The notes under the pieces: model-generated
Databases searched by the model: none
Told to the model about the DNA's origin: nothing
The model's input: the letters and a program-made list of their open reading frames with translations, nothing else
Sequence record: PZ296772.1
Strand: one strand, 5' to 3'
Length of the DNA: 64,000 bases
Source: a phage
Program-made: the position numbers and the translations under genes
Shown here: in pieces, positions 1-64,000 of the stretch
Numbering within the stretch: position 1 is the stretch's first letter
How the letters are laid out: the number at the start of each line of letters is the position of its first letter

Positions 1-2
1 AT

Positions 3-839
3 ATGCCGTCTGAAATCTATACTAATCTGCCGCGAGCACTTATTAAAGCGTGTAAAGGTTATGGAAAATCAATGGCTGACGGAATATTCAGCGCGCTGAA
101 TAAACTTAACGTTCTGTCGATGATTAACTCTAACAACATCCTGCGTAATCTAGGACGTACTGATTTGTTCGGTCGTGAACAGTGTAAAATGCCTTTGAAA
201 TGGATTGTTGCCCATCTTAACGAGAACCAAACACGTTTTATGGCTGTAACAGCACGTTTACAAATGGGCCTAGATCGTCAGATGAACTTTAAAACTCATC
301 CACGTTATTCAGGTTCAACAAACTTTTATAAATGTGAGCTTCAAAAGGTTGGTGGCAAAACTGTCTTAGTAGTTCGTGTAACGTTTGAAGGACGTCGTCA
401 AGGATATTTTGACATAATCGGCTCTGGACTTAAACATTGTGGATTTATCGACGAAGTTGATATCAAGCGAGACGGCATTGGATACCGTATTGGGTATGTT
501 TGTACTCTTAAAGAAGAGATTTCAGGACCAGCACCAGGACTAAAAGACGTTAGATATAAAGACGAGCTCGTTGAAGAAATAAAAGAAGTTGAATATGATA
601 TCAACCAAGAAGATGCTCTTAAAGACCTTATTGATGAACTGAACCAAGACGTTATTCCGGTTCAGAAATTTGAATCAAAACATGCTGAGCAAATCAAATA
701 CTTTGAAGCTTTGATTAACGAACTTAATGTAACTATTCAACAGACTGATGATGAAATCTCACGATTAGCGGGCTTAAACGGTAAAAATAAAACAGAACGA
801 GCTAATCTTATTCAAGTAGTAAAACTTCTTAAGGAATGA
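3..839 (+). CDS. hypothetical early protein with C-terminal coiled-coil; true N-terminus may lie outside window
   Basis: 278-aa ORF from window edge; heptad-rich acidic C-terminus; no recognisable catalytic motif. Confidence 0.45.
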   Translation: MPSEIYTNLPRALIKACKGYGKSMADGIFSALNKLNVLSMINSNNILRNLGRTDLFGREQCKMPLKWIVAHLNENQTRFMAVTARLQMGLDRQMNFKTHPRYSGSTNFYKCELQKVGGKTVLVVRVTFEGRRQGYFDIIGSGLKHCGFIDEVDIKRDGIGYRIGYVCTLKEEISGPAPGLKDVRYKDELVEEIKEVEYDINQEDALKDLIDELNQDVIPVQKFESKHAEQIKYFEALINELNVTIQQTDDEISRLAGLNGKNKTERANLIQVVKLLKE

Positions 840-868
840 TGTACAACCAAGGATGGTTGGAGTATAAT
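840..868 (+). promoter_or_regulatory. sigma70-type early promoter
   Basis: tgtaca -35, 17-bp spacer caaccaaggatggttgg, tataat -10; 27 bp upstream of ORF 895. Confidence 0.6.
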
Positions 869-894
869 AAATTTTTCAACATGAGGAATATAAA

Positions 895-1854
895 ATGGCT
901 TTTATTACACGTAGAGAACTTATCAAAGAATTTACCTCGAACGCATATACTCCAGGACCTAATCCTATCCGTATGCCTGTAAAGACTCCTGAAGAGATTG
1001 AGGAAATCTGTTCATATTATGGGATTAATTCTCGTATGTTTACTCAATTTGAATGCGTTACTAACACACCCGTTAAAGAGTTCATTAAAAATGGTGAGTT
1101 CAGCCGTTTATTAGCCAAACAGAAACTTCGTAATTTTTGTATCGGCGGCTGCGGACAATATTTTGCTAAACAGTTCCGAAATAACCTTAACAATCTGATG
1201 GCCATTGCTTCTCGTATTCGTCCTCAAGCAATTAACATGAAACATTTGAAATATACTTACGATAAGTTAGAAATCATGGTTATCAGTGAGAATGAGTTCA
1301 CTCTTACATATAAACCTAAGAATGATAACGTTGCTCGTGTATTCCACCAAGCGCTAGAAGTGTTAGGCGATAATATCCATGAGATTAAAGCAATTTATTC
1401 TCGTGAGCTTAATATTATCGACCCTATCAAGAATAAGGGCCATATCGCTATCCAGGCTCGTGTATCTATTGGTAAAAAGGTTCCTGCGCCATGGTGGCAC
1501 AAAGACTCTGAATACTATCAAAATCTTAAAAAGGAAAATGCATTGTTTGAAGGCAATATTACAGCAACACCAGTCGGTAATGCAGAGGTTCTAGGCGCAT
1601 ATTCTCCAGCACAATCTGGTATGTTTAAAGGTTTGCCAAATGTGTGCAAACTGTCGGCAGTAAAACTAAATGTTTCTAATGACCTTCTTCCGGCAGAAGA
1701 TTATCATTACAACCAAATCAAGGCTACTGTAGACCAACTGTCCGTTGAACTTGACAAAGCACAAGCTAAGCTTCGTGATGCTCAAAGTGTTGTAACGAAT
1801 CTCCAGTTGCAGTATTCTAAACTTTTTAATGCAATGAATGCATTAAAATCATAA
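895..1854 (+). CDS. hypothetical early protein with C-terminal coiled-coil
   Basis: 319-aa ORF, own promoter and RBS, C-terminal heptad repeats. Confidence 0.55.
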   Translation: MAFITRRELIKEFTSNAYTPGPNPIRMPVKTPEEIEEICSYYGINSRMFTQFECVTNTPVKEFIKNGEFSRLLAKQKLRNFCIGGCGQYFAKQFRNNLNNLMAIASRIRPQAINMKHLKYTYDKLEIMVISENEFTLTYKPKNDNVARVFHQALEVLGDNIHEIKAIYSRELNIIDPIKNKGHIAIQARVSIGKKVPAPWWHKDSEYYQNLKKENALFEGNITATPVGNAEVLGAYSPAQSGMFKGLPNVCKLSAVKLNVSNDLLPAEDYHYNQIKATVDQLSVELDKAQAKLRDAQSVVTNLQLQYSKLFNAMNALKS

Positions 1855-1858
1855 AACG

Positions 1859-1888
1859 GTTTACAACCAAGGATGGTTGGAATATAAT
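1859..1888 (+). promoter_or_regulatory. sigma70-type early promoter
   Basis: gtttaca -35, same spacer ccaaggatggttgg, tataat -10. Confidence 0.6.
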
Positions 1889-1916
1889 GAATCTATCTTA
1901 ACGAGAGGAAAATATT

Positions 1917-2867
1917 ATGACACGTTCACATTACATTGAATACTTTGCCGGGCTTATCGCTAACGTTCATGCCCAGCGCGCTTCTGGTGCACTAGGATTT
2001 GATGTTCCACACCGAGATGTAGTAAGTGGTATTCTTCGTGATTTTGGTACATACACAGGTCAAGAAAATCATATCTGTAAAGATACTCAAAATGCATATT
2101 CTCATTCATTAGGGACACTGCTTCAATGGTTCAAACGTTCTCGTTTATTATCTTCTACTGTAGCTCGTGATAACATCAAAAACTTTATGAAGCCGAGCTT
2201 TATTAAATCTGTGACATCTAAAACCGATTTGGTTGAATTCACTATTGTTAATGATGTTAAAAAGACTCATTTGGCTGATTGGTTATCTACCATTCCTGAA
2301 ACTAAATTTGCTGATAAATTTGCTTGTGAATTCAATAACCAAGTGAATATGCTTTTTAAACATTCTCGTAAATTATTCACGGGCGGTGATGGTCGTACAA
2401 ATAAAGTTCATGTTAAAGATTGGGTTACTGCAGTATTCAAACCAACCGGTAATGGTAACGCATCATTATCAATTGATATCCAGGTTCCTTATTACTACTC
2501 ACGTAATCTCGGTACCATGAAAGCTGAAGAAATTAATAAGCATAACAAAACCGTTCGTTCGTTGTCTTATAAACTTATTACATTGTTAGAGACTATGGAT
2601 GTTGTTGAAACGTTCGACGAGTCCGAAGATAACGGTTCAATGTTATACAGTTCTCGCACCCGAATTAAGCTGAGGAACCCTAACGAGTATAAACTTAAGA
2701 CTATTAAAGAACCTAAAGTAGAAAAAGTTGACAACTTGAGCGAAGAACGTGAGTACCTCAAATCTCGTCTGAAAGAAGTCGAAGCCCAGATTAAAGAACA
2801 GACTAAATCGTTAAAAGCTCTGAATGCGAAAGCGGATGGTTTACGAAATGCCATTGAGGTGTTATAA
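1917..2867 (+). CDS. hypothetical early protein with C-terminal coiled-coil
   Basis: 316-aa ORF, RBS gagagg upstream, coiled-coil C-terminus. Confidence 0.55.
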   Translation: MTRSHYIEYFAGLIANVHAQRASGALGFDVPHRDVVSGILRDFGTYTGQENHICKDTQNAYSHSLGTLLQWFKRSRLLSSTVARDNIKNFMKPSFIKSVTSKTDLVEFTIVNDVKKTHLADWLSTIPETKFADKFACEFNNQVNMLFKHSRKLFTGGDGRTNKVHVKDWVTAVFKPTGNGNASLSIDIQVPYYYSRNLGTMKAEEINKHNKTVRSLSYKLITLLETMDVVETFDESEDNGSMLYSSRTRIKLRNPNEYKLKTIKEPKVEKVDNLSEEREYLKSRLKEVEAQIKEQTKSLKALNAKADGLRNAIEVL

Positions 2868-3172
2868 TGAATCTACGTCTTCTAGAGGATATTGATATGA
2901 GCACTAATCATGGCTTAGTTAAGTTTATTGATGATAGTTCAAAGATTGAATTTGTTCAGCGAGATAAAATCCTCGGTGAAGAAGAGTTCGTTCCTCCGGC
3001 ATGGAACGAAATAATGAAAATGGTTGAACGACGTGAAAATGCTGCCAAATCGGCAGCAAAACATCCATGCCCAGAATGTGGAACTATCCAGGTCCAACTG
3101 GTTAACTGGACCACTGATAACTTGAAATTGAAATGCCGTAAATGCTTCCACAAATTTGAGAGAACAATATAA
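2867..3172 (+). CDS. small zinc-ribbon protein
   Basis: 101 aa; CPECG...CRKC four-Cys ribbon at C-terminus; start overlaps upstream stop. Confidence 0.5.
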   Translation: MNLRLLEDIDMSTNHGLVKFIDDSSKIEFVQRDKILGEEEFVPPAWNEIMKMVERRENAAKSAAKHPCPECGTIQVQLVNWTTDNLKLKCRKCFHKFERTI

Positions 3173-3585
3173 TGAGATATAGCCTTCGTTGTTTTATCGC
3201 AGCTTTAGTTTTTGCCATTATTCCATTCATTTGGAACAGCCAGAATACTTACATGGAAACTAAAGTAATTCCTGTGGAGGTAGTGGAATTAATCTCAGGC
3301 CAATCTACAGGAAAATATTCTAAATTAGAATTTATTGCAGTCTATAAAGATGAGCAAGGACGAGTTTTTGACAGGCATGTATCACCATCGTTTTATACGC
3401 TTCTGAATAAAGGTGATACGATAGCTATAGAAATTCGTGAGATGGATATTCAGCAAAATACTCGAGATAACATCATTTGGTTCTTTGGTACAGTGCTGAT
3501 GTTTTCTATCGGTATCACAGGTTTTATTACATGTATTGTATTTGGCATTGCATATTTAATCGATGAAAGGAAAAATAATGTTTAA
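3172..3585 (+). CDS. hypothetical membrane protein
   Basis: 137 aa; hydrophobic N-terminal and C-terminal segments. Confidence 0.5.
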   Translation: MRYSLRCFIAALVFAIIPFIWNSQNTYMETKVIPVEVVELISGQSTGKYSKLEFIAVYKDEQGRVFDRHVSPSFYTLLNKGDTIAIEIREMDIQQNTRDNIIWFFGTVLMFSIGITGFITCIVFGIAYLIDERKNNV

Positions 3586-3841
3586 AGTGTACGGGTATGA
3601 CTCTACTATTCATAAATGCATTTATTGTGATAATGCGAAACGATTGCTGACTGTTAAGAAACAGCCATTCGAATTCATTAATGTTATGCCAGAAAAAGGT
3701 GTGTTCGATGATGAGAAAATTGCTGAGCTTCTGGTTAAGCTTGGACGTGAATCACAAGTCGGATTGACTATGCCACAGATATTTGCTCCTGATGGAAGTC
3801 ATATTGGTGGATTTGACCAACTGCGAGAATATTTTAAATGA
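3578..3841 (+). CDS. nrdC: thioredoxin/glutaredoxin NrdC
   Basis: MFKVYGYDS...KCIYCDNAK CxxC motif; near-identical to T4 NrdC from memory; RBS aagga before ATG 3578. Confidence 0.9.
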   Translation: MFKVYGYDSTIHKCIYCDNAKRLLTVKKQPFEFINVMPEKGVFDDEKIAELLVKLGRESQVGLTMPQIFAPDGSHIGGFDQLREYFK

Positions 3842-4134
3842 GTATTGATTTAACTTTCCCGGGCTCTTATGACCAGGGTAAATTAGAAGCTTTGTTATAT
3901 CAAGAAATGTGTTCTCGTGCTAAGAACGATATCCAATATGCTATCGATAATCCATGGGGTGAATTTCGTATATTAATGGGTAATCGAATCATAGGTGTTC
4001 AATGGCGATTCGTTGGTCTTGAACCTGAAGACTACGAAGAAAACGAGCACGGTGACTGGATTCCTGTTGGTGAATATCACTGGGAATACGGTGGTCCTGA
4101 TTTCGAAGTTTCCTGTGCCTGGGTAGAACAATAA
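3838..4134 (+). CDS. hypothetical protein
   Basis: 98-aa ORF translationally coupled to nrdC. Confidence 0.5.
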   Translation: MSIDLTFPGSYDQGKLEALLYQEMCSRAKNDIQYAIDNPWGEFRILMGNRIIGVQWRFVGLEPEDYEENEHGDWIPVGEYHWEYGGPDFEVSCAWVEQ

Positions 4135-4152
4135 ACTGCGAGAATATTTTAA

Positions 4153-4509
4153 ATGACATATTCATTAAATCTTAAAGATTTCCAAGATGCATACGAAGTT
4201 TGTGTATCAGAGCTTGGTCCTGAATCTCCATCTATTATTGAAGTTTTAAATGTGCTCCCTTCATCATTAGCGTATGAAGCCAAATCATGGGGATGGAATG
4301 ATACTATTGTTCGTGATGACTTGTATGTCCTGATGAATGACATGATGGTTAAAAAGGCAGAACCGGTTGCACCAATGGTTACCATTACCGTTGAAGAATA
4401 TAATCGCCTGCAAGCCATTGAAGAGCTTCTGTGGAACATTGAATGTGACCTGCCGTCAGGGCTAGAATCCTGGATTGATTATGAAGAGCTCAATAAACTC
4501 CGGGGTTAA
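4153..4509 (+). CDS. hypothetical protein
   Basis: 118-aa acidic ORF. Confidence 0.5.
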   Translation: MTYSLNLKDFQDAYEVCVSELGPESPSIIEVLNVLPSSLAYEAKSWGWNDTIVRDDLYVLMNDMMVKKAEPVAPMVTITVEEYNRLQAIEELLWNIECDLPSGLESWIDYEELNKLRG

Positions 4510-4637
4510 ACCGTGGTATTCTGCTCGATGGGAGACTGTCGAGCCAGACGTCGAAACGGTTTACAACGACGAAGAACCATGTTATGATGAACCTTCAATA
4601 AATGAATTAATTGATATGGAAATGGGAAGAGATTATT

Positions 4638-4808
4638 ATGCAAGTTAAATTATTGTACCGTTTATTAAAAAACGGCAAGCATGATTGGTATTTGCTTATT
4701 AAAACCGATCCGAATTTTTTCTCTGGACAACCATTTACAGTTCGTCCTACTAAACGTCAGCTTCGCAAAGCTAAACGTTCTCATCGTAACTTTTATAGAG
4801 AATATTGA
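4638..4808 (+). CDS. small basic protein with VRPTKRQ C-terminal motif
   Basis: 56 aa from ATG 4638 with ggaaga RBS; basic tail TVRPTKRQLRKAKR. Confidence 0.4.
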   Translation: MQVKLLYRLLKNGKHDWYLLIKTDPNFFSGQPFTVRPTKRQLRKAKRSHRNFYREY

Positions 4809-4809
4809 T

Positions 4810-5223
4810 ATGAATATTTCTGAAACTCGCGGTAAATGGTTCAAGATTGTTAAAGAAGACGAAGAACTACAAGACAAGTTTCCTGAATTAAAGAAAGGAA
4901 CAATCCTCAAGGTAATTGGTACTACTACCGAAGATGGTTATGGCGACCATGGCATTATCGAAGTGATGTTGAACACAGGTGAGAAACTTTGCATCTATGA
5001 CCGTGATACTTCTCTTTGGTGCTTCTGGGAATCCCATTCAATAGATGAACTCGAAGAAATTGACCAAGTAGTTTGTGATGGTGGACTTGGCGAATTCGAA
5101 GGTGAACGTATTTCTTATGCTTTAGCTAAATTAGCTGGTCAAGAAAATAATGACGGTTATGAAGGTAATCTGATGCAAGCCGCAGCGGAATACATTGAAT
5201 ATTTAGAAAGACGTTTAAGTTAA
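4810..5223 (+). CDS. hypothetical acidic protein
   Basis: 137 aa from ATG 4810 overlapping upstream stop. Confidence 0.5.
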   Translation: MNISETRGKWFKIVKEDEELQDKFPELKKGTILKVIGTTTEDGYGDHGIIEVMLNTGEKLCIYDRDTSLWCFWESHSIDELEEIDQVVCDGGLGEFEGERISYALAKLAGQENNDGYEGNLMQAAAEYIEYLERRLS

Positions 5224-5228
5224 TAAAT

Positions 5229-5253
5229 ACCCTTATCTATTTAAGGTAAGGGT
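5229..5253 (+). promoter_or_regulatory. stem-loop sequestering the gene 49 ribosome-binding site
   Basis: accctta / taagggt 7-bp inverted repeat ending 6 nt before ATG 5259; second arm contains the aaggg SD. Confidence 0.5.
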
Positions 5254-5258
5254 TTATC

Positions 5259-5732
5259 ATGTTATTATCAGGCGCAAAATATAAAGAAGAAAAACAAAAA
5301 TTTTATGATGCACAGAATGGTAAGTGTCCTATTTGCCACCGTGAATTAGACCCTGATGTTCAAGGTAACCATCTTGACCACGACCATGAATTAAACGGGC
5401 CAAAAGCTGGTAAGGTTCGTGGTTTACTATGTAACCTGTGCAATGCAGCAGAAGGTCAAATGAAGCATAAGTTCAACCGTTCTGGTCTTAAAGGTCAAAA
5501 CGTTGATTACCTCGAATGGCTTGAAGCTCTTCTTGCTTATTTGAAACAAGATTATTCTGATAATAATATCCATCCTAATTTTGTTCCAGACAAAACTAAA
5601 GAGTTCTCAAGACTAGGTAAAGAGGAAATGATGACTGAGATGCTTCAAAGAGGATTTGAATATAATGAATCTGATACTAAAACACAATTAATAGCTTCAT
5701 TCAAAAAGCAGCTTAGAAAGAGTTTAAAATGA
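5259..5732 (+). CDS. 49: endonuclease VII (Holliday junction resolvase)
   Basis: 157 aa; CPICH...CNLC zinc cluster and HLDHDH motif matching T4 gp49 from memory. Confidence 0.9.
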   Translation: MLLSGAKYKEEKQKFYDAQNGKCPICHRELDPDVQGNHLDHDHELNGPKAGKVRGLLCNLCNAAEGQMKHKFNRSGLKGQNVDYLEWLEALLAYLKQDYSDNNIHPNFVPDKTKEFSRLGKEEMMTEMLQRGFEYNESDTKTQLIASFKKQLRKSLK

Positions 5733-6271
5733 CGATTGAAAAAGAAATTGAAGGACTAATTCATAAAACTAATAAAGACCTTTTAAACGAGAATGCTAAT
5801 AAAGATTCTCGTGTTTTTCCAACTCAACGGGACCTTATGGCTGGTATTGTGTCTAAACACATTGCCAAAAATATGGTCCCGTCTTTTATTATGAAAGCGC
5901 ATGAAAGCGGAATTATCCATTTCCACGATATTGATTATTCCCCTGCTCTTCCATTTACTAATTGCTGTTTAGTAGATTTAAAAGGAATGCTTGAGAACGG
6001 ATTTAAGCTCGGTAATGCACAGATTGAAACTCCTAAATCAATCGGCGTTGCTACTGCAATTATGGCGCAAATTACTGCACAGGTTGCTTCCCACCAATAT
6101 GGCGGAACGACTTTTGCGAATGTAGATAAAGTACTTTCTCCTTATGTTAAACGCACCTATGCAAAACATATTGAGGATGCAGAAAAATGGCAAATCGCTG
6201 ATGCGTTGAATTATGCTCAATCTAAAACAGAAAAAGATGTATATGACGCGTTTCAGGCGTATGAGTTAATT
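5729..6271 (+). CDS. nrdD: anaerobic ribonucleotide reductase NrdD, exon 1 (3' boundary approximate)
   Basis: 181-aa N-terminal part; reading frame resumes about 1 kb downstream in another frame. Confidence 0.8.
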
Positions 6272-6477
6272 TAATTCAGGCTCATGTAAAACCGGTCTAA
6301 ACGGGGAACCTCTCTAGTAGACAATCCCGTGCTAAATGTTCTTTTGAACTAAATGCCTAACGACTAACCGTGATGAATGTAGCGGTGTAGAATAGAAGCT
6401 AATGCTATTCGAAACGGCCGGCATCGAAAGATGAAGATATAGTCTAATCTGCATGGCGACATGCAGCAGTCATCTTG

Positions 6478-6485
6478 TATAAATA
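6478..6485 (+). promoter_or_regulatory. T4-type late promoter TATAAATA inside intron
   Basis: exact tataaata 30 bp upstream of endonuclease ORF, preceded by ctgcat/atgcag hairpin. Confidence 0.55.
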
Positions 6486-6514
6486 AGATTATCTTATGAA
6501 TACGAGGTGAAACA

Positions 6515-7285
6515 ATGAAATGGATAAAAAGACGTTGTACTAAAATAAAAGATAAAGACGCATTTACATACTTAGTTAAGTTTTCTAATGGCGACATTTA
6601 TATCGGTTATAAAAAATTTAGAACAATTAAAAACAAGCCCACAAACTGGAAAACTTACACAACGTCATCTAAGTATATAAATGAACGCTTAAAAACTGAT
6701 ACACCTACTAAATGGATAATTTTAAAAACATTTGATAGTTATAAAGATGCATTAAAACATGAAGAAGAGGTCATACGTAAATATTTTTATAGCAAAAAAT
6801 GTTTAAATAAATCCATAGGCGGTAAAAAGTTTTATAAGCATCCGGATACTGAAGAACATATTCAAAAATTAAGAGATGCTCATAAGGGTAAAGTGTTATC
6901 CGAATCTCATAAAAACAATATAAAATCTTCTGTGGCTGAATATTATGCTAAAAACAGAAGATCTAAGGAACATGTGCAAAATAATATCAATAGTCGAAAA
7001 AGTAAAAAACAAGTATCGATAAAGCTTAAAAATAAAACTTTTAGAAGTTTTAAAAAAGCAGCGGAATATTTAAATTGCACTGAAAGTGAAGTCGAAACTC
7101 ATCCTCTTGTTTTGAGTATTAAGACTACTATTCATAAAGTTCCTGAATATGTGGTTGTTGACGGTATTAAGTATACGTCTTATATAGAAGCAGCTAAAGC
7201 GCTAAATTTTCATCCTAGCACTATAAAAGAACGTTGCATATCTATGGACTATCCAAATTTTGTTGTTTCATATAAACGGGCATGA
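6515..7285 (+). CDS. GIY-YIG homing endonuclease, I-TevII-like
   Basis: 256 aa; N-terminal FTYLVKF...DIYIGYKK GIY-YIG motif; lysine-rich DNA-binding C-terminus; lies wholly inside the intron. Confidence 0.8.
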   Translation: MKWIKRRCTKIKDKDAFTYLVKFSNGDIYIGYKKFRTIKNKPTNWKTYTTSSKYINERLKTDTPTKWIILKTFDSYKDALKHEEEVIRKYFYSKKCLNKSIGGKKFYKHPDTEEHIQKLRDAHKGKVLSESHKNNIKSSVAEYYAKNRRSKEHVQNNINSRKSKKQVSIKLKNKTFRSFKKAAEYLNCTESEVETHPLVLSIKTTIHKVPEYVVVDGIKYTSYIEAAKALNFHPSTIKERCISMDYPNFVVSYKRA

Positions 7286-7292
7286 ATTTGCG

Positions 7293-8591
7293 ACTCATGC
7301 TGAATATAATGATGAAGTAAATACACTTTTCAGCTCTAATGGTCAAACGCCTTTTGTAACAATTACATTTGGTACGGGAACTGACTGGACTGAACGAATG
7401 ATTCAGAAAGCAATTCTGAAAAATCGTATTAAAGGTCTTGGTCGTGATGGGATAACTCCTATTTTCCCTAAGCTTGTTATGTTCGTTGAAGAAGGTGTTA
7501 ATCTTTATAAAGATGATCCGAACTATGATATTAAGCAGCTTGCTTTAGAGTGTGCAAGCAAAAGGATGTATCCTGATATTATTTCAGCTAAGAACAATAA
7601 AGCTATCACTGGTTCATCTGTTCCTGTTTCTCCAATGGGTTGCCGTAGTTTCTTGAGCGTATGGAAAGATTCGACTGGTAATGAAATTCTTGATGGACGT
7701 AATAATCTTGGTGTTGTAACACTGAATCTTCCTCGCATCGCGTTAGATTCTTATATTGGAACACAGTTCAATGAACAGAAATTTATCGAATTGTTCAATG
7801 AACGAATGGATTTATGTTTTGAAGCTTTGATGTGTAGAATTAGTTCCTTAAAAGGAATTAAAGCTACTGTTGCTCCTATTCTTTACCAAGAAGGTGCATT
7901 CGGGGTTCGTCTTAAACCCGATGACGATATAATTGAGTTATTTAAAAACGGTAGAAGTTCAGTGTCTTTAGGATACATTGGTATTCACGAATTGAATATT
8001 CTTATCGGTCGTGATATTGGACAAGAAATTTTAACTAAAATGAATGCTCATCTTAAACAGTGGACTGAAAGAACTGGGTTTGCTTTTAGTTTGTATTCTA
8101 CTCCTGCTGAAAACCTTTGCTATCGCTTCTGTAAACTTGATACAGAAAAATATGGAAGTGTAAAGGATGTTACTGATAAAGGTTGGTACACTAACAGTTT
8201 CCATGTTTCAGTAGAAGAAAATGTTACTCCGTTTGAAAAGATTTCTCGTGAAGCGCCATATCATTTCATTGCGACAGGTGGTCACATTTCTTATGTTGAA
8301 CTTCCTGATATGAAAAATAACTTAAAAGGTCTTGAGGCTGTATGGGATTATGCCGCACAACATTTAGATTATTTTGGTGTTAATATGCCAGTAGATAAAT
8401 GTTTTACATGTGGAAGTACCCATGAAATGACTCCTACTGAAAACGGATTTGTTTGTTCTATTTGCGGAGAAACTGATCCTAAAAAGATGAATACCATAAG
8501 AAGAACATGTGGTTATTTGGGAAATCCGAACGAACGCGGATTTAATCTCGGTAAAAATAAAGAAATCATGCATAGGGTTAAACACCAATGA
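7293..8591 (+). CDS. nrdD: anaerobic ribonucleotide reductase NrdD, exon 2 (5' boundary approximate)
   Basis: C-terminal CxxC...CxxC zinc site and glycyl-radical motif RRTCGYLG. Confidence 0.85.
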   Translation, partial: THAEYNDEVNTLFSSNGQTPFVTITFGTGTDWTERMIQKAILKNRIKGLGRDGITPIFPKLVMFVEEGVNLYKDDPNYDIKQLALECASKRMYPDIISAKNNKAITGSSVPVSPMGCRSFLSVWKDSTGNEILDGRNNLGVVTLNLPRIALDSYIGTQFNEQKFIELFNERMDLCFEALMCRISSLKGIKATVAPILYQEGAFGVRLKPDDDIIELFKNGRSSVSLGYIGIHELNILIGRDIGQEILTKMNAHLKQWTERTGFAFSLYSTPAENLCYRFCKLDTEKYGSVKDVTDKGWYTNSFHVSVEENVTPFEKISREAPYHFIATGGHISYVELPDMKNNLKGLEAVWDYAAQHLDYFGVNMPVDKCFTCGSTHEMTPTENGFVCSICGETDPKKMNTIRRTCGYLGNPNERGFNLGKNKEIMHRVKHQ

Positions 8592-9058
8592 ATTATGATA
8601 GATTTTATCCCTGTGATTTTGTGAATGGCCCTGGATGCAGGGTCGTTCTTTTCGTCACAGGTTGTTTGCATAAATGCGAAGGGTGTTATAATAAATCAAC
8701 ATGGAATGCTAGAAATGGTATTCCATTCACTGGTGAAACACTGGAACAATTAATTGAATGTTTGAATAATGATTATACAGAAGGATTAACTATAACTGGG
8801 GGAGACCCTCTTTATCCTGATAACAGAGATGTGATTCATTGCATTGTTCAAACAGTAAAAAATCTTTATCCCAGTAAAAGCATTTGGTTGTGGACAGGAT
8901 ATAAGTTTGAAGATATTAAACAACTAGAAATGCTTAAATATGTTGATGTTATTATTGATGGGAAGTATGAGAAAAATCTTCCGACCAAAAAGCTGTGGCG
9001 AGGATCAGATAATCAGCGACTTTGGTCAAATACCGATGGGGTGTGGAAACATGATTAA
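8588..9058 (+). CDS. nrdG: anaerobic RNR activating enzyme NrdG (radical SAM)
   Basis: 156 aa; CLHKCEGC radical-SAM cysteine triad; start overlaps nrdD stop. Confidence 0.9.
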   Translation: MNYDRFYPCDFVNGPGCRVVLFVTGCLHKCEGCYNKSTWNARNGIPFTGETLEQLIECLNNDYTEGLTITGGDPLYPDNRDVIHCIVQTVKNLYPSKSIWLWTGYKFEDIKQLEMLKYVDVIIDGKYEKNLPTKKLWRGSDNQRLWSNTDGVWKHD

Positions 9059-9173
9059 ATTGAATTACATTATGGATACTATAAATGATATGATTTTTCA
9101 TTTTGGTCCAGAATTTTATTCCCAATATAGTTTAGTGCTTATCAATGCTTGGTTAATTAATTAAGGATAAAAT

Positions 9174-9389
9174 ATGTATAAATTTCGTAAAGGTTTAGCT
9201 GATTTTCTTACAACTGTAACATTCTTTCTGTTTATGGCAGTTGGAGCTATTTTTCTTATTCCTTTTACTGGTGTATTTTTCGTGATTAGTTTAATTTCTC
9301 CAGAAAAGGGCTTATCTTCTAATGAGTTCAATGAGCGTCTGGATAAAATTACTAACAAACTGAATTCTGTTCTTGATAAAAAGGCTTAA
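9174..9389 (+). CDS. hypothetical membrane protein
   Basis: 71 aa with long hydrophobic helix. Confidence 0.5.
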   Translation: MYKFRKGLADFLTTVTFFLFMAVGAIFLIPFTGVFFVISLISPEKGLSSNEFNERLDKITNKLNSVLDKKA

Positions 9390-9391
9390 TT

Positions 9392-9709
9392 ATGATTAGT
9401 TTTGAGCGGTACGTGGTAGAGAGTTGGAATGGGTTTGATATGTTCGGTAATGACTATTATTTTTACGAATGTAATCTAAATCCTAGTTTTTGGGCTGGAC
9501 GTGAACGAGATCTCGAAGAAATTAATGCTCGTGCCGAATTGTTAGGTGAACTGCCTACAGTTTATTTTACATTTGATGAATCCGGCTTCGTTATCCAGGT
9601 TTATTTTCCTGAAGAAAACTCGGGTGAGGATTCTGTTAATCCTCCTTATTGGGCTTACCAAGGAATTATTTCTCGTGGAACAAAACTCGAACTTAAAGAA
9701 CAAGATTGA
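9392..9709 (+). CDS. hypothetical protein
   Basis: 105-aa ORF with RBS. Confidence 0.5.
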   Translation: MISFERYVVESWNGFDMFGNDYYFYECNLNPSFWAGRERDLEEINARAELLGELPTVYFTFDESGFVIQVYFPEENSGEDSVNPPYWAYQGIISRGTKLELKEQD

Positions 9710-9998
9710 AATTTATGGCATCCCTGAAGAAGTTGGACGTTGTCCAGGATGTTATACTGTTACAAAACTTTTAAAGGAGCTCAATGTTCCTTATACATTT
9801 TATAAAGTCCTCACTAATAATGGTAAGATTGAATACGACCGTCCTTTAATCGTATCTCTTGCTAAACGTGCAGGATTCACTTCACTTAATATTCGTTATC
9901 CTGTCATATTTTTAAATGATAAGAAACAAAAGAATATTGCAGAGTTTAAAAAGTCCTTGATTTCATTAGGATACGACTCTGATATCATAGAAGATTGA
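9675..9998 (+). CDS. nrdH: glutaredoxin-like protein (NrdH-like); start codon uncertain, possibly GTG
   Basis: IEIYGIPEEVGRCPGCY CxxC motif; no in-frame ATG outside the overlap with the upstream gene; GTG 9675 has aagga 10 nt upstream. Confidence 0.6.
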   Translation: MEQNSNLKNKIEIYGIPEEVGRCPGCYTVTKLLKELNVPYTFYKVLTNNGKIEYDRPLIVSLAKRAGFTSLNIRYPVIFLNDKKQKNIAEFKKSLISLGYDSDIIED

Positions 9999-10022
9999 CC
10001 AGGTGCCGCCTGGTCTTCTTTA
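9998..10022 (+). terminator. rho-independent terminator
   Basis: accagg-tgccg-cctggt hairpin then tcttcttt. Confidence 0.55.
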
Positions 10023-10164
10023 TCCTATTTCTAATATAATCCATTGGAATCTTCACTTCACTATCTCCTTGTGCCCCTCTCAAATCAAAAATATTTTTCA
10101 TAAAACAGTTTACATCCTCGATAGATGTGTTAAGATTAAACCAACTGCTATAGAGGAAAACAAA

Positions 10165-10347
10165 ATGACAATTGAAGATAAAGAAATTAAGGTTGACCAG
10201 TACTATTCTGTCAACGGTAACGCAGTACAGATAACCGGAGTTTCAAGCCTGGATGTTTGGTACCGTTCAATCAAATATCCAGAAATTGGTGAAATGCTTT
10301 GTGACCGTAGTATCTTCTGTTCAATTGCGAAGGAAATTAAGCCATGA
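10165..10347 (+). CDS. hypothetical protein
   Basis: 60 aa; RBS agagga before ATG 10165. Confidence 0.45.
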   Translation: MTIEDKEIKVDQYYSVNGNAVQITGVSSLDVWYRSIKYPEIGEMLCDRSIFCSIAKEIKP

Positions 10348-10592
10348 TTAGTTTAGATTCAAAGAAGGTTGTTCTAACCCTTAAAGTTAATGACGAGCAT
10401 CCGGTATTCATTACCATTTCCGATTTGCATGTTGAAATTGCTAATGGCGTTCGTACTTATCAAGCAAATAAAACTCATTGGGACTATATCCCAATGTTGA
10501 CGCTTACTCAGCGTTTAGAATCAATCGGTCTTAAAGACCTTTCAGTAAGTGAAGTGAATTTTATCAAACGCATTGTATCAATCAACCTCTGA
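10344..10592 (+). CDS. hypothetical protein
   Basis: 82-aa ORF coupled to upstream gene. Confidence 0.5.
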   Translation: MISLDSKKVVLTLKVNDEHPVFITISDLHVEIANGVRTYQANKTHWDYIPMLTLTQRLESIGLKDLSVSEVNFIKRIVSINL

Positions 10593-10599
10593 GGTACTT

Positions 10600-10893
10600 A
10601 TGGGTAAAACATATCGTCGTAAAGATTTGAAAGTTCGCGATTACGACTATTTTGGTAAGCGTAAAGCTCCTGACGGTGTTAGCCACAAAGACATGGTTGA
10701 AAACATCTTCCGCTCAGATAAATGGAAACGTATGAAAGGTGTTGATTCTGAAGTCAAGAACGAAATGAATCGACAACTCCGCAAAGAAGTTCGTAAGTTG
10801 AAAAAAGATGTTTACAGTAAAGAAGATTATGATTATAATACTTCTCATACTGAAGCCAAACGTAAAGCTAACGAATGTTATCGTTACAGTTGA
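10600..10893 (+). CDS. hypothetical basic protein
   Basis: 97 aa, Lys/Arg rich; gagg RBS. Confidence 0.5.
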   Translation: MGKTYRRKDLKVRDYDYFGKRKAPDGVSHKDMVENIFRSDKWKRMKGVDSEVKNEMNRQLRKEVRKLKKDVYSKEDYDYNTSHTEAKRKANECYRYS

Positions 10894-10900
10894 GGAAATT

Positions 10901-11032
10901 ATGAATATCAAACGCTGGCTTTTTAAGCAAGGGTTCTACACTTTAAATTCTGCTCCAAAAGGCGATACAACTAAGTGGTCAGTAAATGACTGGATTAAAT
11001 TTATTGATGAAAACGGTAACTGGAAAATTTAA
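10901..11032 (+). CDS. hypothetical small protein
   Basis: 43 aa; gaggaaatt RBS. Confidence 0.4.
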   Translation: MNIKRWLFKQGFYTLNSAPKGDTTKWSVNDWIKFIDENGNWKI

Positions 11033-11233
11033 ATGAATCCTGAAAATATTGTGTCATGGCAACTTCGTGAAGAACGTGCAGAATTCTTTGCCAATATGAA
11101 ACTCAACGGCGTTGAGGATGAAGACTTCTTACGTTGGTTCTGGATTTACAAATACAAAGAATGCCAGCACGCTGTACTACTGACTTGTGCAGTTATGTAC
11201 GAAGGCTGGAAAGGCGCTAAAAAGTTCGGTTAA
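11033..11233 (+). CDS. hypothetical protein
   Basis: 66-aa ORF. Confidence 0.45.
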   Translation: MNPENIVSWQLREERAEFFANMKLNGVEDEDFLRWFWIYKYKECQHAVLLTCAVMYEGWKGAKKFG

Positions 11234-11235
11234 TA

Positions 11236-11274
11236 ATGTACAACGATAGGAAGACATGTTATTATCTTCCTATC
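11236..11274 (+). promoter_or_regulatory. early promoter with flanking stem-loop (PeSL-like cassette)
   Basis: tgtaca -35, tattat -10, bracketed by 10-bp inverted repeat gataggaaga / tcttcctatc. Confidence 0.6.
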
Positions 11275-11296
11275 GTCTTAAAATGAGGAAAATATC

Positions 11297-11536
11297 ATGG
11301 CCCAAGAATTAGATTTTATCAAATTCAAAAAACACCTCGACGTTAAAATTGGGGATTCAATTGTTAGGATTGAGTATGACATTTTAACAGATGCTATTAC
11401 TGTTAGTTGTGATGGAAATAGTTTCAGCTTCGATACAACCGAAAACAAATACCCAATCTATAAAGGCATCTTTGATATGGGTGTTGATATCACTCCACGT
11501 GATACAAATTACTTACTTTTCATGCTTAAAAAATAA
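11297..11536 (+). CDS. hypothetical protein
   Basis: 79 aa; gaggaaaat RBS. Confidence 0.5.
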   Translation: MAQELDFIKFKKHLDVKIGDSIVRIEYDILTDAITVSCDGNSFSFDTTENKYPIYKGIFDMGVDITPRDTNYLLFMLKK

Positions 11537-11601
11537 TATACAACTCTTGAGAGATGAGTATAATTCTCTAGTTGGATAATAAAATAACCGAGGAAAATAA
11601 T

Positions 11602-11934
11602 ATGTCTACTAAAATCAAAAACGTAGTTAATTCTTTCGCTTTCGATAAAGTTGTTGCTCTTCTGGAATCCGGCAATATTGTTACTCCTCAAGTTCTTGAC
11701 GCGTGGGAATTCCGTCTTTATGAAATCATGCAAAAACATGGCCAGAAAATTGGACGTAATTCTATTCGCGAAATTCTAGTACAATATATTCTTTCTGAAT
11801 TTGACGTTGCTGCATTTGGTGTTGAATCTAAAGCTTATCAGAAACATGAAATCTCTGAAAAGACTATCCGTCGTATGAAAAATCAACGTAAGAAAAAATT
11901 CGTTGACCTGAAAATTGTTAAGGCGGTAAAATGA
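11602..11934 (+). CDS. hypothetical protein
   Basis: 110 aa; gaggaaaat RBS; basic C-terminus. Confidence 0.5.
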   Translation: MSTKIKNVVNSFAFDKVVALLESGNIVTPQVLDAWEFRLYEIMQKHGQKIGRNSIREILVQYILSEFDVAAFGVESKAYQKHEISEKTIRRMKNQRKKKFVDLKIVKAVK

Positions 11935-12158
11935 GCGTATTAACAGAAACTTTGATTAATGACCTGCGTCTAGCTGGTTACGAAGTTGGTACAAATAGCC
12001 TAGGTCTTCCTCAGATTGAAGGTCCTGGATTTATTCTAGAATATGAATTCAAACAATGGTGGTTATATGCTACGGTTGACGATGCGTTGAATATTGATTT
12101 CGTTGACCAATTTGATTCGCTGGATGCTGCTCTTGAAGCAGCAAAGGAACTAGAATGA
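11931..12158 (+). CDS. hypothetical protein
   Basis: 75-aa acidic ORF, coupled. Confidence 0.5.
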   Translation: MSVLTETLINDLRLAGYEVGTNSLGLPQIEGPGFILEYEFKQWWLYATVDDALNIDFVDQFDSLDAALEAAKELE

Positions 12159-12424
12159 AATTAACTCGAATCAGTATAACTGAAGAAAAGCTTGGCGAAT
12201 TTTATGTTGACGAATACATGAAAGTCACGTATTTTCCATTCGTTAAAGGTGTTGGTTTTTGGGAAACTCATGTATCTCAATTAAACGAAGGCGACTATAA
12301 CGAAACACATGAGAACTTTTTAGATTTTCTTTATAATGCCGGTCTTACTGAGCTTTATATCGATATCCATGAGTTCAAACGTTTAATGGAAAAAGTGTTT
12401 CAGGCTTATTGTTTGCTCCGATAG
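12155..12424 (+). CDS. hypothetical protein
   Basis: 89-aa ORF, coupled. Confidence 0.5.
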   Translation: MKLTRISITEEKLGEFYVDEYMKVTYFPFVKGVGFWETHVSQLNEGDYNETHENFLDFLYNAGLTELYIDIHEFKRLMEKVFQAYCLLR

Positions 12425-12431
12425 TATCTCG

Positions 12432-12475
12432 TGCTTTAAGATAGGTCTCTAAATATTATGATATAATAGACCTAT
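12432..12475 (+). promoter_or_regulatory. promoter region upstream of gene 55: MotA-box-like tgcttta plus -10 flanked by inverted repeat
   Basis: tgcttta at 12432-12438; tataat 12462-12467 bracketed by ataggtct / agacctat. Confidence 0.5.
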
Positions 12476-12496
12476 GAATTGAGCCAAGAGGTACTT

Positions 12497-13054
12497 ATGA
12501 CTGAACAAAAACCTAAAAATAACTATGTGAATAATAAAGAGCTTCTCGCCGCTATAATCGAGTGGAAAAAGGAGCTCTTAAATAATAAAGACCCAAACAA
12601 AATTATTCGTCAGAATGATACCATCGGTTTAGCAATTATGCTTATCGCCGAAGGCCTGTCCAAACGTTTCAACTTTTCAGGATATACCCAGTCTTGGAAG
12701 CAGGAGATGATTGCAGATGGGATTGAAGCCTCTATTAAGGGACTTCATAATTTCGACGAAACTAAGTACAATAACCCACATGCATACATAACTCGAGCTT
12801 GTTTTAATGCTTTTGTCCAACGTATCAAAAAAGAACGTAAGGAAGTTGCAAAGAAATATAGTTACTTCGTTCATAATGTCTACGACAGTCATGACGATGA
12901 TATGGTAGCGTTGGTAGATGAAACGTTTATTCAAGACATCTACGATAAAATGACGCATTATGAAGAATCCGCTTATAAAGCTCCTGGGGCTGAAAAGAAG
13001 GAAGTTGTTAGCGATTCGCCTAGTTTGGATTTTTTATATGAGGATGACAATTGA
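12497..13054 (+). CDS. 55: late-transcription sigma factor gp55
   Basis: [13 protein letters not shown]...[39 protein letters not shown] matches T4 gp55 from memory; aagagg RBS before ATG 12497. Confidence 0.9.
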
Positions 13055-13253
13055 CATCTCTAACTACTTAGAAGAACCTTTTGACGAAGCAATCCCTTAT
13101 TTGGTAAAACTGTTGGGTCGTGAATTTAAAATTAATTTTGACATCGACCCTTTGAACCCACATGACGTGTCATTTTCGATAAATGGGACTCCGGTTGAGT
13201 ATGAGTTCTGTATTGAAGAGGATGGACGTTTTTATTTTAATTTAATGAGATAA
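13038..13253 (+). CDS. hypothetical protein
   Basis: about 70-aa ORF overlapping end of gene 55. Confidence 0.4.
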
Positions 13254-13254
13254 T

Positions 13255-13578
13255 ATGACTACCGAGATTATTGAAAATAAAGAAGCAGAAGATGCAGTAG
13301 CTAAAATGCTACAAGAAATCCAAAAGAAAAATGAAGCTGAAGCACGTAAAAAATCCGAAAAGATTCTTAAAAAGAATCGTTTTGAACTAAACCGTCTTTA
13401 TGCTCATGCTCAAGAAGCAGCAATTCAAAACAACTTCGAAGCTTACGAATATGCTATTAAGAAATCTCGGGATATTCTACGACAACCATATAATGACAAG
13501 TTAATTAAAATCCAGTGGGTTACTACTCGTCAGGCTATTGAGGACATCATTAATGGCGCTAGTTCAAACAAAGTTTAA
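13255..13578 (+). CDS. hypothetical coiled-coil protein
   Basis: 107 aa, Lys/Glu-rich helical. Confidence 0.5.
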   Translation: MTTEIIENKEAEDAVAKMLQEIQKKNEAEARKKSEKILKKNRFELNRLYAHAQEAAIQNNFEAYEYAIKKSRDILRQPYNDKLIKIQWVTTRQAIEDIINGASSNKV

Positions 13579-13759
13579 ACGATTGAAGCTGAACGCAGGG
13601 TTCACCCTTAAATTGGGAGGTCCTCTTTGTGTTAAAATCTCTGAAAAGGAATATCACGACAGTTCTATTACAGAAATTTGTCCACCTATTGTAAAGGCAG
13701 ACCCAAAACAACTCGTGTGGGTTGATTCATTTCAAGTTAAGAAATGGTGGAAACGATGA
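13553..13759 (+). CDS. hypothetical protein
   Basis: 68-aa ORF from ATG 13553. Confidence 0.4.
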   Translation: MALVQTKFKRLKLNAGFTLKLGGPLCVKISEKEYHDSSITEICPPIVKADPKQLVWVDSFQVKKWWKR

Positions 13760-13798
13760 GAGAAATCGATTTAGGCATTTTCTGAGAGGTGATTATGC

Positions 13799-13972
13799 AT
13801 GACGAACATCCCGACTTCTGAAAATTTCGATAAAATCCGTAAAGGCAAAGCAGAAAGAATGAGACGTTTTAAAGAGTCTTATGATAAAGCTAAAGCCGAA
13901 GGAACTATTACGTACAAGCCCATTCGATTTAAAAGTTCAAATGAGCCTCTGTACGGTGTACTATGTGGATAG
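13799..13972 (+). CDS. hypothetical small protein (below ORF-track cutoff)
   Basis: 57-aa ORF MTNIPTSENFDKIRKGKAERMRRF...; ends at terminator hairpin. Confidence 0.35.
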   Translation: MTNIPTSENFDKIRKGKAERMRRFKESYDKAKAEGTITYKPIRFKSSNEPLYGVLCG

Positions 13973-13996
13973 GAACTCTTCGGAGTTCCTTTTTTG
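13971..13996 (+). terminator. rho-independent terminator
   Basis: aggaactc-ttcg-gagttcct hairpin plus tttttt. Confidence 0.7.
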
Positions 13997-14018
13997 CTTT
14001 ATAAACGGATGATAGAAT
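13993..14018 (+). promoter_or_regulatory. MotA-dependent middle promoter for gene 47
   Basis: MotA box tttgcttta, 11-bp gap, -10 tagaat; 24 bp before ATG. Confidence 0.6.
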
Positions 14019-14041
14019 GAATTAACTAATGAGGAAATAAT

Positions 14042-15061
14042 ATGAAAATTTTGCACTTAGGCGACTTCCATATCGGAGTCAAACAAGACGACCCATGGGT
14101 TCAAGATATTCAACGTGATGGTATTCGTCAAGCAATTGAATACTCTAAGAAACACGGGATTAAAACTTGGATTCAGTACGGCGATTGGTTTGACGTCCGT
14201 AAAGCAATAACACATCGTACAATGGAATTCAATCGTGAAATCGTTGATATGATTTCTAAAGCAGGCATTCACGTTCATGTCACGATAGGAAACCATGACA
14301 TGGCGTTTAAGAATACAATAACACCTAACACTGTTTCTGAATTGTTAACTCAATTTGAAAACTTTACTATTTACGAGCGTCCGACTACTGTAGATTTTGA
14401 CGGATGTCTGATTGATATCGTTCCATGGATGTGTGAAGAAAATACAGGTGAAATCTTAGAGCACATCAAGACTTCTTCCGCAGCGTATTGTGTTGGGCAC
14501 TGGGAACTGAACGGCTTTTATTTCTATAAAGGAATGAAGTCTCATGGGCTTGAACCTGATTTCTTAAAGACCTATAAACAAGTCTGGTCCGGCCACTTCC
14601 ACACAATCTCTGAAGCTGCTAACGTCAAATATATTGGGACACCATGGACCCTTACTGCAGGCGATGAGAACGACCCACGCGGATTCTGGGTATTTGACAC
14701 TGATGTTGAACGTATGGAATTTATTCCTAATGAAACAACATGGCATCGACGAATCACTTATCCGTTTAAAGGCAAAATCAATTATTCTGATTATACTAAT
14801 CTAGCCGTACGTGTTATAGTATCAGAAATTGATTCAGAGTTGACTAAGTTTGAATCTGAACTTGAAAAAGTAGTTCACTCTCTTCGTATGGTTTCTAAAG
14901 TTGATAACAGTGTTGAATCTGATGATGACCAGGAAATCGAGATTAAATCACTTCAAGATATCATTAAAGAATATATTGACGCGATTCCAGATATCTCAGA
15001 CGAAGACAGAGAAGCGCTGGTCAAATATTCCAACGAACTTTATATTGAGGCAACACAATGA
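14042..15061 (+). CDS. 47: recombination nuclease subunit gp47 (Mre11/SbcD-like)
   Basis: 339 aa; phosphoesterase motifs LGDFH, GDWFD, GNHD, GHFH. Confidence 0.9.
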   Translation: MKILHLGDFHIGVKQDDPWVQDIQRDGIRQAIEYSKKHGIKTWIQYGDWFDVRKAITHRTMEFNREIVDMISKAGIHVHVTIGNHDMAFKNTITPNTVSELLTQFENFTIYERPTTVDFDGCLIDIVPWMCEENTGEILEHIKTSSAAYCVGHWELNGFYFYKGMKSHGLEPDFLKTYKQVWSGHFHTISEAANVKYIGTPWTLTAGDENDPRGFWVFDTDVERMEFIPNETTWHRRITYPFKGKINYSDYTNLAVRVIVSEIDSELTKFESELEKVVHSLRMVSKVDNSVESDDDQEIEIKSLQDIIKEYIDAIPDISDEDREALVKYSNELYIEATQ

Positions 15062-15315
15062 CTTTAGATGAATTTAACAATGCTGGGCTCGGGCTTGAAG
15101 TTGAAATAGACGTTAAAGATGATGATGGATTCGAGAACACCATCAAGTATTGGATTGAGCCATTACGCGTTGAAGGCAATGAAGTTAAAGCAGTTCATGT
15201 CTGCACCGACTGGGCTATTGAATTTAGCTTTAATATAATGGACAACGATACTCCCGGCTCTATTCTTAAAATGGCTGAAGCGTGTATCGAGGATGCGTAT
15301 AATGACGAAGACTGA
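15058..15315 (+). CDS. hypothetical acidic protein
   Basis: 85-aa ORF coupled to gene 47. Confidence 0.5.
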   Translation: MTLDEFNNAGLGLEVEIDVKDDDGFENTIKYWIEPLRVEGNEVKAVHVCTDWAIEFSFNIMDNDTPGSILKMAEACIEDAYNDED

Positions 15316-15541
15316 TTATAAAATCCATCGTCATGAATTTAGTATTGGTGACGGTTATATTGGTATCGTTGAATGGACTGAGAATTACGAGGAATCAACT
15401 CCTCGTTTCTTTGGAACAATGTATGTTACCTGTGAGTACGCACCAGGTGTTGTTATGTATGCAGAACTAGATGAATATTTTGCTGATAGAGATGACATGT
15501 TAAAATATGTAGAGGACTTCATTCGAAGAGAATACATATGA
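15293..15541 (+). CDS. hypothetical protein
   Basis: 82-aa ORF; ends overlapping gene 46 start. Confidence 0.5.
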   Translation: MRIMTKTDYKIHRHEFSIGDGYIGIVEWTENYEESTPRFFGTMYVTCEYAPGVVMYAELDEYFADRDDMLKYVEDFIRREYI

Positions 15542-17226
15542 AATCATTTAAATTAAATCGTGTTCGTTATCAAAACATCATGTCGGTAGGTGGGAATCCT
15601 ATTGATATCCAATTAGATAAAGTCCAAAAGACATTAATCACCGGTAAAAACGGCGGTGGTAAATCTACGATGTTAGAAGCCATTACTTTCGGACTTTTCG
15701 GTAAACCATTTCGTGATGTTAAGAAAGGACAAATCATTAACAGCACGAATAAGAAAGAGCTCTTAGTTGAGCTTTGGATGGAATTCGATGATAAAAAATA
15801 CTTCATTAAACGCGGCCAAAAGCCCAATATTTTCGAAATCTCCGTTGACGGTGTTCGTCTTGATGAATCTGCCAGCAGTCGGGACTTCCAAGAAGAATTT
15901 GAACGTAGCATCGGAATGTCATACGCGTCTTTTAAACAAATCGTTGTGCTTGGGACGGCAGGGTATACCCCTTTCATGGCTCTTAGCACCCCTGCTCGTA
16001 GAAAACTTGTCGAAGACCTTTTAGAAGTCGGCACACTCGCTGAAATGGATAAAATCAATAAGTCTCAAGTTCGAGAACTTAATTCCCAGGGACAAGTTCT
16101 AGATGCCAAGAAAGATGGTATTATCCAACAAATTAAGATTTATAACGAGAATATTGAACGTCAAAAGAAATTATCTGGTGATAATGTAGCGCGTCTACAG
16201 AATATGTATGACGATCTAGCCAAAGAAGCTCGTTCATTAAAAGCAGAAATCGAAGAAGCTAATGAGCGACTACTTAATATCGTTCTTGATGAAGACCCTA
16301 CTGAGGCATTCAACAAGATCGGACAAGAAGCATTCTTGATTAAATCTAAAATTGACTCATATAACAAAGTTATTAAGATGTATCATGATGGCGGTACATG
16401 TCCTACTTGTGCATCACAGTTGCACCAGGGTGATCCTATTGTCTCTAAGATTACCGATAAGCTTCACGAATGTAATCACTCATTCGAGCAACTTACATGT
16501 CACAGAGATAATCTGAGTGTCCTAGTGGACGAATATAGAGCTAATGTTAAGACTAAACAGGACCTTGCATCTGATATTCGTACCAAGAAACAAGCAATGA
16601 TTGCCACTATTGATAAAGCTAAGAAAGTTAAAGCTGCAATAGAGCAAGCCTCAGCAGAATTTATCGACCATGCTGATGAGATAGCTTTGCTTCAAAAAGA
16701 ACTTGATAAAATCATTAAAACAAAATCAGACATCGTTCTTGAAAAATACCATCGTGGTATTATCACAGATATGTTAAAAGATTCTGGTATTAAAGGTGCT
16801 ATCATTAAAAAATATGTGCCTTTGTTCAACAAGCAGATTAACCATTATCTTAAAATCATGGAAGCTGATTACGTGTTTTCTATTGACGAAGAATTCAATG
16901 AATCTATAAAATCACGTGGTCGTGAAGACTTTAGTTATGCTTCATTTAGTCAAGGTGAAAAGGCCCGTATCGATATCGCACTGTTGTTTACATGGCGAGA
17001 TATTGCTGAAAAGGTCTCTGGTGTTAAAATCAACACTCTGATTCTTGATGAGGTTTTTGATGGTGCTGTCGATTCTGAGGCTGTTAAGGCTATAGATACC
17101 ATCCTTGGTAGTTTACAAAATACTAATGTGTTCATTATCTCTCATCGAGATCATGACCCTCAACGTTATGGACAACATCTTCAAATGAGCAAAGTTGGAC
17201 GATTTACTGTAATGACTGTTTCATAA
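15538..17226 (+). CDS. 46: recombination nuclease subunit gp46 (Rad50/SbcC-like ATPase)
   Basis: 562 aa; Walker A GKNGGGKST, zinc hook CPTC, signature SFSQGEKARID, Walker B LILDEVFDG. Confidence 0.92.
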   Translation: MKSFKLNRVRYQNIMSVGGNPIDIQLDKVQKTLITGKNGGGKSTMLEAITFGLFGKPFRDVKKGQIINSTNKKELLVELWMEFDDKKYFIKRGQKPNIFEISVDGVRLDESASSRDFQEEFERSIGMSYASFKQIVVLGTAGYTPFMALSTPARRKLVEDLLEVGTLAEMDKINKSQVRELNSQGQVLDAKKDGIIQQIKIYNENIERQKKLSGDNVARLQNMYDDLAKEARSLKAEIEEANERLLNIVLDEDPTEAFNKIGQEAFLIKSKIDSYNKVIKMYHDGGTCPTCASQLHQGDPIVSKITDKLHECNHSFEQLTCHRDNLSVLVDEYRANVKTKQDLASDIRTKKQAMIATIDKAKKVKAAIEQASAEFIDHADEIALLQKELDKIIKTKSDIVLEKYHRGIITDMLKDSGIKGAIIKKYVPLFNKQINHYLKIMEADYVFSIDEEFNESIKSRGREDFSYASFSQGEKARIDIALLFTWRDIAEKVSGVKINTLILDEVFDGAVDSEAVKAIDTILGSLQNTNVFIISHRDHDPQRYGQHLQMSKVGRFTVMTVS

Positions 17227-17227
17227 A

Positions 17228-17262
17228 CGCTTTAACACGATGTGGTTATAATGACCACATCA
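17228..17262 (+). promoter_or_regulatory. candidate middle promoter with -10 embedded in perfect inverted repeat
   Basis: cgcttta MotA-box-like, 12-bp gap, tataat; atgtggt / accacat arms flank the -10. Confidence 0.45.
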
Positions 17263-17280
17263 AATTAAATGGAGAACAAC

Positions 17281-17469
17281 ATGGAGTATTCAACTGGCCA
17301 ACATCTTCTCGTTGTCCCTGAAATTAAAAAATATGTTTTGACCAATACGTTTTCAGGTGAAGAACATATTGTTACTGAACAAATGCTCAAATCTGCTTTT
17401 AAAGATGAGTATAATAAAATAATGTCTAATCGCAATTCCGCCTGGACAGTTACCGACTTCTACGAATAA
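17281..17469 (+). CDS. hypothetical protein
   Basis: 62 aa; ggag RBS 6 nt before ATG 17281. Confidence 0.5.
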   Translation: MEYSTGQHLLVVPEIKKYVLTNTFSGEEHIVTEQMLKSAFKDEYNKIMSNRNSAWTVTDFYE

Positions 17470-17481
17470 GAGAGAAATAAT

Positions 17482-17898
17482 ATGTTTACTACTGCTAAAG
17501 GTTTCACTGCTGCTGATCTGAAAGTTACTTCTATCCGTACTGACGTTAACCCACATAACCATAATCGTGTTCGTAAAGCATGGGTCCTGCATTGTGATGA
17601 CGCAAGTGCTAAAAAACTTCAATCTTTGCCACAAGAAACTCGTTTTATGATTTATGGTTTTATTGATAACGATGTATCTGATATGTGGATTCATCTGATG
17701 CGTAAGCACTATAAAGATTCTATTGAAGCTGGCGGAAAAATCGTTCTTGATAAAGACGGTTCTGAGCGTCTGGAAGATTTATATTGTGTTGATGCAGACG
17801 AACAACTAATTGCAGCTGGCGAAATTGTTGCTTCTAAAATTCCAGAATATATTGAATCATTGCCTGAAGCTATTAAAAAGCAGATGGTTGCTGCATAA
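17482..17898 (+). CDS. rpbA: RNA polymerase-binding protein RpbA (positional assignment)
   Basis: 138-aa ORF in the conserved slot between 46 and 45. Confidence 0.6.
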   Translation: MFTTAKGFTAADLKVTSIRTDVNPHNHNRVRKAWVLHCDDASAKKLQSLPQETRFMIYGFIDNDVSDMWIHLMRKHYKDSIEAGGKIVLDKDGSERLEDLYCVDADEQLIAAGEIVASKIPEYIESLPEAIKKQMVAA

Positions 17899-17940
17899 TA
17901 AATTTGTTATAAACTTTGAATTGTCTTGAAAGGAAATAAA

Positions 17941-18627
17941 ATGAAACTGTCTAAAGATACTATTGCTATTCTGAAAAACTTTGCCTCTATTAACTCCGGT
18001 ATTCTGCTGAGTCAAGGTAAATTTATTATGACTCGTGCAGTTAATGGCACTACTTATGCGGAAGCAAATATCTCTGATGAAATTGATTTTGACGTAGCAC
18101 TTTATGATTTGAATAGCTTCTTAAGCATTTTGAGTCTAGTGTCTGATGATGCTGAAATTTCAATGCACACTGATGGTAATATTAAAATTGCAGATACACG
18201 TTCCACAGTTTATTGGCCTGCCGCTGACAAGAGCACTATTGTTTTTCCTAATAAGCCAATTCAATTCCCAGTGGCTTCTGTGATTACTGAAATTAAAGCC
18301 GAAGACCTTCAACAATTGCTTCGAGTTTCACGTGGTCTTCAGATTGATACAATTGCTATTACAAATAAAGATGGTAAAATTGTTATCAATGGCTATAATA
18401 AAGTTGAAGATTCAGGACTAACTCGTCCTAAGTATTCTTTGACTCTTACCGATTATGATGGTTCTAACAACTTTAACTTCGTAATCAATATGGCTAATAT
18501 GAAAATCCAGCCAGGTAACTATAAAGTAATGCTGTGGGGAGCCGGTGATAAAGTTGCAGCCAAGTTTGAAAGCTCTCAAGTAAGTTATATTATTGCGATG
18601 GAAGCCGATTCTACCCACGACTTCTAA
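17941..18627 (+). CDS. 45: sliding clamp gp45
   Basis: MKLSKDT...FIMTRAVNGTTYAEANISD...ADSTHDF matches T4 gp45 from memory. Confidence 0.93.
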   Translation: MKLSKDTIAILKNFASINSGILLSQGKFIMTRAVNGTTYAEANISDEIDFDVALYDLNSFLSILSLVSDDAEISMHTDGNIKIADTRSTVYWPAADKSTIVFPNKPIQFPVASVITEIKAEDLQQLLRVSRGLQIDTIAITNKDGKIVINGYNKVEDSGLTRPKYSLTLTDYDGSNNFNFVINMANMKIQPGNYKVMLWGAGDKVAAKFESSQVSYIIAMEADSTHDF

Positions 18628-18702
18628 GTCAAAGCTTTACGTTTAATGTAGTACGATTATGGAGGAGAAATCCTCCAGTTTAATGATAATGAGGAAAATT
18701 AC

Positions 18703-19665
18703 ATGATTACTATCAATTCCAAAGAACACATTCTAGAACAGAAATATCGTCCTTCTTCCATTGACGAATGTATTCTGCCTGCGTATGACCATGAAACATT
18801 CAAGTCTTTAGTATCTAAAGGAAAACTTCCTCATATTATTTTGCACTCTCCTTCTCCTGGTACAGGTAAAACAACTGTAGCAAAAGCATTATGTAATGAT
18901 ATCAATGCCGAAATGATGTTCGTCAACGGTTCTGATTGTAAGATTGATTTTGTGCGTGGCCCGTTAACTGCATTCGCTCGTTCAGTCTCAATGGAAGGCA
19001 AGCCTAAAGTTATTGTTATTGATGAATTCGACCGTAGTGGTCTCGCCGAATCACAACGTCACCTTCGTACGTTTATGGAAGAATTCTCTAGTAACTGCTC
19101 TATTGTTATTACTGCTAACAACATCGATGGAATTATTGAACCATTACGTAGTCGTTGTCGAGTTATCGAATTCGGACGTCCAACCGAAGAAGATAAAATC
19201 TCGATGATGAAGAAAATGATTCATCGTATGGTTGAAATCTGTAAGAATGAAAATATCGAAATCGCTGATATGAAAGTTGTTGCAGCTCTGGTTAAAAAGA
19301 ACTTCCCGGACTTTCGTCGTACAATTGGTCAATTAGACCAGTACTCGTCTAAAGGTGTTCTTGATGCAGGTATTCTGTCTATCGTAACTAATGACCGTGG
19401 CACAGTCTCTGACGTTATCGAAGCAATGAAGAATAAAGATATCAAACAGCTTCGTGCATTAGCTCCAAAATATGCTGCAGATTATTCATGGTTCATCGAT
19501 AAATTAGTTTCAGAATGTTATGACCAAGTTGCACCTGGTAAAAGTATTATTTCGCTTTACGAAATTGCAGGCGAAAATAATAAGTTTCATGGACTAGCAA
19601 GTAATATTGAATTACATGTTATGTATATGCTTCTTCAACTGACCTGCGAACTGACTTGGAAATAA
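18703..19665 (+). CDS. 44: clamp loader large subunit gp44 (AAA+)
   Basis: Walker [15 protein letters not shown] Walker B; 320 aa. Confidence 0.93.
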
Positions 19666-19666
19666 T

Positions 19667-20230
19667 ATGAACTTATTTGATGATGACGTCCAGCTTAACG
19701 AGCACCAAATTGCATGGAAGTCTAATGACGCTGATGCGATCCAAAAATGTGCTGATATGTTTAAAGAAAAACCTGAGAATGAATTCTTTAAAATCATTAA
19801 TGCTATTAATGAAAAGAAACCTATGTCAATTGCTCAGGTCGACTACTCAAAATTTATGGTTGAGAACTCATTATCCCAGTTCCCAGAATGTATGCCAGCT
19901 GTTTACATGATGAACTTAGTCGGTTCTGAATTAAGTGATGAAGCGCACTTCAACTATATGATGGCGGCAATTCCGCGTGGTCGACGATTCTCTAAATGGG
20001 CTAAACTAGTAGAAGACACTTCAGAGTTACTAGTTATCAAACTGTTGATGAAACATTACACAATCAACATGAATGATGCTACCGAGTATAAGCGGCTCCT
20101 TGAAAAAAATAACAAGTTGCCAATAGTCCTTAAAGAACTGAAGGCCATGGTCACTGATGAATTTCTCAAAGAAGTTACCAAAAACGTGAAAGAACAAAAA
20201 CAATTTAAAAAATTAGCATTGGAATGGTAA
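19667..20230 (+). CDS. 62: clamp loader small subunit gp62
   Basis: 187-aa ORF immediately after 44; conserved T4 order. Confidence 0.85.
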
Positions 20231-20232
20231 AA

Positions 20233-20601
20233 ATGATTGAAATTAAATTGAAGAACCCCGAAGATTTTCTGAAAGTCAAAGAGACTTTGACCCGTATGGG
20301 CATCGCTAATAACAAGGATAAAGTTCTTTATCAGTCCTGTCATATCCTCCAAAAGCAAGGTAAGTACTATATCGTCCACTTTAAAGAAATGTTGCGTATG
20401 GATGGACGTCAGGTTGATATCGACGGTGAAGACTATCAGCGACGTGATTCGATTGCCCAGTTGCTTGAAGACTGGGGATTGATTATTATTGAAGACTCTG
20501 CTCGTGAAGATCTATTTAGTCTGACTAATAACTTCCGAGTTATCTCTTTTAAACAGAAAGATGACTGGACTTTGAAAGCAAAATATACAATTGGTAATTA
20601 A
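20233..20601 (+). CDS. regA: translational repressor RegA
   Basis: MIEIKLKNPEDFLKVKETLTRMGIANNKDKVLYQSCHILQK matches T4 RegA from memory. Confidence 0.92.
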   Translation: MIEIKLKNPEDFLKVKETLTRMGIANNKDKVLYQSCHILQKQGKYYIVHFKEMLRMDGRQVDIDGEDYQRRDSIAQLLEDWGLIIIEDSAREDLFSLTNNFRVISFKQKDDWTLKAKYTIGN

Positions 20602-20606
20602 AGCAA

Positions 20607-20622
20607 TGGGACTTCGGTCCCA
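20607..20622 (+). promoter_or_regulatory. stem-loop between regA and gene 43, candidate gp43 translational operator or processing site
   Basis: tgggac-ttcg-gtccca hairpin; tataat at 20630 downstream; no U-tract. Confidence 0.45.
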
Positions 20623-20682
20623 TTTGGAGTATAATAAGTTCATCAACAAACAAAAGACAATAACTCGTCTAAAGGAAATTAA

Positions 20683-23394
20683 ATGAAAGAATTTTACTTA
20701 ACGGTTGAACAGATTGGTGATTCAATTTTTGAACGTTACATCGATTCTAATGGCCGTGAACGTACTCGTGAAGTAGAATATAAACCATCACTGTTTGCTC
20801 ATTGTCCAGAAAGTCAGGCTACGAAATATTTCGATATCTACGGTAAGCCGTGTACTCGTAAGTTGTTCGCTAATATGCGTGATGCCTCCCAATGGATTAA
20901 ACGCATGGAAGATATCGGACTTGAAGCACTTGGCATGGACGATTTCAAATTGGCGTATTTGTCTGACACTTATAACTATGAAATCAAATACGACCATACA
21001 AAAATTCGTGTGGCTAACTTCGACATCGAAGTAACATCTCCGGATGGGTTCCCTGAGCCGTCACAAGCAAAACATCCAATTGATGCTATCACCCATTATG
21101 ACTCAATTGATGACAGGTTTTATGTATTTGACCTTTTGAATTCTCCATACGGTAATGTGGAAGAATGGTCTATCGAAATTGCGGCTAAGCTTCAAGAACA
21201 AGGTGGTGATGAAGTTCCATCCGAAATTATCGATAAAATCATTTATATGCCGTTCGATAACGAAAAAGAATTGTTGATGGAATATCTCAACTTCTGGCAA
21301 CAGAAAACTCCTGTCATTTTGACTGGATGGAACGTTGAGTCATTTGATATTCCATATGTGTATAACCGAATCAAGAATATTTTTGGCGAATCAACTGCGA
21401 AACGTTTATCACCACATCGTAAAACTCGTGTTAAAGTTATCGAAAACATGTATGGTTCTCGTGAAATCATTACATTGTTCGGTATCTCTGTTCTTGATTA
21501 CATTGACCTTTACAAAAAATTCTCTTTTACCAATCAACCGTCATATTCTCTGGATTACATTTCAGAATTTGAATTGAACGTTGGTAAACTGAAATACGAC
21601 GGCCCTATTTCTAAGCTTCGTGAAAGCAATCACCAACGATATATTTCTTATAACATTATCGACGTGTATCGTGTATTGCAAATTGATGCTAAGCGTCAGT
21701 TCATCAACTTGAGCTTGGACATGGGTTATTATGCTAAAATTCAGATTCAATCCGTGTTCAGTCCAATTAAAACTTGGGACGCTATTATTTTTAATAGCCT
21801 TAAAGAACAAAACAAGGTGATTCCACAAGGTCGTTCGCATCCAGTTCAACCTTACCCAGGTGCTTTTGTTAAGGAACCTATTCCAAATCGATACAAATAT
21901 GTTATGAGCTTCGACCTCACATCTCTGTATCCAAGTATTATTCGCCAAGTGAATATTAGTCCGGAAACAATAGCAGGAACGTTTAAAGTAGCTCCATTGC
22001 ATGATTATATTAACGCTGTTGCTGAACGTCCTTCTGATGTGTACAGTTGTTCTCCTAACGGCATGATGTATTATAAAGACCGTGATGGTGTAGTTCCAAC
22101 TGAAATCACTAAGGTCTTTAATCAACGTAAAGAACATAAAGGTTACATGCTTGCAGCTCAACGTAATGGTGAAATAATTAAAGAGGCATTGCATAATCCT
22201 AATTTTTCTGATGACGAACCGTTAGATGTTGATTATCGTTTCGACTTCAGCGATGAGATTAAAGAAAAGATTAAAAAGTTGTCTGCTAAATCTCTTAATG
22301 AAATGTTGTTTAGAGCTCAACGTACTGAAGTTGCAGGTATGACTGCACAAATTAACCGTAAATTGCTTATCAACTCACTTTATGGTGCACTTGGCAACGT
22401 TTGGTTCCGTTATTACGATTTGCGTAATGCTACTGCAATCACAACATTCGGGCAAATGGCTTTACAGTGGATTGAACGTAAAGTCAATGAATATCTGAAT
22501 GAAGTTTGTGGTACAGAAGGCGAAGCTTTCGTTCTATATGGTGATACAGACTCCATTTACGTATCTGCAGATAAAATTATTGATAAGGTTGGTGAATCTA
22601 AATTCCGTGATACCAACCATTGGGTAGACTTCTTAGATAAGTTCGCTCGTGAACGTATGGAACCTGCTATTGATAGAGGTTTCCGTGAAATGTGCGAATA
22701 CATGAATAATAAGCAACATTTGATGTTCATGGACCGAGAAGCTATCGCTGGACCTCCGCTTGGTTCTAAAGGTATTGGCGGATTTTGGACTGGTAAGAAA
22801 CGTTATGCATTAAACGTGTGGGATATGGAAGGCACTCGTTACGCTGAGCCTAAACTCAAAATCATGGGTCTAGAGACTCAGAAATCTTCGACTCCTAAAG
22901 CAGTACAGAAAGCTCTTAAGGAATGTATTCGTCGTATGCTTCAGGAAGGTGAAGAATCATTACAAGAATATTTTAAAGAGTTTGAAAAAGAATTCCGTCA
23001 ATTGAATTATATTAGCATCGCGTCGGTATCTTCTGCGAATAACATCGCTAAATATGATGTTGGTGGATTCCCTGGTCCCAAATGCCCGTTCCATATTCGT
23101 GGAATTCTGACGTATAACCGGGCTATCAAAGGTAATATCGATGCACCACAAGTTGTAGAAGGTGAAAAAGTATATGTTCTGCCTTTACGTGAAGGAAACC
23201 CATTCGGTGATAAATGTATCGCATGGCCTTCTGGTACTGAAATCACAGATTTAATTAAAGACGACGTACTTCATTGGATGGACTACACTGTTCTCCTTGA
23301 GAAGACATTTATTAAACCACTTGAAGGATTCACATCAGCAGCGAAACTCGATTACGAGAAGAAAGCATCTCTGTTCGATATGTTCGATTTTTGA
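20683..23394 (+). CDS. 43: DNA polymerase gp43 (family B)
   Basis: 903 aa; exonuclease FDIE and polymerase YGDTDS motifs; N-terminus MKEFYLTVEQIGDSIFERYIDSNGRERTREVEYKPSLFAHCPE recalled as RB69 gp43. Confidence 0.95.
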   Translation: MKEFYLTVEQIGDSIFERYIDSNGRERTREVEYKPSLFAHCPESQATKYFDIYGKPCTRKLFANMRDASQWIKRMEDIGLEALGMDDFKLAYLSDTYNYEIKYDHTKIRVANFDIEVTSPDGFPEPSQAKHPIDAITHYDSIDDRFYVFDLLNSPYGNVEEWSIEIAAKLQEQGGDEVPSEIIDKIIYMPFDNEKELLMEYLNFWQQKTPVILTGWNVESFDIPYVYNRIKNIFGESTAKRLSPHRKTRVKVIENMYGSREIITLFGISVLDYIDLYKKFSFTNQPSYSLDYISEFELNVGKLKYDGPISKLRESNHQRYISYNIIDVYRVLQIDAKRQFINLSLDMGYYAKIQIQSVFSPIKTWDAIIFNSLKEQNKVIPQGRSHPVQPYPGAFVKEPIPNRYKYVMSFDLTSLYPSIIRQVNISPETIAGTFKVAPLHDYINAVAERPSDVYSCSPNGMMYYKDRDGVVPTEITKVFNQRKEHKGYMLAAQRNGEIIKEALHNPNFSDDEPLDVDYRFDFSDEIKEKIKKLSAKSLNEMLFRAQRTEVAGMTAQINRKLLINSLYGALGNVWFRYYDLRNATAITTFGQMALQWIERKVNEYLNEVCGTEGEAFVLYGDTDSIYVSADKIIDKVGESKFRDTNHWVDFLDKFARERMEPAIDRGFREMCEYMNNKQHLMFMDREAIAGPPLGSKGIGGFWTGKKRYALNVWDMEGTRYAEPKLKIMGLETQKSSTPKAVQKALKECIRRMLQEGEESLQEYFKEFEKEFRQLNYISIASVSSANNIAKYDVGGFPGPKCPFHIRGILTYNRAIKGNIDAPQVVEGEKVYVLPLREGNPFGDKCIAWPSGTEITDLIKDDVLHWMDYTVLLEKTFIKPLEGFTSAAKLDYEKKASLFDMFDF

Positions 23395-23434
23395 TATAAT
23401 ACCATGGACGGTAAACTAATTAAATGAGAGAAAT

Positions 23435-24070
23435 ATGAAAACTACTCCTATTACTATCGCTATTGACGCAATCATAAAACAAGCTTCTTCTTTGGCCGCT
23501 ATGGCCAAAGTAATTAGTCAAAACCCTGCTCGTTATAATGCTATTCTAGAAACTCTTCGACGCCCGGGACTTAGTAATTATGAAAGCCGAGTAATTATTA
23601 CAGGTGTTGGTAAGAATGCTAATATTGCAACTAAAGCTTCTGAGACATTTGCTTCACTCGGTATCCCGAGTATGTACTTGAACACCGGGCACTATTCTCA
23701 CGGTGATGCAGGATTTATTGCGCCTAATGATGTATTAGTTCACATCAGTCGTTCTGGTAAGACTGAAGAAATGATAGGTGTTGCTAAACATCTTCGTATG
23801 ATTCGTCCTCAGGTTAAACAGATTCTGTTACATTGTAACCCTGACATTCCACAAGAATACGAAGCTCTTTTTGATTATACGTTCTGTACCGGTATCGCGG
23901 TAGAAGTTGACGAGAACTCTTTAGCTCCGACAATGTCAACCACATTGTTGTTAGCGCTTATCGATACGTTCGCTATCAACCTTTCGTCTGAGCGTGGATT
24001 TACCTCTAATGACTTCCTTAAGTTCCACCCTGGTGGTGCACTAGGTGCCATGTTACGAGGCGAACAATGA
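23435..24070 (+). CDS. SIS-domain sugar-phosphate isomerase, KdsD/GutQ-type arabinose-5-phosphate isomerase-like
   Basis: 211 aa; GVGKNANIA phosphosugar-binding loop, HGDAGFI, LAPTMSTT signature, HPGGALG. Confidence 0.75.
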   Translation: MKTTPITIAIDAIIKQASSLAAMAKVISQNPARYNAILETLRRPGLSNYESRVIITGVGKNANIATKASETFASLGIPSMYLNTGHYSHGDAGFIAPNDVLVHISRSGKTEEMIGVAKHLRMIRPQVKQILLHCNPDIPQEYEALFDYTFCTGIAVEVDENSLAPTMSTTLLLALIDTFAINLSSERGFTSNDFLKFHPGGALGAMLRGEQ

Positions 24071-24210
24071 AAGCAATAACAATAGGACTTTTACTATTGA
24101 TGCTTGTCATGACTATCTACTGGAGCTTAACGGCTCCAGTAATGATTCCAACACTTGTAATTGGATGGATTATGATTGGTCTACAGGCAAAGTATGAATG
24201 CTTTAACTAG
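24067..24210 (+). CDS. small hydrophobic membrane peptide (below ORF-track cutoff)
   Basis: 47 aa MKAITIGLLLLMLVMTIYWSL...; ATGA overlap with upstream stop. Confidence 0.35.
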   Translation: MKAITIGLLLLMLVMTIYWSLTAPVMIPTLVIGWIMIGLQAKYECFN

Positions 24211-24251
24211 AATAGTGTACAATACATCTACTTACCAATGAGGACCACAAC

Positions 24252-25937
24252 ATGAAAAAAGCTGTTATTCTTGGTGCTGGACTGGCAACTCGTTTGTATC
24301 CAATAACGCATCATATTCCAAAAGTTCTTGTGAACTATAAACAAGACACTATTCTGAGCAATTTGTATACAATTTATTCTGACCTTGGCGCAGATGAAAT
24401 TATTGTAGTAGTTCATTCAAAATTTGCTGAAACTGTTCGAGCTTATTGTGAGCAAGAAGGGTTCAATGTGACTATTCGTACAGTTGATGAAGCGTATGGT
24501 TCTGCTTATGCTCTTGCTAAATTACACAAAGATTTAGACGGCCATAATGTAATTGTTAACTGGTGTGATATTATTCCTGATTTTGGTTCATGGTCTTGGA
24601 ATGTTAACGCAATCTATGTTAAGGGTGACGAATGTCGGTATAATTTCGACGGTGAAAATATCACTAACGTAGGTTCAACAGGTGGTAATGTTGTAGGAAT
24701 TTATCAGTTCAAAGACTGGGAATTCTATATGGGTTCTACTGATGAGGAAATTCATGAATACTGCAAAGGACGCGATTTCGTAGAATTCCTTTACAGCGGC
24801 GCATTCAATAAATCAGAGCTTATGAATCTAATTGATTTAGGTGATATGCCTAAACTTGAAAAAGCTCATGAAGTTCGTGAACTTAATCGTAGTTTTAATG
24901 CAGTTGAAATTGGTGAAGAAACTGTAACTAAATTCGCATTAACCGAACAGGGTCGAGCTCTTCAGAAAGATGAGATTTCATGGTATCTTAAAGTGAAATC
25001 AGATTCAGTTCCTCAGTTAGTTTCTGTAAATGAAAATAACTTTGAAATGGAACGTATTAAAGGTAAGCCGGCATTTGAATATATTAAATCCAAATCAAGT
25101 CTTGCTCGTCCACAAATTGTTGATGCAATTTTAGATGCACTAAAATTCAGCACAGACACGTATTTTGTAAGTCCTGAAACTGTTCGTCGTGATTTCACTA
25201 AAGAATTCTATACGAAAGTTATTGATCGTTGTGAAAGCATTCAGCCATTGATTGATTCATTTGGTAAAATCACACACGTGAACTACACTAAGATTGGACG
25301 TCTGAAGCCAATGCTGAAACAAGCTTTAGAACACCTTATTCGTTATCATAACCGTTCTCAGGGACAGTACTCTGTTATTCATGGTGACCCGAACTTCAGT
25401 AATACTATGATTACTGATAACGGCGAAGTCAAGTTTATCGACCCTCGTGGATATTTTGGCGAAACCAAGATTTACGGGCCAAAATTGTATGATGAAGCTA
25501 AAGTGCTTTATGCTGTTTCAGGTTATGATGAATTCAATGCTAATCCGACCTGGGGACAGTTTACTATTGATGAAACAACTTGTAATGTGACTATTAACAT
25601 CAATCCATTAATTTACAAATATGGAAAGATGAGTTCGTTTAACGAGTATCATCATTTGGCTGTAGCAATTATCTGGATTGCATTAGGTGGTTATTTCAAG
25701 AATAATCCACTTAAAGCGGTAGCCGCATATTATAAAGGTATGGAACTTCTGACTAAGCAATTACGTAACATGGGCCGTGTACTTCAAGATGGCTCTATTA
25801 GTTATGACGTAGCAGAACCTGTAACGGCTACTCTGATTACAAAAAATCCTGGTAAATGGGTACTAACTGATAAAGAAACTGGTGTTTCCTATCGTCCAAT
25901 CGGTGGCGATATCACTCATCAATGGGAACGAATCTAA
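24252..25937 (+). CDS. bifunctional sugar-1-phosphate nucleotidyltransferase / sugar kinase
   Basis: N-terminal LGAGLATRLYPIT resembles RmlA/GlmU GxGTRL pyrophosphorylase loop; C-terminal HGDPNFSNTMI...IDPRG resembles APH/choline-kinase-type catalytic loop. Confidence 0.7.
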   Translation: MKKAVILGAGLATRLYPITHHIPKVLVNYKQDTILSNLYTIYSDLGADEIIVVVHSKFAETVRAYCEQEGFNVTIRTVDEAYGSAYALAKLHKDLDGHNVIVNWCDIIPDFGSWSWNVNAIYVKGDECRYNFDGENITNVGSTGGNVVGIYQFKDWEFYMGSTDEEIHEYCKGRDFVEFLYSGAFNKSELMNLIDLGDMPKLEKAHEVRELNRSFNAVEIGEETVTKFALTEQGRALQKDEISWYLKVKSDSVPQLVSVNENNFEMERIKGKPAFEYIKSKSSLARPQIVDAILDALKFSTDTYFVSPETVRRDFTKEFYTKVIDRCESIQPLIDSFGKITHVNYTKIGRLKPMLKQALEHLIRYHNRSQGQYSVIHGDPNFSNTMITDNGEVKFIDPRGYFGETKIYGPKLYDEAKVLYAVSGYDEFNANPTWGQFTIDETTCNVTININPLIYKYGKMSSFNEYHHLAVAIIWIALGGYFKNNPLKAVAAYYKGMELLTKQLRNMGRVLQDGSISYDVAEPVTATLITKNPGKWVLTDKETGVSYRPIGGDITHQWERI

Positions 25938-26323
25938 TGCATCGTGTAGAAAACATGCTTAATCTTTGTTTTGATGTCGACGATTGTATAACAGAGTGGA
26001 ATAACAATCGTGATTACGTGAACTTCAAGCCAGACGTCGAAATGGTGACTGCCATTAATGCCCTGTATGATGCAGGGCATACCATAACGCTTTACACTGC
26101 TCGTGGTATGAAGTCAGTAGGTCCTGGACGTATAGCAATTGACATTCTACCGAGTCTGATTCAGAACTTGGAAAACATTGGTTTGAAGTACCATAATTTG
26201 CTAACACATAAACCAGTATATGATTGGATTATCGACGACAAAGCTATGCGTCCTGACGAATTCAAAGCTCTTATGAATAAAGGCGAATTCGAAACATTTA
26301 AATCATATAAACCGAACCTATAA
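25937..26323 (+). CDS. HAD-superfamily phosphatase (KdsC-like size)
   Basis: FDVDDCIT motif I, TLYTARG motif II, IIDDKA motif IV; about 128 aa. Confidence 0.65.
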   Translation: MHRVENMLNLCFDVDDCITEWNNNRDYVNFKPDVEMVTAINALYDAGHTITLYTARGMKSVGPGRIAIDILPSLIQNLENIGLKYHNLLTHKPVYDWIIDDKAMRPDEFKALMNKGEFETFKSYKPNL

Positions 26324-26371
26324 TAATTTAAGTAAGACCTGCAAAAAAACCATCGCATCAATTAACGTGAG

Positions 26372-27541
26372 ATGCAAAAAATGAATACTTTTAAAATCGG
26401 AACGAATTTTGATTTAGCTCTTCTTGATAAAATCGTAGAGCTCAATAAAACTTATCCTAATAGCTTGATAAACGAAGTGTACGGCTCTACAAGAGAAATG
26501 GCTTTTGTAGCAGCCAGACCTGATTTTAGGCTTCCTGACGTTGACAAAAAGATGTTAGAAGATTACGTTAAACGTTGTAACGAATTAGGTATTTGCTTTA
26601 ACTATACACTCAACACGATAAATCCTGGTTCAAAAAGAGAACTAGTTGAGTGGAAGAAGAAAGCTATTCAGGATTATGTTCAGTATCTTTGGTCAATAGG
26701 CGTATGGCGTATTACTATCGCTAACCCTGTTGTTATGGAAATTGTTCGTGAAGTAAATAAAGACATTGAGATTGAAGTTTCAACAATTCTACATGTTGAT
26801 GCTGTAACTCAAATCAAATACTTGCATGACCAATATAATATCAAAAAGGTCTGCTGTGGAATTCATAAGAACCGTTCAGTTTCTTTCCTGAAGCGTGCAG
26901 CAGAGTTTTGCAATAAGAACAATATAATATTTGAAGTTCTTGTAAATGAGTTCTGTTCTAATGCTGGTAAAGGGTATACAACACATTGTAGCTATCGTGA
27001 CTCTTGCTATATTTTCCATAGTACTGATGTTACAGCTGATGATGCTAAATCCTTAAATGGATATCCAATGCAGCACTGTATTAAAGCTCGTGATACAGAC
27101 CCATTTAACTGGTTGAGAACTCGTTTTGTTCGTCCTCAAGATTTGAAACTTTATAATGATATTGGTATCACTCAATTCAAAGTTTCAGGACGTACAGGTA
27201 GCACAGACTACATTTTGAAAGTTCTTGAAGCATACGCTTCTGAAAAGTTTGAAGGTAATTTGTTAGAACTGTGGAAGCCTTTAGAGACTATTTTCACTCT
27301 TGAAAACGAAACCGAGTTTTCACATACAGTAAATATTGAAACCTCTTTGTTAGATGGCTTTTTAGAAAAAAGGTGGTTCAGACATCCAGATTTCGATTGT
27401 GCTAATGAAATCTGTGGGACGACGTGTACATATTGTGAAAGATATTATAAACGTCAGTTATCTAAAAACGGGTTAGCAGAAAACTCTATATCTATTATTG
27501 ATATAACTAACTCTGATGACGCTTTGAGGTACCCGGAATGA
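26372..27541 (+). CDS. Cys-rich protein of unknown function in the modification island
   Basis: 389 aa; cysteine-dense segment NEFCSNAGKGYTTHCSYRDSCYIF loosely reminiscent of peptidase U32-type cysteine motifs; terminal C-x-C-x5-C-T-Y-C. Confidence 0.5.
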   Translation: MQKMNTFKIGTNFDLALLDKIVELNKTYPNSLINEVYGSTREMAFVAARPDFRLPDVDKKMLEDYVKRCNELGICFNYTLNTINPGSKRELVEWKKKAIQDYVQYLWSIGVWRITIANPVVMEIVREVNKDIEIEVSTILHVDAVTQIKYLHDQYNIKKVCCGIHKNRSVSFLKRAAEFCNKNNIIFEVLVNEFCSNAGKGYTTHCSYRDSCYIFHSTDVTADDAKSLNGYPMQHCIKARDTDPFNWLRTRFVRPQDLKLYNDIGITQFKVSGRTGSTDYILKVLEAYASEKFEGNLLELWKPLETIFTLENETEFSHTVNIETSLLDGFLEKRWFRHPDFDCANEICGTTCTYCERYYKRQLSKNGLAENSISIIDITNSDDALRYPE

Positions 27542-27777
27542 TTTCTAGAAAAACTTTTAATCACCAACTTAATGAAGAGATTTTGACTACGAAACTGAAC
27601 ACTAACGAACAAATTCTTAAAAAGGCCCTTATGGGCCTGTTTGAAACCAAAGCGGCTAAAGTGATTAAAGAACCTGTTCAATTGGAATACTACGCTGATG
27701 CATTTCTTCACAGTGTTCTTGGAAGTATCGATGCTGAAGCTTTACGGTATACCAACATTGCCAAGAAATTCAAATAA
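27538..27777 (+). CDS. hypothetical protein
   Basis: 79-aa ORF coupled to upstream gene. Confidence 0.45.
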   Translation: MISRKTFNHQLNEEILTTKLNTNEQILKKALMGLFETKAAKVIKEPVQLEYYADAFLHSVLGSIDAEALRYTNIAKKFK

Positions 27778-27819
27778 GCTTTACGAATCGAGTATATAAT
27801 AAATTGTATTGAGGTAAAC

Positions 27820-28536
27820 ATGGGAAAACATAACACAATGAAATATATCAAAGCCGCAGATTTTCAAGCCGCATTTAAAGCAGTCAATCGTGAAATTTTA
27901 GAAAACCCAGAATTCGTAACTGATTCTCGTATTGGACGTTGTAATGAAATTGGGTCTATGACAGTAGTTGTTGACACTCCATCATCATTCAAAATGACCG
28001 ACCCACGTATTAACCGCATCTCTTATGAATATGCTGAAGACTTCTGGAAGTTTATGATTTCTGGTGGTACTGACGCAGAAGAAGCGTTTAAGGCATACCC
28101 TAATGTCGCTAAATTTATTTCTAAACCCAAATCAGACGCTTTGCCGGCGAACTTCAACACTTTCTATGGTCCTCGCATTGCGGCCCAATTACCAGCTCTT
28201 CTAAAAGAACTTAAAGAGAAGCCTAACTCTCGAAGAGTTGTGTTCCAAATTCTAGAAAGTTCTGATCAGGCTTTGCTTGATTCGGACGAAACGCTTGAAT
28301 ATCCATGTACTGACTCAGTGACTTATTATATTCGTGATGGTAAGCTTTATACCCACTGTCATATGCGTTCTCAGAACTGTGCTGTTGTTATGCAGTTGGA
28401 TTTTTATCTCCAAGGAAAATTACTTCATTATATCGCTAACGAATGCGGTGTAGAAGTAGGTGATTATACTCATACCATGGTAAGTGCCCATGTGTTTGAA
28501 CGTGATTTTGATTATGTTAAAGGATTCCTTGACTAA
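27820..28536 (+). CDS. 42: thymidylate-synthase-fold dCMP hydroxymethylase homologue (diverged gp42)
   Basis: 238 aa; PNSRRVV...YPCTDSVTYYIRDGKLYTHCHMRSQ aligns by eye with T4 gp42 PDSRR...MCTNTVQYLIRDKK...NMRSND. Confidence 0.65.
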   Translation: MGKHNTMKYIKAADFQAAFKAVNREILENPEFVTDSRIGRCNEIGSMTVVVDTPSSFKMTDPRINRISYEYAEDFWKFMISGGTDAEEAFKAYPNVAKFISKPKSDALPANFNTFYGPRIAAQLPALLKELKEKPNSRRVVFQILESSDQALLDSDETLEYPCTDSVTYYIRDGKLYTHCHMRSQNCAVVMQLDFYLQGKLLHYIANECGVEVGDYTHTMVSAHVFERDFDYVKGFLD

Positions 28537-29435
28537 TGGCTATTTTCCGCGTACCTATCTTGAGTATGCGGTCTTATGAAACTGGACAGTATGCTATCCT
28601 TAAGGATGGCAACTTCCAACTTCATTTGCACCGTGCTAATCCAGGTGATGTGATTACATATCCACGTAATGCATCTGATATTAAAGAATGTGAACGTCTT
28701 TTCCCGGAATTTAAGTTTGTTCCATTATGGTATAAAGATAACGCGTATAACACTCGTAAATATTTCTGGTCTGAAAATGAATTTGTGGTTGATTCATTAA
28801 TTGCTTATTATGATTGTGATTTTCTAATCACAGATATCACTGGATATGATGGCGCTTTTGACGTAGAATTCAATTTCAATATCACTGCAGACCCTAATAA
28901 ACCACGTTTTTATATTGATGAATTCTTAAAAACCGACATGTTGTCTGTTAATCGTTCAATCCAAACAACTGTGTTGAATAAACGTCAAAAGGAAGTGCTG
29001 GTTAACGCTGGTGCCGATGGTAATAAGATTATCGTAACGCAGAAAGTTATACGTCCTTCCGTCATGCAGCGTCTTGTAGGTGATTTGGCTCCTATTCATC
29101 TAGATGGTATTTTTCATCCATTTCGAATTAGTGACCCATGCTATCGTTTTGAACAAGTTGTTGAATGCGCAATTCAATTAGGTCAACCGCTTTATATAAC
29201 TGATCCAAATAATAGTTTCGACAGAAATAAGTATCCTGAAGAAGCGCTGATTCGAATTTTTAATCCAACTAAAACTGAGTACTATCAAATTCTTAAAGGA
29301 CGTCCGAAGATTCAATATTTCGAAAATCCTGAAGAAGTATTCCATCCAGGTCTTGGTGAGTTCATCTACTTTAATGCTTTAATTTCTTCACCGTATAATA
29401 TACCTAAATACGAAGATGTCGTAATCGAGGAATAA
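28536..29435 (+). CDS. hypothetical protein occupying the T4 beta-glucosyltransferase position
   Basis: 299-aa ORF coupled to the gp42 homologue; no motif recognised. Confidence 0.5.
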   Translation: MAIFRVPILSMRSYETGQYAILKDGNFQLHLHRANPGDVITYPRNASDIKECERLFPEFKFVPLWYKDNAYNTRKYFWSENEFVVDSLIAYYDCDFLITDITGYDGAFDVEFNFNITADPNKPRFYIDEFLKTDMLSVNRSIQTTVLNKRQKEVLVNAGADGNKIIVTQKVIRPSVMQRLVGDLAPIHLDGIFHPFRISDPCYRFEQVVECAIQLGQPLYITDPNNSFDRNKYPEEALIRIFNPTKTEYYQILKGRPKIQYFENPEEVFHPGLGEFIYFNALISSPYNIPKYEDVVIEE

Positions 29436-29436
29436 A

Positions 29437-29985
29437 ATGGCTAAAATTATTTTAGTAGATGGCCCGGATAATGCCGGTAAAACAACTTTCATTAATGACG
29501 TAATGGAAATTAGTGAAAGATATGTAAAGATTGATTTCCCTAAACGAACAATTGATGGACGTTTCGATGTTAAGTCTCGAAATGAAGTTGGCTGTTTCGA
29601 AACGATGTTGAATTATTTAGACCCTACTAAGATTTATCTGTTAGACCGTGGATATATTAGTAACTGGGTTTATGGACGTATTCGACAAGATGCGGACTCA
29701 GTTCTTGACGTTTATGAACAGGATTATGTTCGTCTTTGCCAAAACCATGATGTGTTCACAATTATTTTAACACGTAACGAAATGACTGAAAGTTTTGAAG
29801 ACGACCTTATTACTTTGTCTTCATTAGGTTTTAATACAGTCATTTCATATTTTGAAGAGTTTGCAATTCATAACAAAATCCAAACGTATCAATTACTTAA
29901 TCATGATGGTGCTAACAAAGTTATAGGATTTAATGCAAGCGAACGTAATAATTTGATTACAGAAATCATCAAATGGGCTCGTTAA
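29437..29985 (+). CDS. P-loop nucleotide kinase-like protein
   Basis: Walker A VDGPDNAGKTT and LLDRGY (DRY-type) motif as in dNMP/thymidylate kinases. Confidence 0.6.
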   Translation: MAKIILVDGPDNAGKTTFINDVMEISERYVKIDFPKRTIDGRFDVKSRNEVGCFETMLNYLDPTKIYLLDRGYISNWVYGRIRQDADSVLDVYEQDYVRLCQNHDVFTIILTRNEMTESFEDDLITLSSLGFNTVISYFEEFAIHNKIQTYQLLNHDGANKVIGFNASERNNLITEIIKWAR

Positions 29986-30004
29986 GAGCCATTTAAAGTT
30001 TTAA

Positions 30005-30029
30005 ATGCTGTATAACCCTTAGTATATAA
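30005..30029 (+). promoter_or_regulatory. candidate middle promoter for uvsX
   Basis: tgctgta MotA-box-like, 12-bp gap, tataat. Confidence 0.4.
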
Positions 30030-30083
30030 TCATCTTATCTTTTAAACATGAGTAAAATATAATGATGCCTATGGAAAAATACA

Positions 30084-31256
30084 ATGTCTGATTTAAAATC
30101 TCGTCTGATTAAAGCTTCTACTTCTAAAATGACTGCAGACTTGACTAAGTCTAAGCTGTTTAATAATCGTGATGAAGTCCCTACTCGTATTCCGATGTTG
30201 AATATTGCACTAGGTGGTGCTCTGAATGCAGGATTGCAATCAGGCTTGACTATTTTTGCTGCTCCTTCTAAACACTTTAAAACGTTGTTTGGGCTGACTA
30301 TGGTTGCAGCGTATATGAAGAAATATAAAGATGCAATCTGTTTGTTTTATGACTCGGAATTCGGTGCTTCAGAATCTTATTTTCGTTCAATGGGTGTCGA
30401 TTTAGACCGTGTAGTTCATACACCAATTCAGTCTGTCGAACAACTTAAAGTCGATATGACTAATCAGCTTGACGCTATTGAACGCGGTGATAAAGTTATT
30501 ATCTTTATCGATTCAATCGGTAATACTGCATCTAAGAAAGAAACCGAAGATGCGTTGAACGAGAAAGTTGTAGGTGATATGTCTCGTGCTAAGGCACTTA
30601 AATCTCTTTTCCGTATTGTGACCCCGTATCTGACTATTAAAGATATTCCGTGTGTTGCAATTAACCATACCGCAATGGAAATTGGCGGATTGTATCCTAA
30701 AGAGATTATGGGCGGTGGTACAGGTATTCTTTATTCTGCCAACACAGTATTTTTTATCTCTAAACGTCAGGTTAAAGAAGGTACAGAATTGACCGGTTAT
30801 GACTTCACGTTGAAAGCAGAAAAATCTCGCACCGTTAAAGAAAAATCTACTTTCCCAATCACGGTTAATTTTGATGGTGGTATCGACCCATTCAGTGGCT
30901 TGCTAGAAATGGCAACTGAAATCGGTTTTGTGGTTAAGCCTAAAGCCGGGTGGTATGCTCGTGAATTCCTTGACGAAGAAACAGGTGAAATGATTCGTGA
31001 AGAAAAATCATGGCGTGCTAAAGCTACTGATTGTGTAGAATTCTGGGGACCTTTGTTTAAACACAAACCTTTCCGAGATGCAATTGAAACCAAATATAAA
31101 CTAGGTGCTATCTCTTCTATTAAAGAAGTTGATGACGCTGTTAACGACCTTATTAATTGCAAAGCAACAACTAAGGTTCCAGTTAAAACTTCTGATGCTC
31201 CATCTGCAGCAGATATAGAAAACGACCTTGACGAAATGGAAGATTTCGATGAATAA
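30084..31256 (+). CDS. uvsX: RecA-like recombinase UvsX
   Basis: MSDLKSRLIKASTSK...GWYAREFLDEETGEMIREEKSWRAK matches T4 UvsX from memory. Confidence 0.93.
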   Translation: MSDLKSRLIKASTSKMTADLTKSKLFNNRDEVPTRIPMLNIALGGALNAGLQSGLTIFAAPSKHFKTLFGLTMVAAYMKKYKDAICLFYDSEFGASESYFRSMGVDLDRVVHTPIQSVEQLKVDMTNQLDAIERGDKVIIFIDSIGNTASKKETEDALNEKVVGDMSRAKALKSLFRIVTPYLTIKDIPCVAINHTAMEIGGLYPKEIMGGGTGILYSANTVFFISKRQVKEGTELTGYDFTLKAEKSRTVKEKSTFPITVNFDGGIDPFSGLLEMATEIGFVVKPKAGWYAREFLDEETGEMIREEKSWRAKATDCVEFWGPLFKHKPFRDAIETKYKLGAISSIKEVDDAVNDLINCKATTKVPVKTSDAPSAADIENDLDEMEDFDE

Positions 31257-31590
31257 TCTCGATGATTTAAATCTAGAAATCGTTGATGAATCCCCTTCTT
31301 TGGAAGGGGAGGACATTCGCAAAGAACGAGTGTTTAATGAATCTCTTAAAATTATCCGTTCAGCAATGGAAAATGTCATTCAAGAGATTCTGATTACACT
31401 TGAAGACGGTTCACATCATATAGTCTATATTACAAAACTAGACTGGGTTGATGGTAAAATCGTAATGGACTTTGCAGTTCTTGACCAGGACAGAAAAGCA
31501 GAACTTGCACCACATGTTGAAAAATGTGTTACAATGCAAGTACAACAAGCTTTTAATGAACGAACCAAGAAAAAATTTAAATTCTTTTAA
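31249..31590 (+). CDS. 40: gp40-position protein (head vertex assembly chaperone; positional assignment)
   Basis: 113-aa ORF between uvsX and 41; start 31228 or 31249. Confidence 0.55.
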   Translation: MNNLDDLNLEIVDESPSLEGEDIRKERVFNESLKIIRSAMENVIQEILITLEDGSHHIVYITKLDWVDGKIVMDFAVLDQDRKAELAPHVEKCVTMQVQQAFNERTKKKFKFF

Positions 31591-31599
31591 GGAGTTATC

Positions 31600-33042
31600 G
31601 TGGTAGAAATTATTTTGTCTCATCTCGTATATGACCAGGCTTATTTTTCTAAGGTCTGGCCTTATATGGATTCTGAGTATTTTGAGCGTGGACCGGCAAA
31701 AAATGTCTTTAAAATTATAAAGAGCCACGTTAACGAATATAATGCAATGCCATCCATCAATGCATTAAAGGTGGCTTTAGATAACAGTTCTTTAACTGAA
31801 GCCGAATATAAAGGAACTTCAGACCTAATTGAAAAATTGGCTGATACTCCTGAAGACCACGAATGGTTGGTTAAAGAAACTGAGAAATATGTCCAGCAAA
31901 AAGCGATGTATAATGCTACATCCAAAATCATTGAGATTCAGTCTAATGCTGAACTACCTCCAGAACAACGTAACAAGAAAATGCCTGACGTAGGAGCTAT
32001 TCCTGATATTATGCGTCAAGCACTTTCAATTTCGTTCGATAGTTATGTTGGACATGACTGGATGGAAGACTACGAAGCACGCTGGCTTTCTTATCTGAAC
32101 AAAGCACGTAAGGTCCCGTTCAAATTAAACATTCTGAATAAAATCACTAAAGGTGGTGCTGAAACCGGTACACTAAACGTTTTAATGGCTGGTGTTAACG
32201 TTGGTAAATCTTTAGGCCTTTGTTCACTTGCTGCAGATTATCTTCAAACAGGTCATAATGTTCTTTATATTTCCATGGAAATGGCTGAAGAAGTTTGTGC
32301 TAAGCGTATAGATGCAAACATGCTTGACGTATCGCTCGATGATATCGATGATGGTAATGTATCTTATGCTGAATATAAAGCCAAGATGGAAAAATGGCGT
32401 TCAAAATCCACATTAGGACGTTTAGTAGTTAAACAGTATCCTACCGGTGGAGCTAATGCTAATACATTTCGTGCATTGCTTAATGAGTTAAAACTTAAGA
32501 AGAACTTTGTGCCATCCGTAATCATGGTTGATTACTTAGGTATTTGTGGGTCTTGTCGTATCAGAGTTTACACTGAAAATAGCTACACATTAGTTAAAGC
32601 TATCGCAGAAGAACTTCGTGCATTAGCAGTAGAATCTGAAACAGTTTTATGGACTGCAGCTCAAGTAGGACGTGCAGCATGGGATGCTTCGGATATGAAC
32701 ATGAGCGATATTGCAGAATCAGCAGGTTTACCAGCAACGGCAGATTTCATGTTGGCCGTAATTGAAACCGAAGAACTTGCACAAGCTGAACAACAACTTA
32801 TCAAACAAATCAAATCACGATATGGTGATAAGAATAAATGGAATAAATTCCTGATGGGTGTACGTAAAGGCAACCAAAAATGGATTGAGATTGAGCAAGA
32901 AGGCATGAACACACCTAACACAGTAAATGAAAACGCAGGTGCTCAGATGCGTCAGGCAGAGGTGAATCGTACGGAACGCGTAGGTAAAGCCAAAGCAACA
33001 CGGGCTGACCTAGATAGCTTAGCCAATGAGTTAAAATTTTAA
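31600..33042 (+). CDS. 41: replicative DNA helicase gp41 (DnaB-like)
   Basis: 480 aa; Walker A GVNVGKSLG; GTG start with aaggag RBS. Confidence 0.92.
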   Translation: MVEIILSHLVYDQAYFSKVWPYMDSEYFERGPAKNVFKIIKSHVNEYNAMPSINALKVALDNSSLTEAEYKGTSDLIEKLADTPEDHEWLVKETEKYVQQKAMYNATSKIIEIQSNAELPPEQRNKKMPDVGAIPDIMRQALSISFDSYVGHDWMEDYEARWLSYLNKARKVPFKLNILNKITKGGAETGTLNVLMAGVNVGKSLGLCSLAADYLQTGHNVLYISMEMAEEVCAKRIDANMLDVSLDDIDDGNVSYAEYKAKMEKWRSKSTLGRLVVKQYPTGGANANTFRALLNELKLKKNFVPSVIMVDYLGICGSCRIRVYTENSYTLVKAIAEELRALAVESETVLWTAAQVGRAAWDASDMNMSDIAESAGLPATADFMLAVIETEELAQAEQQLIKQIKSRYGDKNKWNKFLMGVRKGNQKWIEIEQEGMNTPNTVNENAGAQMRQAEVNRTERVGKAKATRADLDSLANELKF

Positions 33043-33049
33043 TAAAAAA

Positions 33050-33072
33050 GGAGACTTCGGTCTCCTTTCGGG
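33050..33072 (+). terminator. rho-independent terminator followed by early promoter
   Basis: ggagac-ttcg-gtctcc hairpin, tttcgggg; gtttaca at 33073. Confidence 0.7.
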
Positions 33073-33131
33073 GTTTACATCTTCCTCTAGGCATGATATG
33101 ATGAACTTACACCAACCAAGAGGAAAACATT

Positions 33132-33506
33132 ATGAATATGTCTCAAGCAATTTTTACTGCAATCACCGAAAACAAAACTGTTGAAGTAGTTTCTCCGCTG
33201 GCAACCTACGTTATTCTTGCTCCTAAAACTATTGTATCTCGTATGGAAAACACGGGCAAACGTATCGTACAAATAGTTGGAGCTGGAAATCAAAAACTTG
33301 ATTATCTACGAACCATCAAAGCTTATGAACATTTCCAACTCGAAAAAGGTTCTCCTATCCAGGTAGAACTCGTAAATGGTGATATCGTTCGAGCAATGTT
33401 CCATCATTTCTATGCATTGAATGACCCATCTAAAGCGGTTCGTTTAATTGCATACGACGCAAACCAAAACGAAATCAACGCAGATATATCTAAATTACAT
33501 TTTTAA
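33132..33506 (+). CDS. hypothetical protein
   Basis: 124 aa; gaggaaaacatt RBS. Confidence 0.5.
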   Translation: MNMSQAIFTAITENKTVEVVSPLATYVILAPKTIVSRMENTGKRIVQIVGAGNQKLDYLRTIKAYEHFQLEKGSPIQVELVNGDIVRAMFHHFYALNDPSKAVRLIAYDANQNEINADISKLHF

Positions 33507-33557
33507 GTTTACTTCTCCAGTAGTTGTGTTATTATAGACCCTATCAACTACTGGAGA
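33507..33557 (+). promoter_or_regulatory. early promoter with flanking stem-loop (PeSL-like cassette)
   Basis: gtttac -35, tattat -10, flanked by perfect 13-bp inverted repeat tctccagtagttg / caactactggaga. Confidence 0.65.
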
Positions 33558-33562
33558 ACAAA

Positions 33563-33880
33563 ATGAAAACCATCGATTGTAAAGCAGAATTTAAGATTTT
33601 TTATCACGGTTCAAGTAGTTCAGCTAACATCAAAAACATGCTTTGTCCTCCTGAAGAAACAGGAGTTCTGTCTGAAACAGGACGTAAGAAAAACTTGGAT
33701 CGTGTATTCTTTACTGAAGATATCGGTTTAGCAAAGATTTATGCAGGACGAGCAGCACGCTCTTATGGAGGTGAACCACGTCTCTATCGAGTAATTTCTC
33801 CGGTAGATGTAGTTCAAATGAATGATACTAAAGGCGCTACAGTTTATCACGCTGAATGGGCATTTTGCGAGGAAATATGA
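33563..33880 (+). CDS. hypothetical protein
   Basis: 105 aa from ATG 33563 with ggag RBS. Confidence 0.5.
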   Translation: MKTIDCKAEFKIFYHGSSSSANIKNMLCPPEETGVLSETGRKKNLDRVFFTEDIGLAKIYAGRAARSYGGEPRLYRVISPVDVVQMNDTKGATVYHAEWAFCEEI

Positions 33881-34068
33881 GCAAATTAACTAAAGTTACT
33901 TTTATTGGCTGGTTTAAAAGCGGTGAGATGTTCACTAAAGATATCATGTTATCAGGCGACCGTGAAGAAATCGAGTGGGTTGCGGTACAACTTGCTGAAG
34001 TGAACAACGCATTAGTTAAAGCATTTGTTAATGACGAGAAAGTTTTTGAAGCTGATTTCAGAGGATAA
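33877..34068 (+). CDS. hypothetical protein
   Basis: 63 aa; gagg RBS. Confidence 0.45.
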   Translation: MSKLTKVTFIGWFKSGEMFTKDIMLSGDREEIEWVAVQLAEVNNALVKAFVNDEKVFEADFRG

Positions 34069-34282
34069 TATGTATTCAACTGTGTTTAAACCATCAACAT
34101 ACGAATTTGCATCAACTACACAATGGAAAGCTCTTATTCTGGAAGGATGGGAACTAATGATGGACTGTGAAGCATCTGAAAAGTTTCCACACGGCAAAGT
34201 GGACTTCGTTAAATTTGCTGTACGTCCGACTAAACGACAGATTCGTCAAGAAAAACGCAAATTTCGCAAAAGTTTAAAATAA
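34069..34282 (+). CDS. small basic protein with VRPTKRQ C-terminal motif (paralogue of 4638-4808)
   Basis: 70 aa; C-terminus AVRPTKRQIRQEKRKFRK. Confidence 0.45.
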
Positions 34283-34342
34283 CTGTTTACAAGCACCACA
34301 TACTGTGTTACTATCTTTCTATCAACTACAGAGGAAATTGAA

Positions 34343-34711
34343 ATGAAAAAATTAATCGCTTTAGCAATGGTATTTGGATTAACCGGATGTGGTGCCCATG
34401 GCTTTATTCCTAATAACGTTGGCCAACTGATTTACAATCCGAATGTTAAACAATATGAACAACCTAAAGTTGAAGTGGAAGACCCGGTTACTGTAGGTAA
34501 TCGAATGATTCAAGCTGATGCTCATGCTCAACGTTATCGTGATTCTGATACTGTAGCTATGTCAAAAGAACAACGTGTTAAAGAACATTGCTTACAGGCT
34601 ACTGAAATCGCATTCATTCGCTATGTTGAAACAACTGGTAAAGAGCCTACCCAGAAACAAATCGCAAATAACTACGTCCAGTGTATTGAACGTTTAAACA
34701 AATTTAATTAA
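34343..34711 (+). CDS. predicted lipoprotein
   Basis: signal peptide MKKLIALAMVFGLTGC with lipobox LTGC. Confidence 0.6.
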   Translation: MKKLIALAMVFGLTGCGAHGFIPNNVGQLIYNPNVKQYEQPKVEVEDPVTVGNRMIQADAHAQRYRDSDTVAMSKEQRVKEHCLQATEIAFIRYVETTGKEPTQKQIANNYVQCIERLNKFN

Positions 34712-34772
34712 TTGGTTTACACCAAAGTTAAAATAAGATACTATAAACATAACAAATCAAGAGGAAATTAAC

Positions 34773-35021
34773 ATGGAATTATTCGTGGCTAGTTCAGTAG
34801 CAGTTTTAATCGCAGGTATTGGTTCAATCATCATTTACATGTTGCCTTGGGTAATCGCACTTATTCGTGGCACAAAAAGCACAACAGCAATCTTCTTTGT
34901 ATCTTTACTCTTTAACTGGACGATGGTTGGTTGGATTGGAACTTTAATTTGGTCTATCGTTGCCGAAAAGAAATCTGCTCAGCAGCCTCAACAAGTAATT
35001 ATTATTCGCGAAAAAGAATAA
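34773..35021 (+). CDS. small inner-membrane protein (two predicted TM helices)
   Basis: 82 aa, hydrophobic; T4 Imm-like size and topology. Confidence 0.5.
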   Translation: MELFVASSVAVLIAGIGSIIIYMLPWVIALIRGTKSTTAIFFVSLLFNWTMVGWIGTLIWSIVAEKKSAQQPQQVIIIREKE

Positions 35022-35084
35022 ACTTGTTTACATTATAGATGGACTATAGTATAGTAGTCCTATCAAATCAACTAAGGAGTTAAA

Positions 35085-35378
35085 ATGAAAAAGTTATCAT
35101 TGGCAGCAATCTTACTCGCAGTATCATGTGCACCAGCTCCAGTTACGGCAGGTTATGATAAAGACCTCTGTGAGTGGTCAATGACTGCAAATCAAGAAGA
35201 TGTTGAACAACAAATCTTCTCTGATATCATGAACATCACTAAACGAGACCGTCCTAATATGGTTAATAAAGTTGTTGAACAACTTAAGTCTGGTGGTATC
35301 ATGCAGTACAATTATGTTTTGTATTGTGACCCTAATTTCGATAACAAAGATATCGTAACCGAAATCACAGGTGAATAA
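35085..35378 (+). CDS. predicted lipoprotein or secreted protein
   Basis: MKKLSLAAILLAVSCAP signal peptide with lipobox-like AVSC. Confidence 0.55.
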   Translation: MKKLSLAAILLAVSCAPAPVTAGYDKDLCEWSMTANQEDVEQQIFSDIMNITKRDRPNMVNKVVEQLKSGGIMQYNYVLYCDPNFDNKDIVTEITGE

Positions 35379-35379
35379 T

Positions 35380-36030
35380 ATGATTTATTACATGCACAAA
35401 AACGCGCCATTTAAATATGGTAAATTTCCTAATGCACAATGTTATAATATAACGCCGAATGAAAATAATAACGGTTATCATATTGGTGTAATTTTTGTAA
35501 TTGTTAAAGATAACGAAATCGTTGCCTGGGCTGATTTTAAAGGTACAACGTATGATGTTAATCCGGTGCCTTTCACATATTATAATATAATGGATTTGGC
35601 ATATGATTATAATTGGTTTAATCATGACGCGTTGGCTCATATTGAAGGTGTAGGATTTGACATCTCTTATTCTAGTTATTCATTATGTCCTATGAGCCGA
35701 GCTCACGGTAAAGATGCATCATATCTTTCATTTCGGAAACGTGTAAACTTCAAACGTAGTACAGAGTATGTCGGTGGACTCTTTGTTAAAGATAATAAAA
35801 TAACCCGTATTAGTTATCCTTTAAGTGTAGGTCAAAAAGATGTTGATGTTGATTTAGACTTAACCGAAAATAACATTAATCATATTGCTTCCGTGTATTT
35901 TGATATCGATGAAAAAATTGTAGTGTGTGGATACGAATTACCGCCTGAAGAAAAGGCTGAAACAATTGAAGTCGAATTAGAAATTTCTGTTGATGACCAA
36001 ATATTTAATGCATTTATGAATCGAGGTTAA
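35380..36030 (+). CDS. hypothetical protein
   Basis: 216-aa ORF; aggtg RBS. Confidence 0.5.
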   Translation: MIYYMHKNAPFKYGKFPNAQCYNITPNENNNGYHIGVIFVIVKDNEIVAWADFKGTTYDVNPVPFTYYNIMDLAYDYNWFNHDALAHIEGVGFDISYSSYSLCPMSRAHGKDASYLSFRKRVNFKRSTEYVGGLFVKDNKITRISYPLSVGQKDVDVDLDLTENNINHIASVYFDIDEKIVVCGYELPPEEKAETIEVELEISVDDQIFNAFMNRG

Positions 36031-36031
36031 A

Positions 36032-36229
36032 ATGACTACTGCAATTTGCACTGGTTCTAAAATTAGTGTTTTTACAAGTTTTGAAGATTACGAAGTTGTT
36101 TCAAAACACCAATGCCATATTAGCGTAAAAGCTAATGATGGTGTAATTTGGAATATTCCGCAGTATGAAGGCACTACATATGAAGTCACAGATATAAATG
36201 GTGACAAAGCAATCTTTGTAATTGATTAA
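36032..36229 (+). CDS. hypothetical protein
   Basis: 65-aa ORF coupled. Confidence 0.45.
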   Translation: MTTAICTGSKISVFTSFEDYEVVSKHQCHISVKANDGVIWNIPQYEGTTYEVTDINGDKAIFVID

Positions 36230-36248
36230 ATATACTCAGGAGGTACCT

Positions 36249-36716
36249 ATGGGTATTATTAACACTGCAATAGATTCTGTTTACGCATATAAGTTTATTC
36301 GACTAATGCAAAAACCTTTTACCGAATGGAAAGCATACGAAGCCAAAATCATCGATGAACGTGGAAGTGTTCTTAAACGTCCTTCTACTCCCGAAGAGAA
36401 AGCAGCGTATACACCTTTTCATGCTTCAGTTCGTTCAATGAAGCGAATGATGAGCACTGTTCCGGGTCTTAATGGAATGGCCTCAATGATGTCTGCCTGG
36501 AGTGCTGTAGCTTCACGCTATAACATTACGGAAGAACAACAGAAAGAAATATTTAAAGAACTCCCTTTATTTGAGGATATGGTTGCTGGTGATTCAGGTG
36601 GCAGCCCTCAAGCTATTGCATCAGGAACAACTACAGGTGCAGTCGTAAATAAAGGTCCAGAACAAATTCCTTCCAAGAAAAGAAAGCGAATTAAAGTAAA
36701 TATTAATAAGTTGTGA
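36249..36716 (+). CDS. hypothetical protein
   Basis: 155 aa; aggagg RBS. Confidence 0.5.
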   Translation: MGIINTAIDSVYAYKFIRLMQKPFTEWKAYEAKIIDERGSVLKRPSTPEEKAAYTPFHASVRSMKRMMSTVPGLNGMASMMSAWSAVASRYNITEEQQKEIFKELPLFEDMVAGDSGGSPQAIASGTTTGAVVNKGPEQIPSKKRKRIKVNINKL

Positions 36717-36755
36717 TATGATGGCCTTATTAATTTAAGGCCTCTGGAGAATACT

Positions 36756-37778
36756 ATGGCTGAATGGATAGATAATGAATTTGCGTATCGTGCGTTTTCT
36801 CACCTACCTCGTTTTAGACAAATCAATAATTCAAGCACATTTAAATTAACATTTCGTTGTCCAGTTTGTGGCGACTCCCAGACAGATGCAATGAAAGCTC
36901 GTGGATGGTATTATGGCGGTACTCCTGGTAATGTACATTGCTATAATTGTCAATACCACAATACAATTTCCGGATACTTAAAAGAATATGACGAAGAGCT
37001 TTATCGCGAATATCTAATGGAAGTTCGTAAAGAAAAAGCTAGAATGGAACCAAAGATTGAAAAGGTTCCTGAAGCTAAGCCGGAGCCAGAGAAAAAGACT
37101 ATAAATTCTTTGCCGTCTTGTTCTCGTCTGGACAAGCTGCCTGAAGAGCATCCTATTGTGAAATATGTTAAGTCTCGATGCATTCCTAAAGAATCATGGA
37201 ACAGATTATGGTTCACATTAGAATGGCCTAAATTGGTCAACAAGATTCAACCTGGTACGTATAAGAAAGAGATTCCCGAACCACGTTTAGTGATTCCTAT
37301 TTTTAATAAAGACGGGAAGGCTGAGTCATTCCAAGGACGTGCACTTCGTAAAGATGCTCCTCAGAAATATATCACTATTAAAGCGTTTGAGTCTGCAACA
37401 AAAATTTATGGTGTTGAACGTGTTAAGGAAGGGGACGTCTGGGTAATGGAAGGCCCTATTGATAGTTTATTCATACCCAATGCAATCGCTATTACAGGCG
37501 GCTCAATAGATTTAGATGTGGTACCATTTAAAGAACGTCGGGTATGGGTAATGGATAATGAACCTAGGCATCCGGATACTATAGCTCGCATGAAGCGATT
37601 AGTTGATGCAGGCGAACGTGTCATGTTCTGGGACCGAGCTCCATGGAGATCAAAGGATGTGAATGATATGGTAATGAAAGAAAATGCAACACCACAAGAA
37701 ATTTTAGAATATATGAAACAGAATATTTCAAGTGGGTTGCATGCTAAAATGAGATTATCTCGTTATTCGAAGATTTAA
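36756..37778 (+). CDS. 61: DNA primase gp61
   Basis: zinc ribbon CPVCGDS...CYNC; Toprim region; matches T4 gp61 from memory. Confidence 0.92.
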   Translation: MAEWIDNEFAYRAFSHLPRFRQINNSSTFKLTFRCPVCGDSQTDAMKARGWYYGGTPGNVHCYNCQYHNTISGYLKEYDEELYREYLMEVRKEKARMEPKIEKVPEAKPEPEKKTINSLPSCSRLDKLPEEHPIVKYVKSRCIPKESWNRLWFTLEWPKLVNKIQPGTYKKEIPEPRLVIPIFNKDGKAESFQGRALRKDAPQKYITIKAFESATKIYGVERVKEGDVWVMEGPIDSLFIPNAIAITGGSIDLDVVPFKERRVWVMDNEPRHPDTIARMKRLVDAGERVMFWDRAPWRSKDVNDMVMKENATPQEILEYMKQNISSGLHAKMRLSRYSKI

Positions 37779-37972
37779 ACAAGCCCTATAATAGCAAAGG
37801 CCAAATCAACTACAGTATCCAATGGAACAGAAGGAACTATAATACCATGGGCAACTAACAATGGCGCAATCCCGAAGTTCCATGAAATAATGCCACCTAC
37901 AACTATTGCAGCGATAGCAGTTTTCTTTTTATTGCCTTTAATAGCGTTGATTAACGATGGAAGTTTAAACAT
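37775..37972 (-). CDS. small membrane protein encoded antisense to the early gene array
   Basis: 65 aa, two hydrophobic helices; perfect RBS aaggag 7 nt upstream on - strand; sits in the 61-56 gap. Confidence 0.5.
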   Translation of the reverse strand: MFKLPSLINAIKGNKKKTAIAAIVVGGIISWNFGIAPLLVAHGIIVPSVPLDTVVDLAFAIIGLV

Positions 37973-38060
37973 AATATCTCCTTAGTTACCTATTATTTAT
38001 TACGCTTTATAAAATTAATGTTAGAATTAACTCTCTTATACTGAATTGAAAGGAAAAATT

Positions 38061-38582
38061 ATGGCACACTTTAACGAATGTTCACAACTTATTTCTGGTG
38101 TTGATAAAGCAGAAGAAGCTTATTTTAATGCTCTGATTCACGAAGATAAAGACCCACTGCAGGTAATGCTTGATATGCAGAAATCTTTACAGGTTCGTTT
38201 GGCAAATGATAAGCCTGAACATAACAAACATCCTGATGAATTGGCTACTGCCGGTGATGTTGTTGATTGGCTGCGTAATCAGAAAGATTATATTGATGAT
38301 GAATTCCGTGAACTGCTGACTTCACTTGGCGGTATGAGCAATGGTGAAAAAGCCGCTAGCTCTGTATGGAAGCCGTGGAAAGCACAACATGCTGAATATC
38401 GTAATCGTCGTATCGATGAACTGTCTCCTGAAGACCAGCTTGAAATTAAATTCGAGATGATTGACATCCTCCACTTTGTTCTGAATATGTTCCAAGGTCT
38501 GGGTCTTTCTGCTGAAGAAATCTTTAAACTTTACTACTTGAAAAACCAACACAACTTTGAACGCCAGGATAACGGTTACTAA
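38061..38582 (+). CDS. 56: dCTPase-dUTPase gp56
   Basis: MAHFNEC...DPLQVMLDMQ...LTSLGGMSNGEKA matches T4 gp56 from memory. Confidence 0.9.
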   Translation: MAHFNECSQLISGVDKAEEAYFNALIHEDKDPLQVMLDMQKSLQVRLANDKPEHNKHPDELATAGDVVDWLRNQKDYIDDEFRELLTSLGGMSNGEKAASSVWKPWKAQHAEYRNRRIDELSPEDQLEIKFEMIDILHFVLNMFQGLGLSAEEIFKLYYLKNQHNFERQDNGY

Positions 38583-38588
38583 TTAAGT

Positions 38589-38596
38589 TATAAATA
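38589..38596 (+). promoter_or_regulatory. T4-type late promoter TATAAATA for soc
   Basis: exact tataaata about 32 bp upstream of soc ATG. Confidence 0.65.
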
Positions 38597-38627
38597 CACC
38601 TGTAATTAAACAACAAAGGAGTTAATT

Positions 38628-38864
38628 ATGGGTGGTTACGTTAATATCAAAACCTTTACGCATCCTGCCGGTGAAGGCAAAGAAGTTAAAGGTATGGAAG
38701 TTTCTGTACCGTTTGAGATTTATTCAAACGAACATCGGATTGCAGATTCTCATTACCAAATCTTTCCATCAGAAAAGGCAGCATATTCTACTGTAGTTTC
38801 TGATGCGGCTGATTGGAAAACTAAGAATGCCGCAATGTTTACCCCTACACCAGTAAGTGGTTAA
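38628..38864 (+). CDS. soc: small outer capsid protein Soc
   Basis: GYVNIKTF...HYQIFPSEKAAYSTV matches T4 Soc from memory. Confidence 0.88.
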   Translation: MGGYVNIKTFTHPAGEGKEVKGMEVSVPFEIYSNEHRIADSHYQIFPSEKAAYSTVVSDAADWKTKNAAMFTPTPVSG

Positions 38865-38873
38865 ATAATTTAA

Positions 38874-38898
38874 GGAATCCTTCGGGATTCCTTTTTTG
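38874..38898 (+). terminator. rho-independent terminator
   Basis: ggaatcc-ttcg-ggattcc hairpin plus ttttttg. Confidence 0.75.
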
Positions 38899-38963
38899 TT
38901 TCTACAGTTTACAACCACTAAAAACTGTGTTAAGATATTTTTACTTACTCAAGAGGAGAACAA

Positions 38964-39192
38964 TATGTTAAATCGTTGGATTAAACCTAATAACACATTA
39001 GGTGCTTTGATTGCTCAAGAAGTTTCATTGAAATACGGCCTTGGATATTATGATGATGTAGTCGTACACTCGTTCATGATGGATGGTGAAAACGTCAAAT
39101 TTAATGCCGAAATCCGTTGGGATGACGGTGGTGTTCGTTTTGTTCGAGGAACAATTAATGCTTACGATGCTGAAGAAGTTGTTTGCTGTTAA
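38964..39192 (+). CDS. hypothetical protein
   Basis: 76 aa; gaggag RBS. Confidence 0.5.
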
Positions 39193-39205
39193 ACCAGGCG
39201 AAGGT

Positions 39206-39406
39206 ATGATGCCGATTCCTGATACACACGAAAAAAGTTGGGAATACATTGGTGATGGAATGATGGAAGAAGTTGTTCGTCCAAAAACAAAACAGGTTAA
39301 TGCTTCAAGCTCTTCCGATTATAATCATTCATACGTATCGTCTTGGCCTGGTGATTCTGGGTCAAGTTATTCTGATTGTGGTTCAAGCTCAGGGAGCTGC
39401 GAATGA
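39206..39406 (+). CDS. hypothetical Ser-rich protein
   Basis: 66 aa; gaagg RBS. Confidence 0.4.
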   Translation: MMPIPDTHEKSWEYIGDGMMEEVVRPKTKQVNASSSSDYNHSYVSSWPGDSGSSYSDCGSSSGSCE

Positions 39407-39582
39407 ACAGAATAGTAAAATGGTTTAAAAGCTTGAATGATGGTGTCGGTCCGGAAGATTGGCTGGATGTTCTTGAAGAGAATATGGCTAAAGAATTCCA
39501 GAAACACGAAGAGAAGCTCGTCGAAGATGAAGGCGAACGTATTGTAAAACTTTATATGGGTGAACCATCGAGGAAATTATAA
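39402..39582 (+). CDS. hypothetical protein
   Basis: 59 aa; ATGA overlap. Confidence 0.4.
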
Positions 39583-40046
39583 TGGATGCTATGTTATTTA
39601 AAATGTATTTGCTTGAAGCCAAGTCGTTTAAACATATACCAGTAGAAGATAAGACTCCACTAGAAATAGCTATTCTCATTAACAAAAGTCTAAATAATCC
39701 GCAATATATCGTAGAAGAATTCTGCAAATTGCAGATTCCTAAAGGTTACAAAATTCGTGTAGAGCGAGTTGGAGCTATTACTCATTCTAAAAATTCTCCG
39801 TTTAGTCTTGAAGAAGGCATAAAGGACTTAGGTTATGAATCTACGGAAAATGCAGTTTATGTGAATCCTGAAAAGCGTTTAGACTTGTTTGAAAAGCGAG
39901 ACCATAAGTATTTTGCCAAAAAATACTTTATTACATCATTAGCAGATTTAATCCATTTGCAACGAGCTATTTGGAAATTTTTTAAGACAAAAGGTGTAGT
40001 ACTAGAAACATTCTCTGAACCTGCTAGTTTTTATCTCGGTGAATAA
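39582..40046 (+). CDS. hypothetical protein
   Basis: 154-aa ORF. Confidence 0.5.
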   Translation: MDAMLFKMYLLEAKSFKHIPVEDKTPLEIAILINKSLNNPQYIVEEFCKLQIPKGYKIRVERVGAITHSKNSPFSLEEGIKDLGYESTENAVYVNPEKRLDLFEKRDHKYFAKKYFITSLADLIHLQRAIWKFFKTKGVVLETFSEPASFYLGE

Positions 40047-40047
40047 T

Positions 40048-40227
40048 ATGGACTTGATGAGTATGTTTGATGAGCCTGAAGTTGAGGCTCCTAAAGTGCA
40101 TCGTAGTGAACTTGTTGATGAACTAGATAGTATTATACAACGACACGGCTTTAGTTTACCTGTTGAAGCCCTGAAAGACCTTGCCTCTTATTATGACGAC
40201 CCTCCACCATGGAGTCCTTGGAAATGA
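40048..40227 (+). CDS. hypothetical acidic protein
   Basis: 59 aa. Confidence 0.4.
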   Translation: MDLMSMFDEPEVEAPKVHRSELVDELDSIIQRHGFSLPVEALKDLASYYDDPPPWSPWK

Positions 40228-40388
40228 AAGAGAAATTTAAAGAGAAATTCTTACTAGAAATCAAGGAAAAAGACTTTGAGACATGGTATCGAATGGTGAA
40301 AGGGTTGACATTGCTTTTTAAAGCATCCTTATTCATGTTAGAACAACCTGGTCCTGATGGACCTTTAGTAGGAAAGCTTAAAAAGTAG
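40224..40388 (+). CDS. hypothetical small protein (below ORF-track cutoff)
   Basis: 54 aa MKEKFKEKFLLEIKEKDFETWYRMVKGL... Confidence 0.3.
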   Translation: MKEKFKEKFLLEIKEKDFETWYRMVKGLTLLFKASLFMLEQPGPDGPLVGKLKK

Positions 40389-40443
40389 TTTACATTCCCT
40401 CCTCTCGTGTTATGATAGGCTTATCTTTAAATGGAGGTCTATC

Positions 40444-41025
40444 ATGACATGTCAATCTGAACTTCAAGAACATGAATACCTAACAAATCTGATTGATAGC
40501 AAATTCACCCGCCAAGAACAAAACATTCTCTGGGCCTGCACCGATTCTAAGGAAGACCCGGATTTCCACTATGAATTAGACCATCTTGTTCGTAAGCATA
40601 TGACTTCTACAGTGCCAGTAGAACTCTACCGTGGTGTAACTCCAGAAGAAGTAGAACGTCTTTCCCTTCTTTCTGTGGGATGCCATTGGTCTCCTGGACG
40701 AGTAACATCGTTCACAACTGATTTCAGTACAGCTCGTCAATTCTCCGGGAGATGGGAATATCAGACGTACACTATTCTTAGTCTCAGGAATGCTCCATTC
40801 ATTTTTGATTACTACCAAAACATGGTTAACATTGTACTTGCCGGAAAGAACCCTAAGCATGTTATGGAAGAAACGCGTGTTGACGTCCTAGATATGATTG
40901 AATCTGAACAAGAATACATGGTCTCAGGTATCTCTAGATTTGAGATTGTGGAAATTGAAGAGTTAGAGTATGACCCTTTGCCTCGAGTATACAAAATCAT
41001 TCACTTAAAGATGTTGAATTTTTAG
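40444..41025 (+). CDS. ADP-ribosyltransferase, ModA/ModB family (R-S-EXE)
   Basis: 193 aa; YRG arginine, VTSFTTDFS STS-like, ESEQEY EXE motif; paralogue of the next gene. Confidence 0.6.
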   Translation: MTCQSELQEHEYLTNLIDSKFTRQEQNILWACTDSKEDPDFHYELDHLVRKHMTSTVPVELYRGVTPEEVERLSLLSVGCHWSPGRVTSFTTDFSTARQFSGRWEYQTYTILSLRNAPFIFDYYQNMVNIVLAGKNPKHVMEETRVDVLDMIESEQEYMVSGISRFEIVEIEELEYDPLPRVYKIIHLKMLNF

Positions 41026-41082
41026 TGTACAAACTCTACCTACGATGATACTATACTTTTATCAACCAGAGGAGAAACCTAA

Positions 41083-41691
41083 ATGTTTATGCCGTATAAC
41101 GAGTGTGAAATTGAAGAAATGGTTCGTCGTGCTCAAAACCCCGAATATCAAGATGTATTGCAGTACGAAATTGATAGTCAATTCAGCGACATTGAACAAA
41201 GTGTACTGTGGCAGTGTATGGAAAACAAGCCAGACTGTATTCAACAGGAGTTAAGTTCAATCGTTCGTAGAAATTGGACGTCTTCTGTTCCTGAGACAAT
41301 GTATCGTGGAATCTCTAAGAAAACTATGGCCACACTCGATGATAAAGGCATTGGTAGTATTATTAAATTTGACAGAGTAATGAGCTTTAGTCCAGTGTTT
41401 GGTGTAGCACGTAACTTCGCTTCATATAATTTTTATGGAACATTTAATATGTTCTGCGTCAAAGATGCACCATTTGCTTTCAACTTCCGTGAACATATGC
41501 TTAATATGATTCTGGCTGCACCATCTTGTGAGTTCAATGGAGCTTTCCCTGAAGCGACAAGACGGTCTAATGCTAGACTTATATCTGACGAATGTGAATT
41601 TATGCTCCCTATAGGGACTACACTGCGTGTAGATTCTATTATTCAAGATGGACGTTATACAATCTGGAATCTGTCTATTGTTGGTTACTGA
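41083..41691 (+). CDS. ADP-ribosyltransferase, ModA/ModB family (R-S-EXE)
   Basis: 202 aa; MYRG, VMSFSPVFG, SDECEF motifs. Confidence 0.6.
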   Translation: MFMPYNECEIEEMVRRAQNPEYQDVLQYEIDSQFSDIEQSVLWQCMENKPDCIQQELSSIVRRNWTSSVPETMYRGISKKTMATLDDKGIGSIIKFDRVMSFSPVFGVARNFASYNFYGTFNMFCVKDAPFAFNFREHMLNMILAAPSCEFNGAFPEATRRSNARLISDECEFMLPIGTTLRVDSIIQDGRYTIWNLSIVGY

Positions 41692-41843
41692 CTGGATTGG
41701 AATAACCGGATGGAACTCAGAACCATTATAACACATAAAAAATTAAAGCATTTTACGAAAAAAGTGTGTACACTACCTGAGGGCATGATATTATAGACCT
41801 ATCAGCTAAATGACCTAACGTCCGTAAGACAGAGGAAAATATT

Positions 41844-42590
41844 ATGTTATCAAATAATAAAATTAACAAAATCAATCGTCGTCTTGACCACACCAGAGCT
41901 TCTGCGAAGAGACGCTCTAAGGATTTTAACTTAGATTTTAATTACCTTAAAAACATTCTTGATCAAAAGGTCTGCGCTTACTCAGGTGAATCTTTCAATA
42001 ACTCTGTTGAAGGTGAGAAATTATCCTTAGAACGTTTTAATAATGATATAGGCTACATTAAAGGTAATGTTATCCCAGTTAAGAAAAAATATAACACGGC
42101 TCGTTCTGATTTAACATTAGAAGAACTTATTGAGAAACGTGATGCCATTGCAAGACGTATTGCTAATCCTTCTGCCCGTAAAGTAGAGAAACTTAATCTT
42201 GACGAGAAGAAATGGGCCCAAATTAAAAAGGTTTATGGTACTATTTTAAAAATCCGAGCAAAACGTGAAAACCGTGTTAAGCATATGGCGAACATGATGA
42301 AAAATCAACCTTTATCTAACGAATCTAAACTTAGAATTGTTGCTTTGAAAGCACGCATTAATGGCTCACATCAAGCAGAAGGCCATGAACTTACTAAACT
42401 CAACGTTCTTCTTAAAGGCTCTGACTGGAAAACTAAAACTAAATTAACTGACGCCGAATCGCTTTTCGATACATATGATAAAGTTATCCAAGGTCTGCAA
42501 CGTTTTGAAAAGATCGGTTTCATTGGTAAATTAAAATTGAAACGTGGCCTACCACTTAGCGCATCATTATTCCAACTGATTAAAGGTTAA
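41844..42590 (+). CDS. hypothetical basic protein (Srd position; degenerate HNH-like N-terminus possible)
   Basis: 248 aa; RLDHTRA...CAYSGESF...NNDIGYIKGNV segment; lies between the ART pair and dda. Confidence 0.45.
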   Translation: MLSNNKINKINRRLDHTRASAKRRSKDFNLDFNYLKNILDQKVCAYSGESFNNSVEGEKLSLERFNNDIGYIKGNVIPVKKKYNTARSDLTLEELIEKRDAIARRIANPSARKVEKLNLDEKKWAQIKKVYGTILKIRAKRENRVKHMANMMKNQPLSNESKLRIVALKARINGSHQAEGHELTKLNVLLKGSDWKTKTKLTDAESLFDTYDKVIQGLQRFEKIGFIGKLKLKRGLPLSASLFQLIKG

Positions 42591-42592
42591 TT

Positions 42593-42904
42593 ATGGTTTA
42601 TGTATATGCAATAGTTTATCGAGATATGGAAGGATTTACTGTCCCGGTTCCACTTGATGAGCATCGTCCTGCAGTATTTTTTAGAAAGGATATTGCAGAT
42701 AAAGTTTTCGATACTTTGAAAACACAGTATAAAACAGATTTAAAAATGGGAGTTCTAAGAATGGTCGAAACTCCGCGTAAGTTCTGGTTTAATAAGCTTG
42801 AAATGAAACACGTTAAACTAGATGCGGAGACGCAAAAATTGTATCAACGAATCCTGGACACAGGCCGTATTGTTAGTATTCCAATTGCAGGGACTTTACG
42901 ATGA
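42593..42904 (+). CDS. hypothetical protein
   Basis: 103-aa ORF coupled to dda. Confidence 0.5.
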   Translation: MVYVYAIVYRDMEGFTVPVPLDEHRPAVFFRKDIADKVFDTLKTQYKTDLKMGVLRMVETPRKFWFNKLEMKHVKLDAETQKLYQRILDTGRIVSIPIAGTLR

Positions 42905-44214
42905 CATTTGATGATTTGACTGAAGGCCAGAAAAACGCCTTCAACGTTGTTATGGAAGCTATTAAAGAAAAGAAACATCATGTAACTATTAATGGACCTG
43001 CTGGTACAGGTAAAACAACCCTTACTAGATTCATCGTTGAAGCCCTTATTTCTTCTGGAGAATCAGGTATTATTTTAGCAGCCCCTACACATGCTGCTAA
43101 AAAGGTTCTAAGCAAACTTGCGGGTCAAGAAGCATCGACTATTCATAGCATTCTTAAAATCAACCCAACTACATACGAAGAAAACGTATTATTTGAACAG
43201 AAAAAGGTTCCAGACTTAGCCTTGTGTCGTGTACTGTTATTTGATGAAGCGTCAATGTGCGACCGTTCTCTGTTTAAAATAATGTTAGCTAGTATCCCTA
43301 AATGGTGTACAGTAATTGGAATCGGCGACCGATGCCAGATTCGTCCGGTAGACCCAGGCGAATCAACTGCGTATCTAAGTCCTTTCTTCACTCACAAAGA
43401 CTTCGTGCAATGCAACCTTACAGAAGTTAAACGTAGCAATGCACCAATTATTGATGTTGCGACTGATATTCGTAACGGCAAATGGATTTACGATAAAGTA
43501 GTTGATGGGCACGGTGTTCACGGATATACAGACCTTAAATCGTATATGATGAACTATTTTAACGTCGTTAAAACTCCTGAAGACCTTTTCGAAAATCGAA
43601 TGATGGCATTCACAAATAAGTCGGTGGACAAGTTAAATTCAATTATTCGCCGAAAACTTCTTGAAACAGAAAAACCATTTATTAAAGACGAAGTCATTGT
43701 TCTACAAGAGCCGTTTACTAAGACATATAAGCTAGATGGTAAAAATATGACCGAAATGCTTTTCAATAACGGTCAATTCGTTCGTATTCGAGATGCTGTA
43801 GAAACGTCTACATTCGTTAAAGCACGTGGTGTTTCAGGCGAATATATGATACGATACTGGAATCTTACAGTAGAAACGTATGGGGATGATGAAGAATACA
43901 TCCGCGAAGATATAAAGGTTATTTCTTCTGAAGAAGAGCTTTATAAATTCAATTTGTTTTTGGCTAAGACCGCAGAAACATACAAATTTTGGAATAAAGG
44001 TGGTAAAGCTCCATGGAGCGAATTCTGGGATGCTAAACGTATGTTCACTAAGGTGAAGGCACTACCAGTATCAACCTTCCATAAGGCCCAGGGTATGTCT
44101 GTTGACACGGCCTTTGTTTATACACCGTGTATCCATTACGCCGATTCAGAATTAGCTAAACAGTTATTGTATGTCGGCACAACTCGTGGTCGGTTTGACG
44201 TCCATTTTATTTGA
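42901..44214 (+). CDS. dda: SF1 DNA helicase Dda
   Basis: Walker A GPAGTGKTT; MTFDDLTEGQKNAFN matches T4 Dda from memory. Confidence 0.92.
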   Translation: MTFDDLTEGQKNAFNVVMEAIKEKKHHVTINGPAGTGKTTLTRFIVEALISSGESGIILAAPTHAAKKVLSKLAGQEASTIHSILKINPTTYEENVLFEQKKVPDLALCRVLLFDEASMCDRSLFKIMLASIPKWCTVIGIGDRCQIRPVDPGESTAYLSPFFTHKDFVQCNLTEVKRSNAPIIDVATDIRNGKWIYDKVVDGHGVHGYTDLKSYMMNYFNVVKTPEDLFENRMMAFTNKSVDKLNSIIRRKLLETEKPFIKDEVIVLQEPFTKTYKLDGKNMTEMLFNNGQFVRIRDAVETSTFVKARGVSGEYMIRYWNLTVETYGDDEEYIREDIKVISSEEELYKFNLFLAKTAETYKFWNKGGKAPWSEFWDAKRMFTKVKALPVSTFHKAQGMSVDTAFVYTPCIHYADSELAKQLLYVGTTRGRFDVHFI

Positions 44215-44223
44215 GAGAAAATT

Positions 44224-44901
44224 ATGAGCACTGATGTTATTATAGATTTTGAAACATTCGGCAATACATCAAAAGCGGCTGTTATTGACCTTGCGGTTAT
44301 TGCATATAATTCCGACCCTGAAGTTGTTGAATCATTTGAAGAACTTGTTCAACGAGGTAAGCGAATTAAATTTAATTTAGCTTCTCAGAAAGGGAAGCGA
44401 GTTTTCGCTAAATCCACTATGAAATGGTGGAAAGAACAATCGGCTGAAGCACGTAAAAACTTGGCTCCGTCTGAAGACGATGTCACTACGCTTGAAGGCA
44501 TTAAAATCTTTTTAGACTATTGCCGAGCTAATAAAGTTGACCAATGGAAATCACAGATGTGGTGTCGTGGTATGAGCTTTGACTTCCCGATATTGGTCGA
44601 TTTGATTCGTGACCTCTATCGTGATGAAGGTGTTCCTGAACCAGAGATTGATACTGATAAATTAGAACCGGTTAAATTCTGGGCTCAACGTGATATTCGT
44701 ACGGCAATCGAAGCTTACTCGTTGACACGAGGATTAAGTATGTGTCCATTACCGATGGGTACGCTAAAAGGATTCGTTGCCCATGATAGTATTCATGATT
44801 GTGCTAAAGATATTTTGATGTTAAAATATGCTCAGCGTTATGCGCTTGGTCTTGAAGATGTCCCTGAGAATCCTGACCCGTTAAGTGTAAAACAGCGATA
44901 A
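44224..44901 (+). CDS. dexA: exonuclease A (DnaQ-like 3'-5' exonuclease)
   Basis: 225 aa; N-terminal IIDFETFG exo motif; conserved position after dda. Confidence 0.8.
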   Translation: MSTDVIIDFETFGNTSKAAVIDLAVIAYNSDPEVVESFEELVQRGKRIKFNLASQKGKRVFAKSTMKWWKEQSAEARKNLAPSEDDVTTLEGIKIFLDYCRANKVDQWKSQMWCRGMSFDFPILVDLIRDLYRDEGVPEPEIDTDKLEPVKFWAQRDIRTAIEAYSLTRGLSMCPLPMGTLKGFVAHDSIHDCAKDILMLKYAQRYALGLEDVPENPDPLSVKQR

Positions 44902-44906
44902 AATCA

Positions 44907-44936
44907 GTTTACAACCAAGGACGGTTGGAGTATAAT
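44907..44936 (+). promoter_or_regulatory. sigma70-type early promoter (conserved-spacer family)
   Basis: gtttaca, spacer ccaaggacggttgg, tataat. Confidence 0.6.
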
Positions 44937-44966
44937 CTTTCTATCTTAACCAAACGGGAAACAATT

Positions 44967-45461
44967 ATGAATATCAATACTACGTCTACTTACATCCTGA
45001 AAGACGAAAAACAAATCAACTGGTACGGTGCTTCAGTGCGAGCTTATGAAAAGTTTTGTGAAATTTTAGGTGCCACTCAAGGTAATAGTTTCACTATTGT
45101 TAACTTCATTAAACAAGTTGAAGGCCCTTGGTTATTCTTAGAAATTAAAAATTCATACGGTACAATTTCTACTACTGCCATCCCAAGCACCGACTTTGAA
45201 CTGTTGATTGAAGAAGCACCTGTTAAAGATGGTCTCCACTTTGATATGGATATCGTTTGTATGTACGGTACTCTGATTAAGCCTATTGAGCCTACTGATT
45301 TATTGTGTAAATATGTTTCAATTCGACGCCCATTCGATGGTCCAGTAAATGGATGGGTAACTGACCAGTGGATTGAAGATGGGGTTGAACTTCTGAACGT
45401 TGTTCATGCCGGTGATTTTAGTGTGGTTCCACGTAGTGCAGTAGTTAATATTCTAAATTAA
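44967..45461 (+). CDS. paralogous family protein 1 (conserved C-terminal DQWxEDG domain)
   Basis: 164 aa; C-terminus GWVTDQWIEDGVELLNVVHAGDFSVVP. Confidence 0.55.
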   Translation: MNINTTSTYILKDEKQINWYGASVRAYEKFCEILGATQGNSFTIVNFIKQVEGPWLFLEIKNSYGTISTTAIPSTDFELLIEEAPVKDGLHFDMDIVCMYGTLIKPIEPTDLLCKYVSIRRPFDGPVNGWVTDQWIEDGVELLNVVHAGDFSVVPRSAVVNILN

Positions 45462-45463
45462 TG

Positions 45464-45493
45464 TTGTACATCCAAGGATGGATGGAGTATAAT
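45464..45493 (+). promoter_or_regulatory. sigma70-type early promoter (conserved-spacer family)
   Basis: ttgtaca, spacer tccaaggatggatgg, tataat. Confidence 0.6.
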
Positions 45494-45522
45494 GAATTCA
45501 ATTTAACAAAGAGAGAAAAATT

Positions 45523-45978
45523 ATGATTACTATTGGTGAAATTAAGCGTGTATCAACTGCATCCCGGTCTAAAGCCGCAGGTCGTCTGGTTGAAGTGGTA
45601 GGACTTCGCACAAATGGCATGGGACGCATTAAAGAAGTTAAAGTTCGAATCATTCCTAGTTTTGGACGTCAGGATACTCAGCACGCTTACGTAAGTCCTA
45701 AATTCTTGGAAACTCCTGTGAGCGCTCATTTTGCTTCTACTGAACCTAATGCACAGTTCAAATGGGCCTTGTGTAAAGGTGTTGAATTCCAGACTGATAA
45801 AGAATTTGACTTCATCGATGAATACGGTTATCCAAGCAAAACTGATACTATGTGTGGCTTCATTAGTGACCAATGGGTTGAAGATGGTGAAAAGTTATAC
45901 AATATCGTATTCTTAGGTGACTTCCGAGTTGTTAAAGAATCTGAAATCACTCGTTATGTGTCTCCTCGTAAAGCTTAA
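45523..45978 (+). CDS. paralogous family protein 2 (conserved C-terminal DQWxEDG domain)
   Basis: 151 aa; C-terminus GFISDQWVEDGEKLYNIVFLGDFRVV. Confidence 0.55.
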   Translation: MITIGEIKRVSTASRSKAAGRLVEVVGLRTNGMGRIKEVKVRIIPSFGRQDTQHAYVSPKFLETPVSAHFASTEPNAQFKWALCKGVEFQTDKEFDFIDEYGYPSKTDTMCGFISDQWVEDGEKLYNIVFLGDFRVVKESEITRYVSPRKA

Positions 45979-45987
45979 GGAATTATT

Positions 45988-46407
45988 ATGAATATTGTAA
46001 ATCTCTCTACAGGTGATTACGTATATGTATCTGTTGCTTCTCGCTCTAAAGTTGCCGGGAAGTTGGTTGAAGTTCTTTCTGTGAGTGATCCGGTTTTTGG
46101 TCGTAACCAAGTTAAAGTTCGTGACGCCGATGGTAACATTGGTTACGTTAAAAGCCAATTTATTGAACCAGAAGAAAAAGCGTTCAAATGGAAACTGGGC
46201 AGATCAGTTTTAGTTGTAAAAGACTACGAGTTCACCATTGCCGCTGCGACAGATGGAACACCGTGGACAACGAATCAAGTTGCTGGTTTTATTTCGGACC
46301 AATGGGTAGAAGATGGTGTTAAGCTTTATAACATTGTTTTCGCTGGGCAGTTCATGGTAGTTCCTGAGTTCCAAATCAAAAAATATTGTCCAGCATCTTT
46401 TGCATAA
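45988..46407 (+). CDS. paralogous family protein 3 (conserved C-terminal DQWxEDG domain)
   Basis: 139 aa; C-terminus GFISDQWVEDGVKLYNIVFAGQFMVVP; N-terminus resembles protein 2. Confidence 0.55.
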   Translation: MNIVNLSTGDYVYVSVASRSKVAGKLVEVLSVSDPVFGRNQVKVRDADGNIGYVKSQFIEPEEKAFKWKLGRSVLVVKDYEFTIAAATDGTPWTTNQVAGFISDQWVEDGVKLYNIVFAGQFMVVPEFQIKKYCPASFA

Positions 46408-46411
46408 AGTT

Positions 46412-46460
46412 GTTTACTTCTCCTCCGGTTTTGATATTATAACCATATCAACCAGAGGAG
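46412..46460 (+). promoter_or_regulatory. early promoter with flanking imperfect stem-loop (PeSL-like)
   Basis: gtttac -35, tattat -10, arms tcctccggtt / aaccagagga. Confidence 0.55.
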
Positions 46461-46466
46461 AATAAT

Positions 46467-46991
46467 ATGTTAGTTTACCGCGTAGAACGTAGTTTTTGTA
46501 CTCAACGTGAATCATTACCAGGAATTGCTATCGAAGATGGTAAAGCCGTCAGAATTTGGGAAACCTCTTGGAATAAAGAACCTCGCTCACCATACGGTTG
46601 GTCAGGCACCGACAACTCTGAAGAAACATGGGAGTTCCTTGATAAACATGGAATACTCTCAGGTAACTTCTACCATCATGGCGACAACTATAATGTCCCT
46701 AATCGTCCTACAGTAAATGAAGACAAACTCCTTGAACAAAATATCTTAAGATACCATAGAATTGAGCACACATTTGAATTGAACGAAGATTGGGCTCAAG
46801 GGTTCTATTTTGGATTTGAAAGTGTTGACGCGGTTTATGCATGGTTTGATGACCAGGTGGATGTTGAACTCTTGAAAGCTAAAGGATACTACATCGCTGT
46901 CTATGAAGCACCCGATTTCATCCTCGGAAGTTGTCAATTAATGTTTAGACGTTCATTGGCAGAACAAGTTGATTTTATTTTGCTAAAATGA
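46467..46991 (+). CDS. hypothetical protein
   Basis: 174 aa; gaggag RBS. Confidence 0.5.
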   Translation: MLVYRVERSFCTQRESLPGIAIEDGKAVRIWETSWNKEPRSPYGWSGTDNSEETWEFLDKHGILSGNFYHHGDNYNVPNRPTVNEDKLLEQNILRYHRIEHTFELNEDWAQGFYFGFESVDAVYAWFDDQVDVELLKAKGYYIAVYEAPDFILGSCQLMFRRSLAEQVDFILLK

Positions 46992-47025
46992 TGTACAACA
47001 ACTATGGTCTATGATACTATAGACC
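46992..47025 (+). promoter_or_regulatory. early promoter with stem-loop (PeSL-like)
   Basis: tgtacaa -35; -10 gatact in loop of ggtctat / atagacc inverted repeat. Confidence 0.55.
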
Positions 47026-47048
47026 TATCAAAACAAGAGGAGAATATT

Positions 47049-47276
47049 ATGAAACGTCAAATCATTAAAAACGTAACTACTGATTCAAACATCGATGAGT
47101 TTGAAGATGTTCTGTTTAATCCTGATTTAGTTGTTGTACAGAAAAACTGGACCGAATTTTTATGCTACACCGAAGTGGTTTACGTTTACGAAAAACTCGG
47201 CGATGAAATGCCTATCTATGGTATCTTCCGTGAAATCACTGAAAATGGTACAACTTATTGGAAGGAAACTTACTAA
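47049..47276 (+). CDS. hypothetical protein
   Basis: 75 aa from ATG 47049 with agagga RBS; the longer track ORF would start inside the promoter. Confidence 0.5.
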
Positions 47277-47686
47277 TGGCTAATAAATTCCGCGTTAACT
47301 CATGGTACCAATTTATAGATAAACGTGCCCAAGAAGAGTTTATTAAAGACCACACTGATAATGGGATTTATGCACGACGTCTTGGCATGGAACCATTTAA
47401 AGTATTAGATGTTGACCATCTCGGACGTCCTACTAAAATTTTAACATCTACTGGCACGGTTGGATACGCAACAGGCGGTGATATCCTTGATGAAAACTTT
47501 ATCTGGCTCTCCACGAATGAAGCAGAGTTCTTTGACGAAGTTGAAAATCCATATCAAGCGTCCGAAGAGCAAGATTCTGGTGAACTTGGCGAATTGTCTG
47601 AATTTCCTGTGATGACGATTACTATCGAAAATAATGACCAGGCATGGTCTTTGTATCAAATGTTGAAAGCACATTTTAAGGAATAA
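47276..47686 (+). CDS. hypothetical protein
   Basis: 136-aa ORF coupled. Confidence 0.5.
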
Positions 47687-47688
47687 TA

Positions 47689-47868
47689 ATGCCATTATAC
47701 GACTATAAATGCCAATCTAAAGATTGTGGCCATGAATATGAAAAAATTAAAAGAATTTCTGAACGAGAAAACGATGTTTGCCCTGAATGTCATCGTTTGT
47801 CTACTCGTCGGGTTTCTGCTCCTAAACATGTGAACGGTGGTTTTTACGACTTACTTAAGAAGGGTTAA
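47689..47868 (+). CDS. FmdB-family-like zinc-ribbon protein (below ORF-track cutoff)
   Basis: 59 aa MPLYDYKCQSKDCGHEYEK...CPECHR: two CxxC pairs in the characteristic arrangement. Confidence 0.5.
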   Translation: MPLYDYKCQSKDCGHEYEKIKRISERENDVCPECHRLSTRRVSAPKHVNGGFYDLLKKG

Positions 47869-47870
47869 TT

Positions 47871-48296
47871 ATGGCTTTTAAAGGTTTTGAAGTTGGTAAG
47901 AAATATCGTATTATCAAAGGACAGGAAGATAATTTCTTGAGAATTCTTAATACGACTGGTAAACGTCTTAATACTAATCTGCATACTACTTTATTGACCA
48001 AAGATTTTATTGTGGAAGAGATGATTGGTTACGGCGTTTCGGTTATTGCCGTAGAAGCCGTAGGCGATTATGGGCGAACTATTCATAGTATGCAAGGTGA
48101 TATTCTGCTTTATGGTGCAGAATTTAAATTCTTTGAAGAAGTTCCGGAACCAGATACAGCTGTCGATTTCAAAAAAGGCTCTATAGAATTTGTTGATGGT
48201 TCGGTGATCGTATCAGGCGATGTGGTCATTACAGTTAAAAGTGAACAAGGGCGTTTGGCTGCAATTGATACACTTCAGAAAATTAAATTTAAATAA
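47871..48296 (+). CDS. hypothetical protein
   Basis: 141-aa ORF ending at a terminator. Confidence 0.5.
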   Translation: MAFKGFEVGKKYRIIKGQEDNFLRILNTTGKRLNTNLHTTLLTKDFIVEEMIGYGVSVIAVEAVGDYGRTIHSMQGDILLYGAEFKFFEEVPEPDTAVDFKKGSIEFVDGSVIVSGDVVITVKSEQGRLAAIDTLQKIKFK

Positions 48297-48297
48297 G

Positions 48298-48317
48298 GGC
48301 TTCGGCCCTTTTTGCTT
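48298..48317 (+). terminator. rho-independent terminator
   Basis: gggc-ttcg-gccc hairpin plus tttttg. Confidence 0.7.
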
Positions 48318-48337
48318 TAGATTTCGGATGATAGAAT
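48313..48337 (+). promoter_or_regulatory. MotA-dependent middle promoter for gene 39
   Basis: tttgcttta MotA box, 12-bp gap, tagaat; near-identical to the block upstream of gene 47. Confidence 0.6.
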
Positions 48338-48359
48338 ACCTTCATAACGAGGAGACAAC

Positions 48360-50177
48360 ATGATTAAAAATGAAATTAAGGTATTGTCAGATGTAGAACA
48401 TATTAAGAAACGTAGTGGTATGTATATTGGTTCTTCGGCCAAAGAAGCACATGAGCGTTTTTTGTTTGGTAAATATCAACAAGTTGAATATGTTCCTGGT
48501 CTGGTTAAATTAATCGATGAGATTATTGACAACTCGGTCGATGAAGCTATTCGTACATCATTTAAGTTTGCAAATAAAATTGATGTGCAAATTAAAAATA
48601 ATCAAGTTTCGGTGGAAGATAACGGACGTGGTATTCCTCAAGGTTTAGTTACAGACCAAACAGGTGAACAAATTCCTGGGCCTGTAGCAGCCTGGACTAT
48701 TCCAAAGGCCGGTGGTAACTTTGGTGATGACTCTGAACGCAAGACTGGTGGTATGAACGGTGTCGGGAGTAGTTTAACTAATATCTTCTCTACGTTGTTT
48801 ACAGGCATTACGTCAGATGGCGAAAATGAAATCACTGTTAACTGTTCAAACGGAATGGAAAACAAATCATGGTCTTCTAAGAAATCTAAAGGTAAAGGCA
48901 CTAAAGTAATCTTCACTCCTGATTTCTCTTCATTTGAAGAGCATAATTTATCTCAAATTTATTTAGATATTACTTTAGACCGACTTCAAACATTAGCAGT
49001 CGTTTATCCTGATATCAAGTTCACATTTAATGGTAAAAAGGTTGATGGTAATTTTAAACGATTTGCTAAACAATTTGGTGAAGATAACATCATTCAAGAA
49101 AATGATAAAGTCTCTATAGCATTCACAACATCACCAGATGGCTTCCGTCATTTAACTTATGTGAATAACATCCATACTAAAAATGGCGGACATCATGTTG
49201 AATGTGTAATGGATGATATCTGCGAACATCTTTTGCCGGGTATTAAAAAGAAATATAAAGGTATTGAAGTCACTAAAGCTCGTGTTAAAGAATGCCTCAC
49301 AATGTTGATGTTTATTAGAGACATGAGCAACGTGCGTTTTGATTCTCAGACTAAAGAACGTTTAACGTCGACGTATGGTGATATTCGTAATCATATCCAA
49401 TTAGATGCTAAGAAAATTGCTCAGGCACTTCTTAAAAACGAAGCCTTGATTATGCCTATTGTTGAAGCAGCATTAGCTCGTAAATTGGCGGCAGAAAAGG
49501 CTGCAGAAACTAAAGCAGCTAAAAAGGCAACTAAAGCTAAAGTTCATAAGCATATTAAAGCTAACCAATGTGGTAAAGATGCAGATACGACATTGTTCTT
49601 AACAGAAGGTGATTCGGCAATTGGTTATCTCATTGATGTTCGTGACCGTGAACTACACGGTGGATTCCCATTACGTGGTAAGGTGATGAATAGCTGGGGT
49701 ATGTCATATGCTGATATGATGAAGAACAAAGAGCTCTTTGATATCTGTGCTATCACAGGTCTTATTCTTGGTGAAAAGGCAGAGAATACGAACTATCGTA
49801 ATATTGCAATTATGACTGATGCCGATCATGACGGTCTTGGAAGTATTTATCCGGCTTTGCTTGCTTTCTTTAGTAATTGGCCTGAATTGTTTGAACAAGG
49901 ACGTATTCGCTTTGTTAAAACGCCTGTAATTATTGCACAAATTGGCAAAACTCAAAAATGGTTTTATACTGTAGCTGAGTATGAAGAAGTTAAAGATACA
50001 CTGCCTAAGCATAGTATTCGATACATCAAGGGATTAGGCTCCCTTGAAAAGTCAGAATATCGTGAAATGATTCAGAACCCAGTGTACGACGTAGTTAAAC
50101 TTCCTGAAAATTGGAAAGAACTATTTGAAATGCTCATGGGTGATGATTCAGAACTTCGTAAAGAATGGATGTCCTAA
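48360..50177 (+). CDS. 39: DNA topoisomerase II large subunit (gp39 fused with gp60-equivalent region)
   Basis: 605 aa continuous; GHKL ATPase motif EDNGRGIP and Toprim LTEGDSA. Confidence 0.9.
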   Translation: MIKNEIKVLSDVEHIKKRSGMYIGSSAKEAHERFLFGKYQQVEYVPGLVKLIDEIIDNSVDEAIRTSFKFANKIDVQIKNNQVSVEDNGRGIPQGLVTDQTGEQIPGPVAAWTIPKAGGNFGDDSERKTGGMNGVGSSLTNIFSTLFTGITSDGENEITVNCSNGMENKSWSSKKSKGKGTKVIFTPDFSSFEEHNLSQIYLDITLDRLQTLAVVYPDIKFTFNGKKVDGNFKRFAKQFGEDNIIQENDKVSIAFTTSPDGFRHLTYVNNIHTKNGGHHVECVMDDICEHLLPGIKKKYKGIEVTKARVKECLTMLMFIRDMSNVRFDSQTKERLTSTYGDIRNHIQLDAKKIAQALLKNEALIMPIVEAALARKLAAEKAAETKAAKKATKAKVHKHIKANQCGKDADTTLFLTEGDSAIGYLIDVRDRELHGGFPLRGKVMNSWGMSYADMMKNKELFDICAITGLILGEKAENTNYRNIAIMTDADHDGLGSIYPALLAFFSNWPELFEQGRIRFVKTPVIIAQIGKTQKWFYTVAEYEEVKDTLPKHSIRYIKGLGSLEKSEYREMIQNPVYDVVKLPENWKELFEMLMGDDSELRKEWMS

Positions 50178-50200
50178 GCTCCTTCGGGAGCTTCATTTTA
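50177..50200 (+). terminator. stem-loop / weak terminator
   Basis: agctcc-ttcg-ggagct hairpin then tcatttta. Confidence 0.5.
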
Positions 50201-50219
50201 ATTTTAATAAGGCTTAATT

Positions 50220-51320
50220 ATGAAAGTTATGTTTATCCCATCTCGTGCAGTCCCATTTAATCCTGACCGTGTACAAGGTGGACTTGAAGCAGTACATTTA
50301 AATGTGTTGAAATATCTTGTGTCCATCGGTGCTGATATTGATTATATCGGCTTTGATAATGACACGTTTGGTGACTGGAAAGTTACACACCATCCTGTTG
50401 GTCATCTGACTAAATTCAGTCTAGGTATGAGTTATACTATGGCTCGTAAGATTGTTGAACTAGCCGGCATCCATGAATACGATTTTGTTGTTACTATGGA
50501 ACCGACTAAACTAACCGTCCAAGCAATTAAAGACGCAGGTCTCTCTAAAGTTCATAAGAATTTTATGGCTACGCCATTTGAACCGGTGTCTCGTGGTATT
50601 GTTCAAATTTGGGATCAGACTATCCAGATTCACAAGAACGGTGGGAAGAGCTATGCTCCTACTAAAGCCTTCCGTGAATTTGAACGTAAATATTGTCATA
50701 TGACTTCAGCTCTTACTGACAAAATTGATTATGACTACTGGCGTGAAAATCCATTATTTGAACCTGATGACTACCCGGTTATTTGTTTGAATGAAAAACC
50801 TGAAGTTCTTCCGGCAACTGATTTGATTATTAGTGCTCAACGTTATGACACTAAGATGCGTCGCACTGATGTTGCTCTTGAAGCAATTAAAGCACTAGGC
50901 GAAAATGGTATTGGTTATTGTCCAAGCAAATGGGCACCACCAGCTAAATATCCTGTTATTATTGATGCTCCACACAGTGAAATCATGGAACGTCTTAAAA
51001 CAGCTAAAGCACTTATTAATACATGTCCTGACACAGGTACGGTAGAGAATAGTTCTATTGAAGCCATCTCTAAAGGTGTCCCTGTAATCCAGTTAGTTTT
51101 TAAGGATTATCCTCATGCGACATTCGAATACGACCCAGATACTGTGCGTGTAGAAATTGATTCCTCTACTCCTAAGAAAGAAGTAGTTGCGCTTTACACA
51201 AAAGCTGTATTAGAATTCACTGACACATACAAAGCTCGAGTTAAACGTGCTGAAGCAGTATGGAAGAAGTATAATCGAGATGCAGTTGTTGCGATGTGGG
51301 ATAAAATCTTCACAGCGTAA
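50220..51320 (+). CDS. GT-B fold glycosyltransferase (GT4-like), candidate DNA hydroxymethylcytosine pentosyltransferase
   Basis: 366 aa; N-terminal MKVMFIPSRAVPFNPDRVQGGLEAVHLNVLKYL and C-terminal GTVENSSIEAISKGVPVI resemble GT1/GT4 donor-binding motifs. Confidence 0.6.
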   Translation: MKVMFIPSRAVPFNPDRVQGGLEAVHLNVLKYLVSIGADIDYIGFDNDTFGDWKVTHHPVGHLTKFSLGMSYTMARKIVELAGIHEYDFVVTMEPTKLTVQAIKDAGLSKVHKNFMATPFEPVSRGIVQIWDQTIQIHKNGGKSYAPTKAFREFERKYCHMTSALTDKIDYDYWRENPLFEPDDYPVICLNEKPEVLPATDLIISAQRYDTKMRRTDVALEAIKALGENGIGYCPSKWAPPAKYPVIIDAPHSEIMERLKTAKALINTCPDTGTVENSSIEAISKGVPVIQLVFKDYPHATFEYDPDTVRVEIDSSTPKKEVVALYTKAVLEFTDTYKARVKRAEAVWKKYNRDAVVAMWDKIFTA

Positions 51321-51336
51321 ATCCTGAATAGCCTGA

Positions 51337-51386
51337 GGCACTATTACACATAAGATGATAAATTATATGGTCTTTAGTAATAGTGC
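51337..51386 (+). promoter_or_regulatory. long stem-loop between glycosyltransferase gene and rIIA-proximal ORF
   Basis: 11-bp perfect inverted repeat ggcactattac / gtaatagtgcc with 26-nt AT-rich loop. Confidence 0.5.
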
Positions 51387-51412
51387 CCTAGGAATCTACT
51401 GAAGAGAATATT

Positions 51413-51613
51413 ATGAGAACATATAACGTGGACTTGGAACTTTTTGATAAAGCGGTGCTCCGGGAATTCCGGCTTATCCAAAGATTTTTTGATATCGAGT
51501 CAGCAGAGTCATTTAAAGAACGCTTTAAAGAAATTCGATATAAAATACAAACCGATACAGCTACTAAAGAAGAACTTCTTGAAGTAGCAGAAATTTTTAA
51601 ACGTAACTTGTGA
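51413..51613 (+). CDS. hypothetical protein (rIIA.1 position)
   Basis: 66-aa ORF just upstream of rIIA. Confidence 0.5.
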   Translation: MRTYNVDLELFDKAVLREFRLIQRFFDIESAESFKERFKEIRYKIQTDTATKEELLEVAEIFKRNL

Positions 51614-51625
51614 TGAGAGAAAAAT

Positions 51626-53839
51626 ATGATTATTGAAACAGCTAAAGAAACGATTATTGGTTCAGGCGGTAAGAGCACAGCATTCACTATTCAAGGCAAT
51701 AGCAAAGTTTATAAGATTTTGTCTAATGACCTTTATACAAACAAAGAATTGGCTTGTGTACGTGAATTAATCACAAACTGTATCGATGGACAAATTCTTA
51801 ATGGTTGCACTGATAAGTTTATTGTTCAGGCTCCAGGTCGTTTAGACCCACGTTTTGTAGTTCGAGACTTTGGTCCTGGCATGAGCGATTTCACCATTAG
51901 AGGTAATGACGAAGAGCCAGGAATCTATAACTCATATTTTGCTTCAACTAAAACATCGAGTAACGATTTCATTGGCGGATTCGGACTCGGCTCTAAAGCT
52001 CCACTAGCATATACCGATACGTTTAACCTTACGTCTTATCACAACGGTGAAGTTCGTGGTTACGTAATCTACCAAGATGACAGTGGTCCACAGATTAAGC
52101 CGACCTTTGTAGATAAGATGGGCCCTGATGACCGTACGGGTGTAGAAGTAGTTGTGCCGGTTAACCCAGAAGATTTTGAAAAGTTCGCATCTGAAATTGC
52201 ATATGTTATGCGTCCTCTAGGTGATATTGCAGAAGTTCGCGGTGTTAAAGATATTAAATACTTTCCTGAATTTGACGATGTATATTTGGCTAAGGAAGCT
52301 CCATGGGGTGAACGTGGTAATATCATGGCTGTTTATGGTGGTATTGTATATCCAATCGGAAGTGTTATTAAAGAACAAACATGGATGATGACGCGATGCA
52401 CTACAGCTTATATTAAATTCCCTATGGGTGAACTAGATGTAGCCCCGTCTCGTGAAGCATTGTCATTTGATAAACGTACAGTAGCAAATATCCATAAACG
52501 CGTTGCAGAAATTGATGCAAAATTATTTGCTGAAGATTCTAAGAAATGGATTGATTGTGAATATCCACGTCATGTATTCCGTGAAATCGATTCTCTTGGT
52601 TACTCTGCTCGTAAATACATGGAAAAAGCTGGTTCTAATATTGAATCACTGAAATATTCTAAAGAACAGCTAACTTATTCTGAGTTGTACAAACGTTTTA
52701 AAATGGGACCCGAATGGTGCAACCTTGGTGTTGTATATGATATCGTTTCAGACCCACGACTTCGTCGTATTCGTGAAAGCGGAAGCTCGTCTGCAACTAT
52801 TTCAATTAATAGCCTGCTAGGTATTAGTCGTAAGCATATTGATATTGTTATTGACGATGTGAAAGGCCGCGTACCAATGATGCGTGCTCTGAACGATGCT
52901 TTGACTTCCACAGATGCATCAACACTCGTTGATAAGGTTCCTTCCGGATATGGTAGTAGCGTATTATTCATTAACCCGGAAGATGAAGTTGCAATGAAAC
53001 TTCTGGAACGATTAAAGGTTATTTTCGCTGGTGATAGCCTTAAATTTTATAAGACCTCTGAAATTCTTGCATTAGTTAAACCGTGGATTGAAGTTAAAGA
53101 ACGTTCATCGCAGCCTCGTCCTAAATCCCCAAGTGCTCATCGGTTCTTTAAGAACGAAAAAGATGTTTGGGTATCAGAAGACCTTTTTATTCCGGCCAGT
53201 AAAGCTGATGAGATTCAAGGTTATGTTGTAATTCGTAATCGTTCTAATGCTGAATGTCTTGATGCAGATAAAGGTTGGTTGAACTATGATTCAAATTTCT
53301 TGACCCGTATTGCTGATTTGTCAGGTATTAAAGAGTTCACTGTAGTTCGCCCACAGATTGCTAAGAAAGTTCGTAAACTTGGTGAAGTAGAATGTTTGTT
53401 CGAAAAATCAATTAATGACTATGTTATGCTAATTGATAAAGTGGATTATGATGAGTATGTATCACCAAGTCGTAGAGCACAGCCTTATTTGAATCATATT
53501 ACTCGTAATGAAGAGCTTAATTTCCTTAGTAAATATTTTAGCTCTAAGAACAAAGAAATCAGTAAAGACTTTGCAAAACTCTCAACAGTAAATAATCGCT
53601 GGGGATGGAATCGATTCGCAGGTGCTGATAACAAAGACCTGAACAGGAAGTTAGAATTGTGTGCTAAAATTTTCGATAAGCTTAAAGATAATGCTTACGA
53701 TAATGATGATAAAATGGTTATTGAATTCGAAACCAATTATCATATTGTGTCAGAATACATGGGACGACGTGGTACTCTTTCCAAAGAACAGGTCGCTCAA
53801 ATCGTTAAATTCATGAAGGCCGTGGAAGCGGCCAAATAA
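51626..53839 (+). CDS. rIIA: rIIA membrane-associated protein
   Basis: 737 aa; VRELITNCIDG...PGRLDPRFVVRDFGPGMSDF...GGFGLGSKA matches T4 rIIA from memory. Confidence 0.93.
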   Translation: MIIETAKETIIGSGGKSTAFTIQGNSKVYKILSNDLYTNKELACVRELITNCIDGQILNGCTDKFIVQAPGRLDPRFVVRDFGPGMSDFTIRGNDEEPGIYNSYFASTKTSSNDFIGGFGLGSKAPLAYTDTFNLTSYHNGEVRGYVIYQDDSGPQIKPTFVDKMGPDDRTGVEVVVPVNPEDFEKFASEIAYVMRPLGDIAEVRGVKDIKYFPEFDDVYLAKEAPWGERGNIMAVYGGIVYPIGSVIKEQTWMMTRCTTAYIKFPMGELDVAPSREALSFDKRTVANIHKRVAEIDAKLFAEDSKKWIDCEYPRHVFREIDSLGYSARKYMEKAGSNIESLKYSKEQLTYSELYKRFKMGPEWCNLGVVYDIVSDPRLRRIRESGSSSATISINSLLGISRKHIDIVIDDVKGRVPMMRALNDALTSTDASTLVDKVPSGYGSSVLFINPEDEVAMKLLERLKVIFAGDSLKFYKTSEILALVKPWIEVKERSSQPRPKSPSAHRFFKNEKDVWVSEDLFIPASKADEIQGYVVIRNRSNAECLDADKGWLNYDSNFLTRIADLSGIKEFTVVRPQIAKKVRKLGEVECLFEKSINDYVMLIDKVDYDEYVSPSRRAQPYLNHITRNEELNFLSKYFSSKNKEISKDFAKLSTVNNRWGWNRFAGADNKDLNRKLELCAKIFDKLKDNAYDNDDKMVIEFETNYHIVSEYMGRRGTLSKEQVAQIVKFMKAVEAAK

Positions 53840-53848
53840 GGAAACATT

Positions 53849-54784
53849 ATGTACAATATCAAATGCTTGTCCCAAGAAGAACAGTTAGAAGCTTACGGTC
53901 TGGTTGAATCAGGCAAATGGACTCGTAAAGAAATTGCCGATTACTTCGACATTTCAACAGATACTCTTCGTAAGATTGTTAAGAATTTTAAAGCTGAAGA
54001 GAAAGCAGCTGAATTTGAAGACGAAGAACAGGCCCCAGAAAATAATGAACCTATTATTACAGGTCATCGTCCAGAAATCGTATGGAACGCGTCATCTAAA
54101 TTTATTTCAATCATTGAAGGACGCGTAGCATACAATGCGACCCCATCAAGTCATGCAAATTTTGAAGAAATTAAAGCTAATTTGGTCGCAGGAAACCTTA
54201 GTAAAGCTGTCGAACTTATTAACATCAAGAAAGCTATTAGTAAGTTTGTTGACGGTAATGTTACTATTGAAGGTGGTAGTTTATTTTATCAAGGTATAGA
54301 GATTCGTTCAGGGCTGGTTAATCGTATTATTGATTCCATGGAAAAAGGCGAAGACTTTAAATTCTACCTGCCGTTCCTTGAAAACCTGTTAGAAAACCCA
54401 AGCGAAAAAGCTGTACAACGTTTATTCGACTTCTTGGTTGCAAACGATATTGAAATCACTAAAGATGGGCATTTCTATGCGTGGAAAGTAGTTCGTAAAG
54501 ACTATTTAGATTGCTATAGTGGCACATTTGATAACTCGCCTGGTAAAGTTGTTTCAATGCCTCGTACTCGTGTTAACGATGATGATACACAAACTTGTTC
54601 CCGTGGTCTACATGTTTGTGCTAAATCATATATTCGTTACTTTGGTTCTAGCTCAGATAAAGTTGTTAAGGTTAAAGTTCATCCGCGTGATGTTGTGTCC
54701 ATCCCAGTTGACTATGGCGATGCTAAGATGCGTACTTGTCGTTATGAAGTAATTTCAGACGTTACTGAATTATTTGCAGAATAA
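53849..54784 (+). CDS. rIIB: rIIB protein
   Basis: MYNIKCL...DDDTQTCSRGLHVCAKSYIR...VKVKVHPRDVVSIP matches T4 rIIB from memory. Confidence 0.93.
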   Translation: MYNIKCLSQEEQLEAYGLVESGKWTRKEIADYFDISTDTLRKIVKNFKAEEKAAEFEDEEQAPENNEPIITGHRPEIVWNASSKFISIIEGRVAYNATPSSHANFEEIKANLVAGNLSKAVELINIKKAISKFVDGNVTIEGGSLFYQGIEIRSGLVNRIIDSMEKGEDFKFYLPFLENLLENPSEKAVQRLFDFLVANDIEITKDGHFYAWKVVRKDYLDCYSGTFDNSPGKVVSMPRTRVNDDDTQTCSRGLHVCAKSYIRYFGSSSDKVVKVKVHPRDVVSIPVDYGDAKMRTCRYEVISDVTELFAE

Positions 54785-54789
54785 TAATT

Positions 54790-54815
54790 GGGGACTTCGG
54801 TCCCCTTTTTTTCTT
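54790..54815 (+). terminator. rho-independent terminator
   Basis: ggggac-ttcg-gtcccc hairpin plus tttttttc. Confidence 0.75.
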
Positions 54816-54826
54816 TAGGGGTAATT

Positions 54827-55114
54827 ATGATTCATCCATTTGACGTATCAGAATCCAAAATTGCTAATCTTCGCGGTCATCATAAGTGTAAATCAGTTTA
54901 TTGTGCTAAATTGGTAAAACATCCTGGTGATGCACACTACGGCTGGTTAGAATGCGACGAAGTTGTTATTGAAATCCCACCGGTAGATGCTAACTATCTT
55001 GAAGAAGGAGACCGCATTTATTTTGGCGAACTACACATCAGAGGTATCTATGGTAAAGACGAACTTGGGACTGTTGAGACTGAAGAATCTTCCGACATTT
55101 ATCCTGTCGAATGA
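54827..55114 (+). CDS. hypothetical protein
   Basis: 95 aa from ATG 54827; the longer track ORF would start inside the terminator. Confidence 0.5.
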   Translation: MIHPFDVSESKIANLRGHHKCKSVYCAKLVKHPGDAHYGWLECDEVVIEIPPVDANYLEEGDRIYFGELHIRGIYGKDELGTVETEESSDIYPVE

Positions 55115-55130
55115 GTTTTTGACTAGTGAA

Positions 55131-55607
55131 ATGAAGGTGAAGATTGCTGACACTGCTCGGTATTCCCTGAGCCAAAATCCTGACCAAAACAAAGAAGATG
55201 TAGTTCGTCGTTGTAAGGTTGCAGTCTTTGCAGAGTATGTGGTAGCAAATTGGCTAGATGGATATGTTAATAAAGGTATTGAAGACGTAGAAGACCCGTA
55301 CACGTATGCATGGGACGTGTTAGCTCATCCTAAATACTGCGGGTTGCGTGTCGAAGTCAAGACGCACCAGGTAGATTCTAAATGGATTTCGGTTACCACA
55401 GGATACAGTGGTGATTATCCGGGTGGTAATGGAATCAATATAGGGCCCTTCTTGAACCATCGAGTCGCAGATTGCATTATTATATTAGATGTCAAAGAAA
55501 CCTCACCTGACGTCTTCTCTTATTCTATAAAGTTCGTGGGAGACCATGAAGACCTAAAGAAAATCGTCCGCAAGAGCAACTACAACGGGTGGTATCTTCA
55601 TCTTTAA
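55131..55607 (+). CDS. hypothetical protein (start uncertain)
   Basis: about 159 aa from ATG 55131; ORF frame extends upstream into the previous gene. Confidence 0.45.
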   Translation: MKVKIADTARYSLSQNPDQNKEDVVRRCKVAVFAEYVVANWLDGYVNKGIEDVEDPYTYAWDVLAHPKYCGLRVEVKTHQVDSKWISVTTGYSGDYPGGNGINIGPFLNHRVADCIIILDVKETSPDVFSYSIKFVGDHEDLKKIVRKSNYNGWYLHL

Positions 55608-55618
55608 TTTCATAAAAG

Positions 55619-55656
55619 TGTTTACAACTAAGTAGGACTATGTTATAGTAGTCCTA
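55619..55656 (+). promoter_or_regulatory. early promoter with stem-loop (PeSL-like)
   Basis: gtttaca -35; perfect 8-bp inverted repeat taggacta / tagtccta around the -10 region. Confidence 0.6.
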
Positions 55657-55675
55657 TCTAAAAGAGGATAACATC

Positions 55676-55939
55676 ATGAAATTTAAATTTTTCTACGCAA
55701 AACATAAAGTAACAGGCGAATTTGTTTCGATGTACAACACTGCAGATGACGAAGGGATGGTTTATACCCATTTGGGACTATCTCATTGGGACTCAGACAT
55801 GCCTTATATGTCATCTGAAGCCGAAATAACTCGTCTGGTTAATGGACATATGAACGACCATTTTAATGTCATTCTTTCTAAAGACCTTAAAGATGTTATC
55901 AACAAAGGATATATGGAACTCGCGGAAGTTGAGATATGA
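55676..55939 (+). CDS. hypothetical protein
   Basis: 87 aa; agagga RBS. Confidence 0.5.
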   Translation: MKFKFFYAKHKVTGEFVSMYNTADDEGMVYTHLGLSHWDSDMPYMSSEAEITRLVNGHMNDHFNVILSKDLKDVINKGYMELAEVEI

Positions 55940-56131
55940 GCTCTAAAATGTGGATCGGAATATGGTTGCTTAGTATCCCTATGATTTGTATAATATTTTC
56001 AATTGCATTGAGGTACTTATGAAAAATGCACTTCTTATTGTACTAAGAACAATTTGTGATACTGGTTTTTACATCGCATGTTCGTTCACTGGAACATGGT
56101 TGGCTTTAACATATTTTAATGTAATTTAATT

Positions 56132-56168
56132 GTTTACAACACAGTAGGATTATGGTATAGTAGTCCTA
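56132..56168 (+). promoter_or_regulatory. early promoter with stem-loop (PeSL-like)
   Basis: gtttaca -35; taggatta / tagtccta arms (one mismatch). Confidence 0.55.
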
Positions 56169-56189
56169 TCAAAACACGAGGAACACAAA

Positions 56190-56390
56190 ATGGCTAAGCT
56201 TTTTAAAGATGTTGAAATTGGTGAAAAATTTGTCCTGAATAATGGCCAGCAGCTTATTCGTGTAGCTTCTATAGCCGGACAAACTCATAACTGCATCACC
56301 CCAACGTGTTGGTCCCGATTCTTTATTGAGGATGATACCGAATGTTTAACTGTTGAAGAGCTTTTTGAACGTTCTGATATGGCCGAATAA
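56190..56390 (+). CDS. hypothetical protein
   Basis: 66 aa; gagg RBS. Confidence 0.5.
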   Translation: MAKLFKDVEIGEKFVLNNGQQLIRVASIAGQTHNCITPTCWSRFFIEDDTECLTVEELFERSDMAE

Positions 56391-56393
56391 AAT

Positions 56394-56429
56394 TGTACAA
56401 ACTCTTGAGAGCAGAGTATAATGCTCTCA
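56394..56429 (+). promoter_or_regulatory. early promoter with stem-loop (PeSL-like)
   Basis: ttgtaca -35, tataat -10 bracketed by tgagagc / gctctca. Confidence 0.6.
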
Positions 56430-56466
56430 CGGATTACAAAAACATTAATCAATTGAGGAAATTAGC

Positions 56467-56913
56467 ATGTCTAAATATTTAACTCGTAAAGACCTTCTGG
56501 CAGTTGGCGGTGAAGTTGTTGCAGTAGTTCGTAATGGCGAATACGGTTCCGAAGTTTCTAAAGAGTTTCGTTCTCGTGAAGGTTTTTACTTCTTTGTTAA
56601 AGGTTCATCTGATTGGCGACAAGTAGCAGCACGATTTTTTGTAGGACGTCAACGTTCTAAACAAGGGTTGGATGCAATTCTTTCTCACATTCGTCAAGGC
56701 CGTTCGCAACTAGCCCGTACCATGGGCACTAACAATATTGAATATGACGTAATCTTTGTTGCAGCTAAGAACATGAAACCACTGACTACCGGTTATGGTA
56801 AAGGACAATTGGCTCTGGCATTCACTCGCAATCATACATCAGAATATCAAACACTCACTGAAATGAACCGTCTTCTGGCAGATAATTTCAAATTCATTCT
56901 GCAGAGTTACTAA
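56467..56913 (+). CDS. ndd: nucleoid disruption protein Ndd
   Basis: [29 protein letters not shown]...[18 protein letters not shown] matches T4 Ndd from memory. Confidence 0.88.
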
Positions 56914-56965
56914 TTTATATAGGCCTAGCTTAATAGGCCCTTTAATTTATTTGTGAGGTAATAAA

Positions 56966-57112
56966 ATGGTAGCATGGATTATTGCATTGTTGTGTTGGTC
57001 GTTTTTATTCGTTAATACTTTAGTTACAGGCGAAACAACAGTATTTCAACAGGCCGTATCACAAGGTACCTTAGCGGTCTTAGCTCTTTTTAACGTGTTA
57101 AAAGGCGAGTAA
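56966..57112 (+). CDS. small hydrophobic membrane peptide (Ac/Stp region; below ORF-track cutoff)
   Basis: 48 aa MVAWIIALLCWSFLFVNTLV... Confidence 0.35.
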   Translation: MVAWIIALLCWSFLFVNTLVTGETTVFQQAVSQGTLAVLALFNVLKGE

Positions 57113-57253
57113 TGATTAAGAAAATCTTAGCAGGAGCCTTCGGGCTCTTGTTGTTGCTTACTGTTCTGTACTACGGTGTGATGTTTGGACTAATCCAAGT
57201 AGTGCTTTTCATTTCAGATGTTATAATGGTTATTCGTTCATTAATATGGTGAA
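57113..57253 (+). CDS. small hydrophobic membrane peptide (below ORF-track cutoff)
   Basis: 46 aa MIKKILAGAFGLLLLLTVLYYGV... Confidence 0.35.
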
Positions 57254-57256
57254 AAT

Positions 57257-58582
57257 ATGCAATTGAATTCTCGTAATCTAAAAAGTATTATTGATAACGA
57301 AGCCTTAGCATATGCGATGTACACCGTTGAAAACCGTGCAATCCCAAACATGATTGATGGATTTAAGCCGGTTCAACGTTTTGTGGTTCATCGTGCGTTA
57401 GATTTGGCTCGTGGTAATAAAGAAAAATTTCATAAACTTGCGTCAATTGCAGGCGGTGTTGCTGATTTAGGTTATCATCATGGCGAATCTTCTGCACAAG
57501 ATGCAGGTGCATTGATGGCTAATACGTGGAATAACAACTATCCACTGTTAGACGGCCAAGGCAACTTTGGTTCTAGAACAGTCCAAAAAGCTGCAGCATC
57601 TCGTTATATTTTTGCTCGTGTAAGTAAAAATTTCTATAATGTCTATAAAGATACTGAATATGCTCCAGCACATGAAGATAAAGAACACGTTCCACCAAAA
57701 TTCTATCTTCCTATTATTCCGACAGTTCTTTTGAATGGCGTCTCTGGTATTGCAACCGGTTACGCAACAAATATTCTGCCTCATAGTTTTAAATCAGTCA
57801 AAAAGGCCGTATTACAAGCTCTTCAAGGTAAAAATGTCACTAAACCAAAAGTTGAATTCCCGGAATTCCGTGGTGAAGTGCATGAAGTTGATGGACGTTA
57901 TGAGATTCACGGAACATATAAGTTCACATCTCGCACTCAAATGCAGATAACTGAAATCCCATATAAATTCGACCGTGAAACGTATGTGAGTAAGGTTCTT
58001 GACCCGTTGGAAGACAAAGGTCTAATCTCATGGGAAGATGATTGCGGTGAACACGGCTTTGGGTTTAAGGTGAAGTTCCGTAAAGAGTACTCGCTTCCTG
58101 ATGATGAAGAGCTACGTCATGAAAAAATCATGAAAGATTTTAGTCTCATCGAACGTCGTTCACAAAACATCACAGTGATTAATGAAAAGGGTAAATTAGC
58201 GGTCTACGATAACGTAGTGGACTTAATCAAAGATTTTGTTGAAGTCCGTAAGACTTACGTTCAGAAACGTATTGATAACAAAATCCTTGAATCTGAAAAA
58301 GCATTTAAACTTGCTTTTGCTAAGGCACACTTCATCAAAAAAGTTATCAGTGGCGAAATTGTGATTCAGGGCAAGACTCGTAAAGCTTTGACTGAAGAGC
58401 TAGCACAAATCGAAATGTATAAAGAACATGTTGATAAACTGGTAGGTCTTAACATCTTCCATATCACTTCCGATGAAGCACGTAAACTAGCAGAAGAAGC
58501 TAAAGCTAAGAAAGAAGAAAATGAGTATTGGAAGTCTACTGATGTTGTGACAGAGTACACTAAAGACTTGGAGGCACTTTGA
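57257..58582 (+). CDS. 52: DNA topoisomerase II medium subunit gp52 (GyrA-like)
   Basis: 441 aa; MIDGFKPVQRFVVH...LASIAGG...HHGE cleavage-religation domain motifs. Confidence 0.9.
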   Translation: MQLNSRNLKSIIDNEALAYAMYTVENRAIPNMIDGFKPVQRFVVHRALDLARGNKEKFHKLASIAGGVADLGYHHGESSAQDAGALMANTWNNNYPLLDGQGNFGSRTVQKAAASRYIFARVSKNFYNVYKDTEYAPAHEDKEHVPPKFYLPIIPTVLLNGVSGIATGYATNILPHSFKSVKKAVLQALQGKNVTKPKVEFPEFRGEVHEVDGRYEIHGTYKFTSRTQMQITEIPYKFDRETYVSKVLDPLEDKGLISWEDDCGEHGFGFKVKFRKEYSLPDDEELRHEKIMKDFSLIERRSQNITVINEKGKLAVYDNVVDLIKDFVEVRKTYVQKRIDNKILESEKAFKLAFAKAHFIKKVISGEIVIQGKTRKALTEELAQIEMYKEHVDKLVGLNIFHITSDEARKLAEEAKAKKEENEYWKSTDVVTEYTKDLEAL

Positions 58583-58658
58583 GTGCCCTAGCCTTAGGAT
58601 TTCTCGGTGCAATAGCTGCACTAGTGATTTGGCTGTATTGGTTGGACAATCATGATTA

Positions 58659-58680
58659 GGGAGCTTCGGCTCCCTTTTGT
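58659..58680 (+). terminator. rho-independent terminator
   Basis: gggagc-ttcg-gctccc hairpin plus ttttgtg. Confidence 0.7.
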
Positions 58681-58699
58681 GCATTTTTCTCACAAAACA

Positions 58700-58746
58700 G
58701 TTTACATGTGCTTCAAACATGATATTATAGACCTATCAAAACAAAA
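58700..58746 (+). promoter_or_regulatory. early/middle hybrid promoter (duplicated cassette, copy 1)
   Basis: gtttaca, tgcttca MotA-box-like, tattat, agacctatcaaaacaaa leader. Confidence 0.55.
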
Positions 58747-58767
58747 CAACCAAATTGGAGAAATAAA

Positions 58768-58983
58768 ATGTCTAAAATGAAATTAACCCAAAACACAACT
58801 ACTCGTTTCGGTAAAGTCAAACCTGGTATGAATGCTCTCCGTAAAGCACTTGTTGAAGAATTAAATTTCTTAGAAGTTGAAATCAATTCTTTAGTGGTTC
58901 GCGGTTCAAATGGTCATCATTTAGAAAAGCTTCGTTCTAAAAAGGCAAAACTTATTAGCCTTATTAAAGAAATGAGTTTGTAA
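58768..58983 (+). CDS. hypothetical basic protein
   Basis: 71 aa starting MSK; ttggagaaataaaATG leader shared with motA. Confidence 0.5.
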   Translation: MSKMKLTQNTTTRFGKVKPGMNALRKALVEELNFLEVEINSLVVRGSNGHHLEKLRSKKAKLISLIKEMSL

Positions 58984-59020
58984 ATTTTACCAGGGCTTTT
59001 GAAAAAGAGCCCAAAATAAA

Positions 59021-59066
59021 GTTTACTTTTGCTTCAAACATGATATTATAGACCTATCAAAACAAA
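59021..59066 (+). promoter_or_regulatory. early/middle hybrid promoter for motA (duplicated cassette, copy 2)
   Basis: gtttac, tttgcttca, tattat, agacctatcaaaacaaa; preceded by gggct/agccc hairpin. Confidence 0.55.
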
Positions 59067-59086
59067 TACTAATTTGGAGAAATAAA

Positions 59087-59719
59087 ATGTCTAAAGTTAC
59101 TTACATCATCAAAGCTTCTGAAAACGCTCTGAATGAAAAAACTGCTGCAATAATGGTTTATATCATTAAGAACAACTTCACCACTGCTGCCAATGTCCGT
59201 GAAGCTCTGGAAGCAGAATACAACGCATCAGTTGTTAACTCTAACATTGGTGTATTGATTAAGAAAGGTTTAGTCGAAAAATCCGGTGACGGACTTGTAG
59301 CAACAGGCGAAGCAATGGATATTATCCAAAAAGCTGCAGACCTCTTTGCCCAAGAAAATGCTCCAGAACTTCTTCAGAAACGTAACACTAGAAAAGCACG
59401 TGGAGTTACTCCTGAAATGCATGAATTAGCAAACTTTGTTTTTGAAAATATTAAAGATAAAGTTGAAGTTAAAGAAATTGGTGAAAACCGTAGTAACTTA
59501 GAAGTTCGATTCGCTAAACGAGTTCTAGGCATTCGCCAAATTGAAATTCGACGAGATGGCGCTCTTAGAATCTTTGCATACAACATGTCAGAAACTGAAT
59601 CAAAGCTGTTTACTTCTCTTGAAAATGATGTTAAGATTAAGATCGGTGGTAAATATACTTACATTGACTTCCCTAATGTGTCCAAAGAAATCATTACCCT
59701 TGTAACTAACGTACTGTGA
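59087..59719 (+). CDS. motA: middle transcription activator MotA
   Basis: MSKVTYIIKAS...NSNIGVLIKKGLVEKSGDGL matches T4 MotA from memory; 210 aa. Confidence 0.9.
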   Translation: MSKVTYIIKASENALNEKTAAIMVYIIKNNFTTAANVREALEAEYNASVVNSNIGVLIKKGLVEKSGDGLVATGEAMDIIQKAADLFAQENAPELLQKRNTRKARGVTPEMHELANFVFENIKDKVEVKEIGENRSNLEVRFAKRVLGIRQIEIRRDGALRIFAYNMSETESKLFTSLENDVKIKIGGKYTYIDFPNVSKEIITLVTNVL

Positions 59720-59729
59720 GGAATACATA

Positions 59730-60059
59730 ATGAATAAGCTGAATATTATTAATGAACTTCGTAAATGTGCAGAACCTACTCAGGAAGGATGGGATATTTG
59801 GTACCATGGGGCTTATTTAGGGACAATTGTAAAGATTAAAGCAGGCCAATATACGGTTATTCGTGAAAATAATGACGCGCCATTTGGCCTTCGTAAAAAC
59901 TACATGGCAGCGATCAGTTCATTTGTTGATGCGGCTTACGAAATCTATAAAGAAGATTATAAAGAATATCAGCAGTCACAACCGGTTATTCGTTCGATTG
60001 GTGTAAATAAACAAGCACAAAAATCTATTTGGCAACGTATTAAGGAATGGTTTAAATGA
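59730..60059 (+). CDS. hypothetical protein
   Basis: 109-aa ORF. Confidence 0.5.
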
Positions 60060-60517
60060 AATCATTTAAAGAACGTTTAGAGCTATTAGATTTGGCCTTG
60101 TCTCGTGAGACTCCTGAAAGTCTAGCAGAAAAATTCCAGTCCTACGGTTATAATTATTCTGCTGATGATATAATGAATGAAGTTCCTGAAATCTGTTGGC
60201 AAACGTGCTATTGGAACAATGACCAAAAAGTTCAACGTGTTATAGTATGTGCAGCTAATAGGTTTAAATTGAAGAGCGGTGGAACTCTGGTTATTCCTGG
60301 AGTTCGTCATTACTCTAAAGATATGGCTGAAGTACTTGATATAGTTGGTCCTCAATTAGTCTCGCAACAAGTTTGTGGTGACGACCAAGGTTTTATTGAC
60401 CAATACTCTAATTACTGGACGCGTGAAGAAGCAATGATTATTGCAACGTATGCTGGACAGGTACGTATTGAACGTGGCGGAAGTGAGAAAGAACTTTATT
60501 CAGAGGACCTTTATTAA
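60056..60517 (+). CDS. hypothetical protein
   Basis: 153-aa ORF coupled. Confidence 0.5.
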
Positions 60518-60798
60518 TGAATATTAAACAACTCCAGAAAGATGCTATTGAATCACGTATCCAAGATATCAAACGTCTTAATCATATGATGGAAGAAAAC
60601 TATGGTATGTATGCTAATCAGCCTGGCTGGGATGCTTTAGATCATCCTTATTTGGTCAATCTATGTAAAGGTGATACATTAGCAATTATTCGTGAAGGGT
60701 TAAAACCTTTCTTGCGTGACATGTATATTAAAATGAACGAAGAAATTATTAGCTCGTTGCAATATCAGTTAAGGAAATTAGATGATGAGAATAATTGA
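60517..60798 (+). CDS. hypothetical protein
   Basis: 93-aa ORF coupled. Confidence 0.5.
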   Translation: MNIKQLQKDAIESRIQDIKRLNHMMEENYGMYANQPGWDALDHPYLVNLCKGDTLAIIREGLKPFLRDMYIKMNEEIISSLQYQLRKLDDENN

Positions 60799-61009
60799 TT
60801 CTAAAGCAGATTATTTTAATTCTGTTAATGATAAGAATAAAGCTTTAATTCGCCACTTTATTACTGAGATGGGTTATACTGACTCTAAAGATTTGAAAGA
60901 ACACATTATCGAATGTTCTGTGGCTAAAAAGTTTTCTTTTACCGATAAATGTTTAAATGAGGTTATAAATCATTATGAACAATCTTGTAGCAAAACACGA
61001 TTTCAATAA
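60782..61009 (+). CDS. hypothetical protein
   Basis: 75-aa ORF overlapping upstream gene end. Confidence 0.45.
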   Translation: MMRIIDSKADYFNSVNDKNKALIRHFITEMGYTDSKDLKEHIIECSVAKKFSFTDKCLNEVINHYEQSCSKTRFQ

Positions 61010-61083
61010 GGCTTCTGTCCATAAGGACAAGAAGAAATCAGAACTTCAATCTAAACGCAAACAAAAACATAAGGGTAAAGACT

Positions 61084-61383
61084 ATGCTTACTAAAATCAA
61101 AGAAAATCCTGCCACTGAACTTGTTATTCGTTGTGAAGAACTCGCAGAGCTTTATCAGGTTAACCGAGAAGTGTATCGTAGTGTTGTCGCAGATATGGCA
61201 GACGAAGTATGTTCTCATATTCCTTTTAGTGTGGATTTCAATCACATGAAGCCTGGTGAAATCACTATCGTCTTTGGTTCTGACTATACTGAAGAACGGG
61301 CTCTTAATGTCCTAGAATATGAAATGTCATTCTTCGACATACAGGACTATATTGATAGTTATAAGGAACGATATGAGCCATAA
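61084..61383 (+). CDS. hypothetical acidic protein
   Basis: 99-aa ORF. Confidence 0.5.
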   Translation: MLTKIKENPATELVIRCEELAELYQVNREVYRSVVADMADEVCSHIPFSVDFNHMKPGEITIVFGSDYTEERALNVLEYEMSFFDIQDYIDSYKERYEP

Positions 61384-61534
61384 TCTTCAGAACGTAGTAG
61401 AGGCAGAACGTGAGCGTGAGGCTTTAGTCTATAATGAACTATTAGTTCAGTTCTTGGCTTTACACTCGTACGAACAGGAAGACTATATCAATTACGTTAA
61501 AAGCGTAGAAAAAGCCGTTTACAATCAACACTGA
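61373..61534 (+). CDS. hypothetical small protein
   Basis: 53 aa from ATG 61373 with aagga RBS. Confidence 0.4.
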   Translation: MSHNLQNVVEAEREREALVYNELLVQFLALHSYEQEDYINYVKSVEKAVYNQH

Positions 61535-61580
61535 TAATGGTACTATACTCCTATCAATTAAGTGGAATGAATAAAACGTT

Positions 61581-61853
61581 ATGAATAAAGACATTGAAAT
61601 CGTACGTGAAATTATTACTATTGCTTCTATTTTGATTAAATTCTCTAGGGAAGATATTGTTGAAGACCGAGCAAATTTCATCGGATTCTTGAATGAGATT
61701 GGAATTAAAAAAGATGGTCGGCAGCTAAATCAGAATTCGTTCAGAAAACTAATTACAAATTTAACTGCCGAAGAAAAGAAAACACTGATTAGTGAATTCA
61801 ATGAAGGTTTTGAAAATATTTATCGCCATTTGACGATGTATTCTAACAACTAA
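61581..61853 (+). CDS. asiA: anti-sigma70 factor AsiA
   Basis: VREIITIASILIKFSREDIVEDRANFIGFLNEIG...NQNSFRKL matches T4 AsiA from memory; 90 aa. Confidence 0.92.
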   Translation: MNKDIEIVREIITIASILIKFSREDIVEDRANFIGFLNEIGIKKDGRQLNQNSFRKLITNLTAEEKKTLISEFNEGFENIYRHLTMYSNN

Positions 61854-62513
61854 TTATTTAGCCCGCCCTAATATCCTTGCTGCTTGGTTGCATATTGCAG
61901 CCAAGCGTTCTTCATTTAACACATCCGACCCCTTATACCAATACATAGAAACAGTTCCCGCATATATGTTATCCAAATTGAAGTAAGGACAACTATACAT
62001 ATACGCCAGTTCCGGAGTTTTTGATTTGGTAGGTAAGAAAGCAAAATCTGTTTTAGAAGTAAAGTGAAGTCCACTTAAATGGACCGAATATTCTGCTGTC
62101 GTTTTATCAACAGGAAATCCTCCCATAGATTTTTCAGTTACTGTGCTAGGTAACTTACCTTCATACGCAATAAGGTCGACGAAATAATTTAGATTTTTAG
62201 GTCTGAAAGAATACACCGAACTAAAATCCGCCCTTGATGTGACGTGGACTATTTGTAGTTGTTCTAAAGCCGCAGATTCAAATCGTGTATTTCTTTCTTT
62301 TTGAATTACTTCTGTGTAAGTATCATATTTCGACCTCACGTAATAATCCATAAAAATATTCCCTTTGTACCATATTAGTGCCATTAGGAACAAAAGAACT
62401 ACAACAGCAACTCTTGAAATAAGAATATTTCCAGAGGCGTTATCTTTGAAAATGCGGTCTAGCAACCCAAATAAAATATCACTAGGCGAAAATGATACTT
62501 TTGGTGCTGCCAT
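61854..62513 (-). CDS. t: holin T
   Basis: MAAPKVSFSPSDILFGLLDRIFKDNA...SCPYFNLDNIYAGT matches T4 holin from memory; SD ggaggt before ATG 62513. Confidence 0.9.
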   Translation of the reverse strand: MAAPKVSFSPSDILFGLLDRIFKDNASGNILISRVAVVVLLFLMALIWYKGNIFMDYYVRSKYDTYTEVIQKERNTRFESAALEQLQIVHVTSRADFSSVYSFRPKNLNYFVDLIAYEGKLPSTVTEKSMGGFPVDKTTAEYSVHLSGLHFTSKTDFAFLPTKSKTPELAYMYSCPYFNLDNIYAGTVSMYWYKGSDVLNEERLAAICNQAARILGRAK

Positions 62514-62531
62514 ATTACCTCCCATTTATCA

Positions 62532-62539
62532 ATATTTAT
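62532..62539 (-). promoter_or_regulatory. T4-type late promoter TATAAATA for t
   Basis: tataaata on - strand about 20 bp upstream of t start. Confidence 0.6.
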
Positions 62540-62558
62540 AATTGAGAGGTATTATCGT

Positions 62559-63338
62559 TTAAATCCAGGAGCCGTAGATTGTGCCTGTAGCACCCCATGA
62601 CGGTGAACTTCCGAATACTGCTCTGCCAGGAGCACCACCGCCAGATCTAGATAAGTGATTACCCCATCCATCTCCACCCCGAGCGCCAGCATCACCGCCA
62701 TTGCCTCCGCCGAACTGGGAAGTGTAACCAGCACCGCCCGGGGCGTCATAACTAGCATTACCACCCGGCCAATTAACGCCACCTCCGCCGATGCCAAATG
62801 GTCTACCACCACCGCCACCTGCTGTAGCATTTGGAGCCCAGCTATTCTGTAATGACACTGCACCGCCACCGCCACCGCCTGATGCAATAACGCCATAGTT
62901 CCAAATACGAAGTCTTCCGCCGATATCATTTTGGATTACATCGCCGCCATTTGTGCCTGGGTTTCCGTTTACAGTGCCGTTACCACCTCGTCCCCACATA
63001 TGAACTCCACCATGAATATTCAAAGTAACATATTCATTCGGTGTATCGCCATACATAAAGAATAATGGAACATCTTTACTATATGATACTAAATTTCCGG
63101 TGATATTAAACACTATAGGAGCGCCGCCAGCTTCAAAGCAACGGTCACGGAACCATTGCCCGTTAAAGTTATGGTCTGCACCAAGTGTATGAATTATTTC
63201 TCTTGAACGGCCCGCGAATTGGGACATCCATGAAGGGTTTCCTAAACGAAGTTCCCTTGAAGCAGCCGTCATCCATCTTTGTCCCGTTTCAGCAACGGCT
63301 GAAGTCCCAATCCAACCAGGGATTCCTACTACTGCCAT
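62559..63338 (-). CDS. 38: long tail fibre adhesin gp38 (T2-type, glycine-rich)
   Basis: 259 aa with several poly-Gly blocks ([35 protein letters not shown]) separating variable segments. Confidence 0.8.
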
Positions 63339-63349
63339 ATAAACCTCCA

Positions 63350-63363
63350 GGGCCCGAAGGCCC
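63350..63363 (+). promoter_or_regulatory. GC-rich palindromic hairpin between 37 and 38; with the following T-run a possible + strand terminator
   Basis: gggcc-cgaa-ggccc then ttttattatttt on + strand. Confidence 0.45.
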
Positions 63364-63368
63364 TTTTA

Positions 63369-64000
63369 TTATTTTATCAATGATTTAATTAATGCTTTCA
63401 ATTCGGTAATTTCAGATTTCAATTCCTTGATTTCATCTGTATGCTCGTTTATTGCAGCTGTATTTAAACCAATAATACCGTTATAGTTCAAACGAAGCAG
63501 TCCGGTCTCTTTATCTTCAGAAACAAGTTCAGGTAATACTTCTTGAACTTCCTGAGCAATTAAACCTGCGGACGGTTTAACTTCGTCTGTAACAGAGTTT
63601 TTAAGCAGATAAGTATAACCGCCCAATAGTTTAGATTTCTCTTGAGCGTTCTTAATAAGCTTAATTTCCGACTTACAACGAATATCAGAACGAATATAAA
63701 CGTCGTTAACATCAATGTTATCACGAACATACATACCTGCATTACAGTGGAAGTTAACATCACCGAATGTCTGAGCTAAACCAGGTCTAAAACTAAACAC
63801 ACCTTGGCCGTTTGCATATGCGTTGAAAATACCGTCTGCTTCCCAAAGCAAACCGGTATCGTTATCTCCAAGTACAATACACGGCCCGCCCCATGCAGGG
63901 TCACCACCACCAGCTGATACTCTACTGCTCTTAAGTAAGCTTGGAGCATAAAAAGTACCGTTATGGTGAAATTCATAGATAGCTTGTGGGTCAGAACCAT
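63369..64000 (-). CDS. 37: long tail fibre distal subunit gp37, C-terminal part with intramolecular chaperone (S74-like) domain; continues beyond window
   Basis: frame stays open to the window edge; DIRCKSEIKLI...GLIAQEVQEVLPELV...ELKSEITELK resembles tail-fibre auto-processing chaperone domains. Confidence 0.75.
   Translation of the reverse strand, partial: GSDPQAIYEFHHNGTFYAPSLLKSSRVSAGGGDPAWGGPCIVLGDNDTGLLWEADGIFNAYANGQGVFSFRPGLAQTFGDVNFHCNAGMYVRDNIDVNDVYIRSDIRCKSEIKLIKNAQEKSKLLGGYTYLLKNSVTDEVKPSAGLIAQEVQEVLPELVSEDKETGLLRLNYNGIIGLNTAAINEHTDEIKELKSEITELKALIKSLIK

Follow-up and report, generated by a model that had tools for sequence, protein, structure and literature searches.

Early promoter cassettes carrying superimposed inverted repeats in the early region of an RB69-like T-even phage

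The stretch of phage DNA analysed here (sequence record PZ296772.1, 64,000 nucleotides, hereafter the window) is by end-to-end alignment the early region of a Mosigvirus, an RB69-like T-even phage. Phage PTK is 99.4% identical to it over 30-38 kb, and AlbertHofmann, JK45, ST0 and HX01 share 96-99% identity. With gene names transferred from the annotation of AlbertHofmann and RB69, the + strand carries in order the nrdC/nrdD region and genes 55, 47, 46, 45, 44, 62, regA and 43, then the arabinosyl-hmC genes, uvsX, 40, 41, dmd/imm/sp, 61, 56, soc and mrh, followed by modB/modA, srd, dda, dexA, motB, cef, goF and 39, and finally rIIA, rIIB, denB, ndd, ac, 52, motA and asiA, after which holin and tail-fibre genes lie on the - strand. 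A search of Rfam at gathering thresholds returned no match in the window. The first-pass annotation had seen in this DNA a set of mobile cassettes that deliver promoters to newly acquired ORFs. This description suits some of them, but most are followed by conserved orthologues of T4 early genes (imm, sp, modA/B, srd, motB, cef, ndd, motA and asiA), and two blocks, at 12.5-33 kb and 47-55.6 kb (replication genes, rII), are free of cassettes.

Twenty-five early promoters were collected on the + strand of the window. Their consensus consists of an A/T-rich upstream region, G-T-T/G-T-A-C-A, a spacer of 16-17 nt ending in TGn, the -10 element TAtnAT and a..CCTAtCaaa, with GTTTAC and TGTACA as the -35 variants of the cassettes. 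The conserved AGNCCTATCA forms the discriminator/start region of these promoters and is followed by a leader of about 20 nt, an SD and an ATG, the last lying 26-31 nt beyond the -10 in 19 of the 24 promoters for which an SD was detected. Strict matches to this promoter pattern numbered 30 in the window against 5.6 in shuffles, while a generic sigma-70 scan did not stand out from background (54 found and 49 expected in 33-48 kb), which made a T4-specific pattern necessary. The motif TANNNTANNCCTATC occurs 14 times where 3.95 are expected, and the 12 copies on the + strand each stand directly after a -10. This placement agrees with the preference for C at -3 to -1 described for RB69 early promoters (PMC1524935), which corresponds to the CC of AGNCCTA. 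The frequent cctatca after the -10, listed earlier as a motif in its own right, is thus real but is the promoter discriminator/start region and not a separate module, and it is itself the right arm of the class I repeats described below.

At all eight sites first proposed, an inverted repeat is present around the -10, and the layout is the -35, a left arm in the spacer, the -10 in the loop and a right arm downstream. Two starts occur for the right arm, one overlapping the last 1-2 nt of the -10 and the other 8-12 nt downstream of that element. In class I (27 of 38) it starts at -2/-1 from the -10 end and coincides with the discriminator/start motif AGNCCTAT; in class II (10 of 38) the SD lies within the right arm, and a pyrimidine anti-SD that immediately follows the -35 serves as the left arm. 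Class II right arms contain GGAG or GAGGA, their loops are 18-19 nt long and their stems end at the SD. Class I is represented in the window at 11237, 35027, 46992, 55621, 56133, 56394 and, weakly, 11537, and class II at 33508, 46413, 10109, 33074 and 40389; the sites at 10109, 33074, 35027, 40389, 11537, 17239 and 36702 were additions to the earlier list. Among the window promoters a stem brackets the -10 in seven, spacer and SD pair in five, and a stem lies within the spacer in four; several have an upstream hairpin or terminator, and five have none of these. The bracketing repeat is missing at about half of the early promoters (34286, 34716, 41026, 41767, 58701, 59022 and 61518), and it is therefore not needed for promoter function.

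The cassette first flagged, P33508 (33507-33565, + strand), belongs to class II. Its -35, GTTTAC, is at 33507-33512 and its -10, TATTAT, at 33530-33535, with CCTATCA at 33540-33546. The arms were rightly called perfect but extend over 14 bp and not 13, the left one being TTCTCCAGTAGTTG at 33513-33526, which doubles as an anti-SD, and the right one CAACTACTGGAGAA at 33545-33558, which includes the SD GGAG. The ORF downstream (ATG at 33563, 105 aa) has no Pfam match, and the RNA fold of the site has an energy of -20.8 kcal/mol (z -5.6). A paralogue, P46413 (46412-46469, + strand), has 13-bp arms at 46418-46430 and 46450-46462 that include one C.A mismatch, a -10 at 46435-46440 and again an SD in the right arm, ahead of the ATG (46467) of a motB.2 homologue (fold -19.2 kcal/mol, z -6.1). 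The mismatch is confined to this window, as four relatives have a T that makes the stem perfect. In P10109 (10109-10167, + strand) the anti-SD TCCTCGATAG at 10115-10124 is complementary to CTATAGAGGA at 10148-10157 at 9 of 10 positions. P33074 follows a UUCG-tetraloop terminator (33047-33068) within 33047-33134 (+ strand), and its spacer sequence TTCCTCT (33082-33088) is complementary to the SD AGAGGAA at 33119-33125.

The class I cassettes, all on the + strand, have their -10 in a shorter loop. In P11237 (11237-11276; -35 TGTACA) the arms at 11243-11254 and 11265-11276 comprise 12 bp, where 10 had been counted before, and the loop holds the -10 TATTAT at 11260-11265 (-16.7 kcal/mol, z -5.9). 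P46992 (46992-47030), upstream of cef, has 7-bp arms, GGTCTAT and ATAGACC at 47006-47012 and 47019-47025, around a -10 TACTAT (47015-47020) that is followed by CCTATCA (-9.5 kcal/mol, z -4.1). P55621 (55621-55658) has the 8-bp arms TAGGACTA and TAGTCCTA at 55633-55640 and 55649-55656 and the -10 TATAGT at 55644-55649 (-13.2 kcal/mol, z -4.6); its paralogue P56133 (56133-56171), upstream of ndd.1, has arms of 10 bp including one G.U pair at 56144-56153 and 56160-56169 (-10.9 kcal/mol, z -4.0). Upstream of ndd, P56394 (56394-56429) carries the 8-bp arms TGAGAGCA and TGCTCTCA at 56406-56413 and 56422-56429 with the -10 TATAAT at 56417-56422 (-13.9 kcal/mol, z -4.0), and this frame recurs at the T4 motB promoter with GGGACCA/TGGTCCC. 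P35027 (35027-35065), upstream of sp, has the arms GGACTA/TAGTCC (-11.1 kcal/mol, z -3.5).

One of the eight sites, listed before as an early promoter, is not a canonical one. The hairpin-bracketed -10 before gene 55 (12432-12475, + strand) has no -35, a MotA-box-like TGCTTTA at 12432-12438 that lies 15 or 23 nt from candidate -10 boxes, an extended -10 TGaTATAAT at 12462-12467 and 8-bp arms at 12441-12448 and 12468-12475, and is probably of a middle/extended -10, PmSL-like type. Its fold is weaker than those of the other cited sites (z -2.4), which range from -9 to -21 kcal/mol with z of -4 to -6 against dinucleotide shuffles. A second PmSL-like stem-loop is found at 17228-17261 (+ strand) upstream of 45.2/rpbA/45, where a MotA box CGCTTTA is followed after 12 nt by TATAAT (17247-17252) in the loop of GATGTGGT/ACCACATC (-13.3 kcal/mol, z -4.6). 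A PmSL, a MotA-dependent middle promoter with a stem-loop, would have a MotA box (a/t)(a/t)TGCTT(t/c)A, 11-13 nt and a -10, an arrangement that 17228-17252 fits.

The complementarity between spacer and downstream region is far in excess of chance. For the 25 promoters, the mean longest complementary run between a spacer and its own downstream 30 nt was 5.76, against 4.37 for cross-promoter pairs (permutation p<5e-5), with duplex energies of -8.9 and -6.2 kcal/mol for own and cross pairs, and seven window promoters had own complementary runs of at least 7 bp (p=1e-4). Promoter-coupled perfect inverted repeats of at least 7 bp numbered six in the window, while 40 dinucleotide shuffles gave a mean of 0.125 and a maximum of 1. 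The comparison was widened to 107 non-redundant T4-like early promoters, drawn by motif scanning from RB69, T4, three other Mosigviruses and IMG/VR; matches in the viral-contig scan were mostly unrelated and single, and those kept came from T4-like contigs of about 120-175 kb and three shorter ones with T4-type promoters. In this set 35 of 107 promoters had own complementarity of at least 7 bp, as against 5% of cross pairs (p<5e-5). A chance origin is thus rejected by the cross-pair and shuffle controls, and the complementarity of spacer and downstream region is, on this sequence evidence, selected and not accidental.

The arms vary in sequence from site to site yet keep their complementarity. 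Covariation was judged by permutation of spacer/downstream pairs, as loop lengths and registers differ and a column alignment would follow the structure. Where an AGNCC discriminator is combined with a GGxCT spacer, x complements N in 14 of 14 cases (A:T 7, C:G 5, T:A 2), the covariation counts being inflated by paralogous descent. In class II the bases around GGAG co-vary between paralogues, as in CTCCTGTAG/CTACAGGAG, CTCCAGTAG/CTACTGGAG, CTCCATTAG/CTAATGGAG and CTCCTCATG/CATGAGGAG. Comparison of orthologues revealed changes of compensatory or wobble type, namely a U.G to C-G change at P11537 in RB69, a change of CCTATCA to CCTACTG with a longer stem at P56133 in LF82-4, and a wobble pair at P46413 in AlbertHofmann. 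Stems are also broken in relatives, P35027 in LF82-4 and P10109, largely lost, in RB69.

Taken together, we consider it probable, at roughly three chances in four, that these sites are composite cassettes of the promoter-early stem-loop (PeSL) type, that is, ordinary Mosigvirus immediate-early promoters overlaid by an inverted repeat whose left arm occupies the spacer. The PeSL identity proposed at first holds in the order of parts, with an AT-rich region, sigma-70-like -35, TGn and -10, stem-loop, SD and ATG, and RB49 displays the same geometry. Judged by the spacing from the -10, transcription from the cassette's own promoter would start about 7 nt past that element, at or beyond the class I right arm and always downstream of the left arm. 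The own transcript would accordingly never include the left arm, so that the hairpin is expected only in RNA that is read through from an upstream promoter. For class II, read-through RNA would have its RBS locked in a helix while the own transcript would leave it free. Partition-function folding predicts the SD to be unpaired with probabilities of 0.00 in read-through RNA and 0.75 in the own transcript for 33508, 0.00 and 0.65 for 46413, 0.17 and 0.81 for 10109, and 0.15 and 0.46 for 33074. Since the RBS would be hidden in read-through RNA only, translation would be tied to the gene's own immediate-early promoter. For class I, the hairpin would lie at the 3' end of the upstream cistron and may insulate neighbouring transcription units; it is most likely an attenuator, a pause site or a 3'-end stability barrier, which is the least certain step of the proposal, and is unlikely to be an efficient intrinsic terminator.

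A broader and more tentative idea is that the spacer of some T-even early promoters is a selected anti-SD that makes translation dependent on the origin of the transcript, and that together with class I it may form a general layer of insulation across the early genes of Tevenvirinae. We regard this as possible but doubtful. Such transcript-of-origin insulation, hitherto undescribed, would span Mosigvirus, JS98-like phages and T4 dexA, and if the idea is true, anti-SD spacers could add to the sharp fall of immediate-early protein synthesis after early-promoter shut-off.

According to the original PeSL proposal, the repeats could instead be Rho-independent terminators that happen to overlap the next promoter and serve mainly to end transcription arriving from upstream. 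In RB49, the PeSL211/210 stem-loop did cut lacZ expression as strongly as rrnB T1 (PMC2839356), the hairpins of the window sit between co-oriented genes, and one RB49 example, at 3201, has a T-run after its stem. Promoters with a UUCG terminator just upstream (33074, 38908 and 58701) are moreover without a class I repeat. Against this, only 0-3 T are found in the 8 nt after class I stems, ATCAAAAC being a typical following sequence, and no T-tract follows any cassette hairpin in the window. The hairpins are hence not canonical intrinsic terminators, and the role measured for one G/C-rich RB49 stem-loop is not simply transferable to them. A terminator scan flagged no cassette hairpin on the + strand, yet found the true terminators of the window, which are UUCG-tetraloop hairpins with T-runs at 13971, 33047, 38872, 50176, about 54790 and 58658. 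The long class II loops, and stems that end at the SD, also speak against termination, and we find this explanation unlikely.

The repeats could also act as DNA, either as an operator at which a dimeric phage protein shuts off early promoters, or as a cruciform affecting melting or recombination. T4 early promoters are shut off without a known mechanism (PMC3014915, PMC2988021), inverted repeats are strand-symmetric, and the repeat is centred on the -10, the site where melting begins. The arms, however, are wholly different between sites (e.g. TAGGACTA, TGAGAGCA, GGTCTAT, ACGATAGGAAGA and TTCTCCAGTAGTTG) and show compensatory changes, loop lengths span 6-19 nt and the repeats come in two registers; with arm sequence, loop length and register all varying, a single sequence-specific protein is ruled out and the one-protein operator was rejected. 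Arms of 7-8 bp with loops of 6-12 nt are poor cruciform formers, and with such short arms and long loops a cruciform was judged unlikely. Where an otherwise perfect stem has a mismatch, it is mostly a G.T on the sense strand, with about five independent events against one A.C; although the events are few, this bias leans towards a role in sense RNA, and the pairing of class II with the SD is meaningful only in RNA. A role as DNA is therefore very improbable. That the repeats are functionless by-products of templated (quasi-palindrome) mutation or of recombination between promoter paralogues is hardly credible. In its favour, T4 is the classical system of quasi-palindrome-templated mutation, many instances belong to paralogue families so that counts are not independent, and half of the promoters are functional though they have no repeat. 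Against it, Mosigvirus, JS98-like phages, T4 and RB49 all show the same two registers despite unrelated arms, the SD-flanking bases of class II co-vary, and the excess over cross-pair and shuffle controls is strong.

Apart from the repeats they carry, the composite cassettes are themselves sites of genome rearrangement. The largest direct-repeat families of the window, D1-D7, are promoter cassettes. The 'family A' cassettes P44908 and P45465 (44908-45530, + strand; family D3) are a near-identical pair around a motB-like ORF (44925-45461) and share the spacer (A/T)CCAAGGA(C/T)GG(T/A)TGGAG. At 58658-59095 (+ strand; families D1 and D19) a terminator, P58701, a 71-aa ORF (58768-58983) and P59022 follow one another, with 91% identity over 55 nt between the two promoter cassettes, each about 85 nt in length. 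Junctions were mapped by blastn against AlbertHofmann, NHEP36, LF82-4 and RB69 and from the junction sequences. NHEP36 lacks 33137-33552, with a 124-aa ORF and the flagged cassette, by a crossover with a 15-nt overlap in the SD-ATG part of two adjacent cassettes, of which P33074 is the left boundary. It also lacks 44974-45466 (the motB paralogue; crossover in the -35/spacer, 63-nt overlap) and, like RB69, 58777-59011 (the 71-aa ORF; 85-nt overlap), where the crossover points of the two phages differ within the repeat of about 85 nt. The gene 61.4 homologue and P34286 (34059-34330, + strand) are deleted in NHEP36 and replaced in LF82-4, which has another ORF and a class I promoter in place of 34059-34261 and the P34286 spacer, with the right crossover in TATCAACTA. 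These three deletions and the one replacement, all crossing over inside promoter cassettes, bear out the suggestion that the cassettes mediate modular shuffling. As the cassettes are repeats of 40-100 bp in one orientation, homologous recombination between them would delete, insert or swap the flanked ORF while sparing promoter and RBS. A -10-bracketing repeat is absent from both recombining pairs (44908/45465 and 58701/59022), and the junctions thus attest to promoter-cassette homology and not to involvement of the hairpin. Among eight ORFs flanked by PeSLs that were scanned, seven had no Pfam match and the eighth was the motB paralogue.

Other indels involve a gene-junction repeat of 22 nt (3854-4133), homing endonucleases (6265-7311 and 13993), the 56/soc junction (38583) or a late promoter (5223). 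Within the genus, the indels seen are located at 41-61, dexA-motB and 52-motA. The first-pass annotation had named 41-61 and rIIB-ndd as the most plastic stretches, and the indels agree with the former only; the rIIB-ndd stretch is in one piece in 152 of 164 Mosigvirus records. It is genus-specific and counts as accessory when genera are compared, but is not plastic among members of the genus.

These observations bring the RB69 group, a large set of coliphages, within the PeSL concept and add kinds of support beyond the original PeSL descriptions, namely own-versus-cross complementarity, covariation and deletion junctions at base level. They also sharpen the mechanism, in that the hairpins are not canonical terminators, are predicted only in read-through RNA and in one subclass would hide the RBS. 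For annotation and phage engineering, the cassettes mark places of clean gene loss or swap and reveal which small ORFs own an immediate-early promoter.

Several known systems resemble the cassettes in part. In bacterial promoter-coupled terminators the -35 comes from the hairpin DNA, a T-tract serves as spacer with the -10 immediately behind it, and the 3' end is placed about 10 bp before the start (Fletcher et al. 2026 preprint, 10.64898/2026.08.19.745784). Here too one intergenic stretch serves as the RNA hairpin of the upstream unit and the promoter of the downstream unit, but in the window the spacer holds the left arm, the loop holds the -10 and a T-tract is missing; with neither a hairpin -35 nor a T-tract spacer, the cassettes were not assigned to that class. 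The T4 genes e, soc, 49 and I-TevI have RBS-sequestering hairpins with an internal promoter (PMC3014915). Likewise, the class II SD is predicted to be locked in a helix in upstream transcripts, and the predicted own transcript is without the 5' arm. The internal promoters of the T4 genes are, however, late ones (gp55, TATAAATA) and delay translation to late infection, whereas those in the window are early sigma-70 promoters, which would restrict translation to immediate-early transcripts. Class II elements would work like the T4 RBS-sequestering hairpins, yet are not members of that family because their internal promoters have an early -35/-10 and not a late one. A gene 49-type hairpin, assigned by position and form alone, lies in the window at 5229-5253.

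The promoters themselves are the same as the predicted RB69 early promoters, with the GTTTAC -35 and an A-rich UP region, many of which precede novel ORFs (Nolan et al. 2006, PMC1524935). In the main text of that paper, a search for the terms 'inverted repeat', 'hairpin' and 'palindrom' returned none. PeSLs were defined in RB49 and phi1 as an AT-rich region, a sigma-70 promoter, a stem-loop, an SD and an ATG, with the stem-loop in one of five positions, most commonly between the -35 box and its -10 partner or overlapping the -10, and they were reported to be enriched in hyperplastic regions and to mediate indels and mini-circles (Arbiol et al. 2010, PMC2839356). They were later described from T4/PST and KVP40/nt-1 as well, with the proposal that probably all T4-like phages have them, the RB69 group being absent from the portion of that account consulted (Comeau et al. 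2014, PMC4122927), and RB69 had no occurrence in a term search of PMC2839356. Run under the same script as the window, RB49 yielded a -10-bracketing ATGGGAGTA/TACTCCCAT at 39130 and more at 36985, 42355 and 3201, and T4 yielded, at its dmd and motB promoters, repeats of class I and, at dexA, one of class II; a literature search found no T4 start-site or termination maps covering these three promoters. The cassettes of the window share with published PeSLs the order of parts and the varied stem-loop positions, including overlap with the -10, and they similarly cluster in accessory regions, form dispersed repeats and mark the junctions of indels and replacements. They differ in having GTTTAC or TGTACA where the published -35 is TTGACA, in stems of mixed A/T and G/C without a T-tract where the published ones are polyG/polyC, and in possessing both a AGNCCTATCA start region that doubles as the right arm and a subclass in which the spacer pairs with the SD.

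One more -10 box bracketed by a hairpin lies upstream of gene 61 (36702-36734), where TGaTATGAT is enclosed by an A/T-rich inverted repeat of 9 bp (ATTAATAAG/CTTATTAAT); no recognisable -35 element was found at this -10 box. Four early promoters (840-868, 1860-1888, 44908-44936 and 45465-45493) share a nearly identical spacer, (A/T)CCAAGGA(T/C)GG(T/A)TGGA(G/A), which folds into a small hairpin in the interval from -35 to -10. For three of these four, the Shine-Dalgarno (SD) sequence is also predicted to be less accessible in read-through RNA arriving from an upstream promoter than in the promoter's own transcript. The promoter upstream of asiA (61518-61583) carries the CCTATCA start motif, and no recognisable SD precedes the ATG at 61581.

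The real intrinsic terminators of the window take the form of G+C-rich hairpins capped by a UUCG tetraloop, located at 13971-13990, 20605-20624, 33047-33068, 38872-38893, 50176-50193, approximately 54790-54805 and 58658-58675. Most of the seven are followed by a T-run, and three immediately precede the early promoters at 33074, 38908 and 58701.

A 98-aa ORF (3838-4134) that is missing in RB69 is flanked by the copies of a 22-nt direct repeat, ACTGCGAGAATATTTTAAATGA (3833-3854 and 4113-4134), and the repeat is itself a stop/start overlap junction that includes its own SD. The loss of this ORF is a cassette-like deletion in which no promoter is involved. The junction between gene 56 and soc (38583-38628) is a hot spot for insertions, with an insert of 348 bp containing two small ORFs in the related phage AlbertHofmann and one of 192 bp in RB69. 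At its right edge are the late promoter TATAAATA and, enclosing the start codon of soc, the hairpin TAATTAA/TTAATTA.

A segment of 1047 bp (6265-7311), also missing in RB69, interrupts nrdD and leaves two ORFs (5729-6274 and 7260-8591). Inside it, ORF 6515-7285 encodes a GIY-YIG homing endonuclease of the SegE-like/NUMOD1 type, and no group I intron was detected in the segment at the Rfam gathering score. In the related phage LF82-4, an HNH homing endonuclease gene (47912-48727 in that genome) sits as an insertion upstream of gene 47; it is not present in the window, where the corresponding site is at about 13993. Directly after gene 61, a 65-aa ORF homologous to RB69ORF029w (37775-37972) is the sole ORF on the minus strand, the rest of the early region being encoded entirely on the plus strand.

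Immediately 5' of the ATG of gene 49 (endonuclease VII) is a hairpin, ACCCTTA/TAAGGGT (5229-5253), with a late-promoter-like sequence, AATAAATA, directly upstream. RB69 has an additional ORF inserted at this site. Judged by its position and form, the hairpin appears to correspond to the known hairpin that sequesters gene 49's ribosome-binding site in T4.

Follow-up and report, generated by a model that had tools for sequence, protein, structure and literature searches.

Three small genes lie one after another on the + strand of the window, by which we mean the whole 64,000-nucleotide (64-kb) stretch of phage DNA analysed (sequence record PZ296772.1). An earlier note on this DNA had described three small consecutive open reading frames (ORFs) with either a lipobox or two membrane helices, and all three are present at the positions it gave, on the + strand. 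Judged by sequence, they are imm.1, imm and sp of an RB69-like phage of the T4 family, genes which are already known and annotated. The genes and the promoter motif in front of each are as follows.

34285..34314, + strand: early promoter motif before imm.1, GTTTACAAGCACCACATACTGTGTTACTAT (motif scan)
34343..34711, + strand: imm.1 (ORF1), 122-aa predicted lipoprotein, DUF5481 (Pfam, PHROG, BLASTP, RB69 annotation)
34715..34744, + strand: early promoter motif before imm, GTTTACACCAAAGTTAAAATAAGATACTAT (motif scan)
34773..35021, + strand: imm (ORF2), 82-aa inner-membrane superinfection immunity protein (Pfam, PHROG, BLASTP, hydropathy)
35026..35055, + strand: early promoter motif before sp, GTTTACATTATAGATGGACTATAGTATAGT (motif scan)
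35085..35378, + strand: sp (ORF3; spackle, T4 gene 61.3; sp/rIV), 97-aa precursor (Pfam, PHROG, BLASTP, PDB)

When a 4-kb query (33000-37000) was compared with phage records, it was found to be 99.2% identical in DNA to Escherichia phage PTK (Mosigvirus). The other full-length Mosigvirus records among the matches listed are 97.8-98.7% identical to the query, and 154 phage records cover at least 80% of it. All the top-ranked full-length matches whose taxonomy was checked belong to Mosigvirus, the RB69-like genus. The names imm.1, imm and sp are already given in the annotations of LR027383, PTK and RB69. In the RefSeq entry of RB69, the type phage of the genus, genes RB69p037-p035 are imm.1, imm and sp with the same order, sizes and names as in the window, and the two clusters show strain-level sequence differences only.

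All three proteins match a Pfam family above its gathering score, and the PHROGs concur. Imm matches PF14373 (Imm_superinfect) with 56.9 bits against a cut-off of 27.9 over profile positions 1-42 of 42, and phrog_1039, "immunity to superinfection", with an E-value of 1.2e-30; its identity to T4 Imm is 64% (E 4e-37). Sp matches PF25676 (T4_Spackle) with 145 bits against a cut-off of 27 (E 1.1e-42, profile positions 1-96 of 96), phrog_1586 (E 2.9e-42) and T4 Sp (66% identity, E 2e-50), as well as the chains of the solved T4 Spackle structures 6x6o/6xc0/6xc1 and 7cn6/7cn7 (E 1.4e-39). For Imm.1 the values are lower, with 38.3 bits against a cut-off of 27 for PF17578, an E-value of 1e-28 for phrog_1754, and 33% identity to T4 Imm.1 (BLASTP E 3e-19). 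The search with PADLOC gave no match for any of the three proteins. The earlier note had proposed an exclusion function resembling that of Imm and Sp, and here Pfam, BLASTP against T4 and the RB69 annotation all agree with it. The relation can be stated more strongly than as a likeness to Imm and Sp, as the three genes are orthologues of T4 imm.1, imm and sp.

The gaps ahead of the three ORFs are 60-63 nt long, and each contains one GTTTAC-N16-18-TAnnnT motif. A T4-type early (sigma-70) promoter was defined as GTTTAC at -35, a spacer of 16-18 nt and TAnnnT at -10, located between genes on the coding strand. In the 64-kb window the + strand has 21 copies of the motif and the - strand has one, while first-order Markov simulations of the window give an expectation of 1.1 +/- 1.0 on the + strand and 1.6 on the - strand. 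The motif is thus well past chance and strand-specific and, because of the 21:1 strand bias against an expectation of about one, the promoters are real as a sequence class. The + strand sites have an A-rich upstream stretch in common, and most of them share a "...ctatca..." leader, with the Shine-Dalgarno sequence and ATG about 45-50 nt downstream. For the three ORFs, the Shine-Dalgarno sequence lies 6-9 nt ahead of the ATG, i.e. GAGG at 34331, GAGG at 34761 and AAGGAG at 35074. The claim that a gtttaca-type promoter precedes each ORF is borne out by the enriched motifs at 34285, 34715 and 35026. As individual sites, these three predicted promoters are motif matches only and do not imply firing. 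The same early motif is found before both imm.1 and sp in T4, and before sp in JS10. With a sigma-70 early promoter for each gene, all three products would be synthesised in the first minutes after infection.

A comparison was also performed in gene order. T4 has the order 43 - imm.1 - imm - 42 and, separately, 41 - dmd - 61.4 - sp - 61.2 - 61.1 - 61, whereas the order in the window is 41 - two extra ORFs - dmd - 61.4 - imm.1 - imm - sp - 61.2 - small ORF - 61.1 - 61. The statement in the earlier note that such functions lie elsewhere in T4 is therefore right for imm.1 and imm, which are located between 43 and 42, and wrong for sp, which T4 also carries in the 41-61 interval, between 61.4 and 61.2. 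In other words, sp has kept the place it has in T4, and the transposition concerns the imm.1-imm pair alone, which went from between 43 and 42 to the position immediately before sp. In the Mosigvirus records no gene annotated imm or imm.1 was found in the interval from 43 to uvsX. The imm gene of the window adjoins sp within the 41-61 interval, so that the upstream neighbour of sp is imm and not 61.4 as in T4. It follows imm.1 after a 61-nt gap with an early promoter of its own, while T4 imm begins 11 nt after imm.1 and has no own promoter; relative to T4, imm would have gained its promoter in this phage. Just upstream of the imm.1 promoter of the window there is "tttaaaataactGTTTAC", which is the sequence upstream of the T4 sp promoter, at the end of 61.4, and the leader after the imm.1 promoter resembles the T4 imm.1 leader. 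Recombination between early promoters is a mechanism proposed for T4-type phages, and these matches fit a relocation of this kind.

Two neighbours of the cluster are related to counter-defence. The dmd gene at 33877-34068 encodes an antitoxin against RnlA/LsoA-type toxins, and the 61.2 homologue at 35380-36030 matches the Pfam family AdfA (anti-DarT factor A) with an E-value of 4.6e-121. Because the cluster stands among such genes, the 41-61 interval can be read as an early-expressed block for phage-phage and phage-host conflict. An Arr-like identity (rifampin ADP-ribosyltransferase) was considered for the 105-aa ORF at 33563-33880 and was rejected, as there was no Pfam match at E up to 0.1 and no PDB match at E up to 10.

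Imm of the window is very similar to T4 Imm in its layout: the lengths are 82 and 83 aa, and both proteins have two hydrophobic helices, the loop motif Y-LPW-IAL-RG-S and a QVIIIREKE tail. The helices are uncharged and span residues 3-31 (34779-34865) and 36-64 (34878-34964), with a Kyte-Doolittle mean over 19 residues of up to 2.5 in the first stretch and about 1.6 in the second. They are joined by a short basic loop, R32-G-T-K35, and followed by a charged C-terminal tail. Residues Y22, L24, P25, W26, I28, A29, L30, R32, G33 and S36, which make up the loop motif, are invariant. Plasmid-borne imm alone reportedly gives immunity, a result attributed to Lu and Henning in 1989, and this argues that Imm.1 is not strictly required. 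From T4 genetics and biochemistry together with the 64% identity, the two-helix Imm would act in the inner membrane and stop superinfecting DNA from crossing the cytoplasmic membrane. T4 Imm is a plasma-membrane protein linked to exclusion and to resistance against the damage that secondary adsorption causes (PMC6832632).

We now consider Imm.1, the most divergent of the nine neighbourhood genes shared with T4 (33% identity compared with 55-86%). Its signal peptide is formed by residues 1-15 and is followed by the lipobox L-T-G-C with Cys16 (codon 34388-34390). The sequence ALAMVFGLTGC, with two Lys among the first 7 residues, follows the rule of the PROSITE PS51257 type, namely Lys/Arg in the first 7 residues, a hydrophobic core, and [LVI..][..][AGS]-Cys at positions 15-35. 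Among the ATG-started + strand ORFs of at least 50 aa in the 64 kb, only ORF1 and ORF3 fit this rule. The lipobox of Imm.1 is retained in T4, P0023 and P0025, while P0002 has a signal-peptidase-I-type A-H-A|S site instead. According to the +2 sorting rule of E. coli, a lipoprotein without Asp at +2 goes to the outer membrane. Since no Imm.1 homologue seen has Asp at +2, with Gly in the window protein, the predicted destination of Imm.1 is the inner face of the outer membrane.

In the AlphaFold2 model of Imm.1 the mean pLDDT is 63, rising to 74-90 over residues 71-120. The model consists of a flexible low-confidence N-terminal part and a confident C-terminal three-helix domain at residues 48-120, whose second and third helices contain the conserved Cys83 and Cys114, a probable disulfide pair. 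When compared with T4 Imm.1, the window protein has in common the lipobox signal peptide, the segments YNPNVK-Y and AQ-YR-SD, the Cys83/Cys114 pair and the position immediately upstream of imm, and it differs in lacking two features of T4 and P0002, an additional Cys pair and the segment "VV-x-SDVGK". The family is very small, and its members are restricted to T4-like phages. A word-indexed homology search returned only 3 matches, and an exhaustive HMMER search of 1.84 billion representatives returned 9, only 3 of them with an E-value of 1e-10 or lower. There was no sequence match in the PDB at E up to 1. Foldseek found nothing in the PDB at E below 1, which for a moderately confident model (pLDDT 63) is a weak negative, and in BFVD it returned Imm.1 proteins only at E below 0.001. 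A search of the literature gave no mention of DUF5481. One published comparison lists the RB69 group as lacking Imm.1 (PMC5885020). We account for this by the divergence of the protein, of which the reported absence is an artefact.

The neighbourhood of imm was then compared across phages. The imm.1 gene lies immediately upstream of imm in four contexts: T4, the window and two metagenomic loci, L004 and L005. The order in L004 is 43 - imm.1 - imm - a thymidylate-synthase-family gene (PF00303, the family of gene 42), and in L005 it is FRD3 - DUF5481 - Imm. More generally, a lipoprotein gene stands beside imm in six Tevenvirinae genera, which include the following lipobox proteins with a C-terminal Cys pair.

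Gelderlandvirus S16: upstream of imm
Klebsiella T4-like phage Lion_ER11: upstream of imm
Dhakavirus dhabil: immediately downstream of imm
Gaprivervirus UPEC07: downstream of imm, with one small ORF between

The proteins of Dhakavirus, Gaprivervirus and the Klebsiella phage carry the same mature N-terminal motif as T4-type Imm.1, G-[DE]-x-V-x-A-[SD]-E-[VI]-G-K, and that of S16 does so weakly. Full-length homology of these proteins to Imm.1 could not be demonstrated: the hhalign alignments were limited to the signal peptide and the very start of the mature part, and an HMM of mature Imm.1 did not separate them from background ORFs. Pairwise BLAST of the mature parts gave only a weak chain of matches. 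The lipoproteins of S16, dhabil, Lion_ER11 and UPEC07 are therefore taken as positional equivalents of Imm.1 and as its possible distant relatives. There are 1041 phage records with an Imm homologue and 657-691 with a detectable Imm.1, i.e. about 350 more for Imm; therefore, Imm.1 is not a universal partner of Imm at the sequence level.

Because imm.1 and imm move together and Imm.1 diverges quickly, we infer that Imm.1 may serve the same exclusion as an accessory or as one more layer in the periplasm, working with or alongside Imm. A different reading is that Imm.1 is independent of Imm, for example as a receptor-masking outer-membrane lipoprotein like Llp of T5 or in some other envelope role, and that the adjacency reflects shared early expression and inherited order. 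The predicted outer-membrane sorting would suit such a role, very fast divergence is expected of a protein tracking a variable target, and Imm homologues do occur without a detectable Imm.1. T5 Llp provides a precedent (PMC9586334). Llp resembles Imm.1 as a small early phage lipoprotein tied to superinfection exclusion; the analogy is functional only, with no sequence or fold similarity detected between the two (again a weak negative at a model pLDDT of 63). On the other hand, the imm.1-imm pair moved jointly in Mosigvirus, the adjacency to imm holds in six lineages even with inverted order, and in T4 one promoter serves both genes, which are only 11 nt apart. Also, Imm.1 resembles no solved lipoprotein in sequence or fold, with no significant PDB match. 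We consider an Imm.1 independent of Imm less likely than not.

Window Sp and T4 Sp agree in length (97 aa), in the layout of a 22-residue signal peptide, in the Cys29/Cys81 pair, in the gp5-contact residues, in the slot upstream of 61.2 and in the early motif. The signal peptide covers residues 1-22 (35085-35150) and consists of MKK, a hydrophobic core and a V-T-A|G site at residues 20-23. Cleavage after residue 22, which is established for T4, would leave a mature helical bundle of 75 aa in the window protein. Work by two groups showed that the mature 75-residue Sp of T4 binds the gp5 tail lysozyme domain in a 1:1 complex and inhibits it, and that the T4 endolysin is not inhibited (PMC7677548; PMC7650644). 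The residues named as contacting gp5 are S32, M33, T34, A35, Q37 and N76 (PMC7677548), and all six are kept in the window. As a result of the 66% identity and the retention of every named contact residue, window Sp can be expected with high confidence to act by inhibition of the gp5 lysozyme, as T4 Sp does. It would be exported via Sec, lose its 22-residue signal peptide, and as a disulfide-bonded bundle bind and inhibit the lysozyme domain of the tail spike gp5 of later-arriving phages, which would block peptidoglycan digestion and tail-tube penetration.

The earlier note had labelled ORF3 a second lipoprotein, and here the label contradicts experiment. N-terminal sequencing of T4 gp61.3 after release by osmotic shock placed the start of the mature protein at residue 23 (PMC7650644), and T4 Sp is, as far as has been shown, a soluble periplasmic protein and not a demonstrated lipoprotein. 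Nevertheless, the signal peptide fits the lipobox pattern with SLAAILLAVSC, in which the tetrapeptide is A-V-S-C (L-A-S-C in T4) and Cys15 has its codon at 35127-35129. Sp could then be a true lipoprotein in part: Lgt would lipidate Cys15, LspA would cut before it, an 8-residue linker would join the domain to the membrane, and the soluble form starting at residue 23 would be one of two products. For this reading, besides the agreement of the N-terminus with the PS51257 rule, it can be said that 18 Sp homologues, with identities as low as 47%, all keep Ser14-Cys15, whereas the other positions of the hydrophobic core are variable. The codons of the pair change synonymously across genera (TCA, TCT or AGT for Ser; TGT or TGC for Cys), and therefore selection acts at the protein level on both residues. 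The sequenced osmotic-shock fraction (PMC7650644) would also have missed a membrane-bound Sp. However, the T4 protein starting at residue 23 was a major soluble species of the periplasm (PMC7650644), residues 23-97 alone bind and inhibit the gp5 lysozyme (PMC7677548), and Pro19 and Ala22, which belong to the signal-peptidase-I site, are as invariant as the pair. A search of the literature found no paper terming Sp a lipoprotein. We consider a partly lipidated Sp improbable, and a soluble periplasmic Sp is retained as the reading that follows T4.

That the cluster is a lysis cassette, with a holin-like two-helix protein, a spanin-like lipoprotein and a periplasmic regulator, is hardly credible and was rejected: Imm is said to resemble a holin and mutants of sp and imm shorten lysis inhibition (PMC6832632), and small lipoproteins are typical as outer-membrane spanins (N4), but the families are those of Imm and Spackle and not of holins or spanins, the genes stand behind early and not late promoters, and the direct target of Sp is the gp5 lysozyme and not the endolysin.

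From the family matches, gene order and conserved residues together, the region is very probably the superinfection-exclusion module of a Mosigvirus phage, composed of imm.1, imm and sp, with mechanisms carried over from T4. The finding re-derives textbook T-even biology from raw sequence, and the reasoning from a lipobox, membrane helices and early promoters was sound. Its remaining value lies in two points, the lipoprotein that accompanies Imm and the Cys kept by selection in the signal peptide of Sp. A proposal covering both, which we regard as speculative and rather unlikely, is that the lipoprotein of the Imm.1 type is conserved, evolves fast and partners Imm in the periplasm, acting in the superinfection exclusion of T-even phages as a third layer or as a specificity determinant and overlooked since plasmid-borne imm alone gives a phenotype, and/or that Sp is partly lipid-anchored via Cys15. 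It is odd to find a selected lipobox inside a signal peptide whose known cleavage site lies further downstream, and this could be relevant to the placement of Sp in the periplasm. For the molecular mechanism of Imm, the conserved lipoprotein beside it offers a lead that is cheap to follow and can be tested.

The serine-cysteine pair within the signal peptide of Sp (Spackle) was found unchanged in 18 homologues, with identity as low as 47%. In the window, Ser14 is encoded at 35124-35126 and Cys15 at 35127-35129, and the codons differ synonymously between genera (TCA, TCT or AGT for serine; TGT or TGC for cysteine). Judged from these codons and residues, selection evidently acts on the lipobox-like pair, although cleavage of T4 Sp occurs further along, after residue 22.

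Lipobox proteins adjoining imm were also found in four other genomes, each with a C-terminal pair of cysteines:

Gelderlandvirus S16, L008 984-1472: lipobox protein, upstream of imm
Klebsiella phage Lion_ER11, L010 717-1160: lipobox protein, upstream of imm
Dhakavirus dhabil, L009 1852-2352: lipobox protein, immediately downstream of imm
Gaprivervirus UPEC07, L011 1567-2097: lipobox protein, downstream of imm with one small ORF between

The motif G-[DE]-x-V-x-A-[SD]-E-[VI]-G-K, which these proteins have in common with Imm.1, is clear in three of the four and weak in S16; it does no more than suggest homology to Imm.1.

P0026 (2133 aa) and P0027 (572 aa), found by the HMMER search, are long repeat proteins, each with several matches to the C-terminal part of the Imm.1 profile (E 2.5e-6 and 1e-3). 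The matched part is helix-turn-helix-like (window residues about 80-106, '...A-EIA--RY-E--GK-PT...'), and the similarity could come from a short helical repeat motif common to these proteins and Imm.1, or from composition by chance. P0003 (198 aa, ENA), from the word-indexed search, joins a DNA-polymerase-I-type domain to the final 28 residues of the window Imm.1 at 100% identity, a chimera most likely produced by assembly or gene calling. T4 Imm.1 (L003 10637-11014, NP_049661.1) is labelled 'iduronate sulfatase' in RefSeq, a name passed on to further phage records such as IME340 and vB_SenS_Jbel; no feature of the T4 sequence backs this name, which appears to be an annotation error.

Predicted counter-defence genes lie on both flanks of the exclusion genes: Dmd, the antitoxin and discriminator of mRNA degradation (33877-34068, E 2.4e-20), and the 61.2 homologue (35380-36030), whose Pfam match is AdfA, anti-DarT factor A (E 4.6e-121). 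Gene 61.4 (34070-34282) is DUF7279. Two ORFs lie between gene 41 and dmd:

33132-33506: RB69ORF041c counterpart, 124 aa
33563-33880: RB69ORF040c counterpart, 105 aa

Neither has a counterpart at this position in T4, and the Pfam search returned no match for either. The 105-aa ORF contains an 'FYHGSSS' motif; the resemblance to an ADP-ribosyltransferase was unsupported by Pfam or PDB sequence search. Just 3' of gene 41, a short GC-rich hairpin, gagacttcggtctc, immediately precedes an early promoter motif at 33073, and together (33051-33102) they look like a terminator/promoter unit. Such units have been proposed as mediators of module shuffling in T4-type phages.

The imm.1 promoter region (34285-34342) was compared with T4 at L003 4053-4112 and 11015-11100. 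The 5' flank matches the junction between 61.4 and sp in T4, while the leader resembles that of T4 imm.1, and by this comparison the region looks chimeric. Such a promoter region is consistent with relocation of the cassette through recombination between early promoters.

Follow-up and report, generated by a model that had tools for sequence, protein, structure and literature searches.

A conserved reverse-strand gene beside the primase gene of T-even phages is predicted to encode a late single-span envelope protein

The 65-codon minus-strand reading frame that converges with the primase gene in the window (the whole 64,000-nucleotide stretch of phage DNA analysed here) is, on strong comparative evidence of coding, a genuine gene. 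The reading that we consider probable as a whole is that of a monocistronic late T-even gene for an N-in/C-out envelope protein. The window belongs to an RB69-like T-even phage (Mosigvirus) with approximately 98% identity to PTK, HX01 and ST0. The gene and its surroundings are organized as follows.

36756–37778, plus strand: ORF of the primase gp61
37775–37972, minus strand: coding sequence of the 65-aa protein including the stop codon (ATG start; ORF list and PHROG 2024 match)
37970–37972, minus strand: ATG start codon of the 65-aa ORF
37775–37778, convergent: 4-nt overlap of the TAA/TAA stop codons of the 65-aa ORF and gene 61 (sequence)
38061, plus strand: start of the gp56 ORF
61581–61853, plus strand: asiA
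61854–62525, minus strand: holin t, the next minus-strand gene past asiA

The ORF is present as the first-pass annotation described it, with an ATG start, and its reported location, in the gap between genes 61 and 56 with an overlap of the primase end, is borne out by the interlocking stop codons. The overlap leaves no space for a terminator between the ORF and gene 61, and is likewise annotated in RB69, RB32, S16, KLB31, Entb_45 and CkP1. The ORF is flanked directly by the primase and dCTPase genes. The ORF had also been described as the sole minus-strand coding feature up to asiA, which is true in substance: in the matching 50 kb of HX01, about 100 annotated CDSs are co-oriented, the exceptions being the 65-aa gene and four calls of 21–37 aa.

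The gene is not new: relatives carry it in their annotations as a hypothetical protein. It is a member of the RB69ORF029w/RB32ORF030w/S16 gp16.1 family (PHROG 2024, 'unknown function'); RB69ORF029w is the same gene in the same antisense position between 61 and 56, with nothing different. The PHROG 2024 match is full-length (residues 1–65 on profile positions 1–65 of 65, E 1.9e-27). The sequence of the window protein matches HX01 gp163 exactly and RB69ORF029w at all but one residue, and this exact sequence is present on 217 public contigs. The family is narrow. A tblastn search matched 693 phage records, and only 8 representatives emerged when 1.84 billion were searched with a profile; distant members that were placed on contigs lie in a T4-type phage gene context, and no sign of a bacterial homologue was found among the distant members from this search. 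In a literature search, the name 'RB69ORF029w' appeared in no main text, and no paper on the gene was found.

A lone 65-codon ORF is not significant in a window as AT-rich as this one, whose ORF list contains many spurious frames of similar length, so the reality of the gene is argued from comparative evidence and not from ORF length. Substitutions fall mainly at the third codon position. Values of dN/dS are 0.04–0.13 in Mosigvirus (0.33 for one pair with 2 substitutions), where no second-codon-position changes occur, mostly 0.12–0.22 among Tequatrovirus pairs that differ by more than 3 substitutions, and about 0.25–0.47 in Gaprivervirus. The length of the protein stays within 60–69 aa throughout the family, though the sequences are only 22–34% identical. 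Across 18 aligned members, W31, P37 and G43 are invariant, N32 and P47 are nearly so, and position 52 carries an acidic residue in every member; within the close group, K3, L4, L7, K12, G13 and K16 do not vary. The conserved residues form the motif W-N-[FY]-x3-P-x5-G-x3-P-x4-[DE]; a broader form for the family, W-[ND]-[FYL]-x3-P-x5-G-x3-[PS]-x4-[DE] following a basic N-terminus, was derived in this analysis. The window protein carries W31, N32, F33, P37, G43, P47 and D52. The perfect AAGGAG Shine–Dalgarno sequence of the first-pass annotation was located 5 nt before the ATG, and a GGAG or GGAGG element occurs at the same spacing in 25 of 25 loci.

These data bear directly on the reading of the frame as a chance, unexpressed ORF. 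Spurious ORFs of 60–80 codons are common in the window, and the gene is absent from the curated reference annotation of T4, as such a reading would have it. Against it, the frame is intact in 686 of the 693 tblastn records, the matches of which span 80% or more of the query, dN/dS lies well below 1, the length is kept at low identity, and both the Shine–Dalgarno sequence and the promoter motif are conserved. A chance origin is thereby effectively refuted by the comparative data. Conservation of the frame in relatives, proposed earlier as a check, is evident from its retention across at least 8 Tevenvirinae genera. The claim of a real small membrane-protein gene is upheld by purifying selection on the frame over this range and by a basic N-terminus followed by a predicted transmembrane helix.

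With its more distant members, the family spans these genera and two metagenomic lineages. In each of Mosig-, Tequatro-, Gapriver-, Dhaka-, Gelderland-, Jiaoda-, Kanagawa- and Karamvirus, the gene occupies an antisense position between gene 61 and the gene 56 side, and on two metagenomic contigs it is likewise antisense on the gene 56 side of gene 61. The T4 reference annotation has no entry for it: dam, which stands in place of gene 56 at that position, and gene 61 are separated by 309 nt with no annotated feature. The T4 sequence has 66 aa, and its sole large tryptic peptide comprises about 48 hydrophobic residues. Frameshifted copies are found in T4_ev240 and ERS-1; since one frameshift is located within an A-run and the other comes from an 'UNVERIFIED' record, sequencing error is possible and the two copies are weak evidence of dispensability.

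A rival reading places the main function in the RNA, with a late transcript running antisense into gene 61 and silencing or destabilizing the primase mRNA. Convergence with gene 61 is kept in all genera examined, the stop codons interlock over 4 nt, and no terminator-like site was found on the minus strand in 36500–37775; late antisense transcription is moreover described for the early gene 32 of T4 (Belin et al. 1987, as cited in PMC3014915). Purifying selection on the amino acids and the invariant residues would, however, be needless for a role of the RNA only. In Gaprivervirus, the 119 nt that follow the ORF contain a 9-bp hairpin and then a T-run, which probably blocks read-through into gene 61, and in one metagenomic locus (L029) a 124-aa gene parts the ORF from primase. 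An RNA main function is, on balance, unlikely. An antisense RNA role and a protein role are not mutually exclusive.

The expression signals of the gene, together with those of its neighbours gene 56 and soc, are located at the following positions.

37978–37983, minus strand: Shine–Dalgarno sequence AAGGAG, 5 nt upstream of the ATG
37994–38001, minus strand: late-promoter-like octamer AATAAATA, which matches 7 of 8 positions of the T4 consensus TATAAATA (motif search)
38000–38027, plus strand: middle promoter of gene 56, outside the 65-aa gene (sequence; RB69 counterpart)
38000–38009, plus strand: MotA box ttaCGCTTTA of the gene 56 middle promoter
38022–38027, plus strand: -10 element TAGAAT of the gene 56 middle promoter
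38589–38596: perfect late octamer TATAAATA of soc, upstream of soc at 38628

With the T4 late consensus placed at -13 to -6, transcription of the 65-aa gene is predicted to start at approximately 37986–37988 on the minus strand, giving a leader of about 15 nt; the counterpart in T4 is predicted at about 17722–17725 on the plus strand of NC_000866.4. In 23 of 25 loci, ATAAATA stands 12–33 nt ahead of the ATG, even though the flanking sequence cannot otherwise be aligned. The 7-mer is rare: there are 7 copies over the two strands of the 64 kb (128 kb in all), corresponding to a chance of roughly 0.14% per 25-nt span. VATAAATA occurs 4 times in the window against 21 expected, and the perfect TATAAATA 3 times against 7.3 expected: one copy precedes soc and one t, both late genes, and the remaining copy lies inside gene 49. 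A perfect TATAAATA is also found upstream of the gene in Entb_45. The first T of the octamer is absent in most genera, with A, G or C at -13, so the strength of the promoter may be low; in S16 and CkP1 the octamer is ATTAAATA. The T at -13 is reported to be poorly conserved in RB69-type late promoters, A or T being common (PMC1524935), and the RB69 predictions contain no late promoter at the site of RB69ORF029w (Nolan et al. 2006). The middle promoter of gene 56, which corresponds to 'Pm:16038' of RB69 (score 21.6; Nolan 2006, supplement S4), and the late motif stand back-to-back on opposite strands and share 2 nt. A T4 dRNA-seq preprint mentions 22 antisense start sites (bioRxiv 10.1101/2024.04.04.588121).

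The conservation and depletion of ATAAATA point to strictly late expression. The first-pass annotation had deduced separate, possibly late or host-polymerase-driven expression from the opposite orientation. The late part is consistent with the position-conserved ATAAATA; a sigma-70-type promoter is not supported, as none above chance and none that is conserved was found for the ORF, and 'host-polymerase-driven' should read as host core RNA polymerase assisted by gp55, gp33 and gp45, the late factors of the phage. Early or middle expression from a sigma-70-type promoter, with an Imm/Sp-like function in superinfection exclusion and an incidental ATAAATA, could draw on the presence of the envelope genes imm and sp among the neighbours on the opposite strand, and on a weak sigma-70-like sequence, TTGTGA-18-CATAAT, at 38087–38058 on the minus strand. 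This match has 9 of 12 positions and lies inside the gene 56 CDS, which is replaced by dam in T4, and such matches occur at chance density (7 found against 8.4 expected in shuffled sequence). The family scans detected no similarity of the 65-aa protein to Imm, Sp or RI. Since ATAAATA is conserved in position and otherwise rare, we regard this reading as very unlikely.

The protein was modelled with AF2 (mean pLDDT 88), which places helices at residues 3–11, 15–41 and 51–64, the second with a pLDDT of about 90. Three segments are distinguished.

37922–37972, minus strand: residues 1–17, predicted cytoplasmic amphipathic N-terminal helix followed by the basic cluster KGNKKK (AF2 helix 3–11)
37850–37921, minus strand: residues 18–41, predicted single Gly/Ala-rich, marginally hydrophobic transmembrane helix with W31-N32-F33 and P37 (AF2)
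37778–37849, minus strand: residues 42–65, predicted periplasmic tail with a juxtamembrane H-G-x3-P-x4-D and the short helix 51–64 (AF2, alignment)

The flanks of the transmembrane helix contain 5 K/R on the N-terminal side and 0 on the C-terminal side, a bias that implies an N-in topology according to the positive-inside rule. On the Hessa scale, the transmembrane helix sums to between -2.4 and +3.6 kcal/mol across members, whereas the C-terminal segments reach +4 to +15 kcal/mol and are, therefore, not expected to span the membrane. The helix at 51–64 is hydrophobic or amphipathic and ends in AFAIIGLV, and with its 14 residues it is too short to cross the bilayer. The earlier description of a two-helix hydrophobic protein is thus retained for one transmembrane helix, at residues ~18–41, and abandoned for the second. 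TMHMM places the helix of RB69ORF029w at 21–41 (Nolan 2006, supplement S2). From the model and the charge bias, we infer that the product is an inner-membrane protein with one transmembrane helix in an N-in/C-out orientation. The helix may require a partner for stable insertion or, alternatively, act as a releasable signal-anchor-release (SAR) domain.

The most strongly conserved residues belong to the periplasmic side and to the outer half of the transmembrane helix. Their position is relevant to a possible membrane factor for head assembly, which would anchor or organize the initiation complex of the portal gp20 and gp40. Prohead initiation in T4 is membrane-bound, the product is predicted to be late and membrane-inserted, and gene 40 lies approximately 6 kb from the ORF in the same early block. 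Proheads assemble on the cytoplasmic side of the membrane, however, opposite to the conserved face; no link to gene 40 was found by sequence, operon structure or co-variation, and Krischvirus RB49 retains gene 40 without the 65-aa gene. A function in head assembly is, therefore, considered quite unlikely.

Searches for related families and folds gave no functional assignment. Scans of Pfam, NCBIfam and PADLOC returned no significant family match, and the sole PHROGs match was the unnamed family 2024. Foldseek gave 0 matches against the PDB, a sequence-profile search of the PDB returned only transmembrane-helix noise (E of 0.15 or higher), and a structure search of BFVD found family members only, one of them labelled 'Holin'. 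Rfam has no match and no known RNA element on either strand of 37400–38400.

A small protein with a transmembrane helix and predicted late expression could also be a holin, a pinholin or a membrane-damaging peptide of the type I-toxin kind, and one UniRef entry, a T4-type member, carries the 'Holin' label, while 1 of 31 members gives a weak match to Ldr_toxin (E = 0.1). That value is not significant, no RNA element accompanies the gene in Rfam, no other annotation backs the lone label, and none of Pfam, NCBIfam, PADLOC and PHROGs contributes a significant holin or toxin family. The product is predicted to have one transmembrane helix and no charged cytoplasmic C-terminal tail, no endolysin or spanin gene is adjacent, and these phages already possess a T-type holin. 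Taken together, these points render a membrane-damaging function highly improbable.

Lambda S has a dual-start (M1/M6-like) motif. As a family feature, such a motif was rejected, as M1 and M6 occur together in T4-type proteins and are absent from Mosigvirus and Gaprivervirus.

The closest parallels in gene organization are holin t and soc. In both t and the 65-aa gene, the late octamer precedes the ATG by about 20 nt (19 nt for t, counted to the T4-homologous start at ~62513, and 21 nt for the 65-aa gene), both genes are on the strand opposite to adjacent early genes, and both products are predicted to be bitopic and N-in/C-out. They differ in that T comprises 218–223 aa with a large periplasmic domain, as compared with 65 aa and a 24-residue tail; the two share no sequence similarity, and the promoter of the 65-aa gene lacks the first T. 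The soc gene, 650 nt from the 65-aa gene, is likewise a late-promoter gene in the same early block, but it is co-oriented with the early genes and codes for a soluble capsid decoration protein, whereas the 65-aa gene is reversed and is predicted to encode a membrane protein. At the protein level, a resemblance exists with RI and SAR proteins: a small size, a weakly hydrophobic N-terminal transmembrane segment rich in Gly, Ala, Ser and Thr, a periplasmic C-terminus (predicted for the 65-aa protein) and, by analogy, late action in the envelope, as known for RI and proposed for the 65-aa protein. No homology was detected and the periplasmic part is of ~24 residues in place of ~70, so this is a resemblance only.

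In the preferred reading, that of a late gene for an N-in/C-out envelope protein, host RNA polymerase with the late sigma factor gp55, gp33 and the gp45 clamp would initiate late in infection at the imperfect AATAAATA. The resulting mRNA, with its short leader and strong Shine–Dalgarno sequence, would be translated into the 65-residue protein, of which the basic N-terminus would stay in the cytoplasm, the marginally hydrophobic helix at ~18–41 would cross the inner membrane, and the tail of ~24 residues, with the H-G-x3-P-x4-D motif and the short helix, would be exposed on the periplasmic face. Because the gene is on the strand opposite to the early and middle genes, early read-through could not express it, and the product would be made late only, as for holin t. 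A by-product would be a late transcript complementary to the 3' end of the primase mRNA.

The role of the protein is proposed more tentatively. An accessory envelope role in the lysis or lysis-inhibition phase is a possibility that we infer but still regard as doubtful; it would involve contacts within or next to the membrane, through the Trp-Asn pair and the Pro-rich motif, with a conserved partner, for which holin T, antiholin RI and the i-spanin are examples. The lysis-phase role is drawn only from the combination 'late plus membrane', and the gene adjoins no lysis gene. The T4 lysis set is genetically complete, with t, e, rI, rIII and the spanins, and the classical r-mutant hunts are not known to have mapped anything to the site of the 65-aa gene.

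T4 is the reference system of this phage group, yet the 65-aa gene is missing from its curated annotation. All sequenced relatives from at least 8 genera retain a member of the family there, under selection and preceded by a late-type promoter. If the gene is a dispensable accessory, the gain would be a tidier annotation only. It is a long shot that the protein is a missing membrane part of the T-even lysis-timing or lysis-inhibition circuit, or of another late envelope process such as superinfection sensing or resistance. Were this so, its absence from the T4 reference annotation would explain why it had gone unnoticed, and the strictly late antisense placement with an imperfect promoter would represent the dosing of a potentially toxic membrane protein. 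Once the gene is added to the T4 annotation, transcriptomics, proteomics and CRISPRi screens would become re-readable for it, and it would offer a cheap knockout target for late envelope events, including lysis-inhibition signalling and the integrity of the membrane before lysis.

Over the 2 kb around the flagged 65-aa antisense gene (the ORF; RB69ORF029w, PHROG 2024), the window shares 97.5–98.2% identity with many phages of the RB69-like T-even genus Mosigvirus, among them PTK, HX01 and ST0. The early and middle genes of the window run on the + strand, and the relevant features are arranged as follows:

36756-37778, +, primase gp61
37775-37972, -, the ORF, 65 aa, MFKLPSLINAIKGNKKKTAIAAIVVGGIISWNFGIAPLLVAHGIIVPSVPLDTVVDLAFAIIGLV
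37978-37983, -, Shine-Dalgarno AAGGAG, 5 nt before the ATG of the ORF
37994-38001, -, late-promoter-like octamer AATAAATA, 21 nt before the same ATG
37994-38027, predicted back-to-back control region (late motif on -; gene 56 MotA box and -10 on +)
from 38061, +, dCTPase gp56
38628-38864, +, soc (late gene, capsid decoration protein)
61581-61853, +, asiA; next come late genes t, 38 and 37, all -
61854-62525, -, holin gene t, as listed

The Shine-Dalgarno and the overlap with primase described in the first-pass annotation are both present: the TAA of the ORF (37775-37777) is interlocked with that of primase (37776-37778), making the genes convergent with a 4-nt overlap. The description of the ORF as the sole antisense gene up to asiA is essentially right, in that about 100 CDSs of the near-identical phage HX01 are co-oriented over the matching 50 kb, with the exception of the ORF homologue and four calls of 21–37 aa. 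These four (RefSeq gp148, gp164, gp168 and gp169, at HX01 locus 30063-30128, 38036-38113, 39258-39335 and 39342-39455, all -) are probably over-calls.

Because many spurious ORFs occur in this DNA, the length of the ORF is not significant by itself, and the case rests on comparison with relatives. PHROG 2024 ('unknown function') matches the protein end to end (E 1.9e-27), and counterparts include RB69ORF029w (one residue differs), RB32ORF030w and HX01 gp163 (identical protein). The exact protein sequence is carried by 217 public contigs, always as 'hypothetical protein', and tblastn matched 693 phage records, T4 among them at ~54% identity; in 686 the match covers at least 80% of the query. 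When 1.84 billion representative proteins were searched with a profile, just 8 representatives matched, and the distant ones were traced to further T4-type phages, whose hosts include Salmonella, Klebsiella, Citrobacter and Enterobacter. Inspection of 25 loci from eight genera (Mosig-, Tequatro-, Gapriver-, Dhaka-, Gelderland-, Jiaoda-, Kanagawa- and Karamvirus) and two metagenomic contigs, a check proposed at first pass, found the gene in every one, as a lone reversed gene of 60–69 aa between primase and the gene 56 side. Only the 56 side carries variable inserts, for example dam in T4 or a mazG-like gene. The gene is absent from Krischvirus RB49, whose gene 56 starts 14 nt after gene 61.

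Pairwise Nei-Gojobori dN/dS is 0.04–0.13 in Mosigvirus and about 0.25–0.47 in Gaprivervirus; Tequatrovirus pairs that differ by more than 3 substitutions mostly give 0.12–0.22, with near-identical pairs scattering up to 0.6. At the second codon position, Mosigvirus shows no changes and the others few. Among members only 22–34% identical, W31, P37 and G43 never vary, N32 and P47 hardly do, and residue 52 is acidic throughout. The conserved frame and low dN/dS identify the ORF as a real, conserved gene, as first proposed; that it is a chance ORF is hardly credible. Frameshifted copies in two records, T4_ev240 (locus ~1440-1460) and ERS-1 (locus ~2640), one within an A-run and the other in a record flagged UNVERIFIED, may reflect real loss or sequencing error.

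Late promoters of T4 carry TATAAATA at -13 to -6, of which the -13 T is reportedly poorly conserved in RB69-type phages, where A or T is common (PMC1524935). ATAAATA lies 12–33 nt upstream of the ATG at 23 of the 25 loci, though the surrounding upstream DNA cannot be aligned between genera; its chance in a given 25-nt span on one strand is ~0.14%. Upstream of the family gene, Entb_45 has a perfect octamer, and ATTAAATA occupies the same position in S16 and CkP1. Elsewhere in the window the late motif is strongly avoided, with 3 copies of TATAAATA in 64 kb versus 7.3 expected, and 4 of VATAAATA versus 21 ± 4.4. Of the perfect copies, two immediately precede late genes (soc and holin t) and one is within gene 49:

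6478-6485, +, TATAAATA in gene 49 (endonuclease VII)
62533-62540, -, TATAAATA, late promoter of holin t, 19 nt from the T4-homologous ATG at ~62513

T4 gene 49 has a nested late product, with which the copy in the window's gene 49 would be consistent. In the listed holin t ORF, 4 codons (MGGN-MAAPKVSF...) precede the start homologous to T4 T; from the latter, the motif-to-ATG distance is 19 nt versus 21 nt for the ORF, a similar geometry. In layout too, as a predicted late gene within or next to early genes, the ORF is like holin t and soc. Apart from the copy at the ORF, VATAAATA occurs in the 64 kb only at 5222-5229 (+), 49844-49851 (-) and 61817-61824 (-), with one copy antisense within topoisomerase gene 39 and one just past the holin t stop, pointing antisense into asiA; no convincing ORF follows any of the three, and they may be orphan late starts making antisense RNA.

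No conserved sigma-70-type promoter is present for the ORF. Its late motif overlaps by 2 nt the MotA box of the strong gene 56 middle promoter (+; RB69 Pm:16038, score 21.6), forming what reads as a compact back-to-back control region, at which middle and late transcription complexes possibly interfere with each other. Since Nolan et al. (2006) list no late promoter at this site, we infer late expression from the conserved ATAAATA, which supports the earlier suggestion of separate, possibly late expression. The ORF, whose predicted product is a bitopic inner-membrane micro-protein, is probably a monocistronic gene expressed strictly late. Its reversed orientation would plausibly block any early expression through read-through, and an early envelope exclusion factor like Imm or Sp is very unlikely.

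Given the overlapping stops and the lack of a - strand terminator downstream of the ORF, late RNA from its putative promoter should continue antisense into gene 61. A role of this antisense RNA against primase is unlikely; read-through is not universal, as a hairpin and T-run follow the ORF in Gaprivervirus and another gene separates it from primase in one metagenomic lineage. In Gaprivervirus CJ20 (locus ~2700-2795, +), the frame directly after the full-length ORF reads IFYQIWKLTSKKDKKHHGLKSP and a stop, followed by a 9-bp hairpin and then the T-run. This frame looks like the remnant N-terminus of a Dhakavirus JS10-type version of the family protein (MGSIFYQIWKLAEKKDKKMM...), and the arrangement suggests that the site once held tandem copies or that the gene was replaced there.

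The protein had no significant match in Pfam, NCBIfam or PADLOC, neither a fold nor a sequence match in the PDB, and only family members in BFVD; Rfam has no RNA family at the locus. An AlphaFold2 model from a 31-sequence alignment (mean pLDDT 88) has helices at 3-11, 15-41 and 51-64. A simple Hessa-scale scan gave one membrane-spanning candidate, residues ~18-41, of marginal insertion energy (-2.4 to +3.6 kcal/mol across members), and published TMHMM gives a single transmembrane helix, 21-41. The C-terminal helix has 14 residues and is too polar for a membrane span in distant members. The two-helix membrane protein first proposed therefore retains one predicted membrane helix, the second not being a span. 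Five K/R precede the transmembrane helix and none follow, which points to an N-in/C-out topology. Its composition loosely resembles signal-anchor-release (SAR) domains, such as that of the T4 antiholin RI. The most conserved residues occupy the outer half of the transmembrane helix and the juxtamembrane stretch on the periplasmic side, which suggests that the protein makes a specific contact with a conserved envelope partner, from phage or host. Our tentative guess is an accessory function in the envelope or lysis phase; an anchor for head assembly is quite unlikely. Despite one UniRef entry that labels a T4-type member 'Holin', the protein lacks the testable defining features of holins, and a holin or toxin is highly unlikely.

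The T4 homologue (66 aa, MVQKLMALVNAIKGNKKRIAFTISTMVGILLWNFILSPVAIAHGVNIPVVTLDTFVDLAFALVGLI; NC_000866.4 17738-17938, +; locus 2739-2939) sits in the 309-nt dam/gene 61 gap, where neither NC_000866.4 nor AF158101.6 has a feature. Automated annotation calls it in a T4 mutant record, and the RB32 and RB69 annotations also call the family gene, which is already known as an annotated hypothetical ORF. The modestly new points are that its late-promoter footprint is conserved, that the conserved synteny is broad and that the reference T4 annotation omits the gene.

Follow-up and report, generated by a model that had tools for sequence, protein, structure and literature searches.

The two genes described here lie side by side on the plus strand of a phage DNA stretch of 64,000 nucleotides (sequence record PZ296772.1), the whole of which is referred to below as the window.

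40444..41025, plus strand: ORF1, 193 aa, predicted Mod-family ADP-ribosyltransferase, srd-distal, in the 'modB' position
41083..41691, plus strand: ORF2, 202 aa, predicted Mod-family ADP-ribosyltransferase, srd-proximal, in the 'modA' position

The interval singled out in the preliminary description spans exactly both genes, with the ATG of ORF1 at 40444 and the stop codon of ORF2 ending at 41691. Over 4.8 kb around the pair, the sequence shares 98.7% identity with vB_EcoM_JS09, an Escherichia phage of the genus Mosigvirus (Straboviridae, Tevenvirinae), and it also matches about 150 other RB69-type phages; judged by sequence similarity, the source is a Mosigvirus genome, that of an RB69/JS09-type T4-like coliphage. 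Identity to RB69 is 95.4% over 1,471 nt (40230-41700) spanning the pair. RB69 and JS09, members of the same genus, carry the same genes annotated as ADP-ribosylases, the ORF1 counterpart being named ModB and the ORF2 counterpart ModA (NP_861709 and NP_861708 in RB69, JS09_0162 and JS09_0163 in JS09). Lengths and neighbors are identical, with few amino acid substitutions; the RB69 record starts modA from the second ATG, which gives 603 nt against 609 nt here.

The gene order at the locus is mrh - modA.2 - RB69ORF020c - ORF1 - ORF2 - srd - dda.1 - dda - dexA. It agrees with that of T4 (mrh...modA.2 - modB - modA - srd - dda.1 - dda ... dexA) and places the pair among the early genes, with mrh/modA.2 on one side and srd-dda.1-dda-dexA on the other. 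The earlier placement of the genes at the ModA/ModB position upstream of dda holds; ORF2 and dda are separated by srd and dda.1. In T4, modB overlaps modA by 4 nt, whereas ORF1 and ORF2 are separated by 57 nt, with a weaker promoter-like sequence in the gap. An Rfam scan near the pair gave nothing significant (Rhino_CRE, E = 0.2), RNA folding of the ORF2-srd spacer revealed no structure signal (z-score 0.05), and no tRNA genes were found in the window.

Several features of the surroundings were recorded along the way. The modA.2 homologue (window positions 40039-40227) is named 'molybdenum ABC transporter, periplasmic molybdenum-binding protein' in several GenBank records, for example, in ESh27 (ON528737, CDS at positions 128-307 of locus L022), evidently owing to confusion with the name of the bacterial modA gene. 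In roughly its first 100-160 residues, the homologue of the Srd 'anti-sigma factor' next to ORF2 (41844-42590) also matches the PHROG families of HNH endonuclease and endonuclease VII as secondary hits (1e-18 to 8e-11), which suggests descent of the Srd family from an HNH-like nuclease fold. Near the end of the window (about 61850-64000), the coding strand changes from plus to minus at about 61854, the G+C content reaches 0.42 and GC skew is negative; the switch probably marks where the early genes give way to a block transcribed in the opposite direction.

Putative expression signals were located upstream of both genes:

40389..40416, plus strand: sigma-70 / T4-early-type promoter-like site upstream of ORF1 (TTTACA, 16 nt, TG-n-TATGAT)
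40433..40437, plus strand: Shine-Dalgarno sequence GGAGG, 6 nt before the ORF1 ATG, read from the sequence
41070..41074, plus strand: Shine-Dalgarno sequence AGGAG, 8 nt before the ORF2 ATG, read from the sequence

The promoter-like site matches 10 of the 12 hexamer positions, has the extended -10 TG and is the best in the region 38500-43000. Promoter-like sites in this region were not enriched (13 found versus 14.9 expected from shuffles), and therefore 40389..40416 is a suggestive consensus match only. Weaker promoter-like sequences precede ORF2 (below the scan threshold) and srd. By analogy with T4, ORF1 and ORF2 are probably made early, from early-type promoters.

ORF1 and ORF2 are 33% identical over 147 residues (BLASTP, 88 bits, E = 3e-27), a similarity far past chance co-occurrence of motifs, which bears out the initial view of them as adjacent paralogues that have diverged strongly. 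Both matched PHROG 832, 'RNA polymerase ADP-ribosylase' (8e-38 for ORF1 and 3e-37 for ORF2). T4 has two proteins of this family: ModB (NP_049636) modifies S1, L2, EF-Tu, and trigger factor by ADP-ribosylation and RNAylation, and ModA (NP_049635) ADP-ribosylates Arg265 of both RNA polymerase (RNAP) alpha subunits. Similarity to these proteins is significant and full-length. ModB is the best T4 match for both ORF1 (BLASTP, 38% identity, 92 bits, E = 6e-28) and ORF2 (31%, 105 bits, E = 3e-33), followed by ModA (26%, 42 bits, E = 8e-10 for ORF1; 30%, 73 bits, E = 9e-21 for ORF2). ModB resembles both ORFs in family, size, R-S-ExE motif, N-terminal helical region, and neighborhood, and differs by an insertion before the conserved Arg preceding ExE (8 residues relative to ORF1 and 5 relative to ORF2). 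T4 ModA belongs to the same family, has the same catalytic residues and is srd-proximal like ORF2, but its N-terminal region is strongly diverged (19% identity).

Every database homologue is assigned to PF26816 in precomputed Pfam annotation and bears the name ADP-ribosylase or NAD--protein ADP-ribosyltransferase. For ORF1 and ORF2 themselves, local scans of Pfam-A and NCBIfam yielded no family; the Pfam-A copy evidently did not include PF26816. A profile search of 1.84 billion representatives retrieved 132 clusters at E <= 1e-3, 17 of them at 1e-30 or better. Most have a size of about 160-230 aa, with a tail up to about 4,300 aa containing a similar ADP-ribosyltransferase (ART) module; judged by size, the very large proteins may be the polyvalent phage/plasmid proteins described earlier (PMC9503650).

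The catalytic residues are encoded at the following positions:

40630-40632, 40708-40710, 40906-40908, and 40912-40914, plus strand: predicted catalytic codons of ORF1 (R63, S89, E155, and E157)
41305-41307, 41383-41385, 41590-41592, and 41596-41598, plus strand: predicted catalytic codons of ORF2 (R75, S101, E170, and E172)

The motifs are Y62-R63-G64, S89-F90-T91, and E155-Q156-E157 in ORF1 and Y74-R75-G76, S101-F102-S103, and E170-C171-E172 in ORF2. An Arg (YRG), an S-x-S, and an E-x-E motif had been described in the order expected for ARTs; this order holds for both proteins, but the second motif of ORF1 is strictly S-x-T. In a four-way alignment, R63/G64/S89/E155/E157 of ORF1 and R75/G76/S101/E170/E172 of ORF2 are invariant and fall in the same columns as R73/G74/S99/E171/E173 of T4 ModB and R72/G73/S96/E163/E165 of T4 ModA. 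The R, G, S, and ExE positions were also invariant in an alignment of 35 homologues. Arg, Ser, and Glu-x-Glu of both ORFs are thereby aligned with experimentally essential residues of the T4 enzymes: T4 ModB R73A,G74A is inactive (PMC10468400), the ModA substitution E165A abolishes ADP-ribosylation (PMC11404850), and a preprint, citing Tiemann 2004, gives E173 of ModB as essential and R73 as binding NAD (bioRxiv 10.1101/2025.07.11.664405). A further signature, F-x3-E-x3-L-x2-C-x3-K, is N-terminal, helical and not part of the canonical R-S-ExE motif; it is invariant among ORF1 (residues 21-36, window positions 40504-40551), ORF2 (residues 34-49), T4 ModA, and T4 ModB, and its E, L, C, and K are also invariant in the 35 homologues.

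AlphaFold2 models built on the 35-sequence homologue alignment were confident for both ORF1 (pLDDT 88.7, pTM 0.84) and ORF2 (pLDDT 94.0, pTM 0.88). Each predicted structure is a single domain of about 200 aa with an ART fold and an N-terminal helical region. In each model, one beta strand bears the Arg, the next conserved strand bears the Ser and leads into a helix, and ExE sits at a strand entry, which is the canonical R-S-E ART arrangement. A Foldseek search of the PDB with the ORF1 model gave 87 matches at E <= 1e-3, and the best 50 matches listed were ADP-ribosyltransferases only; they included CDTa, Certhrax, iota Ia, C3, VIP2, Tre1, HopU1, XopAI, and SpvB. For the ORF2 model as well, the PDB matches listed were confined to ARTs. 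Among viral predicted structures (BFVD), the models matched phage Mod proteins, and the ORF2 model superposed over its full length (TM 0.85) on models of phage ModB and T4-type ModA. The R-S-E toxins and effectors Tre1, Vis, HopU1, C3, VIP2, iota Ia, CDTa, and Certhrax have the same predicted fold and motif arrangement, but they are secreted with delivery domains, whereas Mod proteins are early phage proteins, stand-alone and intracellular. Similarity to toxins and effectors at the sequence level is not significant, the best profile-to-PDB match being XopAI (E = 0.13). [quoted passage not shown]

Since the alignment with T4 ModA and ModB keeps all catalytic residues and the models show an ART fold, neither loss of these residues nor absence of the fold, the two outcomes named beforehand as counting against the proposal, was observed. 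The sequence matches and predicted structures support membership of ORF1 and ORF2 in the T4 ModA/ModB family, within the R-S-ExE clade of presumably arginine-specific ADP-ribosyltransferases. With a probability of about 0.9, we consider ORF1 and ORF2 to be the Mosigvirus counterparts of T4 modB and modA, encoding single-domain R-S-ExE arginine mono-ADP-ribosyltransferases with presumably T4-like targets.

Under the proposed mechanism, the pair, located in the pre-replicative gene block, would probably be transcribed from early-type promoters. The Arg of strand beta1 and the Ser of beta2 would hold NAD+, and the second ExE glutamate, located where the strand following the ARTT region begins, would activate the N-glycosidic bond. 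ADP-ribose could then be passed to arginine side chains of host proteins, or NAD-capped RNA could be transferred instead if the enzyme behaves like T4 ModB. From its position and weak catalytic-domain affinity, ORF2 would most probably act like ModA on Arg265 of RNAP alpha, and ORF1 would most probably act like ModB on translation factors, for example, S1, EF-Tu, and trigger factor. Because one-to-one orthology with T4 ModA and ModB is weakly supported, these target assignments, and with them the distinct host targets suggested in the preliminary description, are inferred by analogy with T4. The enzymatic activity and expression timing proposed for ORF1 and ORF2 likewise follow the T4 enzymes. 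No enzymatic or target report was found in the literature for ORF1, ORF2, or any Mosigvirus (RB69-type) Mod protein.

The correspondence of each copy to ModA or ModB was analyzed by neighbor joining (NJ) and segment-wise comparisons. The ORF1 and ORF2 clades received 100% and 97% bootstrap support, respectively. The ORF2 clade grouped with T4 ModA at 25%, and specific grouping of the ORF1 clade with T4 ModB received 0% in the NJ analysis. ORF1 and ORF2 as sisters resulting from a recent lineage-specific duplication were likewise rejected (0% NJ bootstrap). Single-copy 'core' Mods scored 143-174 bits against ORF1 and 123-143 bits against ORF2, and are closer to each of them than ORF1 is to ORF2; in segment-wise distances, ORF1 is nearest to these 'core' Mods. 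Given the 0% bootstrap and the greater closeness of single-copy 'core' Mods from other genera, at 162-174 bits, than of T4 ModB, at 92 bits, ORF1 is ModB-like by its best T4 hit and position without being a demonstrable 1:1 orthologue of T4 ModB. Isoelectric points (pI 4.5-5.9, all acidic) did not separate ModA-like from ModB-like proteins.

One could suppose that both proteins are ModB-like, with a broad range of targets and possibly RNAylating, that Mosigvirus has no functional ModA, and that the 'modA' label of ORF2 is a positional artefact. Overall, ORF2 is indeed nearer to T4 ModB than to T4 ModA (105 against 73 bits), and its N-terminus contains the exact T4 ModB motif EQSVLWQCME. Two Mod genes are present in the T4-type and RB69-type lineages and those of loci L003 and L018-L020, and many Straboviridae loci have one ModB/core-like Mod gene and no ModA-like gene (e.g., L005-L010, about 5850-6620). 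The deep branching order of Mod clades is also without resolution in the NJ tree. However, T4 ModA is merely a long branch, far from all Mods compared (17-82 bits), and in the catalytic and C-terminal part it is nearest to the ORF2 clade (Kimura distances of 1.26 and 1.42 in the two catalytic segments versus 1.54-2.40 for other groups). ORF2 and T4 ModA also have in common, and ModB lacks, the S-D-E-x-E motif before the catalytic Glu and an F-P...R-x-N stretch; the C-terminal Y-T-I of ORF2 is found in T4 ModA as well, and ORF2 is srd-proximal, as is modA in T4. We therefore regard the absence of a functional ModA as unlikely. The segment distances also raised the idea that ORF2 is a mosaic or recombinant, its N-terminus being ModB-like and its C-terminus ModA-like; such an origin is not claimed, because these distances fit unequal rates equally well.

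Since ORF2 scores higher against ModB and the bootstraps are weak, the names ModA and ModB depend chiefly on gene order. In loci L018-L020 (6013-7232), the srd-distal gene groups weakly with T4 ModA and the srd-proximal gene belongs to the ORF2 clade; gene order is therefore no reliable guide to ModA/ModB identity. The conventional assignment, in which ORF2 would act like ModA and ORF1 like ModB or the 'core' Mods, is our best guess by analogy.

Within Mosigvirus, purifying selection acts on both genes, the dN/dS ratio being 0.09-0.11 for ORF1 (versus RB69 and LF82-3) and 0.07-0.18 for ORF2 (versus five relatives). Coverage of the pair fell below 80% in about 22 of 154 Mosigvirus-type records. 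Three of the reduced-coverage records were read (phiE142, ESh27, and p000v); in all three, the loss was inside ORF1, and ORF2 was intact. In phiE142 (L017, 5782-6801) and ESh27 (L022, 301-1321), an in-frame deletion of 447 nt lies between two copies of a 9-nt direct repeat:

40454..40462, plus strand: upstream copy of AATCTGAAC, bounding the 447-nt deletion
40901..40909, plus strand: downstream copy of AATCTGAAC, codons E-S-E-Q in the ExE region, the junction in phiE142 and ESh27

The remnant of this deletion is 44 aa long, without the Arg and the Ser. A different ORF1 deletion, of 508 nt, was found in p000v (L021, 301-1263). By coverage pattern alone, phiC120 (70%, in two pieces) resembles phiE142 and ESh27, and PHB12 (66%) resembles p000v. 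The two deletion alleles in relatives indicate that ORF1 is an accessory gene lost at least twice. By analogy, this loss would fit what is seen in T4, where ModB is non-essential but matters for fitness: an inactive ModB mutant has a smaller burst and lyses its host later (PMC10468400).

A doubtful extension is that the pair is not a simple equivalent of ModA and ModB, with ORF2 directed at targets other than Arg265 of RNAP alpha and ORF1 being not a core ModB but a conditional, host-strain-specific takeover or counter-defense ART. Less probable still is that ORF1 is a dispensable, decaying paralogue with little or no function, so that ORF2 alone matters. The reduced-coverage records and the two alleles of internal ORF1 deletions next to an intact ORF2 are consistent with such decay, but ORF1, where present, has all catalytic residues intact, is under purifying selection and is preceded by a strong promoter-like site and a Shine-Dalgarno sequence of its own. 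Together with the T4 ModB mutant phenotype, this makes a conditionally useful accessory gene a better fit than a decaying one. Finally, chance co-occurrence of R, S, and ExE in unrelated small phage proteins lacking an ART fold, which would agree with the insignificant local Pfam-A, NCBIfam, and PDB sequence searches, is refuted by the PHROG 832 and T4 ModB matches, the motifs invariant in 35 homologues and the ART matches of the models.

The preferred reading, ORF1 and ORF2 as Mosigvirus counterparts of T4 modB and modA, concerns a pair that is already known: it is annotated as modB/modA in RB69 and well over a hundred Mosigvirus genomes, and, given the RB69 and JS09 annotations, is nothing new in kind. 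The T4 family has been characterized experimentally, so the pair counts for little as a discovery and has a modest use in practice. In RB69-type phages, ModA and ModB are unverified names based on position. Isolates already sequenced supply deletion alleles of ORF1, a naturally dispensable gene, and with them a simple comparative system for the role of a ModB-type ART, or of RNAylation, in infection.
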